Origin: a virus
DNA length: 64,000 nt
Strand: one strand, 5' to 3'
Virus genome (UHGV): UHGV-0134778
Shown: in pieces, positions 1-64,000 of the stretch
Numbering within the stretch: the first letter of the stretch is position 1
How the letters are laid out: each line of letters opens with the position of its first letter
Program-made: the position numbers and the translations under genes
Notes under the pieces: model-generated
Database searches by the model: none
Told to the model about the DNA's origin: nothing
Seen by the model: the letters and a program-made list of their open reading frames with translations, nothing else

Positions 1-135
1 GATGTTCTTGAGCTGGCTGATATCATCATTGATGGCAAGTATGTAAAAGATTTACCAACAAAGAAACCATTCCGAGGCAGCGATAACCAAAGAATGTTTA
101 AAAAGGTAGCAGGCGGTTGGGTTCAGGTTGACTAG
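1..135 (+). CDS. nrdG: 3' end of an anaerobic ribonucleotide reductase activating protein (NrdG-like); 5' part lies outside the window
   Basis: Frame 1 is open from base 1 to TAG at 133-135. Translation ...LADIIIDGKYVKDLPTKKPFRGSDNQRMFKK matches the recalled NrdG C-terminal motif VDGKFxxDL...RGSxNQ. Confidence 0.5.
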   Translation, partial: DVLELADIIIDGKYVKDLPTKKPFRGSDNQRMFKKVAGGWVQVD

Positions 136-138
136 TCG

Positions 139-168
139 TTGACAAAGCTTTGGTAAGTTGGTTATAAT
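139..168 (+). promoter_or_regulatory. sigma70-type promoter
   Basis: TTGACA (139-144), 17-nt spacer, TTATAAT (162-168). Confidence 0.6.
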
Positions 169-197
169 TATCGTAATGAAAGCAGAGGAGGTGCCAA

Positions 198-311
198 ATG
201 GCTAAAAAAGCCTTGAAGAAGGCGTACAAGAAAGAGATTGCGCTTGAGCTTAAGAAAAAACACAAGCGTGAAAAGAAATGTCATGAAGATGAAGAGGGGG
301 TGCAACAGTGA
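198..311 (+). CDS. small lysine-rich protein (37 aa)
   Basis: ATG 198 lies 6 nt after GAGGAGG and downstream of the promoter at 139-168. Stop TGA overlaps the GTG start of the next gene (GTGA). Below the ORF-track size cutoff. Confidence 0.35.
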   Translation: MAKKALKKAYKKEIALELKKKHKREKKCHEDEEGVQQ

Positions 312-658
312 CACAAGAGCGTATTGATTTAGCCAGTAAGTTTGTAGATCTCATTTTGCCACGGTTGGTTACTCAACATGCAGACGCTATTTCTACCAAT
401 CTTGATGGCTTACGCCTAATGCTGAACCGAACAGATGATCCACGTATTCGGGCCGATTTAGAGGCCTCTGCCAACAAACTGGAAAAGTTCTTGCAAGTAG
501 ATACGCAAGAAGCCTTGCACAAGATTATGGTGGAAGGTTTCTCTAAAGAATTCACCGTTAAAGAGCTTAAGGAGCTGATCCGCCAAGAAGAGATGAATAT
601 CCGAGTTCAGGCTGTTGCAAGCAGCATGGAAGCGGCTATTGAAAAACTGTTGCAGTAG
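308..658 (+). CDS. hypothetical protein
   Basis: 116-aa ORF in the co-directional array; no recognisable motif. Confidence 0.5.
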   Translation: MTQERIDLASKFVDLILPRLVTQHADAISTNLDGLRLMLNRTDDPRIRADLEASANKLEKFLQVDTQEALHKIMVEGFSKEFTVKELKELIRQEEMNIRVQAVASSMEAAIEKLLQ

Positions 659-696
659 AAGTTCTTGACACATCTCAATCTGAAAGGAGTCCCAAC

Positions 697-1485
697 ATGG
701 GTCGAGCTAAAGAAACAAAACGCATGCGTGATGAAGCCAAAGAGGCTCGCAAATCTGATCGTCTGCGTAAGGCTGCTGAGAAATTTGCTGACGAACGAGA
801 GCACACAGCTCCAGCTCTCAGACCAATGAACAAAAAGCAGCAAAAGTATCTTGATTATCTAGGATCGCGTAAGATTATTATTGTAAACGGTGTGTTTGGA
901 TCCGGTAAGACATTCATGGCATCCGCATATGCAGGTGATCTTTTGCGTAAGAACGAGATTGATAAGATCATTGTTGCACGCCCTTACGTTCAGACAGGAA
1001 AGACTTCAGGGTTTAAACCTGGAAACGCAATGCAGAAACTGTGGCCCTATCTCCGAAGCATGATGGACACGATTTGTCGTCGTGTTGGCAAAGGTGCTTT
1101 TGCCGCAATGCTGGGAGATGGTCAGAACAGTCGTATCGAGATCTGTGAAGTTGAAAGCATTCGTGGTCGTAGTTTCGATGAGCGGTGCTTTGTCCTAATT
1201 GACGAGGCACAGCAAACTAACCCTGAAGAAATGTTATCAATTATCACAAGGATCTCTGATCAGGCCACACTTGTAATCATGGGTGATAATAGCCAACGTG
1301 ACATCCCTGGTAAGTCTGGGCTTGCATGGGTAACGGATTTCTTTACTCGTCATCCAGATCCTGAGGTTGGGATGATTAGCTTTGATAGTCCAGACGATGT
1401 CGTTCGTTCTGGGTTGGGTCGTCAGATCGCACTCAATCTTATTGAGGATCGTGCAAATCATATTTGGACCCCTGTTTCCGAGTAA
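697..1485 (+). CDS. phoH: PhoH-like ATPase
   Basis: Walker A GVFGSGKTF, Walker B-like FVLIDEAQQ and overall PhoH pattern. RBS AAAGGAG upstream; intrinsic terminator follows at 1493-1517. Confidence 0.85.
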   Translation: MGRAKETKRMRDEAKEARKSDRLRKAAEKFADEREHTAPALRPMNKKQQKYLDYLGSRKIIIVNGVFGSGKTFMASAYAGDLLRKNEIDKIIVARPYVQTGKTSGFKPGNAMQKLWPYLRSMMDTICRRVGKGAFAAMLGDGQNSRIEICEVESIRGRSFDERCFVLIDEAQQTNPEEMLSIITRISDQATLVIMGDNSQRDIPGKSGLAWVTDFFTRHPDPEVGMISFDSPDDVVRSGLGRQIALNLIEDRANHIWTPVSE

Positions 1486-1492
1486 TACAGAA

Positions 1493-1517
1493 GGGTGGTT
1501 ATTCCACCCTTAAATAT
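1493..1517 (+). terminator. intrinsic terminator after phoH
   Basis: GGGTGG-TTATTC-CACCC followed by TTAAATATCT. Confidence 0.5.
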
Positions 1518-1529
1518 CTAAAACAGTTG

Positions 1530-1558
1530 TTGACAAATAGGTAAGCTTTAGATATTAT
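1530..1558 (+). promoter_or_regulatory. sigma70-type promoter
   Basis: TTGACA (1530-1535), 17-nt spacer, TATTAT (1553-1558); shares GGTAAG/AGCTTT spacer words with the promoter at 139. Confidence 0.6.
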
Positions 1559-1586
1559 TATCGGACAAAACAGAGAGAAGGACAGT

Positions 1587-1898
1587 ATGGCTACAATACA
1601 AGAGAAACTGAATAAAATATACTGCCTGTTTGTCTATAACGGCGAGACAATTTTGGCAAATAAGGGATCCAAGAATGTGTGGACCAAGGACAGCGGTGGT
1701 AATATAATTAACTTAGCGTTGCTACGTGAGCGCCGACACAGATTCTTTATCGAGTCTCGAATTATTGAAAGCAGCACTTGCTACAGAACAGGCGATAAAG
1801 TAATTGTTGACAATGATACGTGGTATGTGGTAGACTGGCAATCATTGAGCTGTGATGCTTCTGACAATCGTAAGTATTCCATAGTGATTGCTAAATAA
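1587..1898 (+). CDS. hypothetical protein
   Basis: 103-aa ORF preceded by promoter 1530-1558 and RBS GAGAAGGA. Confidence 0.5.
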   Translation: MATIQEKLNKIYCLFVYNGETILANKGSKNVWTKDSGGNIINLALLRERRHRFFIESRIIESSTCYRTGDKVIVDNDTWYVVDWQSLSCDASDNRKYSIVIAK

Positions 1899-1958
1899 AG
1901 GTAAATGTGAATCAGGTTTAAATAAATAGCTTTCAACTTCCAATATTAAGGATTTCTC

Positions 1959-3008
1959 ATGAATTTAACACCTCGCAGAACCATGGTACACGGCATGAAA
2001 GAAAAACAGAACGGTTTCGAACCTATGAGTAATAAAATGTTTGGTATGCCGGGCGGTATCATGGAAACATACAGCTACCCAACACCTGTTGTTGACCACG
2101 TTCTTTATATCGACGATTTGGAAGACTTACAAGACCATATGTCTCGTCTGCAGACGATCCGTATGGCTCAGCCGGAAGAAAGCATTCGGGTGATCATCAA
2201 TAGCCCTGGGGGTTGCGTGCACATTGCAATGGCTTATCTGCAGGCATTCCGAGAGTCTCAGGCAAGCGTTGTCGTACACGCTGAAGGGATGTGCTGCTCA
2301 GCAGGAACAATCTTATGGCTGGGTTGCAAAGAACGCACTGTGGCTCCGGACACAGAATTTATGTTCCACTACTATCAAGGTGGCACTTATGGTAACGGTG
2401 TGAACATGAATACTCAGGTCAGCTACTGGAAAAAACGTTTTGAACGCCTGATTGAAAAATACTACGGTGGGGTGCTGACAGAAGATGAGATCGCATCCAT
2501 CACAGCTGGCGGTGAAGTGTGGTTGGATGGAGAAGAGCTGGCATCTAGAACTGGTGCTATCATCTTGGACGATGAAAACATTCAGCGCATTCAGAATGGA
2601 CAGAAACCGAAAAAGCTTTTGGCAAAAAGAGATGAAGAAGGTGTGTTAGGTGAGGCAGGCCTTCCAGAGATTCACCAATGCACATCTTTGGACGAGCTGG
2701 TTCATGCTGTTGAGTCTGCAAAAGAAAATGGTATGAAAGGTGATGTTCACACTGTGTTCCTGAATCTACAGATGGAGAGTGGTGAGACCGTTAAGATTGC
2801 ACTAGGTGAGATTACCTCGGAAGATCTGCAGCGATTCTCTGTGGTAGAGCTTCAGGACATTTTGTCCCAATTGAAAACTACCCTGAACGGAGGTGAAGAA
2901 GTTCAGGTGAAAGATAAGACTCGCAAGCGTCTGGTGGACAATATTATTAAAACAGCAAAAGAGCTTAATGAAAAAATCCTGGGCGCAGGAATTGTCGAAG
3001 AAGCTTAA
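1959..3008 (+). CDS. ClpP-like (S14 family) serine peptidase with C-terminal extension
   Basis: INSPGG...GMCCSAGT...MFHYY aligns with the ClpP motifs INSPGG / GxAASMG / MIHQP (Ser and His in place). RBS AAGGA; terminator at 3022-3046. Confidence 0.7.
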   Translation: MNLTPRRTMVHGMKEKQNGFEPMSNKMFGMPGGIMETYSYPTPVVDHVLYIDDLEDLQDHMSRLQTIRMAQPEESIRVIINSPGGCVHIAMAYLQAFRESQASVVVHAEGMCCSAGTILWLGCKERTVAPDTEFMFHYYQGGTYGNGVNMNTQVSYWKKRFERLIEKYYGGVLTEDEIASITAGGEVWLDGEELASRTGAIILDDENIQRIQNGQKPKKLLAKRDEEGVLGEAGLPEIHQCTSLDELVHAVESAKENGMKGDVHTVFLNLQMESGETVKIALGEITSEDLQRFSVVELQDILSQLKTTLNGGEEVQVKDKTRKRLVDNIIKTAKELNEKILGAGIVEEA

Positions 3009-3021
3009 ACATTAATTCTAA

Positions 3022-3046
3022 AGCCCTCTTCGGAGGGCTTTTATGA
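3022..3046 (+). terminator. intrinsic terminator after the ClpP-like gene
   Basis: AGCCCTC-TTCG-GAGGGCT followed by TTTTAT. Confidence 0.7.
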
Positions 3047-3059
3047 TCTGGAGATTTGC

Positions 3060-3593
3060 ATGACTTGTGCTAGAAAACCTGACGAACAACGTAACGCCTA
3101 TGATGAATATGTGACACCAGAGTGGTGTGCAGAAGGGTTGTATGACCTCATTCCGTTCCCAGAAGATTGGACCTATTTGGAGCCTTGCAGGAATAGCGCC
3201 TCAGGTGTGTTCTACTCCCGTATGCCGTTAGGATCTGCATGGGGAGAAATCCAAGAAGGTGTTGACTATCTGAATACAGAATACAACCATGTTGACTGTA
3301 TTATCACCAACCCGCCGTACAGCCTGGCTCGTGAGTTTGTGGACAAGGCGTTGAAAGATGCCGACGTAGTTATTATGCTTTTGCGTCTTAATTTTCTGGA
3401 AAGCAAGGCCAGATTTGAATGGTGGCTTGATAATGCCCCTACCACTGTGATCACAATATCTAAGCGTCCATCATTCCAATCGAATGGCAGAACTGACGGG
3501 CAAGCATATGCATATTTTGTGTGGGACAAGAAGAACCGTTTAGACCTACCGCCATTTATGTGGTTGGCACCTCCGGAGGCAGACTTGAAATGA
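3060..3593 (+). CDS. phage Dam-family N6-adenine DNA methyltransferase
   Basis: DEYVTPEW near the N-terminus, EPCRNSA and catalytic ITNPPYS are typical of the small phage Dam-type (NPPY) methyltransferases. Confidence 0.6.
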   Translation: MTCARKPDEQRNAYDEYVTPEWCAEGLYDLIPFPEDWTYLEPCRNSASGVFYSRMPLGSAWGEIQEGVDYLNTEYNHVDCIITNPPYSLAREFVDKALKDADVVIMLLRLNFLESKARFEWWLDNAPTTVITISKRPSFQSNGRTDGQAYAYFVWDKKNRLDLPPFMWLAPPEADLK

Positions 3594-3874
3594 AAATGAG
3601 TGCTAAGGACAAGTTGCACCAGTTAGCGCTAAAACGTCCTGTAACTCTCCCTGACGAGCTTAACTCCATTTATGATGCGATTGTAGGGGAGATACAAAAT
3701 AAGGCGTTAGCAGGCTTTCTGGGATGCGGATTTTCGATAAATCTTCCATCACACCTCTCAGACTACTTACCACACATCGTTGGGGATTTGAGGGCAGGAG
3801 GTCTGCAGGTGGATGTTGTTGGCATCTCCCCGGAGAAAAATAACACAGTTGCCTACTTGACAGTGACCTGGTAG
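3590..3874 (+). CDS. hypothetical protein
   Basis: In-frame ATG at 3590 overlaps the upstream stop (ATGA coupling). The track ORF begins at 3521 but that part overlaps the methyltransferase gene. Confidence 0.45.
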   Translation: MKMSAKDKLHQLALKRPVTLPDELNSIYDAIVGEIQNKALAGFLGCGFSINLPSHLSDYLPHIVGDLRAGGLQVDVVGISPEKNNTVAYLTVTW

Positions 3875-3909
3875 TAGTGTATTTTGTTTTCAACAAGAGG
3901 GGGTCATCT

Positions 3910-4149
3910 ATGTATAAGTCATTTTCAATCTACTCAAGACAGACAAAACACTACACAGAGATTCTGATCACTCAGAAAAAATCTGTGGAAGGTGAGTGGG
4001 AATATCATCATAAAATGTTGCGTCCAGACTGGGTTTTTGACAGGCTTATTGCTATGATCCCTCTTGGAGAAGTATACCCTCTGACAGGTCATAGGGATGC
4101 TTGGGATTTAATTGACTATATAGATTCATTTAAGGAGCCTAGATTATGA
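3910..4149 (+). CDS. hypothetical protein
   Basis: ATG 3910 preceded by AGAGGGGG RBS; the longer track ORF starts at 3877. Confidence 0.4.
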   Translation: MYKSFSIYSRQTKHYTEILITQKKSVEGEWEYHHKMLRPDWVFDRLIAMIPLGEVYPLTGHRDAWDLIDYIDSFKEPRL

Positions 4150-4544
4150 AGATTGAGATTACTGAAGAAGGTAAGAAAGTCTCTGGTAACTATGCAACAG
4201 TTATCCGTGATGTAATGTTCGAAGTCACTAAGATTGGCACATCCAAGGTTGGTCAAACGGTGAGTGTGCAAGGTAATATCACCTCAGGAGAGAAGATATT
4301 CATCGTAATAAAAGGCCAGGACCCTGTAGAAGGGACAGTTGGACGTGGCGGATACCTGTGTATCTCTGAAGAGCCTCGCATGCTAGTTGCTGATAACTCT
4401 ACAGGTAAAAAGCGGGTATGTAACACGGACGAGGTGATGATTATCTATCCAGTCAACCCGGATGATCCGGCAACATGGATTGTGGGAAATGAAATCTTCT
4501 CTTTAGAAGAGTTATCCTTCCCAGCTCCGCGATCTGTTCAGTAA
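4146..4544 (+). CDS. hypothetical protein
   Basis: 132-aa ORF; start overlaps the upstream stop (ATGA); RBS AAGGAG. Confidence 0.5.
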   Translation: MKIEITEEGKKVSGNYATVIRDVMFEVTKIGTSKVGQTVSVQGNITSGEKIFIVIKGQDPVEGTVGRGGYLCISEEPRMLVADNSTGKKRVCNTDEVMIIYPVNPDDPATWIVGNEIFSLEELSFPAPRSVQ

Positions 4545-4583
4545 TAATTTATCTTACCAGGGACGGTAAAAGTAGGAGGTAGC

Positions 4584-4817
4584 ATGAAAGTTAAATTTCT
4601 TACAGATTTAGGGTACCCTTCCTTGGTTGACTGTGTTGGTAAAATTGTGGAAGCAAAACGGCTATCTGCAAACGATAATGTTGTCATGGTTAAGGGAAAA
4701 GATTTACTAGCTGCAGGTGCAGAGTCTGGCAGGATCTCTCCTGACTATACGTATTACCTGTCTTTAAGTAATCTACCAGAACGAGGCGGCAAAGGCCTTG
4801 AAGTTGTGGAGGAGTGA
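4584..4817 (+). CDS. small acidic protein, EVVEE-tail paralogue family
   Basis: MKVKFL... and C-terminal ...LEVVEE; shares the KG.DL.AAGA core with 8142 and 8359. RBS GGAGG. Confidence 0.5.
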   Translation: MKVKFLTDLGYPSLVDCVGKIVEAKRLSANDNVVMVKGKDLLAAGAESGRISPDYTYYLSLSNLPERGGKGLEVVEE

Positions 4818-4822
4818 CAGGT

Positions 4823-5359
4823 ATGCTTCTGATTAACTGGGAAGACCTCTATGGGGACAAAGACCCTGTTGCGTTTGTTGATCGTAGGTGGAGGTACACT
4901 GAAGAACAACTGGCTGCAAAAAATTTAACTGCAAAACGCAGAAAGATCATCCAGTGCAAGTACAAATACGCACAGTTTGCTGCAAAAGTGTCTCCACAAA
5001 TCGAGAGTTTTGTACTTAAATTGTATGACGAGTACCTCAAATTCAAATTGGATTTTGTACAGGTATACCGTGCACAGGTACGTCCAGATACCAACATCTG
5101 TAGATGGAAGGTTGTTTGTGATGGTAAAGATTTGCCGCTCAGTTTGACAATTGAGTGGCGTTGGGGGTATCATGAGTGCGGTTTGTATGATATTTGGGAT
5201 GTCATTGTAGATCCTGCTAAGTACCTGAACACAGAGGAGCTGGAATATATCAATAAGGTTATTCTAGATATGTTTTTCAGCTACACCCATGAAAACTCTG
5301 AGAAAGAACGGGATAATTTTCTTGACACCCTCGGCAACCACCTGCAGTGTACAATTTAA
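4823..5359 (+). CDS. hypothetical protein
   Basis: ATG 4823 after GGAGGAG; the track alternative is GTG 4814. Confidence 0.5.
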   Translation: MLLINWEDLYGDKDPVAFVDRRWRYTEEQLAAKNLTAKRRKIIQCKYKYAQFAAKVSPQIESFVLKLYDEYLKFKLDFVQVYRAQVRPDTNICRWKVVCDGKDLPLSLTIEWRWGYHECGLYDIWDVIVDPAKYLNTEELEYINKVILDMFFSYTHENSEKERDNFLDTLGNHLQCTI

Positions 5360-5377
5360 CCTACAAAGGAGGAGCCA

Positions 5378-5581
5378 ATGAGTATAGATGCTGTGCTGAT
5401 AGGTTACCTGGTAGTAGCTGTTATAACAGCAGTAATCTTGGCAGGTATATGCATCGTGTCTACCCGAAGGGTGAAGTTTGATGATTTTATCACCATCATC
5501 ACTGCTGCGCCCTTTTGGCCTGTTGTTATCTTCATCGTAATAATGTGCCTAGTTGATTACCACAAGAATATCCGTAAGTAG
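5378..5581 (+). CDS. small membrane protein
   Basis: 67 aa with two hydrophobic stretches (LVVAVITAVILAGICIV and WPVVIFIVIMCLV); RBS AAGGAGGAG. Confidence 0.5.
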   Translation: MSIDAVLIGYLVVAVITAVILAGICIVSTRRVKFDDFITIITAAPFWPVVIFIVIMCLVDYHKNIRK

Positions 5582-5597
5582 AAAAAGGAGAGTAGGG

Positions 5598-5750
5598 ATG
5601 GATACCGCACCTAAAACTGTTTATACTGTTCTTAAAGAGATTGCATTCTACGCAGATCTTAGCCGGGCACCTTTATGGGAAAAGAATATGTATTTAAAAT
5701 GGTGCGTGAAATTAGGGGGGCCTTCTAATGTTTCAAGCCATGTTTATTGA
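5598..5750 (+). CDS. hypothetical protein (50 aa)
   Basis: ATG 5598 after AAGGAGAG; the track ORF from 5553 would overlap the previous gene. Confidence 0.35.
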   Translation: MDTAPKTVYTVLKEIAFYADLSRAPLWEKNMYLKWCVKLGGPSNVSSHVY

Positions 5751-5833
5751 AATGCTCTCTGGGGTATTACTGCTGGTAGCCATTTTAGGTGGCGCGGCGC
5801 TGATGTATAATTATCTTGAAAAAGGGGACAGTA

Positions 5834-6019
5834 ATGACAAAAAATAAATCCTTAGAACAGGCTGAAAACCTTCTCCACGAGCTGGTAAAGGAGTGGAAAG
5901 TTGAATACTCAGATTTTAATGCAAGAGAGGGGGAAGATTATTGGCCTACGGAGCGCTCAGAGGGAGAGTGGTATCAAGATTTCATAGAATGGCTATATCA
6001 GACGTGCGATGAGGGGTGA
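5834..6019 (+). CDS. hypothetical protein
   Basis: ATG 5834 after AAGGGGAC; acidic, Trp-rich small protein. Confidence 0.45.
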   Translation: MTKNKSLEQAENLLHELVKEWKVEYSDFNAREGEDYWPTERSEGEWYQDFIEWLYQTCDEG

Positions 6020-6477
6020 CGATGTTTGTTAAATATGTAAAAACGTGCCTCAACAACCTTGGTAGAGAGCATTGGTACACACTGCTTGAAAAAGGAGAAA
6101 TTTTAACAAAATCTGGAAAGATAACTTTGATACCTTTGGACGATAAAGACCCGTCACTACTTGTCATAGATGATTACGTTACAGGTGTGTCGTACGAGGT
6201 ATCTGTGGAGAGGTTAATACGCAGATCTGGAGGTCCTTATGACCGAAGAGAGTATGTTTTCGATTCCGTTACAGAGAAGGAAGATCCGTCTCTAATGTTT
6301 AGGATGGTAATCAGGGATATGAAATCATCTATAAATAGGATCGTAAAGGACATTAAGGAGCCTTTTAGGGTAAAAGTTAAGAAGTTTTTTGATTCTAAGA
6401 TCAACATACTTGCAGTTGTGCTAGGCGTAATTCAACTTCTGTTAATTTTGCACTATTTTGAACTGTTGTTTAAGTAA
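6016..6477 (+). CDS. hypothetical protein with C-terminal hydrophobic segment
   Basis: 153 aa; start overlaps upstream stop; C-terminal ILAVVLGVIQLLLILHYF is hydrophobic. Confidence 0.5.
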   Translation: MTMFVKYVKTCLNNLGREHWYTLLEKGEILTKSGKITLIPLDDKDPSLLVIDDYVTGVSYEVSVERLIRRSGGPYDRREYVFDSVTEKEDPSLMFRMVIRDMKSSINRIVKDIKEPFRVKVKKFFDSKINILAVVLGVIQLLLILHYFELLFK

Positions 6478-6537
6478 TGTGCATTATGGCACAAAGGATG
6501 TGCCATAACTAAATAAACTAAGAAAGAGGTAGAGAGA

Positions 6538-6885
6538 ATGTCAAAGATTAAATCGATATTAATGTGGGTGGCTGTTGTAGCTTTTGTAGGATACTGGACT
6601 TGGGAAACTGAATTAAAAGATATTGGGTATACCAGTCTTGAGAGTAAGGCGTGCATTGGCATAACCGATGCATTCAGGCAGAATGCTATGGATCACGAAT
6701 GTGTCGATGCAGATATAGATGAGAAACTGTCTAAGGACAAAGATTTTTACCATGGTCATGCCTTGCTTGATAGTGGTGATACTGTAGAATTCTGGTCGTG
6801 GTTCCGTGAAGATGGGACAATAAAGACAGCAGTAAAGATTTCCAACAAAGAGTTGATGCTGTTGCAGCAGAAGGAGGTGCAATGA
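6538..6885 (+). CDS. hypothetical secreted or membrane-anchored protein
   Basis: N-terminal signal/anchor-like LMWVAVVAFVGYWTW; RBS AAGAGG. Confidence 0.5.
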   Translation: MSKIKSILMWVAVVAFVGYWTWETELKDIGYTSLESKACIGITDAFRQNAMDHECVDADIDEKLSKDKDFYHGHALLDSGDTVEFWSWFREDGTIKTAVKISNKELMLLQQKEVQ

Positions 6886-7151
6886 TCTGGATATCCTACG
6901 CTGATGGCACCATGCTGTATACTGCAGGTACTAGATATGAAGTTAAGGAGGACGATAAAAAATTTATCGTAAAAACATTTGACAAGGACGACAACCTTTT
7001 GCTAGAATTGACTTACAAGGTTGGGGATGTATCTAGCATCCAATTGGATTGCGGTCATAAAGATAACCCGCTCAAGAAACCTGGGGTAGGTAAAGCTTCA
7101 GAAGAACGCCTGTCTCGTATTGCAGAAAGCGTTTCTGCACAAAAAATCTAA
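6882..7151 (+). CDS. hypothetical protein
   Basis: 89 aa; ATGA overlap with the upstream gene. Confidence 0.5.
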   Translation: MIWISYADGTMLYTAGTRYEVKEDDKKFIVKTFDKDDNLLLELTYKVGDVSSIQLDCGHKDNPLKKPGVGKASEERLSRIAESVSAQKI

Positions 7152-7166
7152 AAAGGGGACTAGAAA

Positions 7167-7361
7167 ATGAAAAACTTACATTTTAACACTTATTACTACA
7201 ACACTTTGAATGATTTGTATTATATTGTTCGAAGTAAAAATCCTGAAACAGTCCTATTCTGCCGCGAACCTTTCAAAGGAGAGGAAGTGGAGTCTGAGAT
7301 GAATGTTAGCCAGATTACCTCTTTGTTGCTCTCAGGTGCAATGGAAGAAGCAATATTCTAA
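7167..7361 (+). CDS. hypothetical protein
   Basis: 64 aa; RBS AAGGGGA. Confidence 0.45.
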   Translation: MKNLHFNTYYYNTLNDLYYIVRSKNPETVLFCREPFKGEEVESEMNVSQITSLLLSGAMEEAIF

Positions 7362-7379
7362 ACCAGGCGGGAGGGTTTT

Positions 7380-7568
7380 ATGAAGCACTATTGTCTGTCT
7401 GGTAGGATGGGGGTGGATTGTGATTGGGTTTTCTTAAAACTTGTCAGCGTTCGAGAGTCCATCCCAGAGGAAGAGCAAGAAAGCGAGCTGATGTCATGGA
7501 TCAACCATTACGGTAACACTTTTCGGCATGTTAAGGTAGAAGAGTTGCCAAGCGAGGCTGAATTATGA
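7380..7568 (+). CDS. hypothetical protein
   Basis: 62 aa; RBS GGGAGGG. Confidence 0.4.
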   Translation: MKHYCLSGRMGVDCDWVFLKLVSVRESIPEEEQESELMSWINHYGNTFRHVKVEELPSEAEL

Positions 7569-7861
7569 AACTTTTTGAGTGGTTTAAAAAGTTTAAATAT
7601 AAAGCTGTAGCCATCGTGCCGTGGTCCATTCAGTGGGTTGATGAAGGTGGTCTACCGATACCTGGTGACAAAGATACTGGGTACTGGATTATGATGGAGA
7701 ACGGGTTTGGAAAGCGAAAGTATACGTGCACAAACTCTACTCGATCTGCACTTAATAGAGTGCCTGGTTACAAACTTATGGTTGTGTGGAAAATGTCAGG
7801 CGTGCCTCCAGCCAATGCTCAATTTCTTACTGACAATCCGACCACGGTAGAGGGAGATTGA
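7565..7861 (+). CDS. hypothetical protein
   Basis: 98 aa; ATGA overlap. Confidence 0.5.
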   Translation: MKLFEWFKKFKYKAVAIVPWSIQWVDEGGLPIPGDKDTGYWIMMENGFGKRKYTCTNSTRSALNRVPGYKLMVVWKMSGVPPANAQFLTDNPTTVEGD

Positions 7862-8145
7862 TAATGAAAAAGATTAACAGTAGTGAAGTAGAGTTTAAAC
7901 TTGTCGGAAAAGGCACTTACTGGGAAGTTCGTCAAAAGGTATATTTGTTCGGTCTTATTCCCTACTGGTCTAAATTCTACTGGGGAGCTAACGAGTTGGG
8001 AAGATACGCCACCAAATCAATGGCACTTATTGGTATAGCAGAGTACATTGCAGCCCGAGACAGGGTTGGAACCACTTATTACTACACTGCTGACGATATT
8101 CGTAACAGTGTTTACGTCCCACAACCACCTGATGGAGACCGTTGA
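7858..8145 (+). CDS. hypothetical protein
   Basis: 95 aa; overlapping start/stop. Confidence 0.5.
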   Translation: MIMKKINSSEVEFKLVGKGTYWEVRQKVYLFGLIPYWSKFYWGANELGRYATKSMALIGIAEYIAARDRVGTTYYYTADDIRNSVYVPQPPDGDR

Positions 8146-8369
8146 TGAAAGTTAAAGTTTTAGATTCAAGCTTCTATATTGGTCAGGAGCCTTTAGTAGG
8201 AAAAGTGTTTACTGCTGTCCCTAACGAAGATTACCCTGACCTTTTAAAAATAAAAGGAGCAGATCTTATTGCCGCTGGTGCATCTCAGGAATGCTTTGAC
8301 AGTCAGTGGACCTATAACTTTGCCCTAGGTGAGGATGTAGAGGTAGTGGAGGACGATCATGAAGGTTAA
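8142..8369 (+). CDS. small acidic protein, EVVEE-tail paralogue family
   Basis: MMKVKVLD...KGADLIAAGA...VEVVED; paralogue of 4584 and 8359. Confidence 0.5.
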   Translation: MMKVKVLDSSFYIGQEPLVGKVFTAVPNEDYPDLLKIKGADLIAAGASQECFDSQWTYNFALGEDVEVVEDDHEG

Positions 8370-8613
8370 AATTCTTGATTCTAACGTCTACTTGGGACAA
8401 TCCTTCCTGAATGGAAAGGTCGTTCCTGCGGTATACTTTGAAGGGTTGCCGTGGGATGATCCTGTGCGGCAACATCACAGTTATGTAGGCCACAACGTGG
8501 TGTTTATCTTGGGATCAGACCTGATCACCGCTGGTGCACCTGAATATTATTTCGGGGAAGAGTCCTACTATGCCTTTGGGGTAGGGTCAGATGCAGATAT
8601 TGTAGAGCTGTGA
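8359..8613 (+). CDS. small acidic protein, EVVEE-tail paralogue family
   Basis: MKVKILD...GSDLITAGA...; tandem paralogue of 8142. Confidence 0.5.
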   Translation: MKVKILDSNVYLGQSFLNGKVVPAVYFEGLPWDDPVRQHHSYVGHNVVFILGSDLITAGAPEYYFGEESYYAFGVGSDADIVEL

Positions 8614-8625
8614 TGGGTAACCGTT

Positions 8626-9024
8626 GTGAAAAATAAACTGTTTAAAGTTACAATGAAAATTCGCGGAGCTTGGAGCGTAAAGCAAGGGCGCATCCCAGAG
8701 TTTGAGAAAGACTTCTACGTAGTCTCCACCTCTGAAGAGGCTGCATGCTGGCAGGCTGGATATGCCTATGCAAGAACCTGGTACGAAGGATACCAGACTG
8801 GAGGCTATGACGGAGAAATTGTCAGCAAGGGTGTGGAAGAAATTAATGTGTTGACAAGTGAAAAAGTTTTTGTTATAGTGCATCCTGATTCTAGAGTGAA
8901 GCATTACTGGAATGCCAGAACAAAAACCTGGACACCGTTTGCAGATTCTGCTACACCGCTTTTAAACCAGAAAGCTCTTGACTCTGCCCCAAGCTATGGG
9001 GTTGTTGAAGAAAAGATAAGCTGA
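8626..9024 (+). CDS. hypothetical protein, paralogue of 10833..11228
   Basis: HPDSRVKHYWNARTKTWTP matches HPHSNIAYYWDVLNNEWTP in 10833..11228; start is GTG. Confidence 0.5.
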   Translation: MKNKLFKVTMKIRGAWSVKQGRIPEFEKDFYVVSTSEEAACWQAGYAYARTWYEGYQTGGYDGEIVSKGVEEINVLTSEKVFVIVHPDSRVKHYWNARTKTWTPFADSATPLLNQKALDSAPSYGVVEEKIS

Positions 9025-9041
9025 AATAGTGGGGTACTTAC

Positions 9042-9332
9042 ATGATGGATTTAGTTTTGGACACTGATAACACCGAATCGTTTAAAAAAGATGGTGTAAT
9101 AAGCATGGACCAACCCTGCCATGCCAAGATTGACTCAAAATGGACCTACAAGTTTGACGGTGAGATCTTCGCAAATGATGAGAAGGTCGTGGATGCTGTA
9201 GCCATTTTAAACGCTTTAGGGTATGACCCTGTGAACTCATTGATCAAGGATCCTGTTGAGTTTGCAGAGTATGTTCGTAAAATGGCAGATCTTGCAGTAG
9301 ATATTTTAAAAACTATCGACGACAAGCTGTAA
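9042..9332 (+). CDS. hypothetical protein
   Basis: 96-aa ORF. Confidence 0.5.
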   Translation: MMDLVLDTDNTESFKKDGVISMDQPCHAKIDSKWTYKFDGEIFANDEKVVDAVAILNALGYDPVNSLIKDPVEFAEYVRKMADLAVDILKTIDDKL

Positions 9333-9338
9333 AAACTG

Positions 9339-9400
9339 TTGACACAACACTTGATCTTTAGTATCATTATTTTCAAAGAGGGTTTGGTTCCCTCTTCTTT
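9339..9400 (+). promoter_or_regulatory. sigma70-type promoter with hairpin at the predicted transcript 5' end (hpf leader)
   Basis: TTGACA (9339-9344), 17 nt, TATCAT (9362-9367); hairpin AGAGGG-TTTGGTT-CCCTCT at 9377-9395 followed by TCTTT, then RBS AAGGAG. Confidence 0.55.
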
Positions 9401-9414
9401 AAAAGGAGCACGTT

Positions 9415-9732
9415 ATGCAGATTGAAATCACTGGCAACGTAGAGATCACTGAAGGTATGGTGTCTTTCATTTCCCACAAAATGTCCAAACTGGAGCGTTT
9501 GCACCCATCTGCCAACTATGCACGTGTGAGTGTAAAAGTTGAAAATGATCACCAGGAAGTTATGGCTTTTATTTTTGACAATTCTGGGAAAGAAGTTATC
9601 GCCAAAGCTAAAGGTAGCGATGCTTACGAGGCAACTGACCGTATGGTGGATGTTGCAGCACGCCAGTTGGCTAAATGCGGTGGAAAGAAAGGTAAGGGAA
9701 AAGGTAAAGTAAAGATTGACTTTTTAGATTAA
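9415..9732 (+). CDS. hpf: ribosome hibernation promoting factor / RaiA (YfiA) family homologue
   Basis: MQIEITGNVEITEGM...VSVKVEN...AKGSDAYEATDRMVDVAARQLAK tracks the recalled E. coli HPF MQLNITGNNVEITEAL...VVLKVEK...AEGQDMYAAIDGLIDKLARQLTK. Lys/Gly-rich tail. Own promoter 9339-9367 and RBS AAGGAG. Confidence 0.7.
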   Translation: MQIEITGNVEITEGMVSFISHKMSKLERLHPSANYARVSVKVENDHQEVMAFIFDNSGKEVIAKAKGSDAYEATDRMVDVAARQLAKCGGKKGKGKGKVKIDFLD

Positions 9733-9741
9733 GGTGCTACA

Positions 9742-9843
9742 ATGGGCATGATTAAGAAATTAGTCCCAAATGTAGAGATTGCATGCTTTGAAATTATGTT
9801 TGCAATCGCAGTTGTAGTTAATGTGTTAGGTTACGGCTATTAA
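9742..9843 (+). CDS. micro-protein, hydrophobic (33 aa)
   Basis: ATG 9742 after AAGGTG; sequence IACFEIMFAIAVVVNVLGY is transmembrane-like. Below the track cutoff. Confidence 0.3.
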   Translation: MGMIKKLVPNVEIACFEIMFAIAVVVNVLGYGY

Positions 9844-9870
9844 TTATCAAATAATTGAGGAGACCTCTAA

Positions 9871-10140
9871 ATGAAAATTAAATTATTCAAAACTGAGCTG
9901 GCAGACAAAAACTGCGGACTGGTTGAAGGCATGATCGTTGAAGCACAACCAGTTGACTACATGAAGGTGGTTCGTGATGCCCTGGGTGAAGGTTTTGATC
10001 TGATGGAGCCAGCTCTGCGAGAAGATGTCATCGAGATGGCTAAAAAGCACACACCGGAAGGTTTGGTAGTGTTTGTTGCACCAGGTAACGGGGAAGAGTT
10101 GATTGTAACTCCGGATGTGTATGAGGTTGTAGAAGAGTAA
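9871..10140 (+). CDS. small acidic protein, EVVEE-tail paralogue family
   Basis: MKIKLFK... ending ...YEVVEE; RBS GAGGAG. Confidence 0.5.
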   Translation: MKIKLFKTELADKNCGLVEGMIVEAQPVDYMKVVRDALGEGFDLMEPALREDVIEMAKKHTPEGLVVFVAPGNGEELIVTPDVYEVVEE

Positions 10141-10232
10141 TCCTGCTTGGGTTGGAATACTTTCCTCGACAAGAAAGGTTTATAATTATTTGTGGGAAAG
10201 GAATCCCCATCTCTTACCAGAGGTGATACTAT

Positions 10233-10496
10233 ATGATTGTTTATTTTAAAACTTCAGGTGGATACCCTGATTCTCAAAGCTTGATTGGAAAAACGTGCAC
10301 AGCATACTCACCTCTTGATGAGGAGGTAAGTGGTATCCTACGAGATATGTATCGGATTGATCCACAAGAAGCTTTTGATCAAAACCTTGTATTTGTCAAG
10401 GGATCAGACATAAAGTCTTTGGGGGCATTCCCTGAAGCAGATGATGATGCTGTTTATTCGTTTATGACACCTTTTGAAGCTATGGTTGTGGGGTAA
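10233..10496 (+). CDS. small acidic protein related to the EVVEE family
   Basis: ...LVFVKGSDIKSLGA... core resembles 8142 and 8359. Confidence 0.5.
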   Translation: MIVYFKTSGGYPDSQSLIGKTCTAYSPLDEEVSGILRDMYRIDPQEAFDQNLVFVKGSDIKSLGAFPEADDDAVYSFMTPFEAMVVG

Positions 10497-10500
10497 GAAT

Positions 10501-10833
10501 ATGAAAGTACGCTTTATTGGTGAAACAATTCCTGTGCATCTCCGGTCTCCTGAAGACTCTGCAGATCTTGCATCTCAAAAGGCGAGAGGGTATGATAAGA
10601 AAGTGATCTCAAGCAATGTAGAGCTTGAGGCCACCAGTCTGCCTGACCCAGCTGCATTCTTCAATCATTATGGCTACTATTTTAGCAATCTGATGAATAT
10701 TGGTGAGCTTGTGTTTATTAGTGGTGGAGAGATAGTTAGCAAGCTTGGTGGAGATCCGGATATCTTTCATGAAACCTGTCCTTTTGCATTTGTGGTGGGT
10801 TCAGATGTGGAAGTTATTGAGGAGGTTCGGTAA
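10501..10833 (+). CDS. small acidic protein, EVVEE-tail paralogue family
   Basis: MKVRFIG... with LVFISGGEIVSKLG core and C-terminal VGSDVEVIEEVR. The track ORF from 10474 overlaps the previous gene. Confidence 0.5.
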   Translation: MKVRFIGETIPVHLRSPEDSADLASQKARGYDKKVISSNVELEATSLPDPAAFFNHYGYYFSNLMNIGELVFISGGEIVSKLGGDPDIFHETCPFAFVVGSDVEVIEEVR

Positions 10834-11228
10834 TGGTAAGTCTATACCGTGTTGAGTATAGCTCGGATACTGTATACAACGTAAGAAGCAAAGATCGCAG
10901 TGATAGAGTGCAAGAAATGTATGTTCTTGCAGATAGTCCGTTATCTGCAGCGTTCAAGGCAGGAGCTCTTGCATCTCGTTGGAAATTTGAGGGTGGATCT
11001 TTCTATGAAGAAACCCTCGAAGATTCTGTTGTTATTTCTTCTGTAGAGGTTTCAACCGACTACGAAGGGAAAAAGTTCGTAATGCGGCACCCACACAGCA
11101 ACATTGCGTACTACTGGGATGTTCTGAACAATGAGTGGACACCTGATCTTCAGAAGGCCACTGTTCTAACCCCATTCCTGGCAGATAAGTTCCCACCAGA
11201 AGGTAATTTATCTGCACTGTTTCAGTAA
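10833..11228 (+). CDS. hypothetical protein, paralogue of 8626..9024
   Basis: 131 aa; shares the HP..YW....WTP block with 8626..9024. Confidence 0.5.
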   Translation: MVSLYRVEYSSDTVYNVRSKDRSDRVQEMYVLADSPLSAAFKAGALASRWKFEGGSFYEETLEDSVVISSVEVSTDYEGKKFVMRHPHSNIAYYWDVLNNEWTPDLQKATVLTPFLADKFPPEGNLSALFQ

Positions 11229-11239
11229 TTTTATGCCAC

Positions 11240-11275
11240 ACAGGTGTTGACAACACCAACCCTGTGTGCAATAAT
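11240..11275 (+). promoter_or_regulatory. sigma70-type promoter overlapped by nested palindromes (candidate operator)
   Basis: TTGACA (11247-11252), 17 nt, AATAAT (11270-11275). CACAGG/CCTGTG and GGTGTT/AACACC inverted repeats are centred on the -35. Confidence 0.5.
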
Positions 11276-11304
11276 ACCTTCATCTTAACAAGATAGGAGA
11301 CCGA

Positions 11305-11565
11305 TTGATGAAGATTAAATTGAAAAACCTTGAAACGGCAGAGATTCAGGAAGGTGTTGATTTCCGTTCTAAAGATGGAGACATCCTAGAGGCGAATGTC
11401 CCGACATATAAGTTGATTAAAGGTTTTGGCAACGTTCCGGAGGAGGATATTACAGACATTCTTATGATGTTGATCCTTGACGGGACTGTGTTTGTAGGTG
11501 AAGGTGAGAACGCTATTGCAATCCCGAGCCATTTTTATGAAGTAGTTGACGAAGAGGTGCTGTAA
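11305..11565 (+). CDS. small acidic protein, EVVEE-tail paralogue family
   Basis: MMKIKLKNL... ending ...YEVVDEEVL; preceded by the palindromic promoter at 11240-11275. Confidence 0.5.
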   Translation: MMKIKLKNLETAEIQEGVDFRSKDGDILEANVPTYKLIKGFGNVPEEDITDILMMLILDGTVFVGEGENAIAIPSHFYEVVDEEVL

Positions 11566-11916
11566 ATGAAAGTAGAGATCACAGGTTTTGATATGAATGC
11601 GGTTCCGGAAGATATTTTAGCTAAACTCCCGGAAGGTTTTGGTAACGGTGTTGTGGTTGATGCTGTTCCTCCTACCAAAGACATCCTGCTGCAGTATGGT
11701 GTGGCAGAGGAAGATGTTGATAAAGTTCTTACAATGATGGCAATCGACCGTGTTGTCGTTGTTAAAGGTCTTGAAGGTTTTGATAACGATCCTCTGATTA
11801 TTCGTGGTGATGACTATCGTATCATCGACAACGAAGGTCAGGGGTTCTACGAACCTTCTGCTGAAGATGTTCTTAACTTACTACTGGAAGCAGGTACCGT
11901 AGAGGAGGCAGAATAA
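11566..11916 (+). CDS. small acidic protein related to the EVVEE family
   Basis: MKVEITGF... ending ...GTVEEAE; start adjacent to upstream stop. Confidence 0.5.
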   Translation: MKVEITGFDMNAVPEDILAKLPEGFGNGVVVDAVPPTKDILLQYGVAEEDVDKVLTMMAIDRVVVVKGLEGFDNDPLIIRGDDYRIIDNEGQGFYEPSAEDVLNLLLEAGTVEEAE

Positions 11917-12245
11917 TGAAAATTGATCCGTTACTGAAGGCTCGTGCAGAAAAAGCATACACTATTAAGCTGACCTCTCTGGTTCCTACTTGTCATCCAG
12001 ATGTAGGTTGGCCTGAAGGTCTGGTAGAGGGGACTGTAACAGCCGCATATCTCCCTAACATCAAATACCTCATGGAGATCTTGGAGATGGATGAGGAAAC
12101 GGCAGAACAGTTCCAGTTAGACATGAAGCAAAGTGGGACTCTGGTTATTCACGGGTGGTATAATACTAAAGATGCAGAAGATCCCCTGGTAACTTCTAAT
12201 CTGGCATATGAGATCTTAGGGCCTTTGAACTTGGGGGAAGACTAA
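11916..12245 (+). CDS. hypothetical protein
   Basis: 109 aa; ATGA coupling. Confidence 0.5.
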   Translation: MKIDPLLKARAEKAYTIKLTSLVPTCHPDVGWPEGLVEGTVTAAYLPNIKYLMEILEMDEETAEQFQLDMKQSGTLVIHGWYNTKDAEDPLVTSNLAYEILGPLNLGED

Positions 12246-12532
12246 TGAAAGATTTGGTTAAGATCAAGATTAAAGACACCAATGGAGAACTCAGCCATTT
12301 TGGAATTAACGATGGTGACGAGCTGATCGCCCACCTGCCTACCAAGGAAGTTGTAAGCAAAGCGGTTGCCGGAGAAGAAGATGCAATGCAGGCTGCAGGT
12401 GTGGATGAAAACTATGTAGCAATGTGTATGTGCCGAGATCAGGTTGTTCTGTATAAAGCGTATCGACCAAATGGAGCACCTGAGTGGCTTGTTTTCCGAC
12501 CCGAAGGATATGAAATTTTAGAGACGCTATGA
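12245..12532 (+). CDS. hypothetical protein
   Basis: 95 aa; ATGA coupling. Confidence 0.5.
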   Translation: MKDLVKIKIKDTNGELSHFGINDGDELIAHLPTKEVVSKAVAGEEDAMQAAGVDENYVAMCMCRDQVVLYKAYRPNGAPEWLVFRPEGYEILETL

Positions 12533-12612
12533 TAAATCTTGCCAAGGTTGCAACGGCACTGTTAATTATTTGCTGGATAGTGACCTTGGCACTATGTCTT
12601 GTATTTCATTAA
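12529..12612 (+). CDS. micro-protein, hydrophobic (27 aa)
   Basis: ATG overlaps the upstream stop; ALLIICWIVTLALCLVF is one transmembrane-length segment. Confidence 0.25.
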   Translation: MINLAKVATALLIICWIVTLALCLVFH

Positions 12613-12621
12613 GGGGGCTGT

Positions 12622-12885
12622 ATGAACATCTTGGTGTGGGTTGTAGCAGTAGCGTTTGTTGCGTGCCTCTCTTGTTGGGTTGCTGTGAGGATTTCTATAG
12701 CCACTCTTCGGAAATTAGGGTTCTCAGAGTGGGATATTAATATCCTTTCTTTTCGCAATGAGACAATCTCAGCCGCCCTGCTGTGTAAGAAGTTTAAGTG
12801 GGAACCTTGTGAGGTCATGAACTATCTAAGAACAGGAGATATTCCTGAGAGATTTAAAAAAGTTCTTGACGGCAAAGACAAATGA
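12622..12885 (+). CDS. membrane-anchored hypothetical protein
   Basis: N-terminal ILVWVVAVAFVACLSCWVAV; RBS AAGGGGG. Confidence 0.45.
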   Translation: MNILVWVVAVAFVACLSCWVAVRISIATLRKLGFSEWDINILSFRNETISAALLCKKFKWEPCEVMNYLRTGDIPERFKKVLDGKDK

Positions 12886-12913
12886 TAGTATAGTGACTAA
12901 CAAGAGGTGAGGA

Positions 12914-13054
12914 ATGACTGATTTTACTGAAGCTTTAATGATGGCCTTATCTGTTTTAGCGCTATCGGTGTGTTTTGGGGCGTTATTCACATCTCTGGTT
13001 AAAGTTTTACATACCATATTCTCACCCAAGGAGCACAGTAATGACGAAGATTGA
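12914..13054 (+). CDS. micro-protein, hydrophobic (46 aa)
   Basis: ATG 12914 after AGAGGTGAGG; MMALSVLALSVCFGALF is a membrane segment. Confidence 0.3.
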   Translation: MTDFTEALMMALSVLALSVCFGALFTSLVKVLHTIFSPKEHSNDED

Positions 13055-13292
13055 CTTAAATGCTGGCGACCATGTTGTTGTCAAATGCATCGGGGATTAT
13101 CTTGGATTCACAATCGGCAATACTTACGAGGCAGTGGTGGCGAAGGTTTATCATGATAAAGTCCTTAGCCTTGTATTTGACTGTGATGATGACGGAGATG
13201 ACCGCTACGTCTGTGAGGTGCTGGCACGTGACGATAGTGAAGACCAGAAATTCCTGGTTATCGAACTGAACGGTATTTTTGTAGAACGTTAA
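13041..13292 (+). CDS. hypothetical acidic protein
   Basis: ATG 13041 after AAGGAG. The track ORF from 12975 has no RBS and overlaps the micro-ORF. Confidence 0.45.
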   Translation: MTKIDLNAGDHVVVKCIGDYLGFTIGNTYEAVVAKVYHDKVLSLVFDCDDDGDDRYVCEVLARDDSEDQKFLVIELNGIFVER

Positions 13293-13320
13293 TTTAAAAC
13301 AATATAAGGAGACTCTTACT

Positions 13321-13626
13321 ATGGCTAAATCTAAAGTTGAACTGTTCACCTCTCTGCCTTCTGACACTGCAGAGCGTGATCGCCTCCGTAAAACAATTGA
13401 AGAGCTGGTGGAACTTCAGCTTCAGATTAAAGATCTGAAAGACGCTATCAAGGATATTATTCTTGTAGAGAAACAGGATCACCTGTATTCTCCTAAGTTT
13501 ATCAAGTCATTGGTGGCTACCGAATTCGATATCCGCTATGAAGCTGAAAAACGTCGAGCTAAAATCGAAGAAGAGGTTGAGCACATGTCTGAAGCAGACA
13601 TTCTGTTCAAACGCTCTGCAGAATAA
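13321..13626 (+). CDS. hypothetical coiled-coil protein
   Basis: 101 aa, charged heptad-like sequence; RBS AAGGAGA; strong terminator follows at 13633-13660. Confidence 0.5.
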   Translation: MAKSKVELFTSLPSDTAERDRLRKTIEELVELQLQIKDLKDAIKDIILVEKQDHLYSPKFIKSLVATEFDIRYEAEKRRAKIEEEVEHMSEADILFKRSAE

Positions 13627-13632
13627 CAACGA

Positions 13633-13660
13633 AGAGGGGTCTTGGCCCCTCTTTTTTACT
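13633..13660 (+). terminator. intrinsic terminator
   Basis: AGAGGGG-TCTTGG-CCCCTCT followed by TTTTTT. Confidence 0.7.
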
Positions 13661-13680
13661 ATCTATGAAGGAGATTAGAG

Positions 13681-14007
13681 ATGCTAATGCCGATTACTGT
13701 AAAAGAACTAAATGAACGTGATGCAGGAGGCCTGTGGCCTGCACGGAAAATACGCTGCGTTTATATGAAAGAGAATCTTGAACACCTTGATCAACAGATT
13801 GCGGTTGGCGATATTTTCGAAGTTCTCTATTCTAATCGTCGCAACTGGGAAACCATTCAACCTTCCGGTTTTGTTCTTGCCAGACTTGATACCGGAGAAG
13901 TGATTATCCCTGGGCTGGATATTGTCTTCGAAATTATCCAGGAGTGGGATCCTGATAAGATTAAATATGAAGAGTTATTCGGTGAAGGTATTATCAGGCC
14001 TGTATGA
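13681..14007 (+). CDS. hypothetical protein
   Basis: 108 aa; RBS GAAGGAG. Confidence 0.5.
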   Translation: MLMPITVKELNERDAGGLWPARKIRCVYMKENLEHLDQQIAVGDIFEVLYSNRRNWETIQPSGFVLARLDTGEVIIPGLDIVFEIIQEWDPDKIKYEELFGEGIIRPV

Positions 14008-14315
14008 GGTGGATTATGTCTACAACGACAGCTAAATACTCCTATATGCCAGCAACCTCGGCAGAAATAGACTTCAGTTTTGATGTGTTTCCATTGTTTG
14101 AGGTGGTTCTGGCATACCCAACAATACTATCTACTCCTGAATCCCTTGTACCTGTTAAGTTGCAGAACGCTATGCATTCCATGCATTACAACAATAAATG
14201 TAGGCACAGATGGTGTCAAGACGAGGAAAAAGATCTGGAGAGTTTGAAAGATTTTGACAGTCACCTTTTGACACCTTTTAGTTACTCAAACCTAGACAAG
14301 CCTTCATGGGTATAG
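14004..14315 (+). CDS. hypothetical protein
   Basis: 103 aa; ATGA overlap; terminator at 14340-14368 follows. Confidence 0.5.
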   Translation: MRWIMSTTTAKYSYMPATSAEIDFSFDVFPLFEVVLAYPTILSTPESLVPVKLQNAMHSMHYNNKCRHRWCQDEEKDLESLKDFDSHLLTPFSYSNLDKPSWV

Positions 14316-14339
14316 CAAAATATCAAATTTAAGGCACAT

Positions 14340-14368
14340 AGGACGCTATGTGGCGTCCTTTTCTTTAT
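14340..14368 (+). terminator. intrinsic terminator
   Basis: AGGACGC-TATGTG-GCGTCCT followed by TTTCTTTAT. Confidence 0.65.
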
Positions 14369-14528
14369 CTGGTGCACGATTCCATACCTTAAGCAGTTAA
14401 TCTCATTACAGAGCGTTTAAAGGCGGCTTACAAGCAACTCTCTATTTCGAGCGTAGCGAGAACGCACGTCCGTTTTGACCCAAATCACCATACGCTCGGA
14501 TTTTAACCAAACCCTCGCGGCGTTTCTG

Positions 14529-14557
14529 TTGACACATTACCGCTCCAGTGATAATAT
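14529..14557 (+). promoter_or_regulatory. sigma70-type promoter
   Basis: TTGACA (14529-14534), 17 nt, TAATAT (14552-14557). Confidence 0.5.
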
Positions 14558-14577
14558 CCACACATCATTTGGAGAAT

Positions 14578-14679
14578 ATGGGATACACAATGAAAACATT
14601 GTCAGAGGTTTTGGTGGTGATCCTGATGATCATTACGTCCATAGTGGCTGTTGCCGGAATACTCACGGGTGGAACATGA
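14578..14679 (+). CDS. micro-protein, hydrophobic (33 aa)
   Basis: ATG 14578 is 21 nt after the -10 of promoter 14529-14557 and preceded by GGAG; VLVVILMIITSIVAVAGIL is transmembrane-like. Confidence 0.3.
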   Translation: MGYTMKTLSEVLVVILMIITSIVAVAGILTGGT

Positions 14680-15009
14680 TAAACACACATGCATCTGAAG
14701 AGACATCCAAAGGAGTGACTATATGTCCCTTGGCTGAGCCAGTGAAAGAGGAAAACTTAGATTCTGAAGATTCTCCATCTTCGCTCCAGGTAGATCCTGA
14801 GGCTGATGACCTAACGTGGGAAGACATCGTAGACATCTGGTTCTCCATTATGCCTGAGCACGAAGAGTTCAGAGGTGGCAGACTATGAAGCACCGAGCCC
14901 ACACAGGTTCCTCATGCTAAAGCATGGCCTGAAGAGGCAAACGTGCATAATTCCTGTGCATTGGAACGTATAAAACCCTGTTCACACTCTCATTTCTAGA
15001 GGAGATTTC

Positions 15010-15225
15010 ATGAAGATAGAAATATTTGGTGGAGCTGACAACACTTGTGGCCTGATTTACCTCGAATTCGATGAATCGTACCTGCCAGAAGTGTTAAACA
15101 TGGATTCTGTTGCTGAGGCTTTGGGAGTAAGTCCTAAAGATCTCTACTCTGGTGCTGAGATTGATGGTTGGGAGGAGACCATGAACATCGATTTCAGTGA
15201 AGTAGGTGATGAACCGCTGGACTGA
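15010..15225 (+). CDS. small acidic protein
   Basis: 71 aa, MKIEIFGG...; RBS AGGAG. Last gene of the rightward block. Confidence 0.5.
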   Translation: MKIEIFGGADNTCGLIYLEFDESYLPEVLNMDSVAEALGVSPKDLYSGAEIDGWEETMNIDFSEVGDEPLD

Positions 15226-15350
15226 CACACAATTAGTTGCCCGGCTAAAGTGCTGGAAGCACCCATAACATCTTCCAACTAAATTTCCTACCAACACAGT
15301 TACTTACCCACCACACATGACTGTTTGCTTGTTTAGTGAGCAGTCATCCC

Positions 15351-15378
15351 TTGACATTCTTGCCTATCTTGATAAAAT
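15351..15378 (+). promoter_or_regulatory. sigma70-type promoter reading into non-coding DNA
   Basis: TTGACA (15351-15356), 16 nt, TAAAAT (15373-15378); no ORF with an RBS in the next ~300 nt. Confidence 0.45.
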
Positions 15379-16671
15379 TAAGTTCTTCTCTTTTCTTTTA
15401 CCGAGTAATTCGGGTTTTCTGTTCTCTTCGGTTTGAAGGGGTATGGAGATACACCTGAGTGAACAGGGTGAACAACCGAACCTTTAGCTATGGCATTAGC
15501 ATGGCGAAGCGGACGGGTGACGAAAGAGGGGCCGGAGGACACCAGTCACTGCCATATAGTATATGGGTGATAACCTGAAGAGTCTGAATAAGTGTTTAAG
15601 TACCAGTCAGAGGAAAAGGTGAATGGTAGCCGAAGGGGGAGGGGGGTTTCTTATATCTTTAATTTGTATACTTTATATACACTTGTAAACCAATTCAATT
15701 AGGATCTGTTTACCACACAAAGTGGATGGAGACAAATATCACCTATTAAACTTGAATTATTTATAGAAAATACCACAACACTACTTAAGTCTTTGATTTT
15801 ACACACAAATCCTACAGATACTCACCCTCCATATTTAACATACTTGTAACATATCCCATACTCTACCTGTCTGATCAATTTACCCAACTACATCCCCATA
15901 TTTTTCCTGTCTGTACTACCCCTGCCCCGCCGGGAGTCCCGTCATATCTGGCTTCCCAGCAAATATCACACCCACAAATATCATTGCCTGAAGAGGGTTT
16001 CATCCCATAATACACACCTTGCCTGAAGAGCGATTCATACACCAACTAAATTTTTTAATTGACCCCTCCCCGCCGCCGGAGAGGTTGGCTTTTCCCACAC
16101 AGGCCTGAAGAGTCAGCCAGAAATATCTGAACAGGCCCAGTTATACCACGATTTTGACATGACCGACAGGAGTGCTACCCTGTCAGGAGCCGGTAGCGAC
16201 TGGAGTGCTGCCAGGCGGACGAAATGGGAATACTTCTCATTCTTATAACAATTCTCAAATATCGAGGCAGTGAGGCAAATTAATAGGTGAGGCCGTTCAC
16301 ACAGTGGCACAACATTTGCAACCTATCTTGTGGGGTGAATGAGAATACCTATCATTGTGAGAATAGTTATCATTACGGGCAATTTAACATAATACCCATT
16401 ATGCGCACCACTGGCGATACATACAGGGATTGATAACATGGGTTACTGTTTACGCACATAACAATTATATTTCTTACTATTTGTGCGGGATATAGTTAGC
16501 AACCAATAGATTAGATATTGACCTGCGGACTTCTGACCGTCCAGACGTCTAAACGCCCACACAACAAGGGTTATACATACATTCCTGAATGTAAACAGGG
16601 CCGCAAAAATGCTACCATACCAGTTTGTAAATTTTTCATGCAGCACTTGACAAAGAGGAGAAAAACTTGTC

Positions 16672-16720
16672 TGACACTTTTGCCACTTTTGACACTTTTA
16701 CCTTTGACACAATATGACAC
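16672..16720. repeat. cluster of four TGACAC boxes
   Basis: TGACAC at 16672, 16690, 16705 and 16715, embedded in repeated CACTTTTGACAC words. Confidence 0.5.
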
Positions 16721-16750
16721 AATAACGGCTGTTACTATTCCATATCTCAC

Positions 16751-16805
16751 TGTTTACGCATAGACTGTTTACGCCTGAATAGTTTACGCCCAAACTGTTT
16801 ACACA
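16751..16805. repeat. four iteron-like direct repeats (C/A)TGTTTAC(G/A)C at 14-16 bp spacing
   Basis: TGTTTACGC at 16751 and 16767, AGTTTACGC at 16781, TGTTTACAC at 16797. Further copies of CTGTTTACG at 16446 and 17267, and inverted at about 16590. Confidence 0.6.
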
Positions 16806-16815
16806 GAGATGATGA

Positions 16816-17109
16816 GCCATGCCATTCGTTTGCATGAAAACAATTAACAAGATAACAATTAACAAGTTAATAATCTTTCGCTGGCTATGCCAGGTGACTA
16901 GGTCACCCCTTCGGGCGTTTATATGACATAATATAAAAGCAGGGCAACTATTAGAAGATCTATAGTTGCCTTGCTTGTTATGTCATGATTAACTAAATAC
17001 AAGGCAACTATGATCTGAGTAATAGATTGCAGAAAAACTATCACGGGGGTGATGGTTACTGCTTTTATATTATGTCGCGACTCCGTCGCGCCATGCCATT
17101 CGTTTGCAT
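16816..17109. repeat. 20-bp direct repeat pair flanking a nested inverted-repeat structure
   Basis: GCCATGCCATTCGTTTGCAT at 16816-16835 and 17090-17109. Inside: 18-bp perfect inverted repeat GACATAATATAAAAGCAG (16926-16943 / 17059-17076) and four copies of GGCAACTAT/ATAGTTGCC. Confidence 0.65.
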
Positions 17110-17722
17110 AGTTGCCTTATTGTTACAGGTAAAATAATTACATTATTAATTATTTCTTATCTTTCTCTTAGTCATCTAATGATTCCAGTCAGTATAGTAA
17201 TGTACAGTAAACATTAGACGACTAAAGATTTCTCTGTTTATGATAACTCATCGTGATAATTTCGGGCTGTTTACGAAAAATGTTGACACCTGAGCTGATT
17301 TATGTTATGCAGTCTACACGAATAATTATTTTATGCAGGTATTGACTATTCCGTTATTCTGTGGTTGGAATAAATACTTTGCAGGCTATAGAATGGCGTG
17401 CGTACGTGAATTCTGAGATCTGGCGGCTATAGTTATACTCGATTTTTCGCGTAGAACACGCTTTAGATGCTGTGTAAGTGTATGACTTATAAAGATTTTT
17501 AGTTGTTGACAAGATATTGGAGATGTGCATCAGGTTAAAATTTGTGCAATAGCGGCATTACGTGCACTTTTGGGAGAGAAAACGGGTAAAAATGGACTTG
17601 CTACCACACAATGAAAAATTATGCAATAGTTATTTTCCATGTATATTTGTACAGTATGTGGGATTGATGGCTAGTCAATTATTCCACTTGCCAGGTAGGG
17701 CCGTTTATGGTAGGAGAAGAGC

Positions 17723-17750
17723 AGACAAAAAGAAAGGGGCCTAAGCCCCT
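17723..17750 (-). terminator. intrinsic terminator closing the leftward gene block
   Basis: Minus strand AGGGGC-TTAG-GCCCCT followed by TTCTTTTTGTCT; lies 20 nt past the stop of 17770..18189. Confidence 0.7.
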
Positions 17751-17769
17751 TGATAATTCAGTTAAAAAA

Positions 17770-18189
17770 TTATAATGATTCGTATATTTCAAAAATCCGA
17801 TTTGCCAGGTCGTTACGGTAGCTGAATTTTTCCTCACGTTTGATCATAAGATCTTTATAGCCGTACTCTTTAAGCACTTCATTAACTTTATGGCGGCATA
17901 CTTTCATATTATCCTGCGCGTCACCAATAAATCTGTTGCTATGGTGCATGGCTTTAATTTCTTCTTCCAGGACCAGGGCAACTATGCGGACCGGATCAAG
18001 CTGATAGGCGGTAACATCCATGCGGCATTGTAAACGGCTTTTTACGTCTGCCACCGGATATACTGCAACCTCTTCCCCGTCAACATTGACAATAATTAGT
18101 TTACCATCGATTTCGAATCCTTTCGCCGCCGGACCGTGACAAAAAGCGTTATCAAAGCTATATGCCGGATTATTAGATTTAATGTTCAT
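17770..18189 (-). CDS. hypothetical protein
   Basis: 139 aa. First gene upstream of the minus-strand terminator at 17723-17750; promoter 18239-18267 and RBS AAGAGG upstream. Confidence 0.55.
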   Translation of the reverse strand: MNIKSNNPAYSFDNAFCHGPAAKGFEIDGKLIIVNVDGEEVAVYPVADVKSRLQCRMDVTAYQLDPVRIVALVLEEEIKAMHHSNRFIGDAQDNMKVCRHKVNEVLKEYGYKDLMIKREEKFSYRNDLANRIFEIYESL

Positions 18190-18238
18190 GGTGTTTTTAC
18201 CTCTTAGTTAATTTTCTTACAACTTCCCTTCAAAAAAG

Positions 18239-18267
18239 AATATAGCAAAACTGCCGATCCCTGTCAA
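18239..18267 (-). promoter_or_regulatory. sigma70-type promoter
   Basis: Minus strand TTGACA (plus 18262-18267), 17 nt, TATATT (plus 18239-18244). Confidence 0.55.
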
Positions 18268-18333
18268 CCAGGGATAGCGTAATTTTTATGTGATCAAGGG
18301 GCTTTATTGCCCCTGACCATGTAACTTGTTGTA

Positions 18334-18597
18334 TTATTTGTTGCTCATCCAGTTTTCCCAAGCTGCCTGATAATCTGCCTCACTACGGCGGATCTCTTCT
18401 TGCTCTTCAAGGCGGATCTCTTCTTCCAGGTACCCCAAGATGTCAGCCTTTTTAGTCTGGCGTAGCATCCAGTCATCTTTTTTGCGAGTGAAGATCTTAT
18501 AAGCTTTCTCGCAAACCTCTTTTTTGCTACCTTTCTGGACTTCAAGAACACGATAAGCCATATATTGAACTAATTTGAGCTGATCAAGACGTTTCAT
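18334..18597 (-). CDS. hypothetical protein
   Basis: 87 aa; leader contains hairpin GGGCCAAAAGGCCC and RBS AAAGAGG. Confidence 0.5.
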   Translation of the reverse strand: MKRLDQLKLVQYMAYRVLEVQKGSKKEVCEKAYKIFTRKKDDWMLRQTKKADILGYLEEEIRLEEQEEIRRSEADYQAAWENWMSNK

Positions 18598-18657
18598 GAT
18601 GTTTACCTCTTTGTGCGGTTCTGATTAGTGGGCCTTTTGGCCCGTGTCATTATCTTA

Positions 18658-18930
18658 TTACTTATGGCGGCAGAATTCAAGCGTTTTTAATTGATAATCT
18701 TCCTCAGCTTGGAGTACGACCGCCTCGATCATTTCGTTGGCATTGTTAAAGCCATAACCTTTAGCGAACTCATCCGCGCCACCTTCGTGATCATGTTCTG
18801 CGTTCATCGCTTCCACAAAATGGAATTCCAAATTGTTGAGGTAGGGGCTTGATGTTCCGTCCTCTTTTTCGATGAGATCCCAAATAGCATTAAAACGTGA
18901 TTCGACTTCTTGATTAATCCAGCTTGACAT
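18658..18930 (-). CDS. hypothetical acidic protein
   Basis: 90 aa; promoter 18985-19013, leader hairpin, RBS AGGAGAGAGG. Confidence 0.5.
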   Translation of the reverse strand: MSSWINQEVESRFNAIWDLIEKEDGTSSPYLNNLEFHFVEAMNAEHDHEGGADEFAKGYGFNNANEMIEAVVLQAEEDYQLKTLEFCRHK

Positions 18931-18984
18931 AGTGTTTTCCTCTCTCCTGGTTGTTGTGTGGGCACTTTTGCCCCTTCAAGATAA

Positions 18985-19013
18985 ATGTTACCTCACCCCA
19001 TGGCAGATGTCAA
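18985..19013 (-). promoter_or_regulatory. sigma70-type promoter
   Basis: Minus strand TTGACA (19008-19013), 17 nt, TAACAT (18985-18990). Confidence 0.45.
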
Positions 19014-19044
19014 CGGTTTTTATAGTTCTTATATGACAGGCAGG

Positions 19045-19061
19045 CCCGGTGATTGTCTCCC
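19045..19061 (-). repeat. 17-nt motif GGGAGACAA(C/T)CACCGGG, copy a (minus orientation)
   Basis: Plus strand reads CCCGGTGATTGTCTCCC; downstream of the minus-strand promoter 19090-19118. Confidence 0.5.
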
Positions 19062-19089
19062 CCTGTTCCCAAGTGCCGCCCGTTTAATA

Positions 19090-19118
19090 AGAATAGCAAA
19101 AGGGGCCGAACAAGTCAA
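19090..19118 (-). promoter_or_regulatory. sigma70-type promoter followed by the 17-nt motif
   Basis: Minus strand TTGACT (19113-19118), 17 nt, TATTCT (19090-19095); motif copy at 19045-19061 lies 28 nt downstream of the -10. Confidence 0.45.
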
Positions 19119-19147
19119 CCCCAAAATCAGTACCAAAACACTTTTAT

Positions 19148-19459
19148 TTATACGGTCCGATCATTGGCCTTTGTCCAGGACCTGGCGATCCGTTTCCCGG
19201 TCACCTGGAACGGAGGCTGCATTGTGTGTAATGAGTCCAGAGTAAGGGAGGACCGTTTACGGCGTATCTTCAGGATCGCTAACGTATTGTCCATCTCACG
19301 GCCAGGTCCTGGGCGGTATGGTGTGCCTCCAGCGTTAAGGTTGATGATCTCATGTATTGAGATCCGGCGTTGTTTTGCTTCCGCATCTTTGAAGATAGCC
19401 AGCGGAGGCGCTATGCGTTGCCGATACCAATCTAAAACGGTTGGCGTAATAGCGATCAT
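19148..19459 (-). CDS. hypothetical protein
   Basis: 103 aa; co-directional with neighbours and coupled to 19456..19647; preferred over the opposite-strand ORF 19053..19508. Confidence 0.4.
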   Translation of the reverse strand: MIAITPTVLDWYRQRIAPPLAIFKDAEAKQRRISIHEIINLNAGGTPYRPGPGREMDNTLAILKIRRKRSSLTLDSLHTMQPPFQVTGKRIARSWTKANDRTV

Positions 19460-19647
19460 ATTTTACCCCCTATGTAGTCCGGTCGGTTTTTCTCTGTCAT
19501 ACGCTTAAGCAATTCTTGCATGTTGCTTATGGCTTGTAGTGTATCCTCTTCAAGGGATGAATCAAGATAATCAGGATCATTCTTCACCTTGCAATGATTA
19601 TGATAACGCAGCACCGCCAGTACTTTTTTAACTTCTTCTGCTGTCAT
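19456..19647 (-). CDS. hypothetical protein
   Basis: 63 aa. Confidence 0.45.
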   Translation of the reverse strand: MTAEEVKKVLAVLRYHNHCKVKNDPDYLDSSLEEDTLQAISNMQELLKRMTEKNRPDYIGGKI

Positions 19648-19655
19648 TATTCCAC

Positions 19656-19790
19656 CTAAAACAATGAGTTAATATATAACATTAGATCGCTGACCACCAG
19701 GACAACACTGATCAGCACATGCCTAACCATAAAGGGAAAGATCGCCAACATTGCCACCACGATCCCCATGGTAATAATTATCTTTCTCAT
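19656..19790 (-). CDS. micro-protein, hydrophobic (44 aa)
   Basis: ATG immediately after the stop of 19793..20077; sequence is almost entirely hydrophobic. Confidence 0.3.
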   Translation of the reverse strand: MRKIIITMGIVVAMLAIFPFMVRHVLISVVLVVSDLMLYINSLF

Positions 19791-19792
19791 GG

Positions 19793-20077
19793 TTAACGGT
19801 TCACGTAAGTTTTCCCGTTTACGGTTATCGGCAGATCCTCCAGGTCTGGATCTTCTTTAAGGTCGCGAGCAAGTTCACCGCACCGGACGCCCTCGAATCC
19901 GTAGTACTCTGTCGTTCCGTCCTTAAAAGTTTTTGCGGCAAGGCATAAGCGATAAGTAACACCGATTTGATTGACGGCATGGATATCAGTTAGATCTACC
20001 TCTTTTGCCAGCTCTTTGGCCATTACAGGCGCATTAAGTCCAATAACCAAGGCAACCACTGCGATCATCTTTTTCAT
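19793..20077 (-). CDS. secreted/periplasmic hypothetical protein
   Basis: N-terminal signal-peptide-like MKKMIAVVALVIGLNAPVMA; RBS AGAGAATAG-like. Confidence 0.5.
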   Translation of the reverse strand: MKKMIAVVALVIGLNAPVMAKELAKEVDLTDIHAVNQIGVTYRLCLAAKTFKDGTTEYYGFEGVRCGELARDLKEDPDLEDLPITVNGKTYVNR

Positions 20078-20166
20078 GTTTTCTATTCTCTTTCTGTTGC
20101 GTTTAAGGCGGCGACAACCGCCTGTTTATGCTTTGTCGGTTAATAGGGCGTACGGTATAGATTAAA

Positions 20167-20391
20167 CTATGCTGTACGCTCAACTATGACAACGGCTTGA
20201 GGGATCTCACCTTCCACCACTATCAAGGCTTTTTTCTGCGTAATAGATATCTTTACCCGCTTCAGCGTGGCGGTAAAGTCTTTCATTTCGTCACGTGGTG
20301 TTTTAGTGCAATGCCAGATCTCAGGCTTACCTATTTGCAAGCCGCGTAAAAATTCCGTTTTTCCTGTTTTGTTCGTGATCATTTGTTTCAC
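20167..20391 (-). CDS. hypothetical protein
   Basis: 74-aa ORF. Confidence 0.45.
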   Translation of the reverse strand: MKQMITNKTGKTEFLRGLQIGKPEIWHCTKTPRDEMKDFTATLKRVKISITQKKALIVVEGEIPQAVVIVERTA

Positions 20392-20392
20392 C

Positions 20393-20497
20393 TTACCCGA
20401 TACCGTTGGAAGACAAGATCATATTAGCCATGGTTGCAATCAGGCCAATACCCAGGGCAATAACCAGGATCACCGCATCAATTAATTTCTGTTTCAT
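20393..20497 (-). CDS. micro-protein, hydrophobic (34 aa)
   Basis: RBS AAGAGGA 7 nt upstream; VILVIALGIGLIATMANMIL is a membrane segment. Confidence 0.3.
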   Translation of the reverse strand: MKQKLIDAVILVIALGIGLIATMANMILSSNGIG

Positions 20498-20587
20498 CTT
20501 GTTTTCCTCTTCTTGTTCCAGGTGGCGGACCATTCCGCCGCCTTATGTATTATGCTTTGTTAGATGGTTGTTTGTTGTCAAACTGTT

Positions 20588-20767
20588 TTAACGATAATCA
20601 TCGTACGCTTTATTAACCTGGCGAATATAACATTCAAAAGCCAGATCAATAGATTTATATTCACGGATATATTCACCATAGGAAACTACATACATTTCTA
20701 TAGCCTCCTCATATGCGAGGAGAATAGAATCCAAGCCTACGATCTCAGTCTTTGCAATAATAGCCAT
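20588..20767 (-). CDS. hypothetical protein (59 aa)
   Basis: Read manually; promoter 20817-20847, leader hairpin GGGGCAACAAGCCCC and RBS AAAGAGGA precede the ATG. Below the track cutoff. Confidence 0.4.
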   Translation of the reverse strand: MAIIAKTEIVGLDSILLAYEEAIEMYVVSYGEYIREYKSIDLAFECYIRQVNKAYDDYR

Positions 20768-20816
20768 GATTTTTTATCCTCTTTGTGGTTGGTGGGGCTT
20801 GTTGCCCCCTTTGATT

Positions 20817-20847
20817 TATATACTACAGTCTTATAGGGTCATGTCAA
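20817..20847 (-). promoter_or_regulatory. sigma70-type promoter
   Basis: Minus strand TTGACA (20842-20847) overlapping the upstream stop codon, 16-19 nt, TAGTAT/TATATA. Confidence 0.5.
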
Positions 20848-21077
20848 CTATTTTCAAAAAATTTTTCTGCTGTGATATTTTTCCCGGTAGGGTTCGCTAC
20901 TTTTAAAATTCTATCATGCACCGGACGCCCGAAAGAATAAGATCCGTATACAGTAAACCAATAATCACCGTCAGGCTGTACTATTACCGCCGCATATGGT
21001 ACGCCTTTTTCATTATTGCTCACAAAATAGATCACATTGCCATTAATAGCCTCAGCGCGTTTAATTTGTTCCATCAT
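20844..21077 (-). CDS. hypothetical protein
   Basis: 77 aa; RBS AAGAGAGG. Confidence 0.5.
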   Translation of the reverse strand: MMEQIKRAEAINGNVIYFVSNNEKGVPYAAVIVQPDGDYWFTVYGSYSFGRPVHDRILKVANPTGKNITAEKFFENS

Positions 21078-21133
21078 GATGATTTGCCTCTCTTTATTTT
21101 CATAATTGGGGGGCCTTTTCGGCCCCGCCAGGT

Positions 21134-21418
21134 TTATTTATTGATAGCGTGCAGCGGGAAAGGTACGCCAGGTTGATAGATAACTTTTACAACCTCATCA
21201 GGACAAAAGAAGTTGCAGAACTCACCGCAATAGGCCTCATCCTCTTTCAACTCTTCATCAACATACTCAAAAAAGTAGTCGATGCTTGGATAATCCTGGC
21301 CGGGATTATAGTCGACCATCGTTAATAGTAACTCTTGATCATTCCGTAGGATATGCATACCCGCTTTTAAGTATTTTGCTTCCATTTCTACTACATCGCC
21401 AACGGTAACAATAGCCAT
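21134..21418 (-). CDS. hypothetical acidic protein
   Basis: 94 aa; RBS GGAG. Confidence 0.5.
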   Translation of the reverse strand: MAIVTVGDVVEMEAKYLKAGMHILRNDQELLLTMVDYNPGQDYPSIDYFFEYVDEELKEDEAYCGEFCNFFCPDEVVKVIYQPGVPFPLHAINK

Positions 21419-21642
21419 GGTTTTAACTCCTATCTATCCGGTTAATGATTGGGGGCCGCCCCCCTGATACGTCCTATTATCCATATTGTAGGGCTTGATG
21501 CAAGTACTTCTTTAAATTTTTTTAAGCGCCTTGGGGGCCGCTGTAACGCTAAAATAATAAAGGCCATGCAACCGCATAGCCTTTATGTGATTATATCGCT
21601 TCAGGCCCTGCTAGGGGCCTTATTTTGCATCATTTGCCGGAA

Positions 21643-21948
21643 TTATTCAGAGAAAACATCGTTCACAATAGCGATCACAATGCCGCCCACCTTGTCACGG
21701 TCAACAATGCACAAATCACCATAGATCATGTGGTAGTCTGGATGATCTTTCACGGAATAGTCAATGAGCGTTTTCTTGTCGTCCAGCTTTGTAACTTCCA
21801 TTCTCATAACGATACGAGAATCATCAAAGGCATTATTCCGAAAAGTCATAGCCTGACCACCAGGGCACCCAGTGATCTCCACTTCCACGCCGTCTACGAT
21901 CTGACCATCAAAGAAATAAAGATTATTGGCGGGTATAAACATGATCAT
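21643..21948 (-). CDS. hypothetical protein
   Basis: Start taken at an ATG (21948 or 21942) after AAAAGGAG rather than the track GTG at 21963; lies downstream of 45-bp element copy 1. Confidence 0.5.
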   Translation of the reverse strand: MIMFIPANNLYFFDGQIVDGVEVEITGCPGGQAMTFRNNAFDDSRIVMRMEVTKLDDKKTLIDYSVKDHPDYHMIYGDLCIVDRDKVGGIVIAIVNDVFSE

Positions 21949-21986
21949 TGCTCCTTTTTGCACTGATTATTTTAACAGGGTTTAAA

Positions 21987-22031
21987 TTTACTTTATTGAT
22001 GGCCCTGGAGTCAAGGCCATCTAAAAATAAA
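21987..22031 (-). promoter_or_regulatory. 45-bp conserved promoter/operator element, copy 1
   Basis: TTTACTTTATTGATGGCCCTGGAGTCAAGGCCATCTAAAAATAAA, identical in all three copies. Minus strand reads TTGACT-N18-TAAATT; palindrome GATGGCC/GGCCATC flanks the -35. Confidence 0.5.
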
Positions 22032-22033
22032 TT

Positions 22034-22234
22034 TTACAGATCTACAATCTCTTTAATTCGTTTTACTGCTGCCTCAGCGCCTTGAGGGTAGAAATTATGA
22101 TAACCAATCACGCGGGTAATACTGATCGCCGCTTGGTGGTCCTCGTAGTCGCCTTTGAATATTTCTTGACCATCAACCAGCACAGCAATTTTTTCTTCTT
22201 TTTTGAAGTTAATAACGCGGATATTGTTGCTCAT
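22034..22234 (-). CDS. hypothetical protein
   Basis: 66 aa; leader has hairpin GGGGAGACACTCCCC and RBS AAAGGGGA. Confidence 0.5.
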   Translation of the reverse strand: MSNNIRVINFKKEEKIAVLVDGQEIFKGDYEDHQAAISITRVIGYHNFYPQGAEAAVKRIKEIVDL

Positions 22235-22337
22235 TTTGTTTCCCCTTTTGGAACTTTGTCTGTGTGGTGGGGAGTGTCTCCCCGTTGATTGTTATTATCC
22301 ATATTCTGGACCGGATTGCAACACTCAGGAAGAAAAA

Positions 22338-22375
22338 TTTTTTGAAAAAAGTTAGGCCCCCAGGGATCGGGGGCC
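22338..22375 (-). terminator. intrinsic terminator (minus strand)
   Basis: Minus strand GGCCCCC-GATCCCT-GGGGGCC followed by TAACTTTTTTCAAAAAA. Confidence 0.55.
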
Positions 22376-22379
22376 GTTA

Positions 22380-22499
22380 TCAGTTGCTTACAGCGATAAA
22401 ATACATCCCTACGCCTAACAATATTTCAAGGGCGATGATCTCCAGCCATACCATAACACGGCGCGCCTTATCGGTGCGGGGCTTATCCTTGGGTGTCAT
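22380..22499 (-). CDS. micro-protein with hydrophobic C-terminus (39 aa)
   Basis: Read manually; followed directly by the minus-strand terminator at 22338-22375. Confidence 0.3.
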   Translation of the reverse strand: MTPKDKPRTDKARRVMVWLEIIALEILLGVGMYFIAVSN

Positions 22500-22718
22500 C
22501 GTCTCCCTCTTTCCTCCTGTTAGTAGTGACGTGGTTTACAATGGTCCCCAGGAGTACTATCGCCACGCACATTACGAGAAAAATTATTTCTTCCGTTGTT
22601 CGGTCCATTGTTATAAAACCTCTCAAGATCAGGCCTAAAAGTAAATCTTTCGTTATTGAATCCGTCACGCCAGGCGGCTGGCTTCAAATCTTCACTAAAT
22701 GGATTAATTAACGTGGCA

Positions 22719-23090
22719 TTATTTAAACGGTTGGCCCACATATTTTCTATTCCTCTCAAATAGGCGATCCGCCTCAGTTAAACATATCTCATGGGCGTGA
22801 TCTCTGGTTTTAGCTTCATCAAAAACCTGTTGTGCAAGGCTGCAACGTAGGGAGACTGGAAGATCACTATAATAGGCGTTGACAAACGTTTGAGCGTCGT
22901 ACAGGTCTGAAAATACTTTACCCTTTCTATTATTCCCCTTGTCAACAATTGCAAGGATAACCAATACAATAGTTGCAACCACCCCCAGGAAAATAGATAT
23001 AATAAACCATAAAAAGGCGGATCTTCCCATCTTGCCAGCGATCCAGGCGTTAAACAAGGCAACCAATATAGCCAAAATAATAAATTCCAT
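22719..23090 (-). CDS. membrane protein
   Basis: Two to three transmembrane segments in the first 60 aa (IILAILVALFNAWIA, FLWFIISIFLGVVATIVLVILAIV). Confidence 0.5.
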   Translation of the reverse strand: MEFIILAILVALFNAWIAGKMGRSAFLWFIISIFLGVVATIVLVILAIVDKGNNRKGKVFSDLYDAQTFVNAYYSDLPVSLRCSLAQQVFDEAKTRDHAHEICLTEADRLFERNRKYVGQPFK

Positions 23091-23156
23091 TCTATGTACC
23101 CTCTTACAATTCTGCGTAGCAATAAGGCGGCAAATATGCCGCCGCCTGTTACCTGA

Positions 23157-23573
23157 TTAAAAATTATCGCCGTAAATCTTTCCGCTTTCTACCCATACCA
23201 CCACGCGAGGCATACTATCCCACACGTCTTGTTTTAGATTGAGCGCGTGCAATTCTTCGGTGGTGCTCATACCAGGCACGGGCTGATTGTATACTGCAAA
23301 ACGACCACCTGCATAATCATAGGCCAGAGTTAAATCACACTGGATCATCTTTTTGATCATGGCGTTAAGCATAGCGTTAGCCGCATATTGGTCACGTTTT
23401 AAAGGCAACTCTTTGATTAGTTTGCGATAGTTTTCGATATGGTCGCACACTGTTTCACGTGGAAGATCTTTCATATCTTCACGGAATGTAACCAGGTTAA
23501 ACATAACGGTGTCAATAGCCTTGGTGGTGTTTTTCATGATGTTTTCCTCTTTGTTTTGTGTGGGGCAAGTCAT
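23157..23573 (-). CDS. hypothetical protein
   Basis: 138 aa; TTGCAA-N16-TATATT promoter, leader hairpin and RBS AAAGAGGA upstream. Confidence 0.5.
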   Translation of the reverse strand: MTCPTQNKEENIMKNTTKAIDTVMFNLVTFREDMKDLPRETVCDHIENYRKLIKELPLKRDQYAANAMLNAMIKKMIQCDLTLAYDYAGGRFAVYNQPVPGMSTTEELHALNLKQDVWDSMPRVVVWVESGKIYGDNF

Positions 23574-23627
23574 CTCGCCCCCTTGATTTTTAATATAGCA
23601 GGTTTTTAGATTATTGCAACACTTTTC

Positions 23628-24251
23628 TTATGAAAAACTCATCTCACCATATTCATCTACATCAAACCGCCAGTCGTTGGCCTGGATGAGGTCGATCAAG
23701 GTCTCGACTGCAAATTGTTCGTCGTAGGCATTCTCCAGATCTACGTAAACCTTGCGAGAAATTTCTCTGACCGTCTCAGTGATCAACTCTTCCAGCTCTT
23801 CAACCTTGCTTTCTTGCTTGGCGGTCAGATTCAGCCAAGTAGTATCAATGTATCCGCTTACAGTGTTTTCGTGACTATGGCGGCTATATGGATCACGCTC
23901 AACACTTGCAGATAGCTCGCCATCGTGCATTGTGCCGAACAAGTGACGAATTGAGCGGAATTTAGTCAGAGATTTGACTTTACGCAAGAATTTTTCTAAA
24001 TCAACGTTTTCAGCACTGATTGACGCGCCGTCACCCTGGCACCAAAAGCCGGACCAATGTACTTCGGTATCTTCAAGGCCATACTCTGGAAAAACATATT
24101 CTTTATAGTATTCAATCACGCTTTCTGCAAAAAAGTTATCCCCGCTGTGTTCTTCTCTTTCGCGGACCATTTCAACGGCTTTTTCTTTTTGTTCGTCGGT
24201 CAGCACGTCGAAAGATAAGTTGTAACCTGTGGTAATGTTAACGGTGGTCAT
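23628..24251 (-). CDS. hypothetical acidic protein
   Basis: 207 aa; promoter 24309-24336, leader hairpin 24280-24298, RBS AGGAG. Confidence 0.55.
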   Translation of the reverse strand: MTTVNITTGYNLSFDVLTDEQKEKAVEMVREREEHSGDNFFAESVIEYYKEYVFPEYGLEDTEVHWSGFWCQGDGASISAENVDLEKFLRKVKSLTKFRSIRHLFGTMHDGELSASVERDPYSRHSHENTVSGYIDTTWLNLTAKQESKVEELEELITETVREISRKVYVDLENAYDEQFAVETLIDLIQANDWRFDVDEYGEMSFS

Positions 24252-24279
24252 GATATTTTCTCCTGTTTTCTTTATTAGT

Positions 24280-24298
24280 GGCGGGAAGTTTTCCCGCC
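24280..24298 (-). promoter_or_regulatory. leader hairpin, GGCGGGAA...TTCCCGCC family
   Basis: Perfect 8-bp stem with 3-nt loop between promoter 24309-24336 and the RBS of 23628..24251. Related hairpins at 26144-26160 and 26825-26843. Confidence 0.45.
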
Positions 24299-24308
24299 TG
24301 TGTGTTTA

Positions 24309-24336
24309 ATTATACTTATTGAGATTTACTTGTCAA
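24309..24336 (-). promoter_or_regulatory. sigma70-type promoter (consensus hexamers)
   Basis: Minus strand TTGACA (24331-24336), 16 nt, TATAAT (24309-24314). Confidence 0.65.
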
Positions 24337-24586
24337 CACTATTTTTTAAATTATTGTGGCGTAAAATGTTCAAGATCTCTTCAACGTCATCAACACGGCG
24401 GCAATTTTTAAACGCTACCAATTGCCCCATGATTTTAATCACTGGGCGGCCTTGCCAGTGCCCCTGGAGAAAGCGCGCCTTGACTTTATCGGTGGAGCTA
24501 TCACGCCACCAAATGGCCTTGTTGTTGCAGTAGTAAAAATTATTCAGGACAACATCAACCTTATCAAAATTTTTTAATTTACGCAT
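24326..24586 (-). CDS. hypothetical protein
   Basis: 86 aa; promoter 24619-24646 and RBS AAAGGAG upstream. Confidence 0.5.
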   Translation of the reverse strand: MRKLKNFDKVDVVLNNFYYCNNKAIWWRDSSTDKVKARFLQGHWQGRPVIKIMGQLVAFKNCRRVDDVEEILNILRHNNLKNSVDK

Positions 24587-24618
24587 GGCGTTTACTCCTT
24601 TCTCTCTTTGATGTGGTT

Positions 24619-24646
24619 AGTATAGCTAACCTGTTTAAGATGTCAA
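24619..24646 (-). promoter_or_regulatory. sigma70-type promoter
   Basis: Minus strand TTGACA (24641-24646), 16 nt, TATACT (24619-24624). Confidence 0.55.
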
Positions 24647-24790
24647 GCTTTAAATAAAATCACTGTCAATAATATTTTTAACGCCATAAAACGGCCCTGG
24701 GCGATGTTTTCAGGTTAAGAAAGGGGATTGCATAGGTGGGGGCCTTTTTGGCGCTTATAGGGCCAACCAGGGGCGCTATTCGTAGGATAG

Positions 24791-24818
24791 AAATAAAAAG
24801 CCCCGCACAATGGCGGGG
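24791..24818 (-). terminator. intrinsic terminator (minus strand)
   Basis: Minus strand CCCCGC-CATTGT-GCGGGG followed by CTTTTTATTT. Confidence 0.55.
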
Positions 24819-24827
24819 CGTTGGTTG

Positions 24828-25025
24828 TTATTTGTCTTTATGGCGGTATCGTTCTGCCTGTCGTTCACGTTCCAAAAGTAGGCCAGGCAATTTACGATCA
24901 TAATGATTTCGCCAGATCTTTCCAAATCTTTTTGGCTTATTCAGTTTATTGTTACGCTGGCGGCGTTCCGGCAACTCTTCGGAATCATGAGGACGCTTTA
25001 CAATTTTTTCGAAATTAATTTTCAT
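24828..25025 (-). CDS. small basic protein
   Basis: Arg/Lys-rich; start taken at the ATG after AAGGGGGAAG. Terminator 24791-24818 follows. Confidence 0.4.
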   Translation of the reverse strand: MKINFEKIVKRPHDSEELPERRQRNNKLNKPKRFGKIWRNHYDRKLPGLLLERERQAERYRHKDK

Positions 25026-25386
25026 AGCTTCCCCCTTTACTGATTTCAATATTTGCCTGAATCGCCCGGATACGGCGTTTTATAACCTCCTGATCCGTGC
25101 AATCATATCCCCAAAAGTCTACAATTTTTGCGCCCCCAGCTTTTAAGCGGTATAGTGTTTCTTGCATCTTGTAAGCTGGGATCGGTCGTGGTGTTACCTG
25201 GTCGCCTTTCTCATCCTTGTACTTGATAATATAATCTTCATTGTCGTTGAATACCCAAAATGGGTATTCTGTAAGGGCGTTGCTCTCTTTTTCGTTTTTG
25301 GATTGGATCTTGTTTACAATTAAAGCCGTAGCAATAGCGCCAATGATAAAACTTGCACCGCTGATCATGTTACTTTCTCCTTTCAT
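25015..25386 (-). CDS. membrane-anchored hypothetical protein
   Basis: N-terminal ISGASFIIGAIATALIV; RBS AAAGGAGA. Confidence 0.5.
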   Translation of the reverse strand: MKGESNMISGASFIIGAIATALIVNKIQSKNEKESNALTEYPFWVFNDNEDYIIKYKDEKGDQVTPRPIPAYKMQETLYRLKAGGAKIVDFWGYDCTDQEVIKRRIRAIQANIEISKGGSYEN

Positions 25387-25443
25387 GGTGTTAATAAATT
25401 ATCTTTATAGATGGCCCTGCAGCCAGGACCACCGAAAAAATAA

Positions 25444-25689
25444 CTATTTCACAATGCCTACAAAACAGATCCCGCCTTCCCCGACGTAGGCAATATCGGT
25501 CACTTTATAGTCGGTTAAGATCTGTTTATTCAGATCATTAATAAAATCGGTCATTGCGTTGGTGTAGTTGTCTTCCATATCTAAGGCATAATCCCAGGTG
25601 TAAACCTTTTTACGTCCGAAGCCTTTTACCATGATACGGGCGCTTTTGGTGTTGGTAGGCGCATAATATTTGGTGATTAGTGCTGCCAT
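25444..25689 (-). CDS. hypothetical protein
   Basis: 81 aa; downstream of 45-bp element copy 2; RBS AGAGGAG. Confidence 0.5.
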   Translation of the reverse strand: MAALITKYYAPTNTKSARIMVKGFGRKKVYTWDYALDMEDNYTNAMTDFINDLNKQILTDYKVTDIAYVGEGGICFVGIVK

Positions 25690-25732
25690 GGTTTTAACTC
25701 CTCTGTATTAGTTCAGTGTTAACAGTGTAAAG

Positions 25733-25777
25733 TTTACTTTATTGATGGCCCTGGAGTCAAGGCCATCTAAAAATAAA
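25733..25777 (-). promoter_or_regulatory. 45-bp conserved promoter/operator element, copy 2
   Basis: Identical 45-mer; the candidate -10 here is TAAACT because the flank differs. Confidence 0.5.
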
Positions 25778-25778
25778 T

Positions 25779-26120
25779 TTACTCGTTTTCTTCCAGTTCT
25801 GCAAGCTCTTCTTTTGCTTCTTCCAACTCTGTCTGTAATTCCTGGTATTCTTCATCGTCCTCAATATCCAGGCTGTCGATGTAGTCGCTAAATCCGCAGC
25901 GGTAAGCGATAGGATCTAGCTCCTTGAGGATACGCGACGGAAGAAAAGAAATGTTTCCGATCATGATTTCGCCGTAGACCTCGTCTAACCATTCATCATA
26001 GTTTTCGTCGTACTTGTCCTCGTCGATTTCAAAGTTATCGATCTTGTTCTCAAGGTCTGCGATCTGTTTTTTCAGTGCGGCAACCTGAATAGCTTTTTCT
26101 GCGGTGGTCATAGTAGTCAT
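25779..26120 (-). CDS. hypothetical acidic coiled-coil protein
   Basis: 113 aa; promoter 26172-26199, hairpin 26144-26160, RBS AAAAGGAGA. Confidence 0.5.
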   Translation of the reverse strand: MTTMTTAEKAIQVAALKKQIADLENKIDNFEIDEDKYDENYDEWLDEVYGEIMIGNISFLPSRILKELDPIAYRCGFSDYIDSLDIEDDEEYQELQTELEEAKEELAELEENE

Positions 26121-26171
26121 GGCGTTTTCTCCTTTTGTGTGTTCTGGGAAGTTTTCCCGTTTACGTGTTTA

Positions 26172-26199
26172 AGTATACCGATTCAGATTAGCTTGTCAA
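26172..26199 (-). promoter_or_regulatory. sigma70-type promoter
   Basis: Minus strand TTGACA (26194-26199), 16 nt, TATACT (26172-26177). Confidence 0.55.
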
Positions 26200-26319
26200 T
26201 TAAAAATTTAAGAAAAATTTTGCAAAACTGTTAGCGCTACTCATTAACATTTGCGCCAGGATGTACCCGACAACGCAAACGATAATAGTTACCTTTGTGT
26301 ATTGGCGTGTAGTGCTCAT
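26200..26319 (-). CDS. micro-protein, hydrophobic (39 aa)
   Basis: ATG after AAGGGGGC; lies in the leader of the transcript from 45-bp element copy 3; VTIIVCVVGYILAQML is a membrane segment. Confidence 0.35.
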   Translation of the reverse strand: MSTTRQYTKVTIIVCVVGYILAQMLMSSANSFAKFFLNF

Positions 26320-26354
26320 CTTAAAGCCCCCTTTTTTCGCTTAACTGAGATTAA

Positions 26355-26399
26355 TTTACTTTATTGATGGCCCTGGAGTCAAGGCCATCTAAAAATAAA
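26355..26399 (-). promoter_or_regulatory. 45-bp conserved promoter/operator element, copy 3
   Basis: Identical 45-mer immediately after the stop of 26401..26805 and upstream of micro-ORF 26200..26319. Confidence 0.5.
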
Positions 26400-26400
26400 C

Positions 26401-26805
26401 TTAGTAAGTTTTCAGTACTTTCCCGTCCAACCTGTCAAGCTGAATCTCGATAGCTGCAGAAAACCTATTGTACACCACGTCGCCCATGGAATCCAACCAG
26501 TCTATGACGTTATATACTTGCTCTTTGTTCTTGCAGGTCCGGATCCGTTTCATGATGTAAGCCGGATCAATATTGGTACTTTCGTTAGTGTTCCCCTGTA
26601 CCTGATTTGCCGTATTAGTTACATCTTTAATGGCCTTTACCACCACCTGGAAGGGCTTTAAGGTGCCTTTTGCGTTCATCTCACGCGCTTTTGCGGCGCG
26701 GTTGTTATATGTTACACAACGGCGGCAAATGTTCACCAAATGCATGTCAATAATTTTTTCATCGTTTGCCAGTTCGTTCATGATGCGGCGTACGTTCTTA
26801 TTCAT
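26401..26805 (-). CDS. hypothetical protein
   Basis: 134 aa; leader hairpin 26825-26843; RBS AAAGGAAAAAG. Confidence 0.5.
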   Translation of the reverse strand: MNKNVRRIMNELANDEKIIDMHLVNICRRCVTYNNRAAKAREMNAKGTLKPFQVVVKAIKDVTNTANQVQGNTNESTNIDPAYIMKRIRTCKNKEQVYNVIDWLDSMGDVVYNRFSAAIEIQLDRLDGKVLKTY

Positions 26806-26887
26806 GATCTTTTTCCTTTGTGTTGGCGGGAAACATTCCCGCCTTTTGTGACTAGTTTACTTGAATTTTGCAGCGTGTCAACAATTT

Positions 26888-27286
26888 TTATTCGTGGGCG
26901 CATGTTACAATGTGCTTTTTATAGCCCAGGTGGTTAGCAAGTGCCGACAAAAACTCTTCTTCATAGATCCAGCCGTTGGCAGTGATCCCCATAGCATTTA
27001 ATGCGCTCTCAAGTGCTGCATTAGCTTTATCGTAGCCGTGACCGCTCGCCTTCCCGCCAGTATAACCGTACTTATTGTTCTTGTTGTCGTGAATCCAAAA
27101 AACGCAGTATTGAGTGTTCCCGCTGGCGGCGGCATAATACCGGATCTCAGCTACTTCGTGCAAATTATTGTCATCGTCCAGGCCCACCAGATTATAAGCC
27201 TTGTAAAATCCACGATCACGGCGGCAGTTCTTGACATCAGAAAAAGAAAAGTCCGCATTATCAAAATTAAAGGTAGTGGTTTTCAT
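26888..27286 (-). CDS. hypothetical protein
   Basis: 132 aa; promoter 27319-27347 and RBS AAGAGGA. Confidence 0.5.
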   Translation of the reverse strand: MKTTTFNFDNADFSFSDVKNCRRDRGFYKAYNLVGLDDDNNLHEVAEIRYYAAASGNTQYCVFWIHDNKNNKYGYTGGKASGHGYDKANAALESALNAMGITANGWIYEEEFLSALANHLGYKKHIVTCAHE

Positions 27287-27318
27287 GATTTTATCCTCTT
27301 AGTGTCTTTTGTGCTTTT

Positions 27319-27347
27319 AGTGTATTTGGTGTCGGACTATATGTCAA
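27319..27347 (-). promoter_or_regulatory. sigma70-type promoter
   Basis: Minus strand TTGACA (27342-27347), 17 nt, TACACT (27319-27324). Confidence 0.5.
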
Positions 27348-27350
27348 TAC

Positions 27351-27548
27351 TTATTTTTTATTAAACCAGTGGTTGATCTGTCCTTTTGTCAGGGCGCAAC
27401 GATTAAGCTGTTGCCGGGTATAGCTCTGACCGCGACGGAATTTATAAAGGCCTTGCCCGTTGTTGATGGTTACGTCCACCTGGCAAATCATTTGATCGGT
27501 GACGGCCTGGCGAGTGTTGCGACGTACTTTAATTCCGTAGGCGTTCAT
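27351..27548 (-). CDS. hypothetical protein
   Basis: 65 aa; RBS AGAGAGGA. Confidence 0.45.
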   Translation of the reverse strand: MNAYGIKVRRNTRQAVTDQMICQVDVTINNGQGLYKFRRGQSYTRQQLNRCALTKGQINHWFNKK

Positions 27549-27966
27549 GATTTTTATCCTCTCTGTTAATTAGTGTGGTGTTGTTCACCTTGCGAGGATA
27601 AGAATAACAGAACTATCCGAGCTGTCAACCGTTAGTTAGAATTATTTTTTGGGCAGAATTCTCCAGCCGCCGCCACTGCCAGGTTAACCATCATTTTTTC
27701 GTACTCTTCTTTATGTTCCAACGCTCCCGCCATAGCCTTTTCAACCAGGGTGATAGCCTCAGCGTCATTAATCGCTACATTTCCAGGGGATCAAATTACC
27801 TTTCATTTTTGTACCTCCTCTTCAATTGTTACCTGCCCTGTAGCATAGGCCTACCAGGTTTGCAAGTTTTCACTCTCTCCTACCTGGTCAGTCAGGTCCT
27901 GCCAGGCTGGCCCCGCCAGGTTGCAGCGGTTGGTGCATTATGTTAGAAAAAATTTTTGAAGAAGTG

Positions 27967-27995
27967 TTGACAGCGGCCCCGCCAGGTGGCACAAT
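27967..27995 (+). promoter_or_regulatory. promoter-like element on the opposite strand to the flanking genes
   Basis: Perfect TTGACA (27967-27972), 17 nt, weak -10 CACAAT; followed ~35 nt later by the 17-nt motif at 28031-28047. Confidence 0.35.
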
Positions 27996-28030
27996 ATACC
28001 TATCGAAAGGACGGCAGGCACCGGTGACGG

Positions 28031-28047
28031 GGGAGACAACCACCGGG
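28031..28047 (+). repeat. 17-nt motif GGGAGACAA(C/T)CACCGGG, copy b
   Basis: Matches 28165-28181 and, in reverse complement, 19045-19061; each copy is 23-35 nt downstream of a promoter -10. Confidence 0.5.
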
Positions 28048-28110
28048 GATAGGCGCTGCATAAAATGAGAACGGTTATCATTATCATTTAAAAATTTATG
28101 CAAAAAATCC

Positions 28111-28141
28111 TTGCTTTCTTTGTCCTGTGTGATACTATAAT
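28111..28141 (+). promoter_or_regulatory. promoter-like element on the opposite strand to the flanking genes
   Basis: TTGCTT, then perfect TATAAT at 28136-28141 (19-nt spacer; alternative extended -10 TGATACTAT); followed 23 nt later by the 17-nt motif at 28165-28181. Confidence 0.35.
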
Positions 28142-28164
28142 AACAAGCCGGGGCAACAGGGGCC

Positions 28165-28181
28165 GGGAGACAATCACCGGG
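28165..28181 (+). repeat. 17-nt motif GGGAGACAA(C/T)CACCGGG, copy c
   Basis: GGGAGACAATCACCGGG; followed by GAGAATGATTATCATT, similar to the GAGAACGGTTATCATT after copy b. Confidence 0.5.
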
Positions 28182-28428
28182 GGTGCCCGTTATTCTGCAA
28201 ACGAGAATGATTATCATTCAAAATTCTAAATGAGAACTCCTCGCATTTAATAAATTTAATTAGCATGCTAATTACCCTCCGTAACAATTTCCTATAAAAC
28301 AATATCTCATAAAATATTCCCATATATAAATTTTAAAAATCCATTTCTGAAAACGAAAAATCGATTTCGTCCCCAAAAATTTTAGGTCGAGCGCCGGAAC
28401 GATTTCCAGAAAATCTGATTCAGAAAAC

Positions 28429-28511
28429 GAAAAACAGATCGAGTACTAAGAAATTTATCGAGAAAAATTTTCAGAAAATCAGGTATTTGAAATGAAAAAC
28501 AGATCGAGTAC
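28429..28511. repeat. tandem ~65-bp imperfect duplication containing an 18-bp perfect repeat
   Basis: GAAAAACAGATCGAGTAC at 28429-28446 and 28494-28511; units begin TTCCAGAAAATC (28404) and TTCAGAAAATC (28470); degenerate third copy near 28346. Confidence 0.55.
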
Positions 28512-28633
28512 CGAGAGAGATGTGCCGAAACTTTCTGATAGGTAATGGACTTATTGTTATAAAAGGTCAGAGGTAAGCTGGGAAAGTTCTGGTAGAAGGG
28601 TGAGAGTATGTGCGGAAAATCTGGAATAGTGAC

Positions 28634-28822
28634 TTAAAGTACGGTGCGAACGATAGAATGAGCAGCACAGCTTATCGTGCCTGTCTTGAAAAAATCCATT
28701 TTAGTTTTCGATCCATTTTCTGATTTTCTAAGAATTTTAAAATATCCGGCCAGGTGAAATATCAAAAGGAGGAAATCCATTTTAGAAATCCTCCTTATGT
28801 TTGATGTGCCAGGGATTTTCAA
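28634..28822 (-). CDS. questionable small ORF in a repeat-rich island
   Basis: 62-aa ORF with an internal AAGGAGG + ATG at 28779-28781 that would give a shorter product; overlaps direct repeats and a hairpin, so coding status is uncertain. Confidence 0.25.
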   Translation of the reverse strand: MKIPGTSNIRRISKMDFLLLIFHLAGYFKILRKSENGSKTKMDFFKTGTISCAAHSIVRTVL

Positions 28823-28825
28823 GTA

Positions 28826-29155
28826 TCAACTATCTTTGTTTTTAGGCTTGTACATGCGTAGAGGTATAGTCTTTGTAACATTCCATCTCCCCAACCCTTC
28901 CCAGTTCCAATTGTGAGCGTGATACCCGGTTATGCATGCACTGCTGGCGTGATCATAAGCATAAGAGAACGCTATGCGAACCAGGTGGGGCCAGTCTTTC
29001 CACGGCTGTGGCCCGTAAGCCTTTCTCCAACACCGACACAAACTAAATGTCTCAAGAATAGGCAGGATAACAAATCCATACACCACCACCAAGATGATCA
29101 GCGCAATGATTGTCAGGAATACATACCCTGCAGTTGAAATAATGATCTCTGTCAT
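28826..29155 (-). CDS. membrane protein
   Basis: N-terminal transmembrane segments (VFLTIIALIILVVVYGFVILPIL). Confidence 0.5.
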   Translation of the reverse strand: MTEIIISTAGYVFLTIIALIILVVVYGFVILPILETFSLCRCWRKAYGPQPWKDWPHLVRIAFSYAYDHASSACITGYHAHNWNWEGLGRWNVTKTIPLRMYKPKNKDS

Positions 29156-29355
29156 TTGTCATCCCCTTTCTTACGGATATAGATGTGAGAGCCTGCTTGT
29201 ACATAAATTTCCCGACCATCTTCTGCAAAGATGTGGAATACACGGTCGCCTTCGTATTCAATACGGGATATCTTCATAACGGTCTTCCCACCCGGGATGC
29301 GGATCTCATCACCAACAGCAATGTTCCATGCAGATTTAAGCTTAAACATCTGCAC
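29152..29355 (-). CDS. hypothetical protein
   Basis: 67 aa; ATGA overlap. Confidence 0.45.
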   Translation of the reverse strand: MQMFKLKSAWNIAVGDEIRIPGGKTVMKISRIEYEGDRVFHIFAEDGREIYVQAGSHIYIRKKGDDK

Positions 29356-29587
29356 CCTCCTTTGGGAGCTCTAACTCTGGCATAGCCATATACGCCACAA
29401 CAGGGTTGTAATCAAAGTAGAAATGACCGTTAATTATCCCAGTTTTGTGGGCATAGTCACCAGATCCCGCAAGAACAATTTCGCAAACTCCGAAATCCAC
29501 CTTGCCACTCTCATCTGCCATGGCTACAATATACTTTCCTAGAGGCATGTTTTTAACGCCGTCTACAAATGTCCACCCTTTGTTCAT
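29342..29587 (-). CDS. hypothetical protein
   Basis: 81-aa ORF. Confidence 0.5.
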   Translation of the reverse strand: MNKGWTFVDGVKNMPLGKYIVAMADESGKVDFGVCEIVLAGSGDYAHKTGIINGHFYFDYNPVVAYMAMPELELPKEGADV

Positions 29588-29607
29588 ACTTTATCTCCTG
29601 CACTTTC

Positions 29608-29940
29608 TTAAGGTAACCAGTAAACAATCTCGCCCTTCAGCTTCATGTCGTTTCCAACATAGATTTCCCAGCCATCCATCTTAGCAACTGTAGGCCCAAA
29701 GTCATCCGCACCCCTTACCTCTTTCCAGGCTCCGTAGTCAGGTTGCCAGATATAGAATCCACCTTCTTTGTCCCATGCTCCGTACACTACGTTTAACAGG
29801 TTTCCCATTGCAACAATGGTGGGCCGTGGGAATAATACATCTACAGATGCGCCACAATTTCGGGTATCTTTTAAGTTGCAATCCCAAAAGATGTCTGCCA
29901 GTGTGGCGGCGATAGCTTTACGTCTTTCTAATGTTACCAT
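29608..29940 (-). CDS. hypothetical protein
   Basis: 110-aa ORF. Confidence 0.5.
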   Translation of the reverse strand: MVTLERRKAIAATLADIFWDCNLKDTRNCGASVDVLFPRPTIVAMGNLLNVVYGAWDKEGGFYIWQPDYGAWKEVRGADDFGPTVAKMDGWEIYVGNDMKLKGEIVYWLP

Positions 29941-29950
29941 AGCACAATAC

Positions 29951-30142
29951 TCACTTGTTGTTAAGAAGTTCTAATGCTTTCTGTTTTACTTTATCAAGAT
30001 CTGTTGATTCAAAAACTGTGCGATATCCCCAACTTTGCCCATAGGAGTAACTGCAATCTCCGTAACACCATTGCTCAATTTGATAGTATTCAAGGAATGG
30101 GTGCTGTCTAACTATGATACCGTCTCGATTAAAAATTACCAT
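29951..30142 (-). CDS. hypothetical protein
   Basis: 63-aa ORF. Confidence 0.45.
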   Translation of the reverse strand: MVIFNRDGIIVRQHPFLEYYQIEQWCYGDCSYSYGQSWGYRTVFESTDLDKVKQKALELLNNK

Positions 30143-30205
30143 AATGTATCCCTCTCTGCTGGTTTATGTTTGTATTATACACCGCAGTTTTCAGATGTCA
30201 ATCTT

Positions 30206-30400
30206 TTACAGGTTACTCCAGTATAATCGGCATTTACATTTTGGGCAATGAGGTTCTTTTATGTAATAGCCGTCAGTCTTTGGAACACTTTTTGGTGCAG
30301 TTTTAAGATTGTACCGAGTAAAACACCGGAAGCATGTTACCTCTCCGACCTGTTGATCGTTGATCCACTCACCAGAGTAAAGCTCTTTCTTGTTTCTCAT
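30206..30400 (-). CDS. small zinc-ribbon-like protein
   Basis: CxxC...CxxC pattern (CFRCF...CPKCKC); start at the ATG after GGAGAG. Confidence 0.4.
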   Translation of the reverse strand: MRNKKELYSGEWINDQQVGEVTCFRCFTRYNLKTAPKSVPKTDGYYIKEPHCPKCKCRLYWSNL

Positions 30401-30402
30401 AA

Positions 30403-30597
30403 TTATCTCTCCAATCCTCTGCAATCTTCTACCAGAATCTCCAGCCAGAAAGCACACGGGAACACTTTGAGGATTGAATCTTTACTCGGTTCGGAAGTTC
30501 TTTTTCCATAGGGCAGGTAGAAATACCCTCCTGCAGATTCAAACATGGCTCCTTCTGTTGTATCTATCACAGCTAGAATTAAGATTTTAGTCTCCAT
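30403..30597 (-). CDS. hypothetical protein
   Basis: 64 aa; promoter 30627-30655 and RBS AGGGGAAC. Confidence 0.45.
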   Translation of the reverse strand: METKILILAVIDTTEGAMFESAGGYFYLPYGKRTSEPSKDSILKVFPCAFWLEILVEDCRGLER

Positions 30598-30626
30598 AGT
30601 GTTCCCCTGTCTTAGTCATTGTGGTG

Positions 30627-30655
30627 ACTATACCACCTCAAACTCCGGCTGTCAA
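30627..30655 (-). promoter_or_regulatory. sigma70-type promoter
   Basis: Minus strand TTGACA (30650-30655), 17 nt, TATAGT (30627-30632). Confidence 0.55.
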
Positions 30656-31110
30656 CACTCTTTGTACTCCACCACGATAATATCTATATCAAAAGTGGCA
30701 AGGTTAATAACGTCCTCCACGTGTCCCCACTTCAAGCCGCCTATGCCGCACCCAATCTTAGGTATGTAGAATGGTAAAGTCGATCTCTTGAATATCTCAT
30801 TTACTCGCTCAAAGCCTTTCAGAATTGAGAAATACTCAGCATTAGGTCCTGGGTAGAACTGAGTGTATAGATTGATTCCGTATACAATACCTTTCGGAGA
30901 TAAGTGCTCCCACCGAGAGAACGCTCCTAGCTTACTTAGGCAACCGTAGGTAGTCGTTTTGTCAGCCGCCAATGCTTGAGGGAACTCACGGGAAATTTGT
31001 TTTGCTACACCCTTACCCATTGTGTGGAAGCAGTTACAACCGTGGATCAGGTGACCAGCACCGCTCTTAAAAAGGGAGATTAGATCTCCCTCTACAGTAT
31101 CAATAATCAC
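30652..31110 (-). CDS. Macro-domain (ADP-ribose binding/processing) protein
   Basis: IVIIDTVEGDL..LIHGCNCF..GKGVAKQI...IPKIGCGIGG follows the Macro-domain motif order (GDIT-like strand, NAAN-like, GGGV-like, G[IV][FY]G-like). Start is uncertain: GTG at 31108-31110, ATG at 31189-31191 or track start 31209. Confidence 0.55.
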   Translation of the reverse strand: MIIDTVEGDLISLFKSGAGHLIHGCNCFHTMGKGVAKQISREFPQALAADKTTTYGCLSKLGAFSRWEHLSPKGIVYGINLYTQFYPGPNAEYFSILKGFERVNEIFKRSTLPFYIPKIGCGIGGLKWGHVEDVINLATFDIDIIVVEYKEC

Positions 31111-31525
31111 GATATGCCAGCTCCTCTTCCACAATTTCAAAAAACTCAGTCCAGCACTGTGGCATATTAGAGTTACCGAAGTGGCTTTCATAGTAAAGGT
31201 TCTCACCACTCGGAAGATAGAAATCTGTTACCTCGTAGAATCCACAATCGTCGCACTCACCTTCTTCAAACTTGGCCTCAACCTTAATACCGAGGAAGGT
31301 GAAAAGTTTATGAATATCTTCAGTTTCGAACTCCCAGTGAATGTTGTTTTCCGCATCGGTGTAGAACTGGATCAGCAGACCATTGTCCAGTTTACCAAAA
31401 TACTCTGTGAAGTAACTCCCTTCCCAGAAATCTTTATGACAAATAATATCCATGCGTTTGCCCATAATAATGGTGTGAGCGTTTTGGGCATCGTCACGAA
31501 TCAGTTTTGGCATTTCATAGATCAT
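31100..31525 (-). CDS. hypothetical acidic protein
   Basis: 141-aa ORF. Confidence 0.5.
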   Translation of the reverse strand: MIYEMPKLIRDDAQNAHTIIMGKRMDIICHKDFWEGSYFTEYFGKLDNGLLIQFYTDAENNIHWEFETEDIHKLFTFLGIKVEAKFEEGECDDCGFYEVTDFYLPSGENLYYESHFGNSNMPQCWTEFFEIVEEELAYRDY

Positions 31526-31593
31526 CTTAGTTCTCCGGGTTCAACAGGTGGTGGCGCTATAGGAAGATCATAAAACATGGCGATCACATTCTC

Positions 31594-31791
31594 TTACGCA
31601 GGAATTGCTTCAAACAGGCCGTTATCGATACCATCCTTCAAGTAAAGATTATACTCTATGTCAGTATCTGTGTAAAGGGCAGCATCTAGCATTCTATCTG
31701 TGAGTCCATCCATTGGGTGGAGAAACCACCACCCACGCCAGTCAAAGTAACAACCTGGTGCATCTTCTCTCACACGGATTCGATAAATCAT
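31594..31791 (-). CDS. hypothetical protein
   Basis: 65 aa; promoter 31863-31891 and RBS AGGAGG. Confidence 0.45.
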   Translation of the reverse strand: MIYRIRVREDAPGCYFDWRGWWFLHPMDGLTDRMLDAALYTDTDIEYNLYLKDGIDNGLFEAIPA

Positions 31792-31862
31792 GGGCAGTGG
31801 CCTCCTGTTAGTTACACATCCCAGTTTTCTTCGTTCATCACATCCTCCAGCTCTACAAGGTT

Positions 31863-31891
31863 ATAATTGCACACCTTCCAACCAGTGTCAA
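31863..31891 (-). promoter_or_regulatory. sigma70-type promoter
   Basis: Minus strand TTGACA (31886-31891), 17 nt, AATTAT (31863-31868). Confidence 0.45.
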
Positions 31892-32304
31892 CAGAAAACT
31901 TCAACAAATTCTTCCACAGTTTTAATGTCGTGGGAAAAAGGTTTGCGGCTATAACGGGCAATAGCACTGTCAACCACCTCCCGGTACTCCAAATCTCCAG
32001 AATATTTCATGAAGCATTGCAGAGTCTCCGGACAGATAGCCAGATAGCTCCACCACCCCTCTTCGGATTGGTAGTCAAATCCCATGCTCTCCAGCCACGA
32101 AGCGTATACACCTGCACCTTCCAGCCAGTGAGTATTTTCATCAAGGAACTTGTTAACAGTCATGTGAGCTTCTAAGCATTTATCCAGCTCTTTTCCGTTA
32201 ACCAGCCACGCACTGACAGTGGCACATCCAAGGTCCACAGATTGAGTTGATAAATTGTATTGATCATAGTTCTCAGGTTTAACAATGATATCTTCTAATG
32301 TCAT
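31888..32304 (-). CDS. hypothetical protein
   Basis: 138-aa ORF. Confidence 0.5.
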   Translation of the reverse strand: MTLEDIIVKPENYDQYNLSTQSVDLGCATVSAWLVNGKELDKCLEAHMTVNKFLDENTHWLEGAGVYASWLESMGFDYQSEEGWWSYLAICPETLQCFMKYSGDLEYREVVDSAIARYSRKPFSHDIKTVEEFVEVFC

Positions 32305-32366
32305 TTTTCAGGCCTCTTTATACAAAAATGCCCCACCCTTTCGGGCAGGGCTATGTTAACTAGATG

Positions 32367-33593
32367 TTAAAAAGGGATGTCATCATCAAAGGTGTACTGT
32401 GCCGGATTCTGATCCATCGGGTCGTCTTCCCCATCATCTACAGGAGGAGCGTCTACAGTGTTTTGCTGTGGAGAGGCTTCCTGTTTGGCAGCTTGAGGTT
32501 CTTGATGGTCAGTGGTCCCAGCACCGTTCTTGATCCAATCATACAACGGTTCAGCAAGATTAGTCAAGACATCTTTTGCCTCTGCAGTAATTGCTACTGC
32601 AAAATCATCAACTTTCGTTTTCTTGTCAATACGGCGACAAGCGTTCAATACCGCATTACCAACACTGGCACCTACTTCATCTTCAGTTCGGTTGGTGGCT
32701 TGAGCGTACTCTTTCTTAAGCTCGATGGTGACCACGTGCAGTGTTTTAGCCACATCTAAAGGGCTGTCAATCTTAAACCCGCGATCCAGGATGATCTGCA
32801 ATGCATTGATACTGTGCCCTGTCTCTACACCGATGGGGTCGTAAGAGGATTTACGCTTACCACCAGAACCTTGTGTACCGTTCTCTGCTTTAGGCGGGTA
32901 GGCCTTGAAGCCGCTGATAATATTCCCGGTATCTTTGTCAACAATAGCCGCAACACGACCGCCAACCACCAGGTCTTTAAGCTGCTCATCGGAGACAACC
33001 ATAGCACCTTCGCCAATCTTGTGGTCATTGACAGTAACCACGTTACCAACAATCTGAGTCACATCACCATAGATGCGTAAAACGTCCTGATTGGCATTCT
33101 GCTGAGGTTTCTGCTTCTGGCCTTGTGATTGTGTGCCTTGTTGCTGTTTTTGTTGCTGTGGAGCTGCTGGAGCCTCTCCTGCCCCCAGCTTAACCATTTT
33201 AGCCAATGAGCCTTTGTAGTAGGTCTTACCGTTATGCTCATTTGCCTTTAAAGGGATATTTACGATCCATCCTGGCGTTACTGTTTCCCACTTGTCATCA
33301 ATTTTAACAGAGACGGAATCTTGATGACCTGGTTTGAGCAATTTATCACCCATGCTGATCCAAACTTCTTCACCACCTTGGAGTAGGTTATCAGAAGAAT
33401 CCAGCTCAGAAATCAGTAAAGAGATGGTGTGGCTGGACTCAATTTTCTTACCTTGCCACACAGTGGTTTTAATACCTGTTGTGGGATCAGCACCTTTGAT
33501 TGGCTTGATGCTGACACGTTTAATCATACCGTGAGCCAGTAAAACAGTTTCACGAGGATTCATCGGGTTGGCAAATTGTTGAATAACGCTCAT
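32367..33593 (-). CDS. SSB-like single-stranded DNA-binding protein with canonical acidic C-terminal tail
   Basis: Ends ...DDGEDDPMDQNPAQYTFDDDIPF; DDDIPF is identical to the E. coli SSB C-terminal hexapeptide. Gln-rich linker; start at the ATG coupled to the upstream stop (TAATG). Sits next to the replication genes. Confidence 0.55.
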   Translation of the reverse strand: MSVIQQFANPMNPRETVLLAHGMIKRVSIKPIKGADPTTGIKTTVWQGKKIESSHTISLLISELDSSDNLLQGGEEVWISMGDKLLKPGHQDSVSVKIDDKWETVTPGWIVNIPLKANEHNGKTYYKGSLAKMVKLGAGEAPAAPQQQKQQQGTQSQGQKQKPQQNANQDVLRIYGDVTQIVGNVVTVNDHKIGEGAMVVSDEQLKDLVVGGRVAAIVDKDTGNIISGFKAYPPKAENGTQGSGGKRKSSYDPIGVETGHSINALQIILDRGFKIDSPLDVAKTLHVVTIELKKEYAQATNRTEDEVGASVGNAVLNACRRIDKKTKVDDFAVAITAEAKDVLTNLAEPLYDWIKNGAGTTDHQEPQAAKQEASPQQNTVDAPPVDDGEDDPMDQNPAQYTFDDDIPF

Positions 33594-33958
33594 TATTTGT
33601 CTCCTTGTTCTTCGTTGGTGTTTGCTGTGTGTGCAAACCCTGCTTGAATTAATTTGTCCTGCACTTGAGCCAACAGGCCCATTGCAAAACTTGTCGTCCC
33701 AGAAAGGGCCATTAGCATATCTCGTTGCTGAGCTACCCAACCTAAGGCATAATCCAAACGACGATATTTTTCTTCTTCGCGCAGAGCCTGGAATAACTGT
33801 TCAGCCTCTGGTTGTTGTGTGAGCTCCTGAAGTCTCCCCATGAAAGAAGAAAGTACCAGCAGAAGAGACACTTGATCTTTGCTTAACCCTAAGAAAAATT
33901 CTTGAGGTTGTTCTTGCTCGTTCATCGCAACCGACGTTTGATCGTTCATTTGTTCCAT
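33593..33958 (-). CDS. hypothetical protein
   Basis: Start at the ATG after GGAG (MEQMNDQ...); the track ORF is longer. Confidence 0.45.
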   Translation of the reverse strand: MEQMNDQTSVAMNEQEQPQEFFLGLSKDQVSLLLVLSSFMGRLQELTQQPEAEQLFQALREEEKYRRLDYALGWVAQQRDMLMALSGTTSFAMGLLAQVQDKLIQAGFAHTANTNEEQGDK

Positions 33959-34040
33959 TGTGGAATCTCCGATTTTATTTGAACAACATAAAGGAGACAC
34001 CATTTTAGCATCTCCTTCTGTAAATTACAACAGGTATTTG

Positions 34041-34286
34041 TTAGCCAATTACTTCGAAAGTACCCCAACTCCCGTTCAGCAGGCAGGTGATCGGATCACC
34101 ATCATCGTCAATTATTTCAAAGTTTTCAACATCCAGAATATGGTCATCGAACACAATACTTTCGTCACCACCACCAGAAACAACAGTGTATTCCTTACCT
34201 TGAGTCAAGTTTTGACACCCTTTGCCACCAAAACCTACTTCAACACAACGTACTTTCTGTCCTGCGCGAGCAACTACTTCAGCCAT
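34041..34286 (-). CDS. hypothetical acidic protein
   Basis: 81-aa ORF. Confidence 0.45.
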   Translation of the reverse strand: MAEVVARAGQKVRCVEVGFGGKGCQNLTQGKEYTVVSGGGDESIVFDDHILDVENFEIIDDDGDPITCLLNGSWGTFEVIG

Positions 34287-34303
34287 CTTAAGGTCTCCTG
34301 ATA

Positions 34304-34606
34304 TTAATCGTCAAGTTCAAAATAGATTTTAACAGCTTCATCAAAGATTGGAATCCCGATGTTGTTGATAAGCTGCCAAACTACCATATCTTTTCCTGGA
34401 TCTGGGAGAATGTCAACCTTTCTCCATGCGCTGTATATCCAGTTCGGACCGCCTTCTGCACTAACTGGTAGATTTTCACCAGCTTCCTGTAGATACTTAT
34501 ACAGCAAAAGATATTCTGGGTACTCTAGAACACTATCTTCTGTAGTATACAGCAGTTCACGGTATACTTTCAAGAATCCTGTTGGGTTGATGTTTTCAGT
34601 CTTCAT
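34304..34606 (-). CDS. hypothetical protein
   Basis: Start at the ATG after AGGAG; track alternative 34624. Confidence 0.45.
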   Translation of the reverse strand: MKTENINPTGFLKVYRELLYTTEDSVLEYPEYLLLYKYLQEAGENLPVSAEGGPNWIYSAWRKVDILPDPGKDMVVWQLINNIGIPIFDEAVKIYFELDD

Positions 34607-34997
34607 TTGCTGCTTCTCCTGCATTCATCAGATCTGCCATAGCGTCACCAACGAAGAGGACAACCACGTCGTTGACAGCGTCAGCATCATCTTTATTGAT
34701 GTTGCTGAATTTGGGGCACACTGCAATGACCATATAGACCCCGTTGCCCAACTGAACAGTGCGTGTAGTGCACATCAGTGTGGTGCTTGTGCCTTCTTTA
34801 AAGGCAAATCCTTGCAGACGTTCTTCCAGAGAGTCACCTGTTGATTTCAACAAGGCAAGATCTCCCAATGCGTAGGTAGTGTCCTCATAGGTAAGTCCAG
34901 AGGTCAATGTTACCTTTCCATCAGAGACTATAATAACTCCATCGGCACCGTCAAGCTCAGAGGCTTCAAAGATATTAATATCCCAAATGTTTTTCAT
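34596..34997 (-). CDS. hypothetical protein
   Basis: Start at the ATG after GAGGAAG; track alternative 35015. Confidence 0.45.
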   Translation of the reverse strand: MKNIWDINIFEASELDGADGVIIVSDGKVTLTSGLTYEDTTYALGDLALLKSTGDSLEERLQGFAFKEGTSTTLMCTTRTVQLGNGVYMVIAVCPKFSNINKDDADAVNDVVVLFVGDAMADLMNAGEAANED

Positions 34998-35259
34998 CAC
35001 GCGCTTCCTCGTCATCTAATGAGTTGAAGATTTCACCGAAGTATTCTAAGACTTCCAGCTCACGGGTGGTGCAGAAAACACAGTCCCCGTTGTCATCTTC
35101 GATAACGGCCTCTTTGCCAAGAACATCCACTTCAAATTCATCGTTTAACAGAACGGAACCTGTGTAAACTTTATCTGCCGTGCAGTCCCGAAAAGCAGAG
35201 TCCTTCTCCAAGTAGTCTGGCTTAACCTTGGCTTTAATTCGTTGATATTGTTTGGTCAT
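34975..35259 (-). CDS. hypothetical protein, paralogue of 35323..35577
   Basis: SAFRDCTADKVY and DDNGDCVFCT align with AFKDCTIGTVY and DDEGDSVWCT of the neighbour; promoter 35291-35319 and RBS AAAGGGGA. Confidence 0.45.
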   Translation of the reverse strand: MTKQYQRIKAKVKPDYLEKDSAFRDCTADKVYTGSVLLNDEFEVDVLGKEAVIEDDNGDCVFCTTRELEVLEYFGEIFNSLDDEEARDEKHLGY

Positions 35260-35290
35260 TGCTGTGGTCCCCTTTCGTTTTGATAGGGCC

Positions 35291-35319
35291 ATCATATTAG
35301 GCCCTATCGCTGTTGTCAA
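35291..35319 (-). promoter_or_regulatory. sigma70-type promoter overlapped by a 9-bp-arm palindrome
   Basis: Minus strand TTGACA (35314-35319), 17 nt, TATGAT (35291-35296); GATAGGGCC...GGCCCTATC spans the spacer and -10. Confidence 0.5.
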
Positions 35320-35322
35320 GTA

Positions 35323-35577
35323 TTAATGCTCAGGTTTTACAAAAACTACTTCGTTAACAGTGCACCAGACAGAATCTCCTTCATCATCTTTAAAGGTAAG
35401 ACACTGGGCTGAGTTTTCCAGCTCATCAAGTTCTTCTTGTGATAAATAGGTCCCTTCTTCCAGAAGGGCTTTTACCAGAGGGTTCTCACAAAACTCTGCT
35501 TCATAAACTGTACCGATTGTGCAATCTTTAAAAGCTCGGTCATTTGCAACGCATTCTGGCTTCAAAGTAATTTTCAT
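35323..35577 (-). CDS. hypothetical protein, paralogue of 34975..35259
   Basis: 84 aa; promoter 35628-35656 and RBS AAGGAGAC. Confidence 0.5.
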   Translation of the reverse strand: MKITLKPECVANDRAFKDCTIGTVYEAEFCENPLVKALLEEGTYLSQEELDELENSAQCLTFKDDEGDSVWCTVNEVVFVKPEH

Positions 35578-35627
35578 CTTGGCGGTCTCCTTAATTATTT
35601 AAAATCAACGCTCTGTCTGTGTGGGGT

Positions 35628-35656
35628 ATCTTACATCTACCCCAACTTGTTGTCAA
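35628..35656 (-). promoter_or_regulatory. sigma70-type promoter
   Basis: Minus strand TTGACA (35651-35656), 17 nt, TAAGAT (35628-35633). Confidence 0.55.
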
Positions 35657-36051
35657 CGACTATTTTCAATCATCCACCAAGGATCGAGATAAGTTTGTTG
35701 ACTTTTTGCCCACTGGCAAACTTCATTGTACATCTGGATCTCTTTGTCCGTCAGTTCACGAATAGGCTCATCTATACCCTCATTTTTGTGGTAATCCCAG
35801 TCGGCATCGATTTCCCACAACCATGACTTACGATCTTCACGCTTACGCACACAGAAGTCCCCAGGACGGCCTGCCAGTGCATTTAAGAACTCGTTCTCCG
35901 CTCTCTCCTGGAGAATACTGAGGAGCAAAACGTTGGAGCACGACCGTAAGATATGCTTCAGCTCACAATCATCGATCTCAACTTCAATACGTTGCTTGAC
36001 TGTGTGGGTACCTTTTACTAACATTCTACCTCCTCTAGACGAACTCTGCAA
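35653..36051 (-). CDS. hypothetical protein
   Basis: 132-aa ORF. Confidence 0.5.
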   Translation of the reverse strand: MQSSSRGGRMLVKGTHTVKQRIEVEIDDCELKHILRSCSNVLLLSILQERAENEFLNALAGRPGDFCVRKREDRKSWLWEIDADWDYHKNEGIDEPIRELTDKEIQMYNEVCQWAKSQQTYLDPWWMIENSR

Positions 36052-36229
36052 GGGTTGTGTTGTTCACTGCACCGCAGTAGATGGAGTATCCCAACCCGTT
36101 AGGGTGTAGAAACCACGGCACACCTTGATCATCCTTCACGTATACATCTCCATTTTCCGTAAAGGGCCAATACTCTTCTCCAAGGGTAAAATACCTACTC
36201 ATACCTTCAGCCAGATACTTTACTTTCAT
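36035..36229 (-). CDS. small protein, tandem paralogue set (36035/36226/36450)
   Basis: Shared ...D..G..W[FY][LI]...G pattern across the three adjacent genes. Confidence 0.45.
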   Translation of the reverse strand: MKVKYLAEGMSRYFTLGEEYWPFTENGDVYVKDDQGVPWFLHPNGLGYSIYCGAVNNTTLAEFV

Positions 36230-36453
36230 AGATCCTCTTCAACAGCTACAAACTTGGCAAGTAGGGTGGTTCCATAGATATGATACTCACCGTTTGCCAG
36301 ATGGGAGATATACCAGGAGATACCGTCCTCGTCTTCGATCATATTGTTTCTGCGATCCTTATCGTAATACACCTTGTAGGTCTTTCCTTCTTTAAAGAAT
36401 GACAAGCCTGTCATCTTTTCTTCTACAAACGTAGCTTTAACCAAAGTTGTCAT
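36226..36453 (-). CDS. small protein, tandem paralogue set
   Basis: DEDGISWYISHLANG pattern; ATGA coupling. Confidence 0.45.
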   Translation of the reverse strand: MTTLVKATFVEEKMTGLSFFKEGKTYKVYYDKDRRNNMIEDEDGISWYISHLANGEYHIYGTTLLAKFVAVEEDL

Positions 36454-36734
36454 TGATCTGCCTCCTTCTTGTTGAGCCGGAACACTGCAATAATGACATT
36501 TCCAAGATGCAGTGTCAAATCATTTCCCAGATACCACAGCATCCCACGGTCATCTTTAATGAAAGGGTAACAATCTGGTGCCTTCCAGACATTGTACACT
36601 TTCCCAACCTGAAAGAAATCAGGCCCTGTTGGGATTTTGGTGCCAGGCCACACTTGAGATACCTGAACACACTCCACCTGCATAATAACAGGAATAGTCA
36701 TGGATGTAAATGTTTTTGTCGGTTCTACTACCAT
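36450..36734 (-). CDS. small protein, tandem paralogue set
   Basis: DDRGMLWYLGNDL pattern; start at the ATG after GAGAGGAG (the track start 36824 would overlap the polymerase gene by 41 nt). Confidence 0.4.
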   Translation of the reverse strand: MVVEPTKTFTSMTIPVIMQVECVQVSQVWPGTKIPTGPDFFQVGKVYNVWKAPDCYPFIKDDRGMLWYLGNDLTLHLGNVIIAVFRLNKKEADQ

Positions 36735-36783
36735 AAAAGTCTCCTCTCTGTCTAACAACACTTCCGTGTGTTGATAGTTTACA

Positions 36784-39561
36784 TTAGTGACAATCACCCC
36801 AGTTACGACCACACAAGTATTCACCTGTGATCTGGAACGGAACGCCCATCATTTTAGAAGCTTGCCAGAAGCAATGTACCACCATTTCGCCCACAGGGCT
36901 CCAGATAAGTTCAAGCTTTCCGTCATCGTTCAAGATAGGATCGTATACCGTATTTCCATCCCTGTCAACTACTTCGTTTCCTTCTTCATCCTTGCGTGCC
37001 TTTTTGTACTTATGACCGTCGAACACATGAAGTTTAGCCTCCTGCTGGGACTTAAATGTTTCCAGCTCTTCAATTGTGTCGAAGGTGTATACAGTTTTAT
37101 ACTTAGGTGTGTCAGGGACTTGAAGTTGATATTCGTCATGGTAATAAATAATACGACGAACACCCTCATCATACCATCCACGCTTCACCATCTGGTGGTG
37201 CATGAGTATCCCAACTAAGTCACACAATGATGCACCGCCATTTTGCTGATATGCATTAAGCAAAGAGTGTTTAGATCGGGTCCAAATGGCATGACCGTCA
37301 AAAGAGTAGATAAATTTCTTACCTGTTGCTTCCCAGAATTTCTCCAGATCCTCTTTACGACCCTTAAGACCTGGGTTGGCATCCCAGAGAGCGTCAATTA
37401 CTCTCTGTCCCAGTTCTGGAGAGATATCTAGCATATCTGCAACTTTATCTTTTTGTGCCCCGTACATAACCCCATACGTGACAGGCTTACCATCGTTACG
37501 AGACACCTCCCTGCCTGCTACTTTTGTATATGCCTCAGCATTGTTTTGGTGCGCATCTCCGTTACTTACAACATCATAATACAGACCGTTGTCAAACTCA
37601 AAGGCACCCCAGGCCCCGATGAGCTGCTCTAAGTTGGACCCGTCAATACCGATCTCAAAGTATCCTGGAGGAACACCCCACAGACTACGCATCTCTTTAC
37701 CCATAACCACTTTAGGAGATGGTTTAGGCATGTTTGCACAAATGCTGTGTTTCTGTCTGGAAGTGTTTGTTAATCCAGAACTTTTAGCAGGAAGCTTATG
37801 GTCAATCTTCAAACGTGGATGATTAAGAAGACCAGTATCAACCTTATCCTCCTTGATTGGATCAAGGACCGATCTACGGTTTCGCAAGGATAACCACAAG
37901 ACGATATCTTTAGCCATCTCTCCGTTCAACTTTTCAAGATTCGGACATAGGTGTCCAAACGTATCTTTCAGTTGCGGAGAAGTAATAAGCGCTCTGGCTT
38001 TTCTACGTATCTTCCCAAACACTTCCTTTTTAATCCTTTCTGAGTTAGGGAAGCTTCGGAACTTGTGCACGGTTGTCTGAAACTTAGCATCAGTTTTGTT
38101 CCAGAAGTTGATAATTAGGTCACAATACTCTGACTCTAAAAGCTCGTCCATATATGCATATACTCGTGCATCAACATCAGCATCAGGCAGAGCTTTCTTC
38201 TTGCTGTCCTTGGTTACATCTTTAGTTCTCCACATTGTTGGGAGCCAACCAGCGCTGATCAAATATCGCTTAATATCGTCCTGGTTGCTGATCTTCATAG
38301 GTATCTTGCAGTCAGGCATCCGCTTCTGCTGCAGATCACTTATTGCCTGATCCATTAGTTCTTTAGGTAAAGGATGTGGTGTAGAGGTTCCTTTGATATA
38401 CCCCCTCAAGAAATCAGCCATCTTATCTGGGTCTTTACAGCCCATCTCTTCACACCATTTTATCCCCATTTTGCTGACATCCCCTGTGGAGGTAAATGCT
38501 CGCTTAGGAGGAGCTTTGAACTCTAAAGCGCTCATGTCCACAGGATAGCCAAGCTTGTCTTTTAACCATTTCCAACCATTATTGGAGATTGTCCCATCCT
38601 GGTTAAACGGCTTTTCAGGGAACTTAGGCCGCTGAGACATTGATAACTCTTTTAAAGGAAGTTGTGGTTCAACACGATCAGCGATCTCCTTCATCCACGC
38701 ATCGCAGCGGTCACGTAAAGCAATAGCTCCATCTATGTCGAAATACACACCCTGTCGAGCCTGCAGCTCCATCAGGAAATGCTGCAGCATGCCTCGGCGT
38801 AATGCATTCTTCCAGGTAATCTTCTTGAATCCTTTAGGCTTCTCTTTGGCAGGGTCATACATAAAGTTCTGCATGTCAGATTTGCCGTAGAATACACCTT
38901 TTGATTCCGCTACCAACTCTTTCCAGAGCAACTCCTGGATGATAACGTCCTCGAACACACGATCCACATATTTCCACAGCGGAAGCTCACGCCAGTCATC
39001 GATTTGAACTTTCTGGTTACCAAGGGCATAGCCCCATGCCATAAGGCCATGAGGTCCAACAGGCTGCATTTTCTTGGTAACTGGATTGAATACTGCGTCC
39101 GGACAACCTTTTGGCAAAGGGCGGTCAGGCCACAAGATTCGACTCATCGCTAACGTATCAAACAGATTAACCTGGTGGTCGTTGATAGTTCCCATGCATT
39201 TAGGATCACGGAACATATCAAAATGAATACCGGATAATCTTTCCATCAGCATAAAGTCGTAACTGTAGCAGTTATGGCAGTTCAAAGCCGTAGGTGACCA
39301 GTCTGAATTGCCTGTAAGCCAGCCTTCCAACTCTGAAAAATCTGCTATGCGAGCCTCAAAATCTGTATAAAGGGTCTTCTTTGCCAGAATGAAGTTCTTA
39401 GCTTTCTCCACATCCTCTTCAGAGTAGTGTGTGCGGTCATTTAGAGGAAGGAACAGCATAAAACGGTTCTTATTCAGCTCTTTAAACAAACCGCAGTGAT
39501 AATAAAGATCTGGGTCTTCCAGCAAGCCAGAGGCCTCAAAATCGAACGACCACATGCTCAT
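36784..39561 (-). CDS. family A DNA polymerase with 3'-5' exonuclease domain
   Basis: N-terminal Exo I-like FDFEASGL, polymerase motif B-like DGKPVTYGVMYGAQ and motif C IIYYHDEYQ; 925 aa. Confidence 0.9.
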   Translation of the reverse strand: MSMWSFDFEASGLLEDPDLYYHCGLFKELNKNRFMLFLPLNDRTHYSEEDVEKAKNFILAKKTLYTDFEARIADFSELEGWLTGNSDWSPTALNCHNCYSYDFMLMERLSGIHFDMFRDPKCMGTINDHQVNLFDTLAMSRILWPDRPLPKGCPDAVFNPVTKKMQPVGPHGLMAWGYALGNQKVQIDDWRELPLWKYVDRVFEDVIIQELLWKELVAESKGVFYGKSDMQNFMYDPAKEKPKGFKKITWKNALRRGMLQHFLMELQARQGVYFDIDGAIALRDRCDAWMKEIADRVEPQLPLKELSMSQRPKFPEKPFNQDGTISNNGWKWLKDKLGYPVDMSALEFKAPPKRAFTSTGDVSKMGIKWCEEMGCKDPDKMADFLRGYIKGTSTPHPLPKELMDQAISDLQQKRMPDCKIPMKISNQDDIKRYLISAGWLPTMWRTKDVTKDSKKKALPDADVDARVYAYMDELLESEYCDLIINFWNKTDAKFQTTVHKFRSFPNSERIKKEVFGKIRRKARALITSPQLKDTFGHLCPNLEKLNGEMAKDIVLWLSLRNRRSVLDPIKEDKVDTGLLNHPRLKIDHKLPAKSSGLTNTSRQKHSICANMPKPSPKVVMGKEMRSLWGVPPGYFEIGIDGSNLEQLIGAWGAFEFDNGLYYDVVSNGDAHQNNAEAYTKVAGREVSRNDGKPVTYGVMYGAQKDKVADMLDISPELGQRVIDALWDANPGLKGRKEDLEKFWEATGKKFIYSFDGHAIWTRSKHSLLNAYQQNGGASLCDLVGILMHHQMVKRGWYDEGVRRIIYYHDEYQLQVPDTPKYKTVYTFDTIEELETFKSQQEAKLHVFDGHKYKKARKDEEGNEVVDRDGNTVYDPILNDDGKLELIWSPVGEMVVHCFWQASKMMGVPFQITGEYLCGRNWGDCH

Positions 39562-39619
39562 ATACAGTTCTCCTTAAAGGGGAGGCGGTTGTACTACCCC
39601 TCCCACTCTTGGTTAAACA

Positions 39620-41698
39620 TTAAAAAGGTGTTTCGTCGTCTTCAAAACCGGGGACGTGGTTAGAGGACGGATCATCATACTGAGGATCTTCCTGTGTGTC
39701 AACTGGGGTAACAGTAGGAGTTACAACCTTATCAGCCACAACCTTGCCCACAGGTGTTTCCACAACTGCATGATCTTGATCCTCAAACATAGCCTGAGGT
39801 CTCCAAACAACCTCCCCACCTTCTCCGTCTGTAAACATTTGCATTTCTTTATCCCAGTACCAATTGCTGGCATCGTGGAACTTGCCTGTGTGAGGATCCA
39901 TAACTAAAGTGTCCGCAATACCTAGGGTTTTTGCTGGGCGGTTTTTAAGACTTACCAGTCGGACACGTCCACGGGAACGATCCACCATCTCTTCTGCTTC
40001 TACCCCAACAACTACCCAGCTGAGTTGCTCCAATCCGGCACTACCTCGAAGGTTCTCTTTTCGTACAGGGTACCAGAAAGGCAACGGATTCCCATCCTTA
40101 TCCTTAGGAGGTACAATCTCTGTACGTTTCAGGTGAGCAATCACCAGGATAAACACATTAAACTGCTTACAGAACGCGGCTAGTTGAGTCATAGCCATGT
40201 CAAGTTCTTTGCGCTCATCCTTAACATTAAGCCCTGAAATCACCATAGACAAGTGATCCAGCACAATGTAACGGCAGTGATACAGGCACACCATTTGTTT
40301 AAGCTTAGTGATCAGCTCATCCACAGGGATGGAGCCGAAATGCTTGAACACTTTGATTTTTCCGGTCTTGGCCCAAGATTGATGAATCTCAGCGTGCTCC
40401 TGGTCGGTCAGGAACTGACTGGGGTCTTCAACAAACTCTTTAACATCAAACCCCAGCTGGTTAGCGTACAGAGAGTTGATTGCTTCCTCAGGATCCTCTT
40501 CAAGGTGAATCAGACACAGGCGATCATCCTCTTCATAATCATCAGCTTTAGGGCATGTTGGATCCATCAAGTATCTTGCAATGCAGTGTTCCAGCTTCTT
40601 GGCTATAGTTGTTTTACCACCGCCAGATGGGCCTGTTAGCATCATCAAGGTGCCTTTGTGGAGCCCTTTCAGCATCTTCTGCAATTTAGGGAACTCCGCA
40701 CTGATATCCACGCCATTGGAAGTCTTCTTACGAAGAGATTCAATGGAGAAGTCTTCTAAATCAGATACAGCATCAGGCACATATTTGACTGGGTGACGGA
40801 ACATGTTGACAATATCTTCCAGCTTTTTAGCCTTCAGCATGTCACGAATATCTTTTACACCATCGGGATCGTTTACCTCTCCTGGGTATTCCACGTGGTA
40901 AACGTTGTCAGCCATTAAAAATGCTGCGATATTATGTGTGGCTTCAACACCTTTGATAACGTGTTTTTGCTTCTCTACCTCGTTAGCTGCATCGTTGTCC
41001 ATTGCAAGGACCACTGTTCCATAGCTACGGATAAATTTCTCATTGTTCGCAAAAGTGTCTACGGCGTTTGCACACCCGCAGTTAATTCCAACAAAAGGCA
41101 GGCAGGGTTTTCCTGCCAGGTCTCCGCCGTTGATAACTGCATCAATCCCATCTTGAACTTCTTTAGCCCACTGCTTCACCTTCGCTGGGGCTTTAGCATT
41201 GGTGAGAATGCCCTTCACTTGTATCTGATATGCAGCTTGCCATGCTGCAATAACATCACCCTCCCCCTCGCAGACGTTAATCTGTTTACGGTTGTTGGAG
41301 GATGCACACAGCTTTTGACCAAACATCTGAGAGTTGGCCTTTACTATGCCAACAACTGAGAAATGGCCTCTTTGCTCTTTAGGGATTGTCCAGTCACGCT
41401 TTTTAAAGCCGGATAGATTACCGTAGCGGTCGTAATATGGGAAATATGTTGCGGTGACCGTTACCCCGTCTTCCTGAGACAATGCTGATCGCACACCAAA
41501 ATATTGTGCAGCCATCAGTCCGATATTTTGTTGTGGAACAGGGACAATTTTAGTATTTTCTAAAACAGTCTCTACAGTTTCAACCTCTTTTTCATCACGA
41601 TAGTCTCGTTTCACACTTCCCCCACTTTTATACTTAGTTGCTTTCGGGTTTGGCTCACCGAAACGGTTGTATGCAGATGCCATGAATTTACTGCCCAT
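39620..41698 (-). CDS. bifunctional primase-helicase (T7 gp4-like) with acidic C-terminal tail
   Basis: Toprim-like VVLAMDNDAANE, Walker A LTGPSGGGKTT, DnaB-type helicase region; C-terminus ...GFEDDETPF. Confidence 0.85.
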   Translation of the reverse strand: MGSKFMASAYNRFGEPNPKATKYKSGGSVKRDYRDEKEVETVETVLENTKIVPVPQQNIGLMAAQYFGVRSALSQEDGVTVTATYFPYYDRYGNLSGFKKRDWTIPKEQRGHFSVVGIVKANSQMFGQKLCASSNNRKQINVCEGEGDVIAAWQAAYQIQVKGILTNAKAPAKVKQWAKEVQDGIDAVINGGDLAGKPCLPFVGINCGCANAVDTFANNEKFIRSYGTVVLAMDNDAANEVEKQKHVIKGVEATHNIAAFLMADNVYHVEYPGEVNDPDGVKDIRDMLKAKKLEDIVNMFRHPVKYVPDAVSDLEDFSIESLRKKTSNGVDISAEFPKLQKMLKGLHKGTLMMLTGPSGGGKTTIAKKLEHCIARYLMDPTCPKADDYEEDDRLCLIHLEEDPEEAINSLYANQLGFDVKEFVEDPSQFLTDQEHAEIHQSWAKTGKIKVFKHFGSIPVDELITKLKQMVCLYHCRYIVLDHLSMVISGLNVKDERKELDMAMTQLAAFCKQFNVFILVIAHLKRTEIVPPKDKDGNPLPFWYPVRKENLRGSAGLEQLSWVVVGVEAEEMVDRSRGRVRLVSLKNRPAKTLGIADTLVMDPHTGKFHDASNWYWDKEMQMFTDGEGGEVVWRPQAMFEDQDHAVVETPVGKVVADKVVTPTVTPVDTQEDPQYDDPSSNHVPGFEDDETPF

Positions 41699-42482
41699 TA
41701 ATTCTGCTCCTTACTGCAGGCTCGTTTGCTAAGAATACAGCTTTAGCCCAGCCACGTGGTGTGAGGCTTCGAATCATCTTCGTCCTTGCACTCTTTCCAC
41801 CTAGCTTAGCGTGTTGCATAGAATAACCGCTAACCGCATCCACTATTTGCGGGACAGGTTTTGTGGCTGGGATTATAAATCCATTGCCTATCCAACCGCA
41901 AGTTATTTTTGGGTAGGCATCACGTGGAGCTATAAATTCAGGAAACCATGGGTTTACATCATCTTCTGGTAAATAACCGCCATAATCTGAAGGATGAAAA
42001 CGATAATCAGGTTTTCGCCACAGTGTGGACATAACCCCCACAGGGTTCTCTACATGCCACGGGCAATCGTAAATCTCTCCCAACTCTTCTGCAACCCGAG
42101 CATCTTTTACAGCATTAATTTGAATCAGAGGGTCCTTAGCCAGCTTTTTCTTAAAATGTGCAGCGCCTGATACTGCTAGATGCGTGCACGGAGGAAATGC
42201 AAGAATAAAGTCTGGAGCTGGGTACATGCAAAAAGTTTCTTGAGGGAACCACGGGTCAATCCAATAATCCACGTAGTGAATGTTTGGATGATCTGTTATC
42301 ACCTCTGCATAACTGCCATGGTCAGCGCCTTCTGCGTTAAAGCACAGGCACAGATATCCAGCTTTTGCCCAGTCAATGACTGCACCGCCAGATCCGTCAA
42401 ATAGACTCCACACAACACCTTTGTGGTGGTGTTCTTTATAGATAAATTTCAATTTGCTGTCTCCTAATGCAAAAAGCCCCAC
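41688..42482 (-). CDS. small C5-cytosine DNA methyltransferase-like protein
   Basis: Motif I-like LFDGSGG, motif IV-like FPPCTHLAVSG (PC catalytic dipeptide), motif VI-like HVENPVG (ENV). Only 264 aa, so activity and specificity are uncertain. Confidence 0.5.
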   Translation of the reverse strand: MGLFALGDSKLKFIYKEHHHKGVVWSLFDGSGGAVIDWAKAGYLCLCFNAEGADHGSYAEVITDHPNIHYVDYWIDPWFPQETFCMYPAPDFILAFPPCTHLAVSGAAHFKKKLAKDPLIQINAVKDARVAEELGEIYDCPWHVENPVGVMSTLWRKPDYRFHPSDYGGYLPEDDVNPWFPEFIAPRDAYPKITCGWIGNGFIIPATKPVPQIVDAVSGYSMQHAKLGGKSARTKMIRSLTPRGWAKAVFLANEPAVRSRINGQ

Positions 42483-42503
42483 CCTTTCGGGCAGGGCCTA
42501 GTG

Positions 42504-42986
42504 TTAAACCCGGATACCTATTGTATACTCGGTGGATACCAATGTCAAATCTAAATTTAAAATTTCTTGCATCTCATAGTATGCATCCAGGGTGAGATAC
42601 ATTTCCCCATCCTTTTCTACATACTTGTCCAAGTGCTTGAGGCATTTCGGATAACTATCAAGGGCAGCCTTTAGGCACTCAAACTCTGTGCTGTTGATGA
42701 GTCCTTCCATCTTGGCTACCCGTTCTGGGGTAACGATAGCACTGTAGTGAGATTTAGCTTCCTGGATGCAATGGGTCCAAGCATCAACTTTCTCTTCGAA
42801 AAGTCCGAAGAACTTCTTTTTGGTGAGCTTCAGATTCTTTAAGTGCTTAAGCACTCGGTTACCGATCACGGCCACATCACGAAACTTAAGGATCACTTTG
42901 TCGATATCCTCGCGGCCTATTTTCACAAAGCAAGCCTCACACATTTCAGGAGCTGCGTAACCTACTTTCCACATAAAATCTGACAT
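42504..42986 (-). CDS. hypothetical protein
   Basis: 160-aa ORF. Confidence 0.5.
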   Translation of the reverse strand: MSDFMWKVGYAAPEMCEACFVKIGREDIDKVILKFRDVAVIGNRVLKHLKNLKLTKKKFFGLFEEKVDAWTHCIQEAKSHYSAIVTPERVAKMEGLINSTEFECLKAALDSYPKCLKHLDKYVEKDGEMYLTLDAYYEMQEILNLDLTLVSTEYTIGIRV

Positions 42987-42998
42987 AACACTATCCCC

Positions 42999-43397
42999 TT
43001 ATTCTTCCTGAAAAGCAACGATATCATATGAACTTGCAGACGATCCTGGTGAAGAATGACTCCAGTCTAGGTCATCAGAGTAGTCAGCGTACTGTGCACC
43101 ACTACGTAGTTTATATTTTACCCACTTACCTGGTGCAGGGTTTTCACCACCTTCCCATACTTCCCAGCCTTCTGGCAGGCCGTCCTGGGGACAGTCATCC
43201 ACCTCACTAATAATCTTAGGGTTTGGCACCAAGATCCCTGCAGGCTCTTCCTTCCGGATAAGTGTCCACACAACGTAGGTGTCTGAGCAGGCGCATGATA
43301 GCAAAGTATATCCACTATTCAGAACTTCTGCAAGCTCTTTTTCAGCATCTTCCAATTTGGTTAAGTGGTATTGGATAACCTTCACACCTGTAATCAT
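42999..43397 (-). CDS. hypothetical protein
   Basis: 132-aa ORF. Confidence 0.5.
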   Translation of the reverse strand: MITGVKVIQYHLTKLEDAEKELAEVLNSGYTLLSCACSDTYVVWTLIRKEEPAGILVPNPKIISEVDDCPQDGLPEGWEVWEGGENPAPGKWVKYKLRSGAQYADYSDDLDWSHSSPGSSASSYDIVAFQEE

Positions 43398-43741
43398 CAG
43401 AAACCTCCCACTTCTTCAGCAAATGCAGCTGCTGTCGTCGCTGCATCCAGATAGGACTCTAGTTCACGGGCTGCACGTTTGTAAATTGAGTGGCGCATAT
43501 CGTTTGGCAGTTTGTGGAAGTCCACCTCTTCACCGTTGTGGTAAACATGCACATCGGTAATTTGTCTAAATCCGTAATAGTCAACATCAGAATCACGGCA
43601 CTCTGGGTCTGGCAACTGGACAACTGCCTGAGCTTCCACAGTGAACATCTCGTCAAGTTCGAAATCGATTTCAAAAGTGTATGGTTTATAACGTTTCATC
43701 ATTTGATTGTACTCTTTATTGGTCAGACTTATCTTTCGCAA
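43397..43741 (-). CDS. hypothetical protein
   Basis: 114 aa; coupled to the upstream gene. Confidence 0.5.
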   Translation of the reverse strand: MRKISLTNKEYNQMMKRYKPYTFEIDFELDEMFTVEAQAVVQLPDPECRDSDVDYYGFRQITDVHVYHNGEEVDFHKLPNDMRHSIYKRAARELESYLDAATTAAAFAEEVGGF

Positions 43742-45041
43742 TTAAGGTCGGGGTAAGTTTGTAATAACGGAAGCCACCACCACCTTCCCAGTTTACAGAC
43801 TTAGAAATACCACCTTGATCTTCACCATCGATCACTTTTTCCAAGCGCGGAATAATATGGGTATGACAATGATCACCTAGCTCGATTGAGATCCAACGTC
43901 TTTTCATCTTGTGAGCTACAGCAGCAGTAGTTCCCGAACCACCGAATGAATCCAATACCAAATCGCCTTCTCGCGTACACATTTCGAAAATCCGCTTCAA
44001 AAGCGCTTCTGGTTTTTTCCCATTTTTGAAACTAACGCCGCCTTCATTTGCTATTCCATTCCAACTAATGTCTGTCCAAACATCAGTTATTAGTTCCGCA
44101 GGTTGCATCTCACCGTCAATTTCCAAAAGCCTGTTGGAGTAAAAGACCATTTGCCTACCATTTGCGATATAAAATCCTTCAACATCTTCATTTGGATGTA
44201 CATAAACCTTATCCCTGTCTTTCTTTGACTTCTCGATAGTTTCTTTTCTCTTTATTTTAGCTCCACCGCCAATTGCAACAGATTGAAATACACGTTCTGC
44301 ATTATCAATTGCGAATTGTGCTAATTCATCATCGAATGTATCAGGCAGTTTTTTCTTGGCTTCTTTTGCATCTTTATAGCCATTGGCCTTTGCAAACGCA
44401 TCGGCAATACCGCACCACGTCCAATTTTTATAATGGTCATCCGGGTTTAATAGGTATTTGTTATATCCTGTATCATACCCTTTAGGTATATAGATTTTGT
44501 TAAGCGGTTTCTTGGTGCGATCTTTTGCATATACAAGCAAAAAGTTTGCTGTGGAGAAAACTGTGGCTCCTGTTGCCTTAAATCCCGAAGGAGAATTTGT
44601 GGTCATCGATATGGTATTTAACTGATTTGCACGACCAAAAATCTCGTCCATCAAAACTTTTAAATATGCCATTTCGCAATCATCTAAGTGAACGAATATT
44701 ACCCCATCATCACTTAGAAGATTACGAATTATTTCTAACCTATCCCTCATTAAGCCCAGCCAAATGGAATGCTCCAGGCTATCATCGTAGTGCTCAAAAG
44801 CCCTCCCGGTATTGAATGGTGGGTCTATGTAAACACACTTCACTTTGCCTGCATACTCTTGCTCTATCGCCTTCAATGCTAATAAGTTATCTCCAAAAAT
44901 CAGTTTATTATCAAAAATATCGTTTTCGGTCACTTTCTGGCTGTGGTAAGATTTGCTAGAATCTTCTAACAAAATGTACGGCTCTAACTTTTTGCGCTCG
45001 TTTTTACCTATCCAGGTAAGTTCTAATTTGGTTTTACTCAT
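43716..45041 (-). CDS. beta-class N6-adenine/N4-cytosine DNA methyltransferase (orphan, Type III Mod-like)
   Basis: N-terminal LTWIGK, catalytic motif IV VYIDPPFN ahead of AdoMet motif I VLDSFGGSGTT (beta-class order). No restriction subunit nearby. Confidence 0.8.
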   Translation of the reverse strand: MSKTKLELTWIGKNERKKLEPYILLEDSSKSYHSQKVTENDIFDNKLIFGDNLLALKAIEQEYAGKVKCVYIDPPFNTGRAFEHYDDSLEHSIWLGLMRDRLEIIRNLLSDDGVIFVHLDDCEMAYLKVLMDEIFGRANQLNTISMTTNSPSGFKATGATVFSTANFLLVYAKDRTKKPLNKIYIPKGYDTGYNKYLLNPDDHYKNWTWCGIADAFAKANGYKDAKEAKKKLPDTFDDELAQFAIDNAERVFQSVAIGGGAKIKRKETIEKSKKDRDKVYVHPNEDVEGFYIANGRQMVFYSNRLLEIDGEMQPAELITDVWTDISWNGIANEGGVSFKNGKKPEALLKRIFEMCTREGDLVLDSFGGSGTTAAVAHKMKRRWISIELGDHCHTHIIPRLEKVIDGEDQGGISKSVNWEGGGGFRYYKLTPTLIAKDKSDQ

Positions 45042-45102
45042 CGTTTGGTGCTCTCCTTAGTTTTTGTGGGGAGGGGTGCCTCCCCTTTATACTCACATCT
45101 TA

Positions 45103-45444
45103 CTACTCAAGGTCTTCAGAGTCAAGCTCAAAAAGAATCAAACTGTGCATGCCTGCAGAGAGATTAACACACCCTGCAACAATAAGGGTTTGATAGTAAG
45201 GTTCAGCACCCTCAATATCTTCGTTAAAATCCACAACAAGGTAGTCACCTTTGTTAAAGGTGTATTTGTCCGATGTAAACGCAAAACCTGCCCAGTCCCC
45301 TACTGCAGGATCTTTATCAGTCACCTTTGTTAGCAGTAGATCTTTTTCACGAGATCTTTTAGTAAAATCGTGAATCACAACATCCTTCTCTTCAGAAGTC
45401 GGATTGCCACACACGTAGTTAACGATATTTCTCCACAAACTCAT
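45103..45444 (-). CDS. hypothetical protein
   Basis: 113-aa ORF. Confidence 0.5.
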   Translation of the reverse strand: MSLWRNIVNYVCGNPTSEEKDVVIHDFTKRSREKDLLLTKVTDKDPAVGDWAGFAFTSDKYTFNKGDYLVVDFNEDIEGAEPYYQTLIVAGCVNLSAGMHSLILFELDSEDLE

Positions 45445-46811
45445 ACGTCCCCCTTTTCTGCTCTAGTTTCAAAATCTTTCCTGACTTTCTCGTCTAAGCC
45501 AGGGAAAGTTGTATTATAAAACTCTACGACTCTCGGGTCAACAATAATATCCACCTCTCTTAATGGACGCAACAAGTTTATTCCTTGTATCGTCTTAACC
45601 CGACTCAAGGCAACATACGTCATTCCGGGAGAGAAAGCTCCGTTCTTTCCGAGGTCTAGGTTGTAACAATCTAACGTAAGTCCTTGACTTTTATGCGATG
45701 TTACTGCGTACCCAGATTTCAAAGGAAGTTGCTCATAAGACCCGATCACAACCCTCTCTATGAACTTCTCCATCTTCCTTTCGGCAATATTGTACCTCTG
45801 GGAAGGTTTGTACTCGTTATTCTCCCACAATCTTGGCTCAATTTCAACCTGTGTTCCGTCTTCTAGCTCAACTACTACGGATTTGGTCTTGAATTTTACC
45901 ACTGTGGCACGTGTCCCGTTAACATAATACGGAACTTTGTGAGTAGGGTCAACATCGTTTGAGGTTATCATAACCTTCATCCCTATCTTCAGCCTCATTT
46001 CCTGCTCCACAGGTAGTGTGGAAGGGAACTTACCTTTCATTTTACCAATGTAGGTCTTCTCTGGGGCCTTGATGGCATCATAGAAACGTCTGTTCACCTC
46101 CTCTGCTTGCTTATTGGTGGCACAGATGGTCAAGGCATCTGTTGGGACACCACCATGATAGCAACGAGTGTTAAGCTCTGCTACAACCTCTTTTATGCGA
46201 CGACCTTCACGAACACAGTTCAACATTGTGGCGAAGCGAACAGATTCCTGACGGAACTGGTCTACTAAGGCTATGTTGTGAAGATTAAGATCCTCCCAAG
46301 ATTCTGTATAGCAACACAGGTCTGTGTGGTAGAAGTTGAAGTAGGCTTCTTTCTCCATAGAAGAGACAACTGGAGGTGCTTGGTAGAAATCTCCAAACAA
46401 TAACACCTGAATGCCTCCGAAAGGTTTGTCATTTTTCCGAAGAAAGCGGAGTTTTCTATCCATCTCTATGAACTTGTCAGCACGGATCATAGAGATTTCA
46501 TCGATAATCAGGATGGTAAATGCCTTGCTTTTCAGAGGCTTTGCTGTTTTTGCCCTTATTGCTGTCCAGTCTGACTCCATGCTCACACCTGCGGCAAGAT
46601 CGAAAGTTCGGTGCGCTGTTGCTCCATTAACGTTTAAAGCGGCTACCCCTGTCGGGGCAACCGTTATGCAAGAGTCTCCATACATGGACTGGATCATGTT
46701 GATAAGATATGTCTTCCCGGTTCCACCAGGTCCACTTACGAAGACATTCTCACCGCTCATGATTGCAACAAGGGCAGCATCTGTGCCTACATCGTACTGC
46801 CCTTTTTCCAT
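45441..46811 (-). CDS. Dda/RecD/Pif1-like superfamily 1 DNA helicase
   Basis: Walker A VSGPGGTGKTY, Walker B ILIIDEISM and C-terminal SF1 helicase motifs; 456 aa, similar in size to T4 Dda. Confidence 0.8.
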   Translation of the reverse strand: MEKGQYDVGTDAALVAIMSGENVFVSGPGGTGKTYLINMIQSMYGDSCITVAPTGVAALNVNGATAHRTFDLAAGVSMESDWTAIRAKTAKPLKSKAFTILIIDEISMIRADKFIEMDRKLRFLRKNDKPFGGIQVLLFGDFYQAPPVVSSMEKEAYFNFYHTDLCCYTESWEDLNLHNIALVDQFRQESVRFATMLNCVREGRRIKEVVAELNTRCYHGGVPTDALTICATNKQAEEVNRRFYDAIKAPEKTYIGKMKGKFPSTLPVEQEMRLKIGMKVMITSNDVDPTHKVPYYVNGTRATVVKFKTKSVVVELEDGTQVEIEPRLWENNEYKPSQRYNIAERKMEKFIERVVIGSYEQLPLKSGYAVTSHKSQGLTLDCYNLDLGKNGAFSPGMTYVALSRVKTIQGINLLRPLREVDIIVDPRVVEFYNTTFPGLDEKVRKDFETRAEKGDV

Positions 46812-48052
46812 TACGCCTCCTCGTAGATAATGTCGATAGTATTACCGTCGCGGTCAACCACGTACTCAATTGGGTCGCCATCTTTGCGCGATTCTGGAGC
46901 TACTACGATTTCGTAGCGGCATGCACGGCACTTGGCGCTGTTGTGTTGGTAAGGTACACTAACTACATCGGCAGGGTCAACCATAACCGTCATCACAGTT
47001 CCGTAGCTCTTTGCATACTCTTTGCTGGCACAGTGCAGGCCATAAGAGCATGCAGCTTCCGGATCATCCTCTACAAAGTTACGAGGCATGGATACAAAAG
47101 CCCCCTGGTATTGTGGGACTTTACCACTGTGCCAATCCACCCACTTGTCGCCGTTAAACTGAACCCCTTTGTAGCAAATGATTCGACCATCTTCTGCAAT
47201 CTGAATGTCGTTTGCCTGCATAAAATCGTAGAGCATGTTTACAGATTTTGCAGAAGGATTGCGTAGCAGGCGAACGAGGAATTTCACATAGCGGTCATCC
47301 AGTGTTCCGTCTGCATAATCTTTCTCAATTTTCTTTGCAATGGTGGATCGCATCTCTACACCGTAGTAGTAGAGCTTACCATCTTTCATGATCAGGTTGT
47401 CTGCAAGTGTGGTGAACTCATTCTTGCGTTCCAGCCAGACAAGGATTTCACCAATTGCCTCGTCATATTCCTGAACAGAGATATGGTCGAAGACTTTCTG
47501 GTAAACTTCCTCACTTTCACTGCGGCGAATTTCAAAAATACCTTCGTTGCAGGTGATCTGGAGGAGTTCCCCGCAAATAACCACCAAAGGCTCGATGCTT
47601 CGGGTCTGTTGCTGAGACACACTGCTCACCACCTCCAGCACCGGGTCTTTTACTTCTACTAAAGGTTCTTCTGACTTGATTGCTACCCCAGTGAACCCTA
47701 CACCGTGAACAACACACAGTGGATATACCACACCCCAACGTTTAACGGAACCTTCTCCTAAATCTAAGATCATGGCGTACTTACCGTTATCTTCCAGCCC
47801 ATATCGAAATAAACGGGCCTCTTCACGGGTTTCAAAATCCTCACGGGTGTAGCAGACGCTGTCACGGTCAGGATCGAACAACTCTGGGGCACCTACTGCC
47901 AGTGTCCAGGTTGTGTTACCTTTCTCAATAGCGCATGTGAAACCCTTCTTCTCAAGCTCTGCACGGCGGTCACGTGCTTCTTTACGAGTTTTGAAATGTT
48001 CGTAGATGAAAATCATCTTGGTCTCCTTATTTGATGTTATTCTTTGTATCAA
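46811..48052 (-). CDS. rIIB: rIIB-like protein
   Basis: C-terminal block FLVRLLRNPSAKSVNMLYDFMQANDIQIAEDG...HSGK...MPRNFVEDD...YGLHCASKEY...VVSVPYQHNSAKCRACRYE resembles my recollection of T4 rIIB; lies directly downstream of rIIA on the same strand. Confidence 0.65.
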   Translation of the reverse strand: MIQRITSNKETKMIFIYEHFKTRKEARDRRAELEKKGFTCAIEKGNTTWTLAVGAPELFDPDRDSVCYTREDFETREEARLFRYGLEDNGKYAMILDLGEGSVKRWGVVYPLCVVHGVGFTGVAIKSEEPLVEVKDPVLEVVSSVSQQQTRSIEPLVVICGELLQITCNEGIFEIRRSESEEVYQKVFDHISVQEYDEAIGEILVWLERKNEFTTLADNLIMKDGKLYYYGVEMRSTIAKKIEKDYADGTLDDRYVKFLVRLLRNPSAKSVNMLYDFMQANDIQIAEDGRIICYKGVQFNGDKWVDWHSGKVPQYQGAFVSMPRNFVEDDPEAACSYGLHCASKEYAKSYGTVMTVMVDPADVVSVPYQHNSAKCRACRYEIVVAPESRKDGDPIEYVVDRDGNTIDIIYEEA

Positions 48053-50009
48053 TCAGTTCACGGTATTCAATCATAGCAGGAGTGTCCCAATATTTCAAGC
48101 CTACATGCTTCAAAAGTGGATATTTCTTTTCCAATCTTGCAATATAGGCCTTCCCGCACTTAACCCGGTTGGCGATTAAGATTTTGGCACGATGATTTAG
48201 CTCACCGTACTTCCACGTGGTGCTACCTTCCCACTTGTGGAAATGTGGCCGATAACTTCCAAAATCCTGCATGGGGATAATTTTACCTAACTGTCTGTAC
48301 AGGCTGTCATATGAAGTTTCATTTGCTGCGCGAGTTAGTAAGAATTTCCAAGCATCCTCTTTCAACAAATGTTCCACATTCTTCTCTGTAACATATTGGC
48401 AATCAGGATCAGTCCAAAGCAGACGAGATTCCGACACCAGGTACAGATCTTCCCCTTCAGGAATCTGGAGTGCCGCACGCACACGGTCATAATCTTGCTG
48501 GTAGATGTTGCTCATCTGCCCTAGCCAACAACTTCCGCGTTGGATATCCCCCTCATACGGTATGCAGTGCTTAATCTTCCTGAACTCTGCCTTAGTAATA
48601 CGCTCACGCCGGAAGTAACCATCCTTCTCAAGTTTTTTAACCCAATAGCCTGGTTCGTAACGGGTTTTGGTTTCACCTTTCTTCGTAGGTCGGCGTGGAA
48701 GCTCCGATAACAATTTGACCGTATCTGCAAAAAACGGATGGTGTGCCGCCTCTTTAAACTCTTTCACCAGATCCGTGTTACGGCAATAGAAAACGTTGCG
48801 TCCGGTAATCTCGCTTAAGTAGTTACACTTATTCCGGTTATATTTGCCGTCTCCGTCGTTAAATACTAAATAAACTCCCCGTAAGAATTCTACCTTTCCG
48901 TAGCAGGCGTAACCTATGCGGCCTTTATTTAAGCCGCCAGCGAAGATCTCGCAGTCCCCCAAATTTCCTAGCCCTGTTTCTTCCCAGCGGTCATACATAA
49001 AATTCTTACCGAAGATGTGCCCGAACACTCCACTGTTCTTCATCATCTCGCGTGCTTCTGAGGATGTTTTTGCTGTCTCCAGTTCTGCAACAACTTCTGC
49101 TCCACGAAGGCGAATGCCTTCTTTGACAAAAGCTTCCAAACGCTCTTGGAATCCACCATCGTCGTGACCTTCTATGGTCCATTCACGCCCTGGGTTAATA
49201 TTGCAATCTCCGATAGGGATCTCTACACAAATTGCAGGATAATCTATTAGTGTCTCCAGGAACTTAGAACGGTAAGGTTGGTGACCCATTACCACACGAC
49301 TCTCGTCAGAGCTGGTATAACCCTTCAGGATGGTCATCTTCCAACCATCTTTTTCATAATAATACTGCGCCTCTACTTTGTCTCCCTCCAGCATCTTGCT
49401 CGTCATCGGGTCGGTGACAGTGAACGGAAATTTTGCATAGCGCAGGCATGATGCAATAGCGGTGCGATATTTCAGAACATGCTCTTTCTTAACATGAAAC
49501 TGAACTTTTACCCCGTTGTGCTCTTCAGTCTTCCGCTCACGGATCTTGGTGACATTTGGGATACCCTGGTCCAAGAACAATAGGTATGTGCTTTCCACAC
49601 CGTTGTGCACACTGATTACATCGAAAGTGTCCACCATGCTGAACGGGGCCTTTGAACCAACACCTTTATTGCCTACCAGAGCGTTGCTGTTGCGCTTGGT
49701 CGACTCACCGAGGTTCATGAAAGTGTTACGGACCATCTCTTCTGACATGCCTAATCCAACGTCCTGCACAAAGAAGTATGGTTCAAGGTCTGTAGGAGAG
49801 TGAATGATGATCGGTACATCACCTCGTCCAGACTCAACATGTGAGTCCACAGCATTGAAGATCGGTTCACGGCAGCTTGCCAGTACCTTATCTTCATAAA
49901 TCCCTTTGATGATTAGCCCAAAAGTCTCTTTGTTCAGAGAAATTGATCCCCTGGTTACCTCCATATTCCCAGTTAGCACCGCTTTAGTTTCATTGCTGTT
50001 TACAATCAT
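48027..50009 (-). CDS. rIIA: rIIA-like protein (GHKL-type ATPase fold)
   Basis: LASCREPIFNAVDSH, FFVQDVGLGMS and VGNKGVGSKAPFSMVDTF correspond to the conserved N-terminal ATPase-like blocks recalled from T4 rIIA. Confidence 0.8.
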   Translation of the reverse strand: MIVNSNETKAVLTGNMEVTRGSISLNKETFGLIIKGIYEDKVLASCREPIFNAVDSHVESGRGDVPIIIHSPTDLEPYFFVQDVGLGMSEEMVRNTFMNLGESTKRNSNALVGNKGVGSKAPFSMVDTFDVISVHNGVESTYLLFLDQGIPNVTKIRERKTEEHNGVKVQFHVKKEHVLKYRTAIASCLRYAKFPFTVTDPMTSKMLEGDKVEAQYYYEKDGWKMTILKGYTSSDESRVVMGHQPYRSKFLETLIDYPAICVEIPIGDCNINPGREWTIEGHDDGGFQERLEAFVKEGIRLRGAEVVAELETAKTSSEAREMMKNSGVFGHIFGKNFMYDRWEETGLGNLGDCEIFAGGLNKGRIGYACYGKVEFLRGVYLVFNDGDGKYNRNKCNYLSEITGRNVFYCRNTDLVKEFKEAAHHPFFADTVKLLSELPRRPTKKGETKTRYEPGYWVKKLEKDGYFRRERITKAEFRKIKHCIPYEGDIQRGSCWLGQMSNIYQQDYDRVRAALQIPEGEDLYLVSESRLLWTDPDCQYVTEKNVEHLLKEDAWKFLLTRAANETSYDSLYRQLGKIIPMQDFGSYRPHFHKWEGSTTWKYGELNHRAKILIANRVKCGKAYIARLEKKYPLLKHVGLKYWDTPAMIEYRELIDTKNNIK

Positions 50010-50506
50010 TTATTGCGCTCCTTGTAGTAGATATGGCTCCCGAATTGAGCTGTCCTCTGCATCTTTTTTGCCCATTTCGGTCGTACTTTTGTTGTATGGT
50101 AGTGTGTTGCTCCGCCTGTTATATCCATAGCCATGTATGCAACATGGTTGTTATTATAGACCTTTAGAAGCATCTTTGCAAGACTTTTAGCGTGATCCCA
50201 TGAATCTTTTTCTGTCACCTTAAAAGTTTTGCCGTGGTTTGTCCACGAAAACTGGTTAGGTTGGTAGACAATCTTTCTTATAGTGTCTGGGTATTTGGGG
50301 TGAGATTTCCTGTTTAGTGTGGCAAATCCGGATGCCAGCATACCCATCGTGCCATCCCCTCTAGCCTCCCTGTAGATATTGCATGCTAGAATGTTTTCCT
50401 TAGTATCCGACGGCTTGCAAGTGTGATATACTTTTTGTTTTGGTGCTGCAACAACAGGCAGCGATAAAAATGCGCTCAAAATAATAGCAAAGATTTTAAT
50501 TTTCAC
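50006..50506 (-). CDS. secreted SleB-type cell wall hydrolase (candidate endolysin)
   Basis: Signal peptide MKIKIFAIILSAFLSLPVVAAP, then NIYREARGDG...LNR...IVYQPNQFSW as in the SleB/Hydrolase_2 family. Confidence 0.6.
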   Translation of the reverse strand: MKIKIFAIILSAFLSLPVVAAPKQKVYHTCKPSDTKENILACNIYREARGDGTMGMLASGFATLNRKSHPKYPDTIRKIVYQPNQFSWTNHGKTFKVTEKDSWDHAKSLAKMLLKVYNNNHVAYMAMDITGGATHYHTTKVRPKWAKKMQRTAQFGSHIYYKERNK

Positions 50507-50555
50507 AATAGCTCCAAATAGAAAATCCCCGCCGAAGCGGGGTGTGTCTTAGAAA

Positions 50556-50936
50556 TTAATCGTAGTGTGCCAAAATCTCTCCATCGTTGCAAGTCCCCTC
50601 TACGAAGTTGTGAAGATTCATGCATTCATCTTGATAGAAGAATTTACCGCTTTTCAGCCGTAGACCAAACAACTCCGCATCTCCACGATGGCAAGCCTCT
50701 ACAAGTTCATAGATTTCATACGGTAATTCCCCATCGTCATGGAAGAACCCCGCTTTATCGTTGACATAGATGAAGAAATAGTCACTGCTGTCGCAAGCGT
50801 CCAGTATTTTAAACCAGATTTCATCCACATCTTTTTCTCGGATATCGATCACACAAGCGGAGCTGCATTCGTACTCCTTCTCCGGCTCCTCGGTCAATAC
50901 CACCAAGTAGTTTCCCCGCTTACCTACTTTAGCCAT
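50556..50936 (-). CDS. hypothetical acidic protein
   Basis: 126-aa ORF. Confidence 0.5.
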   Translation of the reverse strand: MAKVGKRGNYLVVLTEEPEKEYECSSACVIDIREKDVDEIWFKILDACDSSDYFFIYVNDKAGFFHDDGELPYEIYELVEACHRGDAELFGLRLKSGKFFYQDECMNLHNFVEGTCNDGEILAHYD

Positions 50937-50945
50937 ACAACCTCC

Positions 50946-52130
50946 TCAAGCTTTAGCTAAAATGGCGCTAAACTCTTCACCAAACTCTTTTACAATCTTC
51001 ATCAGGTTTGGGTATGCTTTGATCAGCTGAGCAACGATCTTGTCCCTGCCTTTACCAATAAGTAAGGCATTTCCTAAGGCGTTAGGTTTCATCATCGCCA
51101 TAAAGACTGAGAATACAAAGTCTCGGTTCTCATCCTTGAAATTTTCCCAAAGGAAATCAAGGAAGTTTGCCACACAGCTGACGAGATCTTCGTCGGAGAT
51201 ACTTGCATTTTCCATCATATTACGAATAGCGATACAACCTTCAGACCCCAGAATCCACAAGATGTCTGGCTGCTTAGGACCTACATATTCTTTGCAGCCT
51301 CCTGCCATAATCCGACCGATTTCTGGCAAGTTTCGTTTCTTGGTGTGGTAGGTCCAAATTTCTACCGCTGCAGTGTGACCAATTGCACCTTGTAGAAGGA
51401 CACGGGCCATAGCGTCAGAAATAATACCGCTGTCAAAATCGTGCAGGATGTCAGATGCAGCAACCCAAGATCGCGGTGTAGCAAAAGATGGACAATTAAT
51501 CTCAGCCATGGCCTCATAATTATCGATGGCTGATGGGACTCTTTTCAGATATCCAATTACCGAGGAGTGCACCCCATTAAGGAATGCATAGTCCTCAATA
51601 AACACCTCTGCACTGCTTGTAACTTCTACAATGATAAAGCGGTTAGCTAGAGGAGCTTCGAGCGCCGAAAGAACAGCACCGTCTGTAGCACGGTTACCTG
51701 CAGCTACAAAAACAGAGCCCTTAGGAAATGCATAGGTGCCGCACTTGTGGTCGAGCATAATTTGCATTGCAACCTTCTGCAGGTAGTTATCTGCATGAGT
51801 AAGCTCATCTAGAAAGATAATTCCGCTCCAGTCCGGATCTGCAGGCCAAAATTCTGGAATTGCAAACACTGTGCGTGTAGTCCCATCCGACTCTACAGGG
51901 ATAGGTAGCCCAGATAAGTCAGCAGGATCTTTATCTGACAACCGCACGTCAACCAGGTTGTCATCTCGCTCGCCGAACATATTATCAGCAATCTGCTTCA
52001 TCACCTGGCTCTTCCCCACGCCCATCGGTCCTAAAATCAGGACAGATCGGTTATGACGCTGGGCAAATTGAATAATAGCTGGCAACTCGCGGACAGTGAT
52101 TTGACCACTTTCGAATACGTTTCTTGACAT
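50946..52130 (-). CDS. MoxR-like AAA+ ATPase (AAA_5 type)
   Basis: Walker A ILGPMGVGKSQV, Walker B IIFLDELTHAD and overall MoxR/CobS-like layout; 394 aa. Confidence 0.8.
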   Translation of the reverse strand: MSRNVFESGQITVRELPAIIQFAQRHNRSVLILGPMGVGKSQVMKQIADNMFGERDDNLVDVRLSDKDPADLSGLPIPVESDGTTRTVFAIPEFWPADPDWSGIIFLDELTHADNYLQKVAMQIMLDHKCGTYAFPKGSVFVAAGNRATDGAVLSALEAPLANRFIIVEVTSSAEVFIEDYAFLNGVHSSVIGYLKRVPSAIDNYEAMAEINCPSFATPRSWVAASDILHDFDSGIISDAMARVLLQGAIGHTAAVEIWTYHTKKRNLPEIGRIMAGGCKEYVGPKQPDILWILGSEGCIAIRNMMENASISDEDLVSCVANFLDFLWENFKDENRDFVFSVFMAMMKPNALGNALLIGKGRDKIVAQLIKAYPNLMKIVKEFGEEFSAILAKA

Positions 52131-52399
52131 TAGTAAAAGTCCTCTACTTGTGTGTAAGTGTTTTCAAAGTTTTCCAAAACAGACATCACATCGGATCTGT
52201 CAATATCATACGCAACTCTCCAGCCATATGCAACCCTTTCTGCTGTTGCCTCTTCTGGCGCTAGTCGTCTGCTGGCATAAAAGAGTGTTGGAGTACACTT
52301 TCTTGCTTGCCCTCTAACTTTCCCATAATAATATCTGTGAATATCTTTGTCAAAATTTAATTCTTTTTCTGCACGAAGTTCGTACTGCTGGTATAACAT
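52130..52399 (-). CDS. hypothetical protein
   Basis: 89 aa; coupled to the ATPase gene. Confidence 0.5.
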   Translation of the reverse strand: MLYQQYELRAEKELNFDKDIHRYYYGKVRGQARKCTPTLFYASRRLAPEEATAERVAYGWRVAYDIDRSDVMSVLENFENTYTQVEDFY

Positions 52400-52443
52400 C
52401 TCTACTGCTCCTTAAGCAGCATCCTTGCCGCCATCCCTACCCA

Positions 52444-52824
52444 CTAAAATGCAGTCCGAATCCAGACAAGGTTCTTATCTGCCCAATCATAGAGGCAAGT
52501 CATTGCACTATTGAATTGCTCACACGGAGGATAATCTTCTTCCATCTTGCGCATAGCAGAGCCTTGTGGGTAAAGCTCCCGTGCTGCAAACCACGCGTCG
52601 TAGTCATCAACGGTATCGAAGTAGTATACAACATCCTCCAACTCAGGATCGAACTTTGAACTATCAGGATCCAGCTGTTCAGGGAACTTGGAGCGTAACT
52701 TGCCAGCCACAATACTTGCCAACTCGCTAACATGTTTGTTGTCCCACTCTACCAGTTTCCCGTCTTCAGTTATGCGTCCTAACCACTGATCATGAAGGTC
52801 AACTGTTGTCTTCCACTGGGCCAT
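52444..52824 (-). CDS. hypothetical protein
   Basis: 126-aa ORF. Confidence 0.5.
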   Translation of the reverse strand: MAQWKTTVDLHDQWLGRITEDGKLVEWDNKHVSELASIVAGKLRSKFPEQLDPDSSKFDPELEDVVYYFDTVDDYDAWFAARELYPQGSAMRKMEEDYPPCEQFNSAMTCLYDWADKNLVWIRTAF

Positions 52825-52826
52825 TA

Positions 52827-53084
52827 TCAGTCTACCTCTTCTTCTCGTTGCAGTTCAAGATACCCATAGGTCTGGATATCTTCAAAGGTGTGGAACTCTC
52901 CATCTGCCGCTAAGGCACGGACAACCTGGCATAGAGTTTTATAAGGTACTTTCTCCAAACCCATATTCAGCGCAGGAAAAACCTTATCTAAGTCAACAAA
53001 ATATACAAACTGTAGCTCACCAGTTTCAAAAGGCGTATCTTCGATAAACATCTTCTCGGCATTAGTTAAGATTTGCACTTTCAT
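52827..53084 (-). CDS. hypothetical protein
   Basis: 85-aa ORF. Confidence 0.5.
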   Translation of the reverse strand: MKVQILTNAEKMFIEDTPFETGELQFVYFVDLDKVFPALNMGLEKVPYKTLCQVVRALAADGEFHTFEDIQTYGYLELQREEEVD

Positions 53085-53440
53085 TATTCTGCCTCCTCTT
53101 CTTTTTCTTCAGCATTAGTTTCAGTACCACCCCACTCTGGAGTTTCCACCTCGACAGTAAACTCACGCACTACACGGTAATTGCCCATGAAGCGCTCCAC
53201 TTCTTCAAGGCTTATGGAGAGGCCATTGGCAACCAAGTCTGCAGCACCCTTCTCTACCAGGTAGTCCAGATTGGCTTCCAAGGCTTCAGGCTCAAACCCT
53301 GTCAATGCAATCATATAACCTTCCCCTTCATCAGGGAGGGCAATACAGCCCAACTGATTTTCTTTAAAAAAGCAGTGACCATCACTATTGATTGGTTGCT
53401 CATTGCAGTAAATAGCTGCACGATAAGTAACTTTAGACAT
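53084..53440 (-). CDS. hypothetical acidic protein
   Basis: 118-aa ORF. Confidence 0.5.
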   Translation of the reverse strand: MSKVTYRAAIYCNEQPINSDGHCFFKENQLGCIALPDEGEGYMIALTGFEPEALEANLDYLVEKGAADLVANGLSISLEEVERFMGNYRVVREFTVEVETPEWGGTETNAEEKEEEAE

Positions 53441-53452
53441 TGATAGGCCTCC

Positions 53453-53731
53453 TTAGGCAACTGTCATTTTACATTCTTGAAATTTTAGCACAAGACGGTG
53501 ATTGTGTCTAGTGTCTAAAAAGATTTTTTCAACCATCAGGCACACGGTATAACCGTCTGTCTTGTTGACAACAAAATCCCCAGGGTGAGGGAGAATGTCC
53601 CCAGGATTGGGGAAACATAACCCGCTCAAGAAGGCATCATCGGTGGTGGACTTAATGGATTTCCACACACTATCTGCCTGAACATTCTCACCAACATAAT
53701 ATACACTACCACATGACTTCATCATAGTCAA
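53453..53731 (-). CDS. hypothetical protein
   Basis: 92-aa ORF. Confidence 0.5.
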   Translation of the reverse strand: MTMMKSCGSVYYVGENVQADSVWKSIKSTTDDAFLSGLCFPNPGDILPHPGDFVVNKTDGYTVCLMVEKIFLDTRHNHRLVLKFQECKMTVA

Positions 53732-54627
53732 ATCTCCGCGTAAATTAAACTGGAATCAGTATACTTCTTTAGTGGGTAAATATCCTGTCCATAGATGCCG
53801 TCATTAAACACCTCATCTACCCAAAGGCTACACTTATATCCCATCATCTCTAAAACACCCATCTCTTCTTCGGTAAACTTATCACCGCTCTTGCAAGATG
53901 TCAACACCTCATTCTGTACTCTTGCTACCTCGAAGCGATTATTGGCAATATCGCTATTGGCGATCAAATACTCACCTAAAGGGTGTGCGGCATTAAAGAT
54001 GCACAGTGGGCGGTTGACGTAATAGTCTCCCGGTGTATAAAAATTGTTGAGATCCTTCACCAGAACATTCTTATCAGTCACTTCATTTATAACATCATGC
54101 ATATCACACATCTTTATATGTTTGAGGATTCCATCCCCCATCACAAAATAAAAACTTGCTGAGACACTCTCGGCATAGATCTTACTAGATCCGTTGTAGT
54201 TGTATTTTACGCGAATGCTTACAGGGGTTTTGCCTGTCGCGTTAGCCATCATCCAAAGGAACGGAAGTTCAAACTTCTCCTCTGAGGAAACAAAAGGTGA
54301 AGTTGCCAGAGATCGGAAACCACCAGAGAAGTTGAAAGTTACAGAGCCGCTCCGGCGATATGATACCGCATATTCTACTTTTATATCGACATAGCCGTTG
54401 GAGTAAGTGTGGCCTCCATTATCCAGATATGTCCATTTATCAGATCCGGATACCAGCCTACGCTCAATAACCTTCATTACTATAGGAATTAGCGGGTTGG
54501 TACAAACCGATTTTGAAGTAGCTTTATCATCCAAAGCCTCGTAAATTGCAGAAAGGATATCACCTGCTGAGAGATTGGTTGTGATATCTTGTTTCCACCT
54601 GGTGCTAAAACTGTTAAGATTTGCCAT
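53728..54627 (-). CDS. hypothetical protein
   Basis: 299 aa; first gene of the leftward block; promoter 54668-54696 and RBS AGGAGCAC. Confidence 0.5.
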   Translation of the reverse strand: MANLNSFSTRWKQDITTNLSAGDILSAIYEALDDKATSKSVCTNPLIPIVMKVIERRLVSGSDKWTYLDNGGHTYSNGYVDIKVEYAVSYRRSGSVTFNFSGGFRSLATSPFVSSEEKFELPFLWMMANATGKTPVSIRVKYNYNGSSKIYAESVSASFYFVMGDGILKHIKMCDMHDVINEVTDKNVLVKDLNNFYTPGDYYVNRPLCIFNAAHPLGEYLIANSDIANNRFEVARVQNEVLTSCKSGDKFTEEEMGVLEMMGYKCSLWVDEVFNDGIYGQDIYPLKKYTDSSLIYAEI

Positions 54628-54667
54628 GCGTAAGTGCTCCTATGTTAGTTTTCTTTTGAATGGGTGC

Positions 54668-54696
54668 ACTATATCGTGGATTTAGAGTAAAGTCAA
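54668..54696 (-). promoter_or_regulatory. sigma70-type promoter (leftward arm of a divergent pair)
   Basis: Minus strand TTGACT (54691-54696), 17 nt, TATAGT (54668-54673). Confidence 0.55.
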
Positions 54697-54709
54697 CACG
54701 TTTTTCAGG

Positions 54710-54738
54710 TTGACATCTTCTCAGGCACTTGGTAAGAT
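54710..54738 (+). promoter_or_regulatory. sigma70-type promoter (rightward arm of a divergent pair)
   Basis: TTGACA (54710-54715), 17 nt, TAAGAT (54733-54738). Confidence 0.55.
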
Positions 54739-54769
54739 TTCTCCACCCACAGAGAACAAGAGACAACTC

Positions 54770-55759
54770 ATGAATCTTGAAAAATATTATACACCAGAAG
54801 AGTTAGAGCGCTTGCTCAAAAAATACAGACGCAAACAGAATAACGCACGGAAACGGGATATAGAGTTCAACCTGTCATGGGAAGAATATCTCCTATTTGG
54901 TAAAAAACTTTTAGGAGAGGGAGTATGCGACTATACCCTTATACCTTTCGACATGCACACAGATGAAAACGGACTGGGAAATCCTTTCTACCCATCTCTG
55001 GAGCGGATAGATGATGAAGGTCCTTATGCGGTTGATAATTGTTGTGTGGTGGGATTGAGATGCAACTCCCTAAAGGACTGCCTGGTAGATAAAAAGACCG
55101 CAGTCTTGATTAAAGACAAAACTGATCGAAAAATTGTCCAGCAGATGATGCTCCACCTGAGCGAAGAGCGTATGGAGAAATTGAAAGGTGATTACACTTT
55201 TGAAGATTTCATCTTGCAATATGGAACGGAAGAAGATAAACTAGCACTCTTTGACGAAGAATGGGAGGAAGATATGTCACCAATGCAGGATTTTAAAAAC
55301 TTCATGGCTAATCGTGGAGCCAACAAGCACATTTCTGACATTATAAACGAGCCTGCAGTAGAGGAGATTGAAGAGATGACGCAAAAGGCTTACGAAGAGG
55401 AAAAAGAGCCTCAAGTGGTCGAAGAAGAGCTTACAGAAGAGGTTCCTGCACTGCCTGACGATGTTGAGATTGCCAAAGCTTACACTTTCTATTGCCAGAC
55501 GTTCTACGATGCAGGTATGAAAGTTGATCTGTCATTCAGCCAGTTTAAGAGCACATACATTCGAAAATGTTGTGCTTTAACTGGTGAACGTCTCGGTGCC
55601 GGACTTAAACCCCTATTAGTTACCGACTGGAACAAAGGTTTCACCAAAGGTAACTTCATGGTAGTATCTCCAATCATGGAGAAGGCTATGACAGACCTTA
55701 TGAAGACCACTCGCATGACAATGACCGAGTTGGCTGGTATTTTCAAGCACGTTAAATAA
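54770..55759 (+). CDS. hypothetical protein with an internally duplicated module
   Basis: ATG 54770 lies downstream of promoter 54710-54738. Two related segments (DIEFNLSWEEYLLFGKKLLGEG and KVDLSFSQFKSTYIRKCCALTGERL). Confidence 0.5.
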   Translation: MNLEKYYTPEELERLLKKYRRKQNNARKRDIEFNLSWEEYLLFGKKLLGEGVCDYTLIPFDMHTDENGLGNPFYPSLERIDDEGPYAVDNCCVVGLRCNSLKDCLVDKKTAVLIKDKTDRKIVQQMMLHLSEERMEKLKGDYTFEDFILQYGTEEDKLALFDEEWEEDMSPMQDFKNFMANRGANKHISDIINEPAVEEIEEMTQKAYEEEKEPQVVEEELTEEVPALPDDVEIAKAYTFYCQTFYDAGMKVDLSFSQFKSTYIRKCCALTGERLGAGLKPLLVTDWNKGFTKGNFMVVSPIMEKAMTDLMKTTRMTMTELAGIFKHVK

Positions 55760-55792
55760 TGACAGGGGCCAATGGCCCCTTCTGGAGTTTTA

Positions 55793-57253
55793 ATGGATAG
55801 CAGAAGTTCAGAAATCATTACCGCACAAAAAGATGATGCCTTGCGAATGCTGCAGGCCGCTCGCATGTACCTTCTTGAAAAGCTGCCGTTTTATGGCACA
55901 CTGTTGTCAGGGTTGCAGTTCGTAGAAAACCACACATGGTGCTCCACTATGGCAACAGACCATAAACGCATCTACTACAGCCCTGAGTTCATTATGGGGT
56001 TGGCAGATGAGCGTAAAACCATTCTTAAAGCATCTCTGACTGACAAGCAGTTTGAGATGGCTGAGGTTTTCTATTCCCCAAAATCTGTGAAAGAGGTGGC
56101 CTTCCTTCTGTCACATGAGGTGGGGCATATTATCTGTGATCATCTGGTCCGTGGTAAAAGCTTTGAGCCGGAACTGTTCAATATTGCTTGTGATCACGTT
56201 ATCAACACAGGTCTTGTGGTTGACTTTAGCAAGCCTCCTTGTGTTTTCTTCCCGAAGGGGAAAAGCACTGAGTTCGTAAAAGGTAAGCCTTTTGGCTTCT
56301 TAGCTAATTGCTACTGCGACATGAAGTTTCATGGATGGATTGCTGAGAACGTCTATGCAGTTCTTGATAAACAAAGAGATCAGAATAGCGGTAAAAGTAA
56401 GAACGGTAAAGGCGAGAACTCCCAAGGAGATAAACGACAAACCGATGATCACATGAGCGGGAACGGTGGCACTAGTGATGATCTTGGAAAGGCTATGGGG
56501 TATGATCAGCCGCAACCAGTAATCAGTCAATCTGATAAAGATCAGGCCATGCAGGACTCTGGTGACATGTTGGAAGCAGCAATGCAAGCTTCAGGAGGTC
56601 GTTGCCCTGAGGCGGTGCGCGAGTTTGTCAAAAACAGAGGCAAGCCTGTAATCAACTATATAGATATTATTAAGCAACGTATGTTGTCTAAACGAAAGGC
56701 CGAGCTAACCTACAGAAAACCTGGTCGCCGATCTGGGTCTTTGACCACCACAATGCGAAAAGTTGGAGCTATAAACAAGAATCAACACATTATTGTTCCT
56801 GGTCGTAATCCGGAAAACACCATAGATATTGTAGTGGCTTTGGACGTTTCTGGATCGATCTCGCAAAGAACTTTAAAGAAAATGTTCAATGAGATCACCG
56901 GGTTGTGCAATTTGTATAAAGAGTTTAAGGTTACGATGTTCTGTTGGTCAACCGAGGTTGGAGAGGTTAAAGTATACACTCGCGGTAACATCGATGAGAT
57001 GATCAACTATGAGGTCCACTCAACATGGGGCACAACAGCCGCCTGCGTGTTCGAGTATCTGGATGCTAACATACCGAATGCAAAAGATGTCATCGTCCTT
57101 ACCGACCTCTACTTTGAGCATAACTTTGAACAAAAGGCTGTTGACAACAAGTGGAAAAAGTACGATACTTTATGGGTTCTCACCGAAGGGTATAATAAAA
57201 ATTATATCCCGAGCTTTGGGAAAACTGTGGAATTAATCGAGTATGCTAAGTAA
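55793..57253 (+). CDS. putative metallopeptidase (HExxH) plus von Willebrand factor A domain protein, DUF2201-like
   Basis: N-terminal LLSHEVGHIICDH...NIACDHVIN; C-terminal VWA with MIDAS-like DVSGSIS. Start taken at ATG 55793 after GGAG; alternative 55772. Confidence 0.65.
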   Translation: MDSRSSEIITAQKDDALRMLQAARMYLLEKLPFYGTLLSGLQFVENHTWCSTMATDHKRIYYSPEFIMGLADERKTILKASLTDKQFEMAEVFYSPKSVKEVAFLLSHEVGHIICDHLVRGKSFEPELFNIACDHVINTGLVVDFSKPPCVFFPKGKSTEFVKGKPFGFLANCYCDMKFHGWIAENVYAVLDKQRDQNSGKSKNGKGENSQGDKRQTDDHMSGNGGTSDDLGKAMGYDQPQPVISQSDKDQAMQDSGDMLEAAMQASGGRCPEAVREFVKNRGKPVINYIDIIKQRMLSKRKAELTYRKPGRRSGSLTTTMRKVGAINKNQHIIVPGRNPENTIDIVVALDVSGSISQRTLKKMFNEITGLCNLYKEFKVTMFCWSTEVGEVKVYTRGNIDEMINYEVHSTWGTTAACVFEYLDANIPNAKDVIVLTDLYFEHNFEQKAVDNKWKKYDTLWVLTEGYNKNYIPSFGKTVELIEYAK

Positions 57254-57259
57254 GAGAGG

Positions 57260-57526
57260 ATGGTATTTATGGCAACAGAGGTAGTAATTAAAGCTGAACG
57301 CCCAGTTAAAAAAGCTATCAACACGTTCCCTGTAGGAACCATTGTGAGCATGATTACAGAGTCAGGCCGTGTATCTACACTGCTAATCGTGAAATCTGCA
57401 TGCTCATCTTGTGTGTGGGCATACGATCTTGACGAGAAAGAACTGAAAGATTTTGTCGGGGAGCTGAAAGCAACAGAGCTTGACGCTCGTATCGAAGTAT
57501 TTGGTGAAACTATGGAGGAAGAGTAA
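57260..57526 (+). CDS. hypothetical protein, paralogue set (57260/57526/57791)
   Basis: Similar size and pattern to the next two genes; RBS AGAGAGGA. Confidence 0.45.
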   Translation: MVFMATEVVIKAERPVKKAINTFPVGTIVSMITESGRVSTLLIVKSACSSCVWAYDLDEKELKDFVGELKATELDARIEVFGETMEEE

Positions 57527-57789
57527 TGACTACAAAAATCACCATTGCAGAACCAAAAGCTAACACGCAACCTATCGAAAAGTTTAAATGCGGTGAGGTG
57601 GTAACATTCACACCAGATAATGAAGATGCCAAGATTTTTGCCATGGTCACAGCCGAGTGGATGTGTGACAATACCACACAGGTGCTGCGTTTTGACACCT
57701 ATCTTACAGATGAAATCAGGAACGACAAGATCGTGACTGGTGTGGATACTGAGATTATTTTCTACAAGAGCTTTTTAGAGGGTTTCTGA
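57526..57789 (+). CDS. hypothetical protein, paralogue set
   Basis: 87 aa; ATGA coupling. Confidence 0.45.
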   Translation: MTTKITIAEPKANTQPIEKFKCGEVVTFTPDNEDAKIFAMVTAEWMCDNTTQVLRFDTYLTDEIRNDKIVTGVDTEIIFYKSFLEGF

Positions 57790-57790
57790 T

Positions 57791-58024
57791 ATGGCAAAAA
57801 TTCGTAAATTATCCAGCAATCAGGTTGTGAAAGACTTTGAATCTGGAGAGATCTTGTATGTCCGTGATGCAGATGATGAATGTGAAGATCTTGTTATGCT
57901 GGTAGGGCACGCTGAAGACGGATGCATCCAGGCTGTTTTTCTTGAAACAGCGATGGTGCACTGGATAGAGCTGGACCTGAAAGCACGAAAACCTAAAGCA
58001 GAAATCATTATTTACGAAGATTAA
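57791..58024 (+). CDS. hypothetical protein, paralogue set
   Basis: 77-aa ORF. Confidence 0.45.
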   Translation: MAKIRKLSSNQVVKDFESGEILYVRDADDECEDLVMLVGHAEDGCIQAVFLETAMVHWIELDLKARKPKAEIIIYED

Positions 58025-58040
58025 CAAGAAGGAGAGAGCC

Positions 58041-58490
58041 GTGTTGAGCAAACGTGAATGCGACAGCATTAGCCTGAATTCTTATAAGAAACAATGGTTT
58101 GGGGTAGAAGTTTGCCGACTACGGCTGGGCTCCTACTTGAACTTCGTCCATTATGAGAGTGACAGTCGTATCGTTTCTTATGAAGTGTTCTACACTAAGA
58201 ATACATTCGAGCTGAGACGTAAGGTGGATGGCGGGAGATCTACCGCCCAGAATAATTGGGAAACTATTCTGCCTCCAGATGTTATAGGAAGTCCCCTGAA
58301 TGTATCTGAAGATGAAAATCTTATGGTTCATGCTATGATGGGACTTGACAGCTTAGAGCTGGCGATCTATGATATGTCCATCGAAGCAGTTAAGTTGGAC
58401 TACATCGAAAACACTTTAGAGGAAGGTATCAAGAAGTTTCTCGGTGAGAAATTGAAAGCCCACTTTCATAAGGAGCTATATCTGTTATGA
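58041..58490 (+). CDS. hypothetical protein
   Basis: 149 aa; RBS AAGGAGAGAG. Confidence 0.5.
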   Translation: MLSKRECDSISLNSYKKQWFGVEVCRLRLGSYLNFVHYESDSRIVSYEVFYTKNTFELRRKVDGGRSTAQNNWETILPPDVIGSPLNVSEDENLMVHAMMGLDSLELAIYDMSIEAVKLDYIENTLEEGIKKFLGEKLKAHFHKELYLL

Positions 58491-58732
58491 AGACCCGTAA
58501 AGAACGTAACAAGATTTTACCTGGCGCTCTCGAACACATGATGAAGTGCAGATCTATCTGGCACTCTGCCAAGGAGGGCCAGCATGTGGTCGTGGTTAGT
58601 GATAATGTCAACCCGTTCGGTGATTATGTCACCATGATGACTCCATACATCCGCGACGGTGTTGTGGAAGTGGTTCCTTATAACGGTCTGCATGAGAGGC
58701 ATTTTGAGAGCACTTTGCTAGTGGAGCTATAA
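58487..58732 (+). CDS. hypothetical protein
   Basis: 81 aa; ATGA coupling. Confidence 0.5.
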   Translation: MKTRKERNKILPGALEHMMKCRSIWHSAKEGQHVVVVSDNVNPFGDYVTMMTPYIRDGVVEVVPYNGLHERHFESTLLVEL

Positions 58733-58734
58733 TT

Positions 58735-59301
58735 ATGGCGGTCAATGTGGCTTACAACACAGGAAAGCTTGACAGAGACATTGGGTGTCTTGTCCTTTCA
58801 GATACAGAGGAGTATTGGGGTTATGGGTTGCTGTCAGACCCACACCCGAGCAACCTTGTATCAACGGTGCTCTATCGCTACGACCCTGTACCAACGGTGC
58901 ACGACAAAGATATTCACGACCTTCGGATCAAGTGTCTGGAAGATCTTCTGAACAATGGCTGCAACGATCTGCAGGTAGCCAAGGAGAAGCTTACAAACAT
59001 CCACAAAGAGGAAGTGATGAGCACTCTCAGTAAGAGGTCAGTGCACAAAAAGATGATGCTGAACTTTGCAATGGGTATCTACATGGATGGGTATAAGGGT
59101 GGGGATCCGATCCTCAAGCTTCGCTGCCCAACACTGTGGGAAAGAGTGGTTGACAGTAAGGACGGTACTGCCCTGCTAGAACTCCACACTGCAGGTTGGA
59201 TTTGGCGGTATGTAGACGGATACCCTCTGTGGGCATGTGGGCCGGGTGAGTTTGTTGACAGACCTAGCGCGGTGGTGGACTTGCTATTGCAGTTTGAATA
59301 A
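58735..59301 (+). CDS. hypothetical protein
   Basis: 188-aa ORF. Confidence 0.5.
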   Translation: MAVNVAYNTGKLDRDIGCLVLSDTEEYWGYGLLSDPHPSNLVSTVLYRYDPVPTVHDKDIHDLRIKCLEDLLNNGCNDLQVAKEKLTNIHKEEVMSTLSKRSVHKKMMLNFAMGIYMDGYKGGDPILKLRCPTLWERVVDSKDGTALLELHTAGWIWRYVDGYPLWACGPGEFVDRPSAVVDLLLQFE

Positions 59302-59356
59302 AAGGTGAGTTATAAGGCACTCATACACCTATCAACAATAAACAGGAGAGACTGAG

Positions 59357-59632
59357 ATGACGAAGGAAGAGGCAGACGTATTAGACTTTGCATTAGAAGC
59401 TACGCAGGAGGCTTTGGTGTTAGCTTGGAAAATGAACCAGCGTGCTGCAGAATGCAACCGCCGCATCAATGAGATTCTAGGCATGTCTATGTATGATTTC
59501 ACCATGCATGCTGGAGAGATTCCTGAATTAACTGCTGAGATGAATGATCTTGACAATAAAATTAATATCATTCTGAAGACAGCAGAAACAACTCACCAAA
59601 CCGCCCGTAAATTTATCAACGAGAAGGTGTGA
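59357..59632 (+). CDS. hypothetical protein
   Basis: 91 aa; RBS AGGAGAG. Confidence 0.5.
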   Translation: MTKEEADVLDFALEATQEALVLAWKMNQRAAECNRRINEILGMSMYDFTMHAGEIPELTAEMNDLDNKINIILKTAETTHQTARKFINEKV

Positions 59633-60108
59633 ATATGGACTACAGCTACTGCGGAGAAGAAGTACCTTTCAACTACAGCAATCTCACCACGAGCAATCCA
59701 TATGAGACTCGTCACGGCACCCACATCATTGCTATCGACTTTGATGGAACGTTTAATGCGAGCCCTTTCATCTTCTCCCGCCTTATTAAGGACCTGAAGA
59801 AGGAAGGGTGGACAGTCTATCTTGTGACTTTCCGATTCATCACTCAAGACAACGTGGACATCGAATACTGGCGCAAGGAGTTAGATGTTGGAGTGTTTTA
59901 TACTGGAGGCGTTCAGAAGGCCGCTTATCTGGCGCAGTTTGATATCTACCCAGACATCTGGGTTGATGATTCTCCAGCTTGCATTCTGGCTAAGAATCAG
60001 TTAGAGTTTGCAATGAAGGAGATTGAGTATAAGTCTGACGCTAAGCGTAACGGATGGCCCTTTATTATTGGAGATTATCCAGATCCTGAACCGGAGAAAG
60101 AACCATGA
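59629..60108 (+). CDS. HAD-superfamily hydrolase (nucleotidase/phosphatase-like)
   Basis: Motif I IIAIDFDGTF (DxDGT) and a later VWVDDSP acidic motif. Confidence 0.5.
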   Translation: MNMDYSYCGEEVPFNYSNLTTSNPYETRHGTHIIAIDFDGTFNASPFIFSRLIKDLKKEGWTVYLVTFRFITQDNVDIEYWRKELDVGVFYTGGVQKAAYLAQFDIYPDIWVDDSPACILAKNQLEFAMKEIEYKSDAKRNGWPFIIGDYPDPEPEKEP

Positions 60109-60275
60109 AACGAAGATACCATTACGTGATGTGGAAGTTATATCATGGTGCTGCTAAGGCTTATCGAGCCGTGTTTGGTAATGACAATCACTGCATTATG
60201 TTACACCTTACATCCATTGAGCATCACAATGAGTGGATTCGTGCAATCGTAATAGGTGACAAAGACTTTAAGTAA
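60105..60275 (+). CDS. small protein (56 aa)
   Basis: ATG overlaps the upstream stop (ATGA) with GGAGAAAG ahead; His/Tyr-rich. Confidence 0.3.
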   Translation: MKRRYHYVMWKLYHGAAKAYRAVFGNDNHCIMLHLTSIEHHNEWIRAIVIGDKDFK

Positions 60276-60305
60276 AATATGGCTTTCTAGATGGAGACTA
60301 ACTAA

Positions 60306-60689
60306 ATGTGCAAGTGTAAATCTTATAATTGGAAAGTGAAAGGTGCCAAGCATCCAAATGTTATCGTTGATGTGCCTAAAAAGCTCCGTGACGGCAAAAA
60401 ACGTGTGTGCCTTGATAAGTGCATGGCTAAACCTATCATGAGCCTATGGGCGGCAGGATTGAAGACCTTAAACTGCTGCTGTGGTCATAACAAACGCCCA
60501 CCAAGCATTATCATACCGGAGAATGCAGATCCTAAAGCATATGCCAAGATACTGACCCGCTACTACAGCACCTTCTTGATTGGAAAATGGTGCCACGATG
60601 AACTCCAGTGGTGGATAGCGTATGGCGGTCTTGGTGCTGCTTTAGGTTTCCCAGCTTTATCAGATAAATCTGTCAAGGTATCGTCGTAA
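60306..60689 (+). CDS. cysteine-rich hypothetical protein
   Basis: 127 aa with many Cys (CKCK, CLDKC, CCCGH); RBS GGAGA. Confidence 0.5.
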   Translation: MCKCKSYNWKVKGAKHPNVIVDVPKKLRDGKKRVCLDKCMAKPIMSLWAAGLKTLNCCCGHNKRPPSIIIPENADPKAYAKILTRYYSTFLIGKWCHDELQWWIAYGGLGAALGFPALSDKSVKVSS

Positions 60690-60793
60690 CCTATTTTAAG
60701 GCCTCAAACGAGGCCTATGCCTTCATAAACTACCTGCCTCTGTGTGATTACCCTTCTAAATAAAATACCCTCTCAAATTGCTTAAAATTAAGC

Positions 60794-60822
60794 TTGACAT
60801 CAACACCAGATTTATATATGAT
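60794..60822 (+). promoter_or_regulatory. sigma70-type promoter
   Basis: TTGACA (60794-60799), 17 nt, TATGAT (60817-60822). Confidence 0.5.
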
Positions 60823-60852
60823 TATCTCATCAACCAAGCAGAGGAGATTGTC

Positions 60853-61260
60853 ATGGATAATCTTGCAAGTGTGAACGTCGAAATTGTTAAACTAAAGTTC
60901 TTGGGCTTTCGAGACCCTAATTCTCTAACAGCTATACTGATGGATACCCACTTCACACCTGGGAAGGAGTACACTGCCTTCCGTTATATTTGTGGAGATC
61001 ACGAATCGGCCTATAGTGTGAATACAAACCTCGGCGAGGGGTATTTCATCAAAGATATCACAGATCACTTGTGGGGTATGTGGGAATTGGTGGAAGAAGA
61101 GAATAAATCCCTTCCCAAAGAGATTTGGGTGCACACCTTCCACACAGGTAAGTTCGGAGGTACGGCACATAAGTCTATCCACTATGAAGAAGAAAGTGCC
61201 ATCAAGCAACAAGCTGTGCTTGGTGGATCTGTAGAAAAATTTGTTAAATGCGAGGACTGA
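60853..61260 (+). CDS. hypothetical protein
   Basis: Start at ATG 60853 after GAGGAG, downstream of promoter 60794-60822; the track ORF from 60778 would contain that promoter. Confidence 0.5.
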   Translation: MDNLASVNVEIVKLKFLGFRDPNSLTAILMDTHFTPGKEYTAFRYICGDHESAYSVNTNLGEGYFIKDITDHLWGMWELVEEENKSLPKEIWVHTFHTGKFGGTAHKSIHYEEESAIKQQAVLGGSVEKFVKCED

Positions 61261-61263
61261 GAA

Positions 61264-61464
61264 ATGGCTGATTTTTGTAAAGATTGCTCTGAAGAGTTGT
61301 TTGGCTTTGACTGCAAAGATTTGGAAGGTCTGATCACTGAGGATCAGTGGAAGGAAGGCTATGCAGCACCTGTTATTTGTGAAGGTTGTGGCTATACCTA
61401 TGTTGACCATAAAGGTAAGCGCGTCAAGCCGTCTGAAGATGGGGCATGTTGGGAGTATTACTAA
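61264..61464 (+). CDS. small zinc-ribbon-like protein
   Basis: CKDCSEE...CEGCGY gives two CxxC pairs; followed by the bidirectional terminator. Confidence 0.5.
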   Translation: MADFCKDCSEELFGFDCKDLEGLITEDQWKEGYAAPVICEGCGYTYVDHKGKRVKPSEDGACWEYY

Positions 61465-61477
61465 CTATAAAAAGAAA

Positions 61478-61502
61478 GGGGCCAAACGGCCCCCTTTTTT
61501 AT
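61478..61502. terminator. bidirectional intrinsic terminator between convergent genes
   Basis: GGGGCC-AAAC-GGCCCC flanked by AAAAAGAAA on one side and CTTTTTTATTT on the other. Confidence 0.75.
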
Positions 61503-61513
61503 TTACCCCCTTG

Positions 61514-64000
61514 TTAACGAGAAAAGGTTGCGTAGGCTTCTAGACGATACTGCTGGTCACCAGGGAACATAACACCTATAGAGGCTGTCCCTAGAATCCT
61601 GCCTTCCTTTCCAGACTCCATTCTAAACCCTACCCATCCTGAACTCCTTGCAGCCTCGATGTTGTCGCTATACCCGAAAGTGGCAAGATCGTCAACACCA
61701 GCCCCAAACAGCAACTGAAGCTGACTTCTCGGAAGCCCTATAATTTCAGGAATATACGCACCAAAGTACACCATCTGCCCTACCTTAGGACCGCTGCCGT
61801 ACTCCATCGGTTTGCTTGTAGAGAAAGTCTTCATACCAGAAGTACCTGCCGGATTAGGGTATGCCCCGTTTGTTGCTGTACCTATCCACATTCTCCACTG
61901 AGGTGCCATCTGTCTGACAGTAAACGATGTTGAAGACGTTTTGCGGCCTGCATCATCTGTAACTACAAACTTTATGGTGACATTCCCAGTAGCTTTAAAT
62001 GTTACCAGTCCTGTGGTGGCATCTACTGTTGCAATGTTGGTATTACTACTTTCCCAAGTCTTTCTAATCCCGGCTACGTTGGAAGGGGTAATAGAAGGTT
62101 CCTGCATCTGCAGTTTACCACCAACAATCCCTATGCCGTTGCCCGGATTATACAGCGCACCAACCTCGTCTATAATGTTCCCTGCTTTGAGACTATACTT
62201 CCTTGAGAAGTTGTAGGTTCCGTTATAAGCGTGTGTCCCTGAGAAGGTGACATCTGCCTTCCCGTAAGAGATGCAAACCAAAGCATACTTCCTGTCAGGC
62301 AACGTTTCTCCAGTTTCTGGGTGAGTTTTACCTACCTGGAACACACTCGGGTCAGTGGAGTCGTGGCTATCACTGACGGAGCTTGGACCACCCATCAGCT
62401 GTGACAAGCAATTCCTTACCCATGTCCAGTTATTATCACTGGAGAAGTCCACAGTCAAATCAAACACAACCCACTCATTCGGCTTCCACACAGGTGTTGC
62501 AATGGACTTGCCTACACCACCTCCTTGGAGGGTTGCCGACTGTTCGGTGATCAGGGCCGCATAGGCCAGAGTTCCTAAACTCAGAGTCTGGCTTGCTGTC
62601 CTCACTACCTTAGAATCAGCATCTGTGAAGTTGTTGATGATCTGGAATGTGCCATAAGTGTTTTTACAGGTAATTCTGGCGTTCAGTGTGTCAATCTTCC
62701 TCACATCTGCCATAGCAGTGTTAGACACAGAGAAGTCAGAAGCTTTAGCTGAGTTTGCCGCAACAGCAGGATCAACGTTAAGAGTTGCGTTGAACTGGCA
62801 GGCAGGGGTAACCAGCAGCTTGTTATCGCCTATTTGCTTCCATGAAACACTTTGAACAGGGAGATTCCATTTAATACCTGAGAAAACCTTAGCAACCCTT
62901 GGACCCAAAGCTCCAGTCCTGTTGTCTTTACAGCACATAGACATGGTGATCGTTGACGGAGTGGCCTGACCAAATAATTGCTGTGCTTTTGCAGAGGACA
63001 TAGTGTAGAAATTGTCCTTGACAAACTCATCAGCGGCTAAAGATCCATCAGCCCTCCACCACTGAACCTGATACCCTGTTTTGTCCCAACCACCGACCTG
63101 CTTCAAGTCCTCCCAGGAGATTTCTAGATCCCCAGTGGTAGGGTTGATTGCAGCAGTTCCCGGTGTTCCGGGTGACCACAATGGAATATCAAACCACGCT
63201 GGTTTAGCCGACTGCACTGCGTTAGGTCCTATTGCAGCAGCAAGTTGTCGACCCATCAATACGCGGGTATCTTTCACAAAACCCCACTCGATCATAGACC
63301 CAGAGTAACCTTCTTTCTTGTAGGCAGGAGATCCGTTCAAATGGATAAGTCGGCTTGTGCCAAAGTTATATGCCCCGCCACCGTTATCATCTGCAAAATT
63401 GTATATGATTCTATCCCTAATATCTTTCCATGCCCTACCGCCAATCTCGTAGTCATGGTCATAGCATCTTTGCAGCGTTGTCCAGCAAATGATTGCCATC
63501 CTTCTACCATTGCTGAAGCCGAAAGCCTGATCGTTAAGCTCTCTCCACAAATAGCAGTTTGTGGTCCACATAGCTCTGTGGATGTTGAACCAGTTTATAG
63601 ACCTGGCCGCGTTGTTATAGTCAGTGCCTTCTAGAGTAGGCCACACTGCATTAACCAGCATGTCCTCTGTCCCTGCATCTATCAAGAATCCTCTAACTTT
63701 CTTACCCATTCCTACTCTGTCCTTGGCAATCCATGTGCCAAATAGTTTCAGTTTAGGACCGATTACTGCATCCTCTGGATGCTCAAGAGAGACATACTTC
63801 AAGTATATTGTAGGATCACCGTAGGTGCCATCACAAACAGCTTTGTGCATGTTCTCACCAAGGTCCAGACGGATACCTGTAAGAGTTTTGGTAGTATCCG
63901 TGAGCTTATCTGTCAAATCAAACTCGTACCACCACCATCCGGCCCCAAGTAAAACTTTCTTGCAGCGCTTAGAGTCTGTGTCAGAGATTCTTTTATCTCT
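61514..64000 (-). CDS. large structural-type protein with bacterial Ig-like domain (candidate tail fibre or virion decoration); 5' end outside the window
   Basis: The reading frame stays open from the track TTG start at 63916 to the window edge, so the gene is 5'-truncated. A segment near the C-terminus (...TWESSNTNIATVDATTGLVTFKATGNVTIKFVVTD...) resembles Big_2 Ig-like domains. Confidence 0.45.
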   Translation of the reverse strand, partial: RDKRISDTDSKRCKKVLLGAGWWWYEFDLTDKLTDTTKTLTGIRLDLGENMHKAVCDGTYGDPTIYLKYVSLEHPEDAVIGPKLKLFGTWIAKDRVGMGKKVRGFLIDAGTEDMLVNAVWPTLEGTDYNNAARSINWFNIHRAMWTTNCYLWRELNDQAFGFSNGRRMAIICWTTLQRCYDHDYEIGGRAWKDIRDRIIYNFADDNGGGAYNFGTSRLIHLNGSPAYKKEGYSGSMIEWGFVKDTRVLMGRQLAAAIGPNAVQSAKPAWFDIPLWSPGTPGTAAINPTTGDLEISWEDLKQVGGWDKTGYQVQWWRADGSLAADEFVKDNFYTMSSAKAQQLFGQATPSTITMSMCCKDNRTGALGPRVAKVFSGIKWNLPVQSVSWKQIGDNKLLVTPACQFNATLNVDPAVAANSAKASDFSVSNTAMADVRKIDTLNARITCKNTYGTFQIINNFTDADSKVVRTASQTLSLGTLAYAALITEQSATLQGGGVGKSIATPVWKPNEWVVFDLTVDFSSDNNWTWVRNCLSQLMGGPSSVSDSHDSTDPSVFQVGKTHPETGETLPDRKYALVCISYGKADVTFSGTHAYNGTYNFSRKYSLKAGNIIDEVGALYNPGNGIGIVGGKLQMQEPSITPSNVAGIRKTWESSNTNIATVDATTGLVTFKATGNVTIKFVVTDDAGRKTSSTSFTVRQMAPQWRMWIGTATNGAYPNPAGTSGMKTFSTSKPMEYGSGPKVGQMVYFGAYIPEIIGLPRSQLQLLFGAGVDDLATFGYSDNIEAARSSGWVGFRMESGKEGRILGTASIGVMFPGDQQYRLEAYATFSR

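Follow-up and report, generated by a model that had tools for sequence, protein, structure and literature searches.

The nonamer CCTGAAGAG, which occurs five times near the right-hand terminal repeat of the phage genome analysed here, is a real, oriented and conserved motif, and it is confined to the 1.3–1.6 kb before the direct terminal repeat (DTR) in four genera. This recurrence beside the DTR in different genera is the strongest evidence for the motif. We tentatively favour the reading that it is a terminus-associated recognition site, most likely for concatemer-junction processing or packaging. It probably guides a protein that acts at the genome end and does not define a general promoter class.

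The window, by which we mean the whole 64-kb stretch of DNA that was analysed, contains the decamer RCCTGAAGAG exactly five times, at 14927, 15573, 15986, 16021 and 16103, always on the + strand, and a search of both strands in the rest of the window found no further copies. The expectation is 0.26 copies per window and 0/100 dinucleotide shuffles gave five, which bears out the view of the initial annotation that the motif is too frequent to be chance. That annotation had described a decamer at five sites and was right about all five sites and a pair spaced 35 bp apart; however the conserved unit is shorter. The base preceding CCTGAAGAG is G, A or T in relatives while the nonamer itself stays intact, and the unit is therefore the 9-mer, with starts at 14928, 15574, 15987, 16022 and 16104, all on the + strand. 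As had also been noted, the motif is mostly non-coding, with four of the five copies lying outside annotated genes. Copy 1 (14928–14936, +) lies between the last two + strand genes, in a 32-aa ORF that is annotated in some relatives only. Small ORFs of 19 aa each through copies 1 and 2 were considered and rejected, given a frameshifting indel after copy 1 in one relative and the lack of a start codon at copy 3.

Each copy sits in its own local context. Copy 1 is followed by CATAAT (14946–14951) and then by the last + strand gene (ATG at 15010), and the element CCCACACAGG lies 20 nt before it (14898–14907). Copy 2 (15574–15582, +) is within a strongly conserved block (15340–15650), and its 12-mer, ACCTGAAGAGTC, is identical to copies in the phages KPP-1 and GAP31. 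Copy 3 (15987–15995, +) is preceded by AAATATCAC-N6-AAATATCAT (15961–15984) and followed by CATAAT (16006–16011). Copy 4 (16022–16030, +) begins 35 bp after copy 3, so that TTGCCTGAAGAG is found twice with this spacing, at 15984 and 16019; the repeat at copy 4 extends to ~20 nt (TTGCCTGAAGAG.G.TTCAT), and copies 3 and 4 together form a 1.6-unit tandem repeat that is similar over ~20 nt. Copy 5 (16104–16112, +) stands in the context CCTGAAGAGTCAGCC and CAGGCCTGAAGAGTCAGCC. Copies 3 and 5 each follow a similar module made up of a C-rich GC hairpin, GGCTTTYCC and a CACA box. The terminator-like module ahead of copy 3 (15919–15957, +) combines the hairpin with GGCTTCCC and is a paralogue of 16063–16096, which belongs to the module immediately before copy 5 (16063–16103, +; hairpin, GGCTTTTCC and CCCACACAGG).

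The window comes from a Vequintavirus, an rV5-like E. coli myovirus, and is 92–95% identical to ~120 database genomes. Phages of this kind are widely isolated and are candidates for therapy and biocontrol. The + strand gene block of the window ends at 15225 and the - strand block at 17770, and the 2.5 kb between them correspond to a "non-coding" box in the rV5 genome paper, where no function is given (PMC3606486). The genome of phage Gotham has an annotated 459-bp DTR, identical at both ends of the record, which maps to 16214–16671 of the window at 95.9% identity and is the physical genome end. DTRs of 458–459 bp have been published for Vequintavirus (PMC7471380, PMC6563267), and several database records begin or end at ~16671. 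The left boundary of the DTR (16206–16220, +) reads TGCTGCCA/GGCGGAC, with the cut, marked by the slash, between 16213 and 16214. Relative to the first DTR base, copies 1–5 start at -1286, -640, -227, -192 and -110, all reading towards the DTR, and the cluster ends 102 bp before it. Given where the DTR maps, the five copies thus fill the final 1.3 kb ahead of the right-hand terminal repeat. A near-consensus sigma-70 promoter, TTGACA-16-TGaTAAAAT (15351–15378, +), also reads towards the DTR and begins the conserved block that contains copy 2. The 2.5-kb "non-coding" region holds the physical genome end, a DTR cut site common to several genera and an oriented 9-mer found throughout the subfamily.

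All five copies are in place in 12 Vequintavirus genomes, with only three single-base changes, at copy 4 in two genomes and at copy 5 in one; copy 1 shows no differences. The flanks are ~10 times more variable than the motif in these relatives. Differing cells make up 0.6% of the motif against 6.1% of the ±12-nt flanks for all five copies, 0.8% against 7.7% when copy 2 is set aside as part of the conserved block, and 10.2% of the whole non-coding stretch, percentages to be read with the proviso that the cells are not independent, since the genomes are related. Counted by columns, again without copy 2, 3/36 motif positions and 24/96 flank positions vary (p = 0.05). The conserved block stops sharply at the 9-mer, and the stretch from copy 5 to the DTR boundary carries large indels within Vequintavirus. 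Scans of IMG/VR and metagenomes with a 27-mer of the conserved block added only two new full-length relatives.

We then compared eight genomes from four genera or groups, namely Vequintavirus, A73-like phages, Mydovirus and Seunavirus. The left DTR boundary is conserved across all four. It reads TGCTGCCA/GGCACGG in the A73-like phages A73 and UPEC06, where the 462-bp identical ends of the UPEC06 record stop exactly at this point, and GTGCTA/GACGGAC in Mydovirus KPP-1, where the published DTR (116,316–116,829) falls on the junction and the KP12 record starts there. Similarly, the Seunavirus phages PVP-SE1 and EspYZU15 have GTGCTA/GACGGAC, and 4MG and GAP31 have GTGTTA/GACGGAC. BLAST of the non-coding DNA of the window against the other three genera found no similarity, and when homologues of the conserved block 15340–15650 were sought there the motif alone matched. 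Over the eight genomes, counts of the motif in the form CCTGAAGNG in the 1.6 kb leading up to the boundary total 28 on the + strand (5, 1, 1, 3, 4, 4, 6 and 4 copies per genome) and zero on the - strand, whereas the 1.6 kb downstream have none on the + strand and three on the - strand. In an unbiased count of 9-mers on the + strand of the upstream region, CCTGAAGAG and its 1-nt shifts were the only ones common to all four genera. The motif search in related phages proposed at the outset thus finds it recurring on the same strand and in the same place in four genera. In phAPEC8, which belongs to another subfamily, the terminus-adjacent locus has no motif copies. Our literature search found no description of the motif or of the conserved DTR boundary.

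These comparisons bear directly on a neutral explanation, under which the copies would have no function and would be remnants of a local duplication of a promoter/terminator cassette, or chance. Copies 3 and 5 are indeed parts of an imperfect duplication that is longer than the motif (C-rich hairpin, GGCTTTYCC, CACA and motif), and the tandem arrangement of copies 3 and 4 fits such an origin. However chance is excluded by the shuffles, the 9-mer is retained while its flanks diverge, and the same strand and genomic location are kept in four genera whose intervening DNA is unalignable. The conservation between genera largely refutes the neutral reading, and we regard it as very improbable.

The initial annotation had further suggested that the motif may mark a promoter class or a binding site, and the distribution over whole genomes speaks against the first of these. 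The complete Gotham genome (137,025 bp) contains nine copies, of which five form the cluster and four are intragenic, against an expectation of 1.25 under a first-order Markov model, so that the copies outside the cluster are at about chance level. Because these copies are few and lie within genes, there is no genome-wide promoter class. In KPP-1, the whole genome has seven exact copies, which cluster at the terminus and are scattered elsewhere, 5/13 CCTGAAGNG sites are no more than 1.7 kb from the DTR boundary, and the TTGACCTGAAG form occurs only twice in the genome, both times beside the DTR. In wider scans, a pattern of two motif copies 15–45 nt apart returned mostly unrelated IMG/VR contigs, presumably with coding CCT-GAA-GAG repeats, and the combined pattern motif-N85-115-TGCTGCCAGGC gave chance matches only, besides one known relative.

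The promoter letters reported at copy 3, TTGCCT-N17-ATAATA at 15984–16012, are correct as described, and a promoter scanner prefers the neighbouring reading TTGCCT-N16-CATAAT (9/12 matches). The proposed -35 is not conserved, however: relatives have TCACCT, TTACCT or TTTCCT in place of TTGCCT with the 9-mer intact, while the -10 is mostly kept. At both copies 1 and 3, CATAAT follows 16–17 nt after the CC of the motif. Copy 1 combines a good -10 with a poor -35, and in two relatives its CATAAT is replaced by TATAAT or TATAAA. No hexamer resembling a -10 lies at the proper distance from copies 2 and 4. The suggestion of a binding site or promoter therefore stands in part, in that the motif is non-random, is probably a recognition site and has a local link with promoters, but it fails as a general promoter class.

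The link of some copies with promoters is real, as seen from the sequence contexts in KPP-1, 4MG and GAP31. In each of these genomes two copies lie within canonical sigma-70 promoters, TTGACC/TGAAGNG..(17-nt spacer)..TATACT or TATNCT, with the motif at about -31 to -23. Three contexts recur in the three phages. In the first (a), a terminator hairpin, GGGAGCC-TGAAGA-GGCTCC-TTTTCTTTT, has the motif at its tip. The second (b), 52 bp past the first, is a sigma-70 promoter, TTGACC/TGAAG(A/T)GTC..GTCGAT/TATACT, directly before the last small-gene operon. The third (c) lies just past the last gene and likewise has a -35 and a -10 separated by 17 nt, in the form TTGACC/TGAAGNGTCAGCCCTG./TAT.CT. The CCTGAAGAGTCAGCC of copy 5 in the window has its homologues in the type c copies of KPP-1 and GAP31, where a TTGACC -35 is present; copy 5 has lost the TTGA of this -35 and is weak as a promoter.

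From these contexts it is possible, though in our judgement a step less probable than a role at the terminus, that the 9-mer serves as an operator or an activator box. It would overlie the -35 and spacer (~ -31 to -23) of a few rightward sigma-70 promoters within the final 1.5 kb of the right arm, and a phage regulator bound to it would time the last small genes and non-coding RNAs that run to the terminal repeat. The promoters before and after the last genes of KPP-1, 4MG and GAP31, the -10 hexamers at copies 1 and 3, the relationship of copy 5 to the second promoter type, and the terminator-like modules ahead of copies 3 and 5, as expected of separate short transcription units, are all consistent with this proposal. 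Against it, both hexamers are present at only ~8/28 copies across the genera, other copies lie in terminator loops or lack promoter features, copies 3–5 have no genes downstream, and the many promoters predicted elsewhere in the genome do not have the motif. The same applies to the window itself, where copies 2 and 4 have no -10, copy 5 is without the TTGA of the -35 and the TTG ahead of copy 3 varies within the genus. Our literature search found no Vequintavirus transcriptome. The arrangement in KPP-1, 4MG and GAP31 resembles that of the MotA-box middle promoters of T4, in which a 9-bp box lies over the -35, or stands in for it, at a set distance from the -10. However MotA boxes are found at dozens of promoters genome-wide, as opposed to the one locus seen here, where a good -35 can also stand alongside the motif. 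Local transcription control is the main rival to the terminus reading, and an action at the RNA level, through a hairpin or a linear element, and neutral relics are less well supported.

The RNA-level alternative, which we consider unlikely, would have CCUGAAGAG of rightward transcripts act in or next to a hairpin loop, where an RNA-binding protein would modulate termination, processing or stability. All copies are on the transcribed strand and downstream of rightward promoters, and ~9/23 distinct copies place the motif at the tip of a strong local hairpin (z of -3 to -5). The stems differ; examples are GGGAGCC-UGAAGA-GGCUCC followed by a U-tract, and GGGUUGAC-CUGAAGA-GUCAGCCC. Copy 1 of the window is one of these (GGCC-UGAAGA-GGC, dG -11.3, z -3.2). 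Furthermore, the outer pair at copy 5 covaries, being G-C in the window and A-U in most relatives, but the pair is broken in 3/12 genomes. No such hairpin is found at window copies 2–4 or at many of the copies in other genera, and the register of the hairpin changes between copies. With shuffled flanks, 6.3 apical loops are expected and eight are observed. The promoter and hairpin features each miss some copies, and therefore neither describes them all; the sequence, strand and place are what is common to all.

We also compared the hairpins with the boxB of lambda nutL, which is GCCCUGAAGAAGGGC. The two have CCUGAAGA in common, and several of our copies have GC stems around a purine-rich loop. 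In contrast to boxB, the loop here is one base shorter, a tetra- or hexaloop against the pentaloop of lambda, boxA is missing, and most copies in the window lack the hairpin. We therefore rejected a lambda-type nut site, as only copy 1 among the window copies has the hairpin and no CGCTCTTA-like boxA lies upstream. The motif also resembles the CUGANGA core of hammerhead ribozymes; however a search of 14500–18000 gave no Rfam match at the gathering score or at E<=10, and the resemblance was dropped. Rfam found nothing relevant in the whole window, and a scan for tRNA and tmRNA found none.

Taken together with its orientation and place, the motif is most likely read by a conserved sequence-specific protein, most likely on duplex DNA; we infer this binding, the terminase as the reader and the role in packaging. 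In the terminus reading, the phage DNA would replicate as concatemers joined through the 459-bp terminal repeat, and the same-strand array of 9-mers on the genome side of the junction could serve as a polar landing pad for the terminase, either its small subunit or an accessory factor. The nuclease would in this way be brought to the cut site TGCTGCCA/GGCGGAC ~110 bp downstream, and the array would set the direction in which packaging proceeds. Some copies are overlapped or preceded by promoters, and rightward transcription from these may contribute, as has been proposed for transcription from phiOR in T7. If transcription towards the junction aids processing here as proposed for phiOR, the packaging and operator readings are compatible.

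Several observations do not sit easily with a role in packaging. The nearest copy lies at no fixed distance from the cut, with 63 to 317 nt between them in the different genera and large indels between copy 5 and the boundary in Vequintavirus, and some copies are 1.3–1.5 kb from the DTR, where they flank the last small-gene operon. Several Seunavirus and Mydovirus copies fall exactly on the sigma-70 -35 and spacer or on terminator loops, which a transcriptional role fits at least as well. Unlike in T7, no array is found inside or beyond the DTR. Finally, neither a terminase small subunit nor a DNA-binding protein could be identified, and Pfam found no DNA- or RNA-binding domain in nine neighbouring small proteins. 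Repeated elements are known from other terminase recognition sites, such as the R sites of lambda cosB and the pacL and pacR boxes of SPP1. Like the motif, these consist of several short oriented repeats no more than a few hundred bp away from where the terminase cuts, and they give packaging its polarity. However they have a defined spacing and a known small-subunit partner, whereas here the spacing is variable and copies are found up to 1.3 kb from the cut.

The closest parallel is found at the ends of T7. The function of the T7 arrays has, to our knowledge, never been established, and the analogy therefore transfers no mechanism. CCTAAAG occurs 11 times in the first 340 bp of T7, three of them within the 160-bp DTR and the other eight immediately inside it, and CCTAAAGAT and CCTAAAGAGGG lie 107 and 78 nt ahead of the right-hand DTR; every terminal copy is on one strand. 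We take these arrays to be the SRL and SRR of Dunn & Studier (1983). A literature search on SRL and SRR found nothing usable. Both systems combine a short exact DTR (459 bp here) with a conserved core of 7–9 nt, variable spacers and copies that are all on the same strand (5/5 in the window; 28 against 0 in the eight genomes). In both, copies lie directly inside the right-hand DTR and read towards it, the nearest at -78 in T7 and between -63 and -317 in the Vequintavirinae. CCTAAAG(AG) is the T7 core and CCTGAAG(A/T)G the core here; the two differ at 1/7 positions, and exact CCTAAAGAG variants are present in A73, UPEC06 and PVP-SE1. A rightward promoter lies upstream in both, phiOR in T7 and 15351–15378 here, and the motif stands in the same promoter register in T7 A1 (TTGACTTAAAGTC) and KPP-1 (TTGACCTGAAGAGTC). 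By a rough estimate, a 6-of-7 match to the T7 core would arise by chance in ~1% of cases.

There are also clear differences. The T7 array is denser and is found within the DTR and just inside the left end as well, whereas the Vequintavirinae have 1–6 copies over up to 1.5 kb and on one side only, and the 1.6 kb downstream, within the DTR and past it, have no + strand motif. Some Vequintavirinae copies overlap promoters and terminators, and T7 is a podovirus unrelated to the myoviruses studied here. The right end of SP6, another short-DTR phage, has no CCTRAAG, and the resemblance to T7 may therefore be coincidence. Because the phages are unrelated and SP6 is without the element, common descent or a common reader protein is unproven. 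A more far-reaching idea, to which we give little credence, is that CCTRAAG is a terminus signal common to unrelated short-DTR enterobacterial phages, both T7 podoviruses and rV5-like myoviruses. The signal would be read in both by one kind of factor, either a component of a T7-type terminase or a host protein, through which the cutting of concatemer junctions would be coupled to rightward transcription. If so, the few, separable copies of the Vequintavirinae would make the 40-year-old question of the T7 arrays directly testable.

The motif is a new example of a known but unexplained kind of feature, the T7-type terminal repeats, and its near-identity to the terminal heptamer of T7 offers a second, simpler system in which to study it. 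It also makes the cis-elements concrete for work on packaging, end formation and late or early transcription, and is a guide to where not to insert or delete when rV5-like genomes are engineered.

Other identities were considered and rejected. The rV5-like phage PhiTE carries a pseudo-ToxI, which mimics a type III antitoxin (PMC3475682); such mimics have tandem full-length repeats of 34–40 nt, whereas only 1.6 units are alike over ~20 nt here. A search of 5,426 E. coli genomes and PLSDB found no similar DNA except in one phage that is listed as a plasmid. K-turn, LexA-box, sigma-54, Chi and boxA readings were rejected by eye, as their defining positions do not fit. Replication-origin iterons do not match either, with a core of 9 bp, spacings of 646, 413, 35 and 82 bp and no recognised initiator gene. 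A nearby 15-bp ACTGTTTACGC array looks more iteron-like than the motif.

Within the non-coding region between the two gene blocks, the segment at 15340-15650 stood out by its near-zero variation across 10 relatives. When 12 relatives were compared, 2.3% of cells differed in this block, versus 10.2% in the non-coding region and 7.4% in the adjacent gene. The block opens with an extended -10 promoter close to the consensus (15351-15378), followed downstream by a short hairpin with a T-run (15401-15413), and ends with GGGGGAGGGGGG-TTTCTT, which starts at 15635. We regard it as a candidate non-coding RNA of ~260 nt, with the second copy of the motif lying within it. The fold z-score of the block was only -1.5, Rfam gave no match, and no homologue was found in the other genera searched.

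Vequintavirus and A73-like phages alike have G-runs of the GGGGGAGGGGGG form close to the terminus (window 15635-15646; in A73, at the start of the direct terminal repeat, DTR). These runs contain GGGNAGGG, the KOPS pattern that orients FtsK. At 15709-15717, TTTACCACA agrees with 8 of the 9 positions of the DnaA-box consensus TTWTNCACA; it lies in a CA-rich, G-poor stretch (15660-16060) that holds several similar CACA-rich boxes on the + strand. In all genera, most motif copies are preceded by a CACACA box at a distance of 2-25 nt. Each of the five motif copies also contains both CTGAAG and GAAGAG, the Eco57I/AcuI site and, on the other strand, the EarI site; this overlap with restriction sites is probably a coincidence.

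In genomes of Vequintavirus, the A73-like group, Mydovirus and Seunavirus, AAATATC is found 43-44 nt into the DTR. The pair AAATATCAC-N6-AAATATCAT lies immediately 5' of motif copy 3, with KPP-1 also carrying the pair upstream of its DTR. Sites of AAATATC or the pair are at window 16257-16263, 15961-15984 and 16121-16127, and at 2924, 2941 and 3060 in the phage locus L147. In T7, TTTAAAATATACC..ATCTGAGT lies just ahead of the right-hand DTR. Inside the DTR, TGAGAATA-NNNN-TCATT is repeated at 16225-16241, 16340-16356 and 16358-16374, and phAPEC8, a phage of a different subfamily, carries its reverse complement at three sites in its own terminus region (L014 5669, 6425 and 6604). The left boundary of the DTR (window 16206-16220; L142, L147-L151) is kept across Vequintavirinae genera as TGCTGCCA|GGCGGAC or GTGCTA|GACGGAC, a rule by which genome ends can be located from sequence in records that were opened at arbitrary points.

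To the right, three 9-bp repeats of TGACACTTT (16672-16702) begin exactly at the right DTR edge, and ~80 bp further on lies a 15-bp tandem array of ACTGTTTACGC (16749-16805) that looks iteron-like; a further repeat site is at 16445. In every genome we looked at, the first gene adjoining the terminus region is that of a 139-aa protein (17770-18189, - strand). This protein is common to Phapecoctavirus phages (~88% identity), had no match in Pfam and is annotated as 'DNA translocase' in one record.

Among the database records, 19 named 'Campylobacter phage' share 90-95% identity with this group of E. coli phages, and the only one opened, MG065644.1, is titled UNVERIFIED. Judged by its size and by the single 176-bp match that it gave, the PLSDB 'plasmid' CP057073.1 (137,565 bp) appears to be a Vequintavirus genome. 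These entries all look mislabelled.

Follow-up and report, generated by a model that had tools for sequence, protein, structure and literature searches.

The gene-free region of about 2.5 kb in which two gene blocks converge (positions 15226–17769 of the window, as we call the whole 64,000-nucleotide stretch of viral DNA analysed here) is probably the concatemer junction of a phage whose DNA is packaged in unit lengths, each bounded by short exact direct terminal repeats, in the manner of T7. The window derives from a Vequintavirus, i.e., an rV5-like coliphage, and the region is kept in about 120 vequintavirus records; in the rV5 map, its counterpart is drawn as a "non-coding" box (Kropinski 2013). 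The features discussed below are as follows, in window coordinates.

14928–16112, + strand: five CCTGAAGAG words, at 14928, 15574, 15987, 16022 and 16104
15226–17769, no strand: whole gene-free terminal region (probable concatemer junction), flanked by convergent gene blocks
15351–15378, + strand: sigma-70 promoter, predicted; TTGACA at 15351–15356, 16-nt spacer, extended −10 element TGaTAAAAT at 15370–15378
15385–15646, + strand: candidate structured non-coding RNA of ~260 nt, with 3′ end G5-A-G6 (15635–15646)
16164–16213, + strand: two hairpin-forming repeats, GACAGGAGTGCTACCCTGTC and CTGGAGTGCTGCCAG (direct repeat D14), abutting the left cut
16214–16671, no strand: direct terminal repeat, 458 bp here, from the exact mapping of the Gotham repeat_region
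16672–16723, + strand: array of TGACAY boxes, beginning at the first base past the right cut
16749–16805, + strand: iteron-like array of four (A/C)TGTTTAC(G/A)C units with 15-bp spacing
15706 (+), 16447 (+), 16590 (−) and 17268 (+): dispersed iteron copies
16816–17109, no strand: module between the 20-bp direct repeats 16816–16835 and 17090–17109
16836–16924, no strand: variable patch in which small GC-rich hairpins are inserted, among them a piece of 46 nt at 16876–16919
16925–17135, no strand: highly conserved nested palindrome
17403–17590, no strand: conserved non-coding island, common to the divergent lineage
17734–17751, − strand: intrinsic terminator closing the leftward gene block, AAGGGGCTTAGGCCCCTT followed by a T-run

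The placement of the virion DNA ends rests on exact homology to four independently finished relatives, which come from four groups. The repeat_region of Gotham (MT682716; positions 1–459 and 136567–137025) maps exactly onto window positions 16214–16671, and the HdK5 record (MK373780) starts at the homolog of 16214 and ends at the homolog of 16671, its first and last 459 bp being identical and each beginning with GGCGGACG and finishing with AACTTGTC. The record of bov22_2 is linearised at 16213|16214 and that of Pr121LW at 16671|16672, so that GGCGGACG opens the Gotham, HdK5 and bov22_2 records, and AACTTGTC closes those of Gotham and HdK5 and marks the start of Pr121LW. The repeat is thus present at both linear ends in relatives, and the window carries the homologous sequence once. 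By homology, the left end of the virion DNA would be generated at 16213|16214 and the right end at 16671|16672. The length of the repeat is 457–460 bp in 20 of 20 genomes, the boundary sequences at both cut sites are invariant in 19–20 genomes, and in a divergent lineage homology breaks and restarts exactly at 16213, that is, at the left cut. A terminal repeat is already known for the genus: repeats of 458/459 bp have been reported for vequintaviruses in 2 papers, one giving "terminal redundancies of 458 bp" for HdK5 and EdH4 (Korf et al. 2019) and the other describing Gotham (Dias et al. 2020). In the literature that we found, the RNA element considered below and the motif arrays beside the repeat are undescribed, as are the pattern of conservation and the division of terminal regions into two "types"; the published papers give the repeat length only.

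An earlier note on this DNA, made without database searches, had proposed the region as a candidate replication origin, packaging site or genome terminus. The terminus and packaging reading stood in kind, given the ends of the four relatives, but the ends do not lie at the features which that note stressed: its iterons and nested inverted repeats sit 77–460 bp to the right of the right-hand cut. All the features that it listed exist, with coordinates off by at most a few bases, and its repeats are statistically enriched; it overlooked the terminal repeat, the CCTGAAGAG array and the promoter-driven element at 15351–15646. Its description of the region as gene-free was borne out, as open reading frames of at least 25 aa within 15226–17769 show no periodicity and most are broken in relatives. 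The flanking genes are intact in relatives, with substitutions at the 3 codon positions of 10/5/34 and 5/6/31. Hidden small genes in the region were ruled out by these tests of intactness and codon position. ARAGORN found no tRNA or tmRNA, and Rfam 15 at gathering thresholds gave no match in the whole window; at E ≤ 10 over 15100–17900, only chance-level Rfam matches were obtained, none of them over 15385–15646. For the 8 small proteins encoded at the flanks of the region, there is no Pfam family. The terminator of the leftward block was recovered on the − strand. The more distant 153-kb phage L008 was set aside, as it does not have the layout of the region.

We infer the following course of events at the junction. 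In the replicating concatemer, each junction would hold one copy of the 458-bp repeat, and a terminase complex would recognise sequences of the junction and cut at its two boundaries, the left cut giving the left end and the right cut the right end of the virion DNA, with DNA synthesis duplicating the repeat such that each virion DNA carries a copy at both ends. The terminase gene itself is expected outside the window, judging from the rV5 gene map. The motif arrays beside the cuts are most likely bound by the small subunit of the terminase or by accessory proteins that process the ends: on the left, the putative sites would be the same-strand CCTGAAGAG words and the hairpin repeats, and on the right, the TGACAY boxes and the YTGTTYAC units. 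The palindrome block at 16925–17135 would most likely act as back-to-back terminators excluding convergent transcription from the junction. A separate item lies ~830 bp to the left of the repeat, where a predicted host-type promoter would drive a highly structured RNA of ~260 nt.

On the left side of the repeat, CCTGAAGAG occurs 5 times against 0.57 expected, a count that none of 100 shuffled sequences reaches. The last of the 5 words lies 101 nt before the left cut and the last 3 within 230 nt of it. In 19 of 20 vequintaviruses there are 3–4 copies at matching positions and on the + strand only, BP9 having 2, and the copies are positionally homologous in the divergent lineage. An alignment of the left boundary shows that, of the 2 hairpin-forming repeats, the distal copy is variably present and the proximal one is invariant.

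The right side of the repeat begins with the TGACAC boxes that the earlier note had pointed out, 4 of them within 52 nt (16672, 16690, 16705 and 16715); the first TGACA box is invariant and relatives carry from 2 to 9 boxes. The iteron-like ACTGTTTACGC units were likewise found in the array and, beyond it, at 16447 and 17268 and in inverted orientation at 16590. The window has 13 copies of TGTTTACR where 4.7 are expected; none of 100 shuffles reaches 13, and 6 of the 13 copies fall within 830 bp. An iteron array is present in all relatives, but copy number (~2–9), spacing and sequence vary, and the variation in copy number is seen among phages that are >90% identical elsewhere. The core of the motif is kept both in vequintaviruses and in the divergent lineage. 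The identity of the iteron array, 0.54–0.66, is the lowest in the region; the iteron/TGACAC block is its least conserved DNA and the 15351–15646 element its most conserved. A strict recognition site would not be expected to lie in the least conserved DNA, as the arrays nearest to the right cut do, though the motif cores persist.

Further to the right, the 20-bp direct repeat is as described earlier and delimits a module: FV3, a viable phage, has none of the DNA between the 20-bp repeats and retains a single repeat copy. Within the module, the variable patch has an alignment occupancy of 0.66–0.76, and its presence or absence differs among isolates. The 46-nt hairpin piece gives several matches per locus in the divergent lineage (77–89%); as a multi-copy element it was rejected, being single-copy in the window. 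The nested palindrome consists of an 18-bp perfect inverted repeat (16925–16942/17059–17076, 1 base away from the earlier coordinates), the arms of which contain A/T tracts, and of several hairpins, namely one with an AGATCT core (16937–16951/16962–16976; the GGCAACTAT hairpin, spanning 16937–16976), ATCAC-GGGG-GTGAT at 17040–17053 and GCGAC-tcc-GTCGC at 17077–17089. The GGCAACTAT/ATAGTTGCC words, also noted before, number 5 against 0.54 expected, and 4 of the 5 lie within 16943–17116. Identity over the block reaches 95% or more in 119 of 120 records, and the block is about 98–100% conserved in 17 of 18 aligned relatives; it is missing from the divergent lineage. Because it is absent from both FV3 and this lineage, it is non-essential. 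The block folds equally well both ways, with z values of −8.8 (− strand) and −8.2 (+ strand); a terminator is annotated at this place in Murica, and a terminator-like site is flagged at 17036–17057 (+). It reads as a pair of intrinsic terminators set back to back, or as DNA hairpins. The island at 17403–17590 contains the words TGTCAACAACTAwAAATCTTTATAA and GAAAAATCGrGTATAACTATAG, and no convincing promoter candidate was found in it.

The element at 15385–15646 is a candidate structured RNA gene, previously unreported, which is delineated here by comparative analysis: it has a conserved promoter of its own, its sequence is non-coding and its base pairs are kept by compensatory changes. The promoter matches the consensus at 11 of 12 positions, with the TG in addition, and in IMGVR_10279 and the divergent lineage (TTGCAA-17-TGnTATAAT) the hexamers and the TG are kept and the spacer sequence is changed. 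In 118 records the identity of the element is 98% or higher, compared with 90–95% for the adjacent coding DNA; across 18 relatives it is 0.97–0.998 per 50-nt bin, with invariant blocks at 15455–15480 (CTGAGTGAACAGnGTGAACAnCCGAA) and in the loop at 15594–15606 (GTTTAAGTACCAG). Diverged homologs were detected by nhmmer at E~1e-22. A covariance model for which only the divergent lineage was used recovered window positions 15385–15639 (73 bits, E = 3e-21) and yielded one full-length match per vequintavirus (E~1e-21). Insertions and deletions in the element are not multiples of 3 and there is no codon periodicity. Since its thermodynamic stability is weak (z = −1.4 on the + strand and −0.3 on the − strand), covariation was used as the evidence for an RNA. 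In this test, which compares 2 deep lineages in an alignment fitted to the model, 92.1% of the cells are paired versus 39–49% in slid controls, 19 of 48 pairs are altered on both sides versus 1–5 in the controls, and none of 500 shuffles reaches the observed covariation values. Segments folded independently form the same hairpins in both lineages. RNAalifold applied to the raw MAFFT alignment suffered from register problems at the 5′ end and was replaced by segment-wise folding and alignment to the covariance model. No clear intrinsic terminator was found at the 3′ end, where the length of the G-run differs between isolates; the 3′ end reads G5AG6 in the window and G5UAG5 in the divergent lineage. 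The conservation of the element could partly reflect binding of a protein to the DNA, because its most invariant block holds two inverted iteron cores, GTGAACA, at 15459 and 15468.

Several other identities were considered for this element and rejected. A 21-aa open reading frame starting at 15623, with a Shine-Dalgarno-like word ahead of it, was discarded because changes in the length of the internal G-run between isolates shift the frame. A hammerhead ribozyme was suggested by the likeness of CCUGAAGAG to the CUGAnGA core, but Rfam gives no ribozyme match and a fitting GAAA or stem context is missing. A mimic of a host RNA or a prophage copy is not indicated either: 5,426 E. coli genomes and the GTDB representative genomes contain no match. 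When viral and metagenome contigs were scanned, the vequintavirus type and one divergent type were all that appeared; synteny with other Vequintavirinae genera is absent here, and the RNA model finds nothing in the 4 loci examined from them. We take the element to encode a stable non-coding RNA that would be made by the host RNA polymerase once this end of the DNA enters the cell, and incline to a function connected with the genome end, in end replication or packaging, or else to an early trans-acting RNA. That it represents a new class of structured phage RNA tied to the genome end, whether as a cofactor or primer in the duplication and processing of the repeat or in packaging, or as an immediate-early RNA, transcribed from whatever DNA enters the cell first, that disables a host function or defence, is a possibility that we put forward tentatively.

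An alternative to a terminus with fixed ends is packaging by the headful mechanism from a pac site, with circularly permuted genomes, in which case the "459-bp repeats" would be artefacts of assembly or interpretation and the region a pac site or a transcriptional buffer. The rV5 genome has been called circularly permuted (Kropinski 2013), PhageTerm assigned headful packaging with partial permutation to the vequintavirus BpE1AUH, assembled from a cocktail, in a 2026 paper, and most GenBank vequintavirus records have arbitrary start positions. Yet the 2013 claim is based on 3.6-fold Sanger coverage, and Gotham was explicitly set against 3 permuted phages from the same sequencing run, the co-sequenced phages having been classed by a twofold-coverage logic and Gotham listed with one fixed packaging start (Dias et al. 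2020). Furthermore, 4 records from 4 groups share the same terminal nucleotides, 2 of them with identical repeats at both ends, and the left cut is the exact point at which homology with the divergent lineage is interrupted. Headful packaging appears very improbable to us. In phage T5, a non-coding injection stop signal near the left end is rich in repeats and palindromes. An equivalent control of DNA entry, with the arrays pausing or regulating DNA transfer until early products are made, would suit a gene-free zone rich in repeats and palindromes just inside a genome end, as well as the observation that strong host-type promoters near either end serve nothing but very small units (the RNA, and a 139-aa gene from P164). 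Two-step transfer is, however, unreported for this group in the literature found, and we give this explanation hardly any weight.

The origin proposed by the earlier note gained no positive support. In an iteron-type origin, a phage or host initiator would bind YTGTTYAC and melt the AT-rich DNA at 17100–17200, with the palindromes helping to load helicase or primase. Such an origin would account for the significantly enriched repeats, regularly spaced in the array and accompanied by dispersed and inverted copies, for the preservation of their core in both lineages, for the strong conservation of the palindromic block and for AT-rich troughs nearby (15700–15800, 30% GC; 17100–17200, 27% GC), and the divergent lineage has 2 tandem perfect DnaA-box words inside its presumed repeat. 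Against these stand the lack of a DnaA box (at most 1 mismatch) anywhere in 15226–17769 and of a recognisable initiator gene (Rep or O-like) among the flanking proteins, a 15-bp spacing that is no multiple of ~10.5 and hence not helically phased, iteron numbers that fluctuate among phages otherwise nearly alike, and the loss of the palindromic block in FV3. GC skew is uninformative as an origin marker because it follows gene orientation, changing here where the orientation switches. On balance, we regard an iteron origin as unlikely; an origin function of this kind could coexist with a terminus function. Less probable still is an RNA-primed origin or end-replication primer, in which the transcript from 15351 would form an R-loop through a hybrid at G5-A-G6, be processed and prime rightward synthesis through the repeat. 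The strong conserved promoter, the structured RNA ending in conserved G-runs and oriented towards the repeat, the AT-rich stretch directly downstream and the linkage to the genome end in both lineages all accord with it, and RNA-based origins reportedly have phage precedent (PMC7157519). But the likeness is one of layout, isolates differ in the length of the G-run, and conservation over the whole 260 nt exceeds what a primer would appear to need.

The concatemer junction that we favour resembles those of known phages to different degrees. In T7 and T3, concatemers are resolved at a junction that contains a short direct terminal repeat (Dunn and Studier 1983; packaging papers of Chung and Hinkle). 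They share with the region here a short exact repeat at each end of the virion DNA, ends that are fixed and a junction that is non-coding. In each case, short repeats are also arrayed immediately outside the terminal repeat, inverted repeats able to form hairpins adjoin one boundary, and a promoter reads towards the junction. By contrast, the repeat measures 458 bp here versus 160–230 bp in T7 and T3, the phage is a 137-kb myovirus in which gene blocks converge on the junction, the promoters are of the host type and a phage RNA polymerase is not known, the motifs have unrelated sequences, and the junction region contains a putative structured RNA gene. The published Vequintavirus repeats (HdK5, EdH4 and Gotham) are the same element, with identical boundaries and a length of 458/459 bp compared with 458 bp. 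The cos site of lambda (cosN with the R sites of cosB) and the pac sites of SPP1 and P22 also have repeated short words, bound by proteins, beside the terminase cut, a layout that the putative sites here share, but these phages have cohesive ends or headful packaging rather than exact direct terminal repeats, and there is no sequence similarity.

Among replication systems, the iteron origins of lambda (ori) and of plasmids P1, F and R6K share regularly spaced direct repeats near AT-rich DNA and palindromes, whereas the region here has no adjacent initiator gene, DnaA box or helical phasing and its copy number is very variable. The primers of ColE1 (RNA II), T4 (oriF/oriG) and mitochondria (LSP/CSB II) display the same succession of promoter, structured RNA, G-run and AT-rich DNA, a likeness in layout only, with no sequence homology. 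The pRNA of phi29 is, like the element here, a structured RNA of a few hundred nt or less beside a genome terminus that is transcribed by the host polymerase (a prediction in our case). The element has no Rfam match even at E ≤ 10, pRNA included if it is in Rfam, and phi29 differs in having protein-primed ends with no terminal-repeat processing; a packaging role for the element by analogy with pRNA would be pure speculation.

Collections of E. coli phages and therapeutic cocktails commonly include vequintaviruses, yet most of their GenBank records leave these 2.5 kb blank. The ends at 16213|16214 and 16671|16672 offer a rational genome start for annotation and comparison, and their placement flags published statements of "circularly permuted" or "headful" genomes for re-checking. 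For engineering, the region offers candidate cis-elements in compact form, for instance packaging signals to be used in transducing particles or synthetic genomes. The structured RNA, more conserved than the adjoining genes and without known relatives, is potentially the most instructive part. Two sequence "types" of terminal region exist in otherwise closely related phages, and if the RNA does form a class tied to the genome end, each type would be a set in which RNA, DNA sites and proteins evolve together.

Sequence searches with the gene-free region between the convergent gene blocks (15226-17769) returned 122 phage records matching it at 90-96% identity, nearly all from Vequintavirus (rV5-like E. 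coli myophages), and the region is unannotated in most of them. A gene-free zone at this place is not new, because the rV5 genome paper had already drawn it as a grey 'non-coding' box between genes 163 and 164; that paper gave the box no function, described the genome as circularly permuted and linked a local change in skew with the reversal of transcription. The observation made in the earlier note is confirmed. When the window was aligned with 18 relatives, both genes that flank the region proved intact, with substitutions distributed over codon positions as 10/5/34 and 5/6/31, whereas ORFs of at least 25 aa inside the region display no such pattern and are mostly broken among these relatives; neither tRNAs nor Rfam families were found in the region. 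The repeats which the note listed are all present and above chance, with 13 copies of TGTTTACR in the 64-kb window versus 4.7 expected (6 of them inside 830 bp) and 5 copies of GGCAACTAT versus 0.54 expected, and its terminator of the leftward block was recovered as well.

Features of the region discussed here:
15351-15378 (+), strong sigma-70 promoter (TTGACA, 16-nt spacer, TGaTAAAAT), where a conserved block starts
15385-15646 (+), candidate structured RNA of ~260 nt
16214-16671, terminal repeat of 458 bp, placed by homology
from 16672, TGACAC boxes, four within 52 nt
16925-17135, core of the nested inverted-repeat module
17734-17751 (-), terminator of the leftward gene block

Several GenBank records start or stop inside this region. 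The linear record of Gotham carries one 459-bp repeat_region annotated at both ends, which aligns to exactly 16214-16671 of the window and runs from GGCGGACG to AAAACTTGTC. HdK5, from another laboratory, has the same start and end nucleotides and an identical 459 bp at both ends, and, when mapped to the window, bov22_2 was linearised at 16213|16214 and Pr121LW at 16671|16672. In 20/20 genomes compared, the repeat measures 457-460 bp and its two boundary sequences do not vary. By homology, we infer that the genome ends of the window's phage are located at 16213|16214 and 16671|16672. A terminal repeat of 458 bp has been published before: Korf et al. (2019) reported 'short terminal redundancies of 458 bp' in two vequintaviruses. 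In the run that yielded Gotham, Dias et al. found three other phages without a twofold-coverage region and, unlike Gotham, classed these as permuted. In the assembly of the Shigella phage CM1 (MK962749.1; locus L015, 2040-3020), the terminal repeat is present twice in tandem, the copies being 62 nt apart and separated by TGACAY-box DNA normally found after the right cut; the junction may truly be duplicated in this phage, or the arrangement may have arisen during assembly of the genome ends.

Directly before the left cut, a repeat able to form a hairpin (CTGGAGTGCTGCCA|GG) is invariant; a second copy of it is variably present 33 nt upstream. The word CCTGAAGAG occurs 5 times versus 0.57 expected, always on the + strand, from 14928 to 16112; three or four copies are found at matching positions, on the + strand only, in 19/20 vequintaviruses and two in BP9, and several of the words supply the loop of a small hairpin together with its 5' arm. 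This array went unremarked in the earlier note. TGACAY boxes begin at the first base after the right cut and are followed by iteron-like (C/T)TGTT(T/C)AC units. Conservation of the iterons across related phages, a check which the note had proposed, holds for their presence but not for their arrangement: both arrays were found in every genome compared, at ~2 to 9 copies. Because copy number, spacing and sequence vary among genomes, the TGACAY/iteron block is the least conserved part of the region (0.54-0.66 identity); one inverted iteron-like unit is present at -81 inside the terminal repeat in all genomes compared. A conserved motif in a fluid array fits repeated protein-binding sites whose number grows and shrinks.

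The nested inverted-repeat module consists of two parts. Positions 16836-16924 are a patchwork of small GC-rich hairpin insertions, which differ among isolates, whereas the core is ~98-100% conserved in 17/18 panel genomes, its identity reaching 95% or more in 119/120 records. FV3 retains one copy of the 20-bp direct repeat and lacks everything between the two copies; thus, if the FV3 assembly is correct, the core is not essential. Both strands of the core fold far better than shuffled sequence (z = -8.8 and -8.2), and the 18-bp arms place an A-tract and a T-tract on either side of the hairpins, a layout typical of back-to-back intrinsic terminators. A terminator is annotated at the core in Murica, and a consensus scan flags 17036-17057. 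We hold loosely to the prediction that the core is a bidirectional terminator/insulator or, alternatively, a DNA-level hairpin element. A 46-nt GC-rich hairpin piece, GCTATGCCAGGTGACTAGGTCACCCCTTCGGGCG (window 16876-16919), is present or absent among close isolates, with related inserts (GAGACGArGGCTATGC) in rV5, phita32 and SYGMH1. It also matches several places per locus at 77-89% (L038 10052-10097, 11534-11579 and 12388-12532) in a divergent lineage of related metagenome phage contigs, where the surrounding DNA cannot be aligned with the window; judging from this distribution, the piece resembles a small hairpin cassette that moves or duplicates.

Upstream of the terminal repeat, identity per 50-nt bin reaches 0.97-0.998 across 15400-15650, compared to 0.89-0.95 in flanking coding DNA. 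The segment 15385-15649 is at least 98% identical in 118/118 records, genus-wide, whereas the neighbouring 265 nt of coding DNA are mostly 90-95% identical and reached the search threshold in only 97 records. The conserved block stops at a G5-A-G6 run (15635-15646), beyond which some isolates carry unrelated sequence. The run itself varies by isolate (G5AG5, G5AG6, G6AG6 and G7AG6, plus a single variant with an inserted T); these differences could be genuine or could stem from sequencing error in homopolymers. When searched with a profile of the block, metagenome phage contigs of 120-140 kb yielded diverged copies (~67% identity, E~1e-22), in which the promoter hexamers and TG are kept with a different spacer, indels are not multiples of three, and the blocks CTGAGTGAACAGnGTGAACAnCCGAA and GTTTAAGTACCAG are invariant. 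When folded independently, the segments between these anchors form the same hairpins in both lineages, and where sequences differ within a lineage, the differences lie in loops or compensate each other; the stem that closes off the invariant loop, for example, has the variants UCUGA/UCAGA, AAUAGCA/UGCUGUU, AAUAACG/CGUUGUU, AAUAGUA/UGCUAUU and AAUAGCG/CGCUGUU. A covariance model built from the divergent lineage only yields exactly one full-length match per vequintavirus locus (67-77 bits, E ~1e-19 to 1e-22), at 15385-15639 (+) in the window and nowhere else in the 64 kb. In the model-fitted alignment, comprising two deep lineages only, 92.1% of cells are paired versus 39-49% with the 3' partners slid, 19/48 pairs changed on both sides versus 1-5 in the slid controls, and 0/500 shuffles reached the observed pairing values. 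The thermodynamic z is only -1.4, and no clear terminator was found at the 3' end. Since the most invariant block carries two inverted iteron cores (GTGAACA at 15459 and 15468), part of the conservation could be DNA-level. The element, which we regard as a candidate structured RNA, has no match in Rfam, E. coli genomes or GTDB representative genomes, and no description of it was found in the literature.

The best-supported reading of the region is a T7-style concatemer junction. Each junction would carry one copy of the repeat, site-specific cuts would fall at the two invariant boundaries, DNA synthesis would duplicate the terminal repeat, and terminase or accessory proteins would bind the flanking arrays. 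In T7, repeat arrays lie outside the terminal repeat and a hairpin lies near one boundary, and the region shares both features.

Headful packaging of a permuted genome, by contrast, appears very improbable. It draws on the 2013 statement that rV5 is 'circularly permuted', the basis of which was 3.6-fold Sanger coverage, and on a 2026 PhageTerm call for an isolate assembled from a cocktail. Fixed ends are favoured over these reports because four independent records agree on the end nucleotides. The earlier note had proposed a terminus, packaging site or origin: the terminus is here and packaging signals probably are too, but an iteron-type replication origin is unlikely, given that the non-coding region of the window's lineage holds no DnaA boxes, no initiator gene was found nearby, the repeats are without helical phasing and the array is unstable across relatives. 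Less probable again is that the candidate RNA acts as an R-loop primer; the layout of promoter, structured RNA, G-run and AT-rich DNA would fit, but the argument is only an analogy. A T5-like signal controlling DNA entry is the most remote of these minor alternatives.

Among the neighbouring genes, one at 13321-13626 (+) encodes a 101-aa protein that vequintaviruses share at 99% identity; in phages of Klebsiella, Cronobacter, Salmonella, Serratia and Erwinia from the subfamily, identity drops to 42-58%. It has no Pfam match, is labelled 'transcriptional regulator' or 'double-stranded DNA-binding protein' in some records, and may bind the motifs of the terminal region. The 139-aa gene adjoining the region (17770-18189, -) has its own terminator and its own strong sigma-70 promoter (18239-18267, -), annotated as P164 in rV5. 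This gene, which FV3, SYGMH1, JeffSchatz and Gotham lack, counts as an accessory early gene of the left genome end; its product carries a 'Rel homology domain' according to the Murica annotators and has no Pfam match. The rightward early block of the close relative rV5_ev158 includes, ~5.5 kb upstream of the region, a gene (L001 191-508) with the annotation ribosome hibernation promotion factor (S30AE family). Nineteen 'Campylobacter phage' records (host Campylobacter jejuni; e.g., MG065646, MG065647 and MG065655) are >90% identical to rV5-like coliphages across the region; these host labels look doubtful, and the records may be contaminants or mislabelled.

Outside the non-coding region, the divergent lineage resembles the window closely, with the flanking 139-aa protein 91% identical and flanking DNA 77-89%. 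Its non-coding region aligns only in colinear islands (65-78%), namely the RNA element, 15742-15852, ~15900-16003, one starting exactly at 16213, and 17403-17590, and to the left of the cut homolog its DNA bears no relation to the window. The islands at 15742-15852 and 15900-16003 sit between the RNA element and the terminal repeat, and the latter holds a CCTGAAGAG hairpin, followed in the divergent lineage by a T9 run. Inside its presumed terminal repeat, ~380-400 nt past the homolog of the left cut, the divergent lineage (L006, reverse complement) also carries a near-tandem pair of DnaA-box words, a full TTATCCACA and TATCCACA. From these alignments, the two lineages look as if they carry two co-adapted versions of one terminal apparatus. 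New here are the anatomy of the region at nucleotide resolution, the CCTGAAGAG array, the existence of two types and, most of all, the candidate structured RNA.

Follow-up and report, generated by a model that had tools for sequence, protein, structure and literature searches.

We found that positions 15351-15650 of the window, the 64-kb stretch of viral DNA analysed here, are best described as a self-contained gene whose product, a predicted structured non-coding RNA of about 260 nt, falls outside all described families; this reading was supported by comparison between two phage clades. The window is a Vequintavirus, i.e. an rV5-like E. coli myophage. The initial annotation had proposed a non-coding RNA other than a tRNA made from the promoter at this place, and that proposal was supported by the conservation of the element, the lack of a conserved ORF, substitutions at unpaired positions, compensatory helices, and G-U pairs that work on the + strand. 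The general features of a structured non-coding RNA gene (its own promoter, no conserved ORF, compensatory structure, and strand specificity) were all found. In the literature, we found no vequintavirus transcriptome and no mention of this RNA. The rV5-like phages are common E. coli phages; they serve in O157 typing and in biocontrol, and the BASEL collection includes them.

Promoter, predicted transcript and genome setting

The promoter consisted of a -35 hexamer TTGACA (15351-15356, + strand) and an extended -10 element TGaTAAAAT (15370-15378, + strand; TG at 15370-15371, TAAAAT at 15373-15378). In a promoter scan, this TTGACA-16-TGnTAAAAT arrangement matched 11 of the 12 consensus positions and was the joint best in 13000-19000. 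Promoter-like sites in the same interval numbered 18 versus 14.6 expected, which is no excess over chance. The significance of the promoter is its conservation, not its consensus match. The uncultured sister clade (clade B) carried TTGCAA at the -35 and TGcTATAAT at the extended -10, i.e. TTGCAA-17-TGnTATAAT, and in both clades the -10 stopped 6 nt before CTTCTCT, with which the element begins. The good promoter claimed at 15351-15378 (TTGACA-N16-TAAAAT) was confirmed. Host sigma-70 RNA polymerase would initiate about 7 nt past the extended -10, near 15385. Since the promoter is of the host sigma-70 type, no phage factor would be needed and expression is expected from the start of infection. 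The 5' end of the RNA was placed by promoter geometry, and the 3' end by the conservation boundary.

A terminator scan flagged hairpin P2 and the following U-rich run, about 16 nt into the predicted transcript, as terminator-like, and detected no + strand terminator-like site between 15413 and 17036. Further downstream, a C-rich, G-poor tract (15749-15930, + strand) is a putative Rho loading site: C amounted to 23-40% and G to 4-8% in 78-nt windows starting at 15749-15853, giving C/G ratios of 3.6-8.0, and C was likewise well above G in the sequence downstream of the clade B element. The untranslated transcript would enter this tract, be stopped by Rho, and then be trimmed back to helix P1.

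Coding potential was low in the element. The observation that no ORF exceeds about 26 codons was correct for ATG starts (15490-15570). When GTG starts were admitted, the longest ORF wholly inside the interval flagged by the initial annotation was 39 aa (15459-15578, + strand), and a 40-aa GTG ORF (15336-15458) began upstream of the promoter. Cross-clade comparison revealed no ORF common to both clades, and the small-protein reading was rejected on this basis; indels in the element were not multiples of three. The statement that Shine-Dalgarno sites are missing proved slightly too strong, in that GAGGAA (15609-15614) lies 8 nt before an ATG at 15623 with a 21-codon frame; that ATG was missing in clade B. 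The G-richness noted earlier was confirmed by a GC skew of +0.27 to +0.32 over 15400-15699, with G at 24-37% versus C at 9-21%. The stretch after the G tract was AT-rich and variable (GC 34% over 15600-15799).

Homology to phage EdH4 suggests that the surrounding "non-coding" gap of about 2.5-2.6 kb is the genome-terminus region, with a 458-bp terminal repeat predicted at 16214-16671. This repeat begins 564 bp downstream of the RNA gene, which points toward it, the promoter being about 0.8 kb away, and by the same homology the physical (right) genome end would be about 1 kb from the RNA element. The corresponding region of rV5 (104013-106618) was left blank in its annotation, and this box has been empty since the rV5 genome paper. 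According to the present analysis, the left edge of the blank 2.5-kb box is a predicted, conserved, promoter-driven structured RNA gene, and the remainder would be the genome-terminus region. No conserved + strand ORF was found in the ORF list between 15650 and 17770, leaving more than 2 kb without a downstream + strand gene; the flanking gene blocks converge on the gap, and leftward genes run from 17770 onward. A block of small, unannotated genes ends with the RNA gene. The neighbouring proteins matched no Pfam family, and the PHROG families that they matched are of unknown function.

The terminus region was rich in DNA repeats and motifs, including CCTGAAGAG, AAATATC, 9-bp and 15-bp tandem repeats, and inverted repeats. 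Between 14928 and 16112, CCTGAAGAG was counted 5 times as an exact copy, each time on the + strand, and it probably belongs to the terminus region as a DNA-level motif. One copy lies inside the RNA gene (15574-15582, + strand); it appears dispensable for the RNA, because the segment of about 25 nt that carries it was missing from 5 clade B variants. The possibility that CCTGAAGAG is a sigma-32 or phage middle promoter was rejected due to its inconsistent spacing to -10-like hexamers.

Conservation and comparative fold

Among eight vequintavirus genomes, 15385-15650 was the most conserved stretch of the compared region 14400-18200 and had sharp boundaries: identity per 50 nt was 96.5-99.8% over 15400-15649 versus 81-87% on both sides. 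Its conservation exceeded that of the flanking genes. In 119 phage records the element was 95-100% identical, and the whole gap of about 2.6 kb was mostly 90-95% identical; in some isolates similarity stopped directly after the G tract, and the length of the G run differed among isolates. Clade B was only about 76% identical. A covariance model (R1) of the 266-nt structured core (15385-15650, + strand) scored 346 bits on the window and 51-82 bits on the clade B copies. The element was found in Vequintavirus and the one uncultured sister clade only. The model had no match in Phapecoctavirus, A73, or the 4MG, PVP-SE1, CR3, Mydovirus (one phage), LTH01, and GAP31 loci, the last six being non-syntenic loci, as the anchor regulator gene sits elsewhere in those genera. 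In unrelated viral and metagenome DNA (1.39 Mb) it had no match, the best score being 14.9 bits, and the L1-P3 signature pattern had 0 exact matches in 185,579 bacterial and archaeal genomes. No BLAST-level similarity was found in 5,426 E. coli genomes with the 266-nt query, which is blind to short complementary sites, and host mimicry was rejected.

The comparison shows the core to fold as hairpin P2 followed by a junction helix, Px, which encloses three domains: P3-P4 with loop L1, a variable domain of P5 and P7, and hairpin P6 with loop L2. All arms given below are on the + strand. P2 (CCGAG-UAA-UUCGG, 15401-15413) was 100% paired with one pair changed on both sides, and in clade B it read CCAGAA-UACGC-UUCUGG. 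Px pairs UUUUCU (15415-15420) with GGAAAA (15612-15617); it was 96.8% paired with one U-A to G-C change and was recovered independently by RNAalifold, and its support is moderate because both strands are of low complexity. P3, formed by UUCGGUU (15427-15433) and AACCGAA (15474-15480), had 7 of 7 pairs in both clades and one compensatory pair (U-A to A-U). In this model, the pairing example GGTGAACAACCGAACC given in the initial annotation is not a local hairpin; it contains the 3' arm of P3, the rest of it being invariant single strand. In P4 (GUAU-GGAG-AUAC, 15441-15452; GAUA-GGGGAA-UAUC in clade B), pairing was 100% and 3 of the 4 pairs were changed on both sides. P5 (UAUGGC, 15489-15494, with GCCAUA, 15551-15556) was likewise 100% paired, with G-C to C-G and U-A to U-G changes between the clades, and the local hairpin of the minimum-energy fold that competes with it was broken in clade B.

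Hairpin P6 (UCUGA/UCAGA with a 19-nt loop, 15583-15611) had all 5 pairs changed on both sides at 100% pairing, clade B having an unrelated stem (CAAUAGCG/CGCUGUUG) at the same position. Independent compensatory changes (G-C to A-U at two positions) with a G-U intermediate were also found within clade B, and P6 occurs in the minimum-energy fold as well. P7 is tentative: GGUGAC (15516-15521) and GUCACU (15545-15550) enclose a variable loop, and by hand alignment 6 of 6 pairs formed in both clades (GGUUGG/CCAACU in clade B), whereas the model-guided alignment placed clade B differently, with 92.8% pairing. In clade B the register GGUUGG/CCAGCC is possible as well. Finally, P1 would pair the 5' pyrimidine tract CUUCUCUUUUCUUUU (15385-15399) with the 3' G5AG6 tract GAAGGGGGAGGGGGG (15632-15646), thereby closing the molecule and protecting both ends. 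It had 15 of 15 pairs in the window, 8 of them G-U wobbles, and 10-11 of 12 in clade B with an internal mismatch. The P1 pairing is plausible and no stronger, because helices 1-2 (91-98% paired) varied mostly on one side. P1, Px, and P7 are thus the weakly supported helices of the model.

Over the whole comparative model, 97.5% of the alignment cells were paired versus 47-52% when the partners were slid. The pairs changed on both sides numbered 16 versus 0-2 when slid, in a comparison of two clades only, so that most compensatory pairs between the clades count as a single evolutionary event each. The covariation score was 0.210, compared with 0.02-0.06 after sliding and 0.10 after shuffling (0 of 500 shuffles came up to 0.210), on a counting alignment fitted to the proposed structure, which was itself derived from the same sequences. 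Without a supplied structure, RNAalifold recovered P2, Px, P4, P5, and P6 on the model-guided alignment. The minimum-energy fold of the window was 88% paired on the same alignment, scored 0.082, and had several helices broken in all clade B copies; as the true structure it was rejected, in that it failed on the alignment relative to the comparative model. The two folds are mutually exclusive in the 5' half, and thermodynamics prefers a different local pyrimidine-purine hairpin. Fold z-scores were -1.4 on the + strand and -0.3 on the - strand. The + strand was therefore not exceptional, and the evidence for the structure is comparative, not thermodynamic. Among 12 distinct vequintavirus variants, all 12 substitution sites fell at unpaired positions. 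Many G-U pairs would become A-C mismatches on the opposite strand, and the pairing works on the + strand only.

The covariance-model scan matched no known RNA family in the window, the gap, or the element, in either clade. None of the 4227 models of Rfam 15 (including 6S, tmRNA, RNase P, pRNA, ribozymes, riboswitches, and GOLLD/ROOL) matched anywhere in the window at the gathering threshold. At E <= 10 on the element alone, the best matches reached 9.8-12.9 bits versus thresholds of 45-109, and the clade B element gave one match of 11.6 bits versus a threshold of 45. ARAGORN called 0 tRNA or tmRNA genes in the window, in agreement with the earlier exclusion of a tRNA. A tRNA-like anticodon loop in L2 was also rejected, with no adjoining 5-bp stem and no ARAGORN call. 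A hammerhead ribozyme, suggested by CUGAAGAG...GAAA, was rejected: it had no Rfam match, its stem II would open with a G-G mismatch in the window, and the CUGAAGAG segment was missing in five clade B variants. For a riboswitch or cis-regulatory leader, the expected gene downstream on the same strand was not found (no conserved + strand ORF in 15650-17770), nor did any known riboswitch class match. A classical Hfq-type small RNA, which would end in a GC-rich hairpin with a U run right behind it, did not fit either: no local hairpin precedes the 3' U-rich stretch, only the long-range P1, and the U run was missing in clade B and in some vequintaviruses.

Invariant loops and possible roles of the RNA

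Two single-stranded loops, CUGAGUGAACAGnGUGAAC and GUUUAAGUACCAG, were essentially unvarying across both clades. Loop L1 (CUGAGUGAACAGgGUGAAC, 19 nt, 15455-15473, + strand) was identical in all copies of both clades bar one G/C position. GUGAACA occurs in it twice at a distance of 9 nt, and CUG/CAG may form a mini-hairpin of 3 bp. Loop L2 (13 nt, 15594-15606, + strand) abuts the 3' arm of P6, was identical in all copies of both clades, and has the self-complementary tetramers UUAA and GUAC. The complement of L1 was not found elsewhere in the 64-kb window, nor were sites similar or complementary to L2 enriched there; GTTCACAC and GTGAACA were not enriched. As far as the 64-kb window goes, antisense action was rejected, in that it held no complementary target and an upstream UGUUCAC near 14980 was not kept in clade B.

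Our best explanation, which we hold tentatively and at a little under even confidence, is that the RNA is a stable, trans-acting molecule made early, with L1 and L2 serving as a recognition surface for a protein partner. The two loops would bind a host or phage protein, and the RNA would either sequester this partner or work jointly with it. A protein-binding RNA is favoured over an antisense regulator or a primer because the helices drift freely and the loops are unchanged.

The location of the gene raised a different set of explanations, a role at the genome end being the main rival. That the RNA is a working part of genome-end biology in a terminase-type myovirus with short terminal repeats, either as a cofactor that recognises, cuts, or packages the concatemer junction or as a primer or R-loop that duplicates the 458-bp repeat, appears distinctly unlikely to us; we know of no such genome-end RNA described outside the phi29 group. 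When priming was considered as an explanation in its own right, the G5AG6 of the nascent RNA would hybridise persistently with the C-rich template strand and thereby prime or open the DNA, either starting replication or duplicating the terminal repeat at concatemer junctions, with the folded body controlling the hybrid as in ColE1 RNA II. The placement of the gene 564 bp before the repeat at 16214-16671, its aim at that repeat with no ORF downstream, the variable, AT-rich stretch that follows the G tract, and the likenesses to CSBII and to the T7 end promoters (see below) are in line with such a primer. Phage A73 is without the RNA and has, in the equivalent region, a same-strand G5AG5AG5 run that could be counted with these, but this run sits at a non-homologous position. 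Moreover, a primer needs neither two invariant loops nor six or more maintained helices, and the conserved 5' pyrimidine tract can pair with the G tract in competition with the DNA hybrid. In L002 a homing-endonuclease gene separates the RNA from the remaining terminus region, with neither part apparently lost. The rV5 authors reported skew changes that track transcription direction only. We therefore regard priming as unlikely. A cofactor acting in trans like phi29 pRNA, as part of the machinery for recognising or cutting the concatemer junction or for driving packaging, would suit a gene for a structured RNA that is placed about 1 kb from the physical end, a layout similar to that of phi29 pRNA, and is found only in the clades with this terminus region in common. 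In L2 the tetramers UUAA and GUAC, as read from the sequence, are suggestive of loop-loop multimerisation. We consider this role quite improbable, however, as the element matched neither the pRNA family nor any other Rfam family, Phapecoctavirus and A73 have terminal repeats in the equivalent region without the RNA, and a late function is not what a constitutive sigma-70 promoter would suggest. To our knowledge, no packaging RNA is known outside phi29-like phages, which also counts against it.

Two further explanations dispense with a trans-acting product. The element may be a cis-acting leader or switch that controls transcription into the terminus region by attenuation, a riboswitch-like device, or transcriptional interference; on concatemers such transcription would cross the junction and run antisense to the leftward genes from 17770. 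The terminator-like P2 and U-rich run so early in the transcript, the mutually exclusive folds of the 5' half, which make alternative conformers possible, and the gene blocks converging on the gap all agree with a switch. It is nevertheless a rather remote prospect in our view: more than 2 kb of downstream sequence holds no + strand gene, Rho is predicted to stop transcription at the C-rich, G-poor tract, well short of the convergent genes, clade B does not keep the minimum-energy alternative, and no known riboswitch class matches. Hardly probable at all is a DNA-level element of the terminus or packaging region, be it single-stranded DNA folded into a signal or a composite site for protein binding. 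It would fit a region packed with DNA repeats and motifs, one CCTGAAGAG copy being inside the element. Against it, helix sequences diverged with pairing kept, which argues against double-stranded protein sites; the many G-U pairs would turn into weak G-T pairs in DNA and could not form on the other strand; the 5' edge coincides exactly with a strong, conserved promoter; and the CCTGAAGAG segment is dispensable in clade B.

The favoured protein-binding role and its rivals are testable, given a short RNA with defined helices and invariant loops, and given that isolates carrying it, such as rV5 and the K-12 isolates AlexBoehm and EduardKellenberger, are available. Roles are known for few phage non-coding RNAs. 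Should this one prove to bind a host or phage protein, a new takeover or counter-defence route may come to light; should it act at the DNA end, it would make a replication or packaging factor of a new kind.

Comparison with known systems

The gene for phi29 pRNA adjoins a genome end, toward which it is transcribed from an early promoter of the host type. Like it, the gene in the window is carried by a phage, has no ORF and specifies a structured RNA, and it lies about 1 kb from the right genome end. The two differ in that no sequence or structure match was found by Rfam, and any link of the window RNA to packaging is hypothetical. In addition, replication in the phi29 group is protein-primed, and there is no terminal-repeat junction in need of processing. 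In T7, the promoters phiOL and phiOR lie near the ends of a genome with short direct terminal repeats and face the repeat with no gene downstream. The window promoter is likewise near the end, faces the terminal repeat, and has no downstream gene. However, phiOL and phiOR use the phage polymerase and are associated with no conserved folded RNA, whereas the conserved object in the window is the RNA and not the promoter alone.

A promoter that fires into non-coding sequence with a G-rich tract able to hold an RNA-DNA hybrid is shared with ColE1 RNA II and with mitochondrial LSP-CSBII; the G5AG6-TTT of the window resembles human mitochondrial CSBII, and in ColE1 RNA II, too, the RNA is folded and its shape is important. 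Unlike these systems, the G tract of the window can pair with the 5' end of its own RNA, no RNA I-type antisense regulator is evident, and the invariant loops and covarying helices exceed the needs of a primer.

GOLLD and ROOL are large, complex-folded, phage-carried non-coding RNAs that are known from covariation and whose function is still unknown (PMC12286853). They are much larger than the window RNA and have Rfam models, none of which matched, and the window RNA is very narrowly distributed. Within the Vequintavirinae, phage phiTE carries pseudo-ToxI, a non-coding RNA locus that acts in trans on the host ToxN toxin and consists of tandem 36-nt repeats mimicking the antitoxin (PMC3475682). 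The element in the window is instead a single 260-nt multi-helix fold with no such repeats and no similarity to pseudo-ToxI. Pseudo-ToxI nonetheless provides a precedent for RNA-based counter-defence in the rV5-like subfamily.

A conserved module in the non-coding gap

Searching with 2.6 kb around the element matched 122 phage records, mostly at 90-95% identity (maximum 96%), and nearly all were Vequintavirus phages of Escherichia, with rV5, FV3, and several K-12 isolates among them. Nineteen "Campylobacter phage" records (MG0656xx) also matched this E. coli rV5-like region, those listed being 94-98% identical; record C14 of this set bears an UNVERIFIED flag, and the host named there seems doubtful. 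In the ORF map, plus-strand genes end at 15225 and minus-strand genes at 17770, and no convincing ORF was found in the 2.5 kb between these borders. The rV5 counterpart of this gap (104013-106618) is without annotation in the rV5 record, and the rV5 genome paper shows it merely as a grey box labelled "non-coding" (PMC3606486). A very acidic 71-aa ORF (15010-15225; PHROG 12108) directly upstream of the RNA was as narrowly distributed as the RNA, occurring in 118 phage records, with a clade B homologue in the same place.

The promoter and element (15330-15700) were 95-100% identical in 119 records, compared with mostly 90-95% for the whole gap. When eight vequintavirus genomes were aligned, 15400-15649 showed 96.5-99.8% identity per 50 nt, making it the best-conserved part of 14400-18200 and exceeding the flanking protein genes; identity dropped to 86-87% just 5' of the promoter and to 81-85% just 3' of 15650. 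In isolates LL12 and L028, similarity ended directly after the G tract. This profile and its boundaries defined a module of about 300 bp, consisting of the promoter and 15385-15650. Viral and metagenome collections were pattern-scanned with the most conserved 20-mer, which recovered vequintaviruses and a sister group (clade B) made up of uncultured contigs 121-140 kb long. In the best-aligned 118 nt, clade B was only about 76% identical to the window; outside them, BLAST could not align the element. The 5' pyrimidine tract, CUGAGUGAACAGnGUGAAC, GUUUAAGUACCAG, and the G6UAG5 tract at the 3' end were retained. The lengths of indels between the clades were not divisible by three, and the element held no ORF common to both clades.

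The plus-strand promoter consists of a -35 TTGACA (15351-15356), a 16-nt spacer, and a -10 TAAAAT (15373-15378) with TG in front. The initial annotation had rated it a good promoter, and it tied for the top promoter-like site within 13000-19000. The match to consensus is by itself little proof, since the region held 18 promoter-like sites against 14.6 expected, not above chance. The promoter was kept in clade B (TTGCAA-17-TGnTATAAT), where it ends 6 nt ahead of CTTCTCT, as in the window. Just 5' of the -35, the sequence of a hairpin (ATGACTG...CAGTCAT, 15317-15347) is replaced in clade B by ATACCTAC...GTAGGTAT, so pairing is retained despite the sequence change; this hairpin probably terminates upstream plus-strand transcripts.

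The initial annotation had further described the downstream sequence as purine- and G-rich, without an ORF longer than about 26 codons or a Shine-Dalgarno site, and had held that any RNA made there is not a tRNA. The G-richness was confirmed (GC skew about +0.3), and the longest ATG ORF is indeed 26 codons; with any start codon, the longest ORF wholly inside the interval has 39. The statement on Shine-Dalgarno sites was a little overstated: the ATG at 15623, which opens 21 codons, has an SD-like GAGGAA 8 nt ahead of it, and this arrangement is not conserved. Neither tRNA nor tmRNA was detected. The Rfam scan suggested there matched no known family at curated thresholds, nor at E <= 10.

A covarying fold on the plus strand

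The fold was modelled by comparing the clades by eye and tested afterwards. All helices are given on the plus strand. P1 pairs 15385-15399 with 15632-15646 (in clade B, the pyrimidine tract with G6UAG5, with one internal mismatch) and P2 is a hairpin at 15401-15413 (clade B CCAGAA...UUCUGG). Px joins 15415-15420 to 15612-15617 (clade B GUUUCUC / GGGAGAC), P3 joins 15427-15433 to 15474-15480 (clade B UUCGGAU / AUCCGAA), and P4 is GUAU-GGAG-AUAC at 15441-15452 (clade B GAUA-GGGGAA-UAUC). P5 pairs 15489-15494 with 15551-15556 (clade B UAUCGC / GCGAUG), and the tentative P7 pairs 15516-15521 with 15545-15550 (clade B GGUUGG / CCAACU). At P6 (UCUGA / UCAGA, 15583-15611), clade B carries a stem of unrelated sequence in the same place (CAAUAGCG / CGCUGUUG), and inside clade B two positions changed independently from G-C to A-U, with one G-U intermediate. 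Support for the proposed P1, Px, and P7 comes mainly from pyrimidine-purine complementarity or from hand alignment.

A covariance model built from eight vequintavirus copies and the comparative structure hit every copy in both clades (vequintaviruses, 309-350 bits; clade B, 51-82 bits). Structure prediction with covariation from homologous phages, as the initial annotation had proposed, gave a conserved fold: in an alignment of 22 sequences, itself fitted to the structure derived from them, standard pairs filled 97.5% of cells, versus 47-52% when the 3' partners were slid by 1-3 columns. Both sides had changed in 16 of 57 pairs, versus 0-2 when slid, and most cross-clade compensatory pairs count as single events because there are only two clades. 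The covariation score was 0.210, compared with 0.02-0.06 slid and 0.10 shuffled, and none of 500 shuffles reached it. RNAalifold, run on the same model-guided alignment with the comparative structure withheld, recovered P2, Px, P4, P5, and P6. As a control, the minimum-energy fold of the window was counted on this alignment, where it gave only 88% pairing with a score of 0.082; its long pyrimidine-purine hairpin and its local hairpin at 15545-15570 are both broken in all clade B copies, and this fold was rejected. Twelve substitution sites occurred among 12 distinct vequintavirus variants, and every one fell at a model-unpaired position (chance about 0.001 with 57% of positions unpaired and random placement). 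The thermodynamic z-score was unremarkable (-1.4).

Many of the model pairs are G-U, which would be A-C mismatches on the minus strand and weak G-T as DNA. Given these pairs and the position of a conserved promoter, exactly where the element begins at its 5' edge, a plus-strand RNA is by far the simplest reading. The candidate non-coding RNA of the initial annotation is supported by the conserved promoter, the lack of a shared ORF, and the covarying plus-strand fold.

Transcript end and genome terminus

No hairpin-plus-U terminator was found 3' of the element, and a U-rich stretch after P1 occurs in some vequintaviruses only. The plus strand of 15749-15930 is C-rich and G-poor (C/G 3.6-8), and C is likewise well over G downstream in clade B. 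In an untranslated transcript, such a composition resembles a Rho loading site; we infer that Rho would stop the transcript, which would then be trimmed back to P1.

Korf et al. reported 458-bp terminal redundancies in the vequintaviruses EdH4 and HdK5 (PMC6563267). In the EdH4 record, the first 459 bp equal the last 459 bp and map to 16214-16671, which by homology would be the direct terminal repeat, placing the physical ends within the "non-coding" gap. As calculated from the matched records, the GenBank entries of several related phages begin or finish at about 16610-16675. By the EdH4 mapping, 564 bp separate the RNA gene from the repeat downstream of it, and the right physical end, at which the promoter of the gene is directed, is about 1 kb away. 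Three of five CCTGAAGAG copies and a block conserved with clade B sit between the RNA and the repeat. A repeat of 328 bp occupies the equivalent gap of Phapecoctavirus Schickermooser, and the covariance model found the RNA absent from the Schickermooser and A73 loci.

Further motifs were observed in this region. CCTGAAGAG occurs as five exact plus-strand copies (14928, 15574, 15987, 16022, and 16104), all within 1.2 kb, versus 0.57 expected in 64 kb; CACAC lies within about 30 nt ahead of four of them, and the motif is also repeated in clade B. At the equivalent place, phage A73 carries TTGnCCACAGAG repeats with a period of about 21 bp (locus L006, about 8340-8200, minus strand), and both repeats are probably protein-binding sites of a terminus, packaging, or replication region. 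The terminus region of A73, though the RNA is absent there, also carries G5AG5AG5 as a run of the same orientation (L006, about 7890, minus strand). AAATATC, often CCCACAAATATC, is found repeatedly close to where the terminal repeat begins on the left (15962, 15976, 16122, and 16256) and is common to vequintaviruses, clade B, A73, and Schickermooser (loci L006 and L005/L007); it may be a conserved signal recognised by the terminase. The hairpin GCCGG...CUGGC (15919-15944), which shows compensatory change in clade B (UCCAG...CUGGA) and surrounds GGAGTCCCGT, itself invariant, adds a second conserved element, folded or bound, to the stretch from the RNA to the terminal repeat. Immediately 3' of the right genome end starts a hypervariable block of short tandem repeats; nowhere in the region do vequintaviruses vary more than at 16650-16950 (58-81% identity). 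This block holds three TGACACTTTTGCC copies with a 9-bp period (16672-16702) and four GTTTACGC-type repeats with a 15-bp period (16749-16805). An inverted-repeat nest at 16925-17125 includes perfect 18-nt arms (16925-16942 / 17059-17076), along with a 20-nt direct repeat (16816-16835 / 17090-17109).

Distribution and possible function

The covariance model gave no match in Phapecoctavirus, A73, or six non-syntenic loci of other Vequintavirinae genera, and no genuine hit in 1.39 Mb of viral and metagenome DNA from unrelated sources. The L1-P3 signature pattern had no exact match among 185,579 bacterial and archaeal genomes, and E. coli genomes showed no BLAST-level similarity to the element. 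The RNA family therefore looks restricted to Vequintavirus and clade B. No description of it was found in the literature, one catalogue of candidate viral RNAs lying outside the search scope.

The helices drift freely, and two single-stranded loops, L1 (15455-15473) and L2 (15594-15606), are invariant in both clades but for one position of L1 (G or C), as would be expected if a specific partner recognised the RNA by its loops. No sequence complementary to the loops was found in the 64-kb window, which favours a protein partner, and we favour an RNA that would act in trans with such a protein, made by host polymerase from the first minutes of infection. The main rival builds on position: the promoter points at the terminal repeat, and a transcript aimed there, ending in a G tract able to hold an RNA-DNA hybrid, could prime replication or duplication of the repeat, or the RNA could serve in packaging as a cofactor like the phi29 pRNA. 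Such position-based roles keep a lower probability: the conserved loops, together with a dispensable segment around CCTGAAGAG, point to an RNA module that is autonomous. So does an insertion directly 3' of the element in the clade B contig L002 (8716-9486, plus in the locus and antisense to the RNA), where a 256-aa HNH homing endonuclease (PF13392, E = 1.6e-18) separates the RNA from the rest of the region. For the favoured trans-acting RNA, a precedent exists in the same subfamily: phiTE encodes a non-coding RNA directed against a host toxin, which has no similarity to the element. The RNA is a new family inside a known kind, the structured non-coding RNAs of phages.
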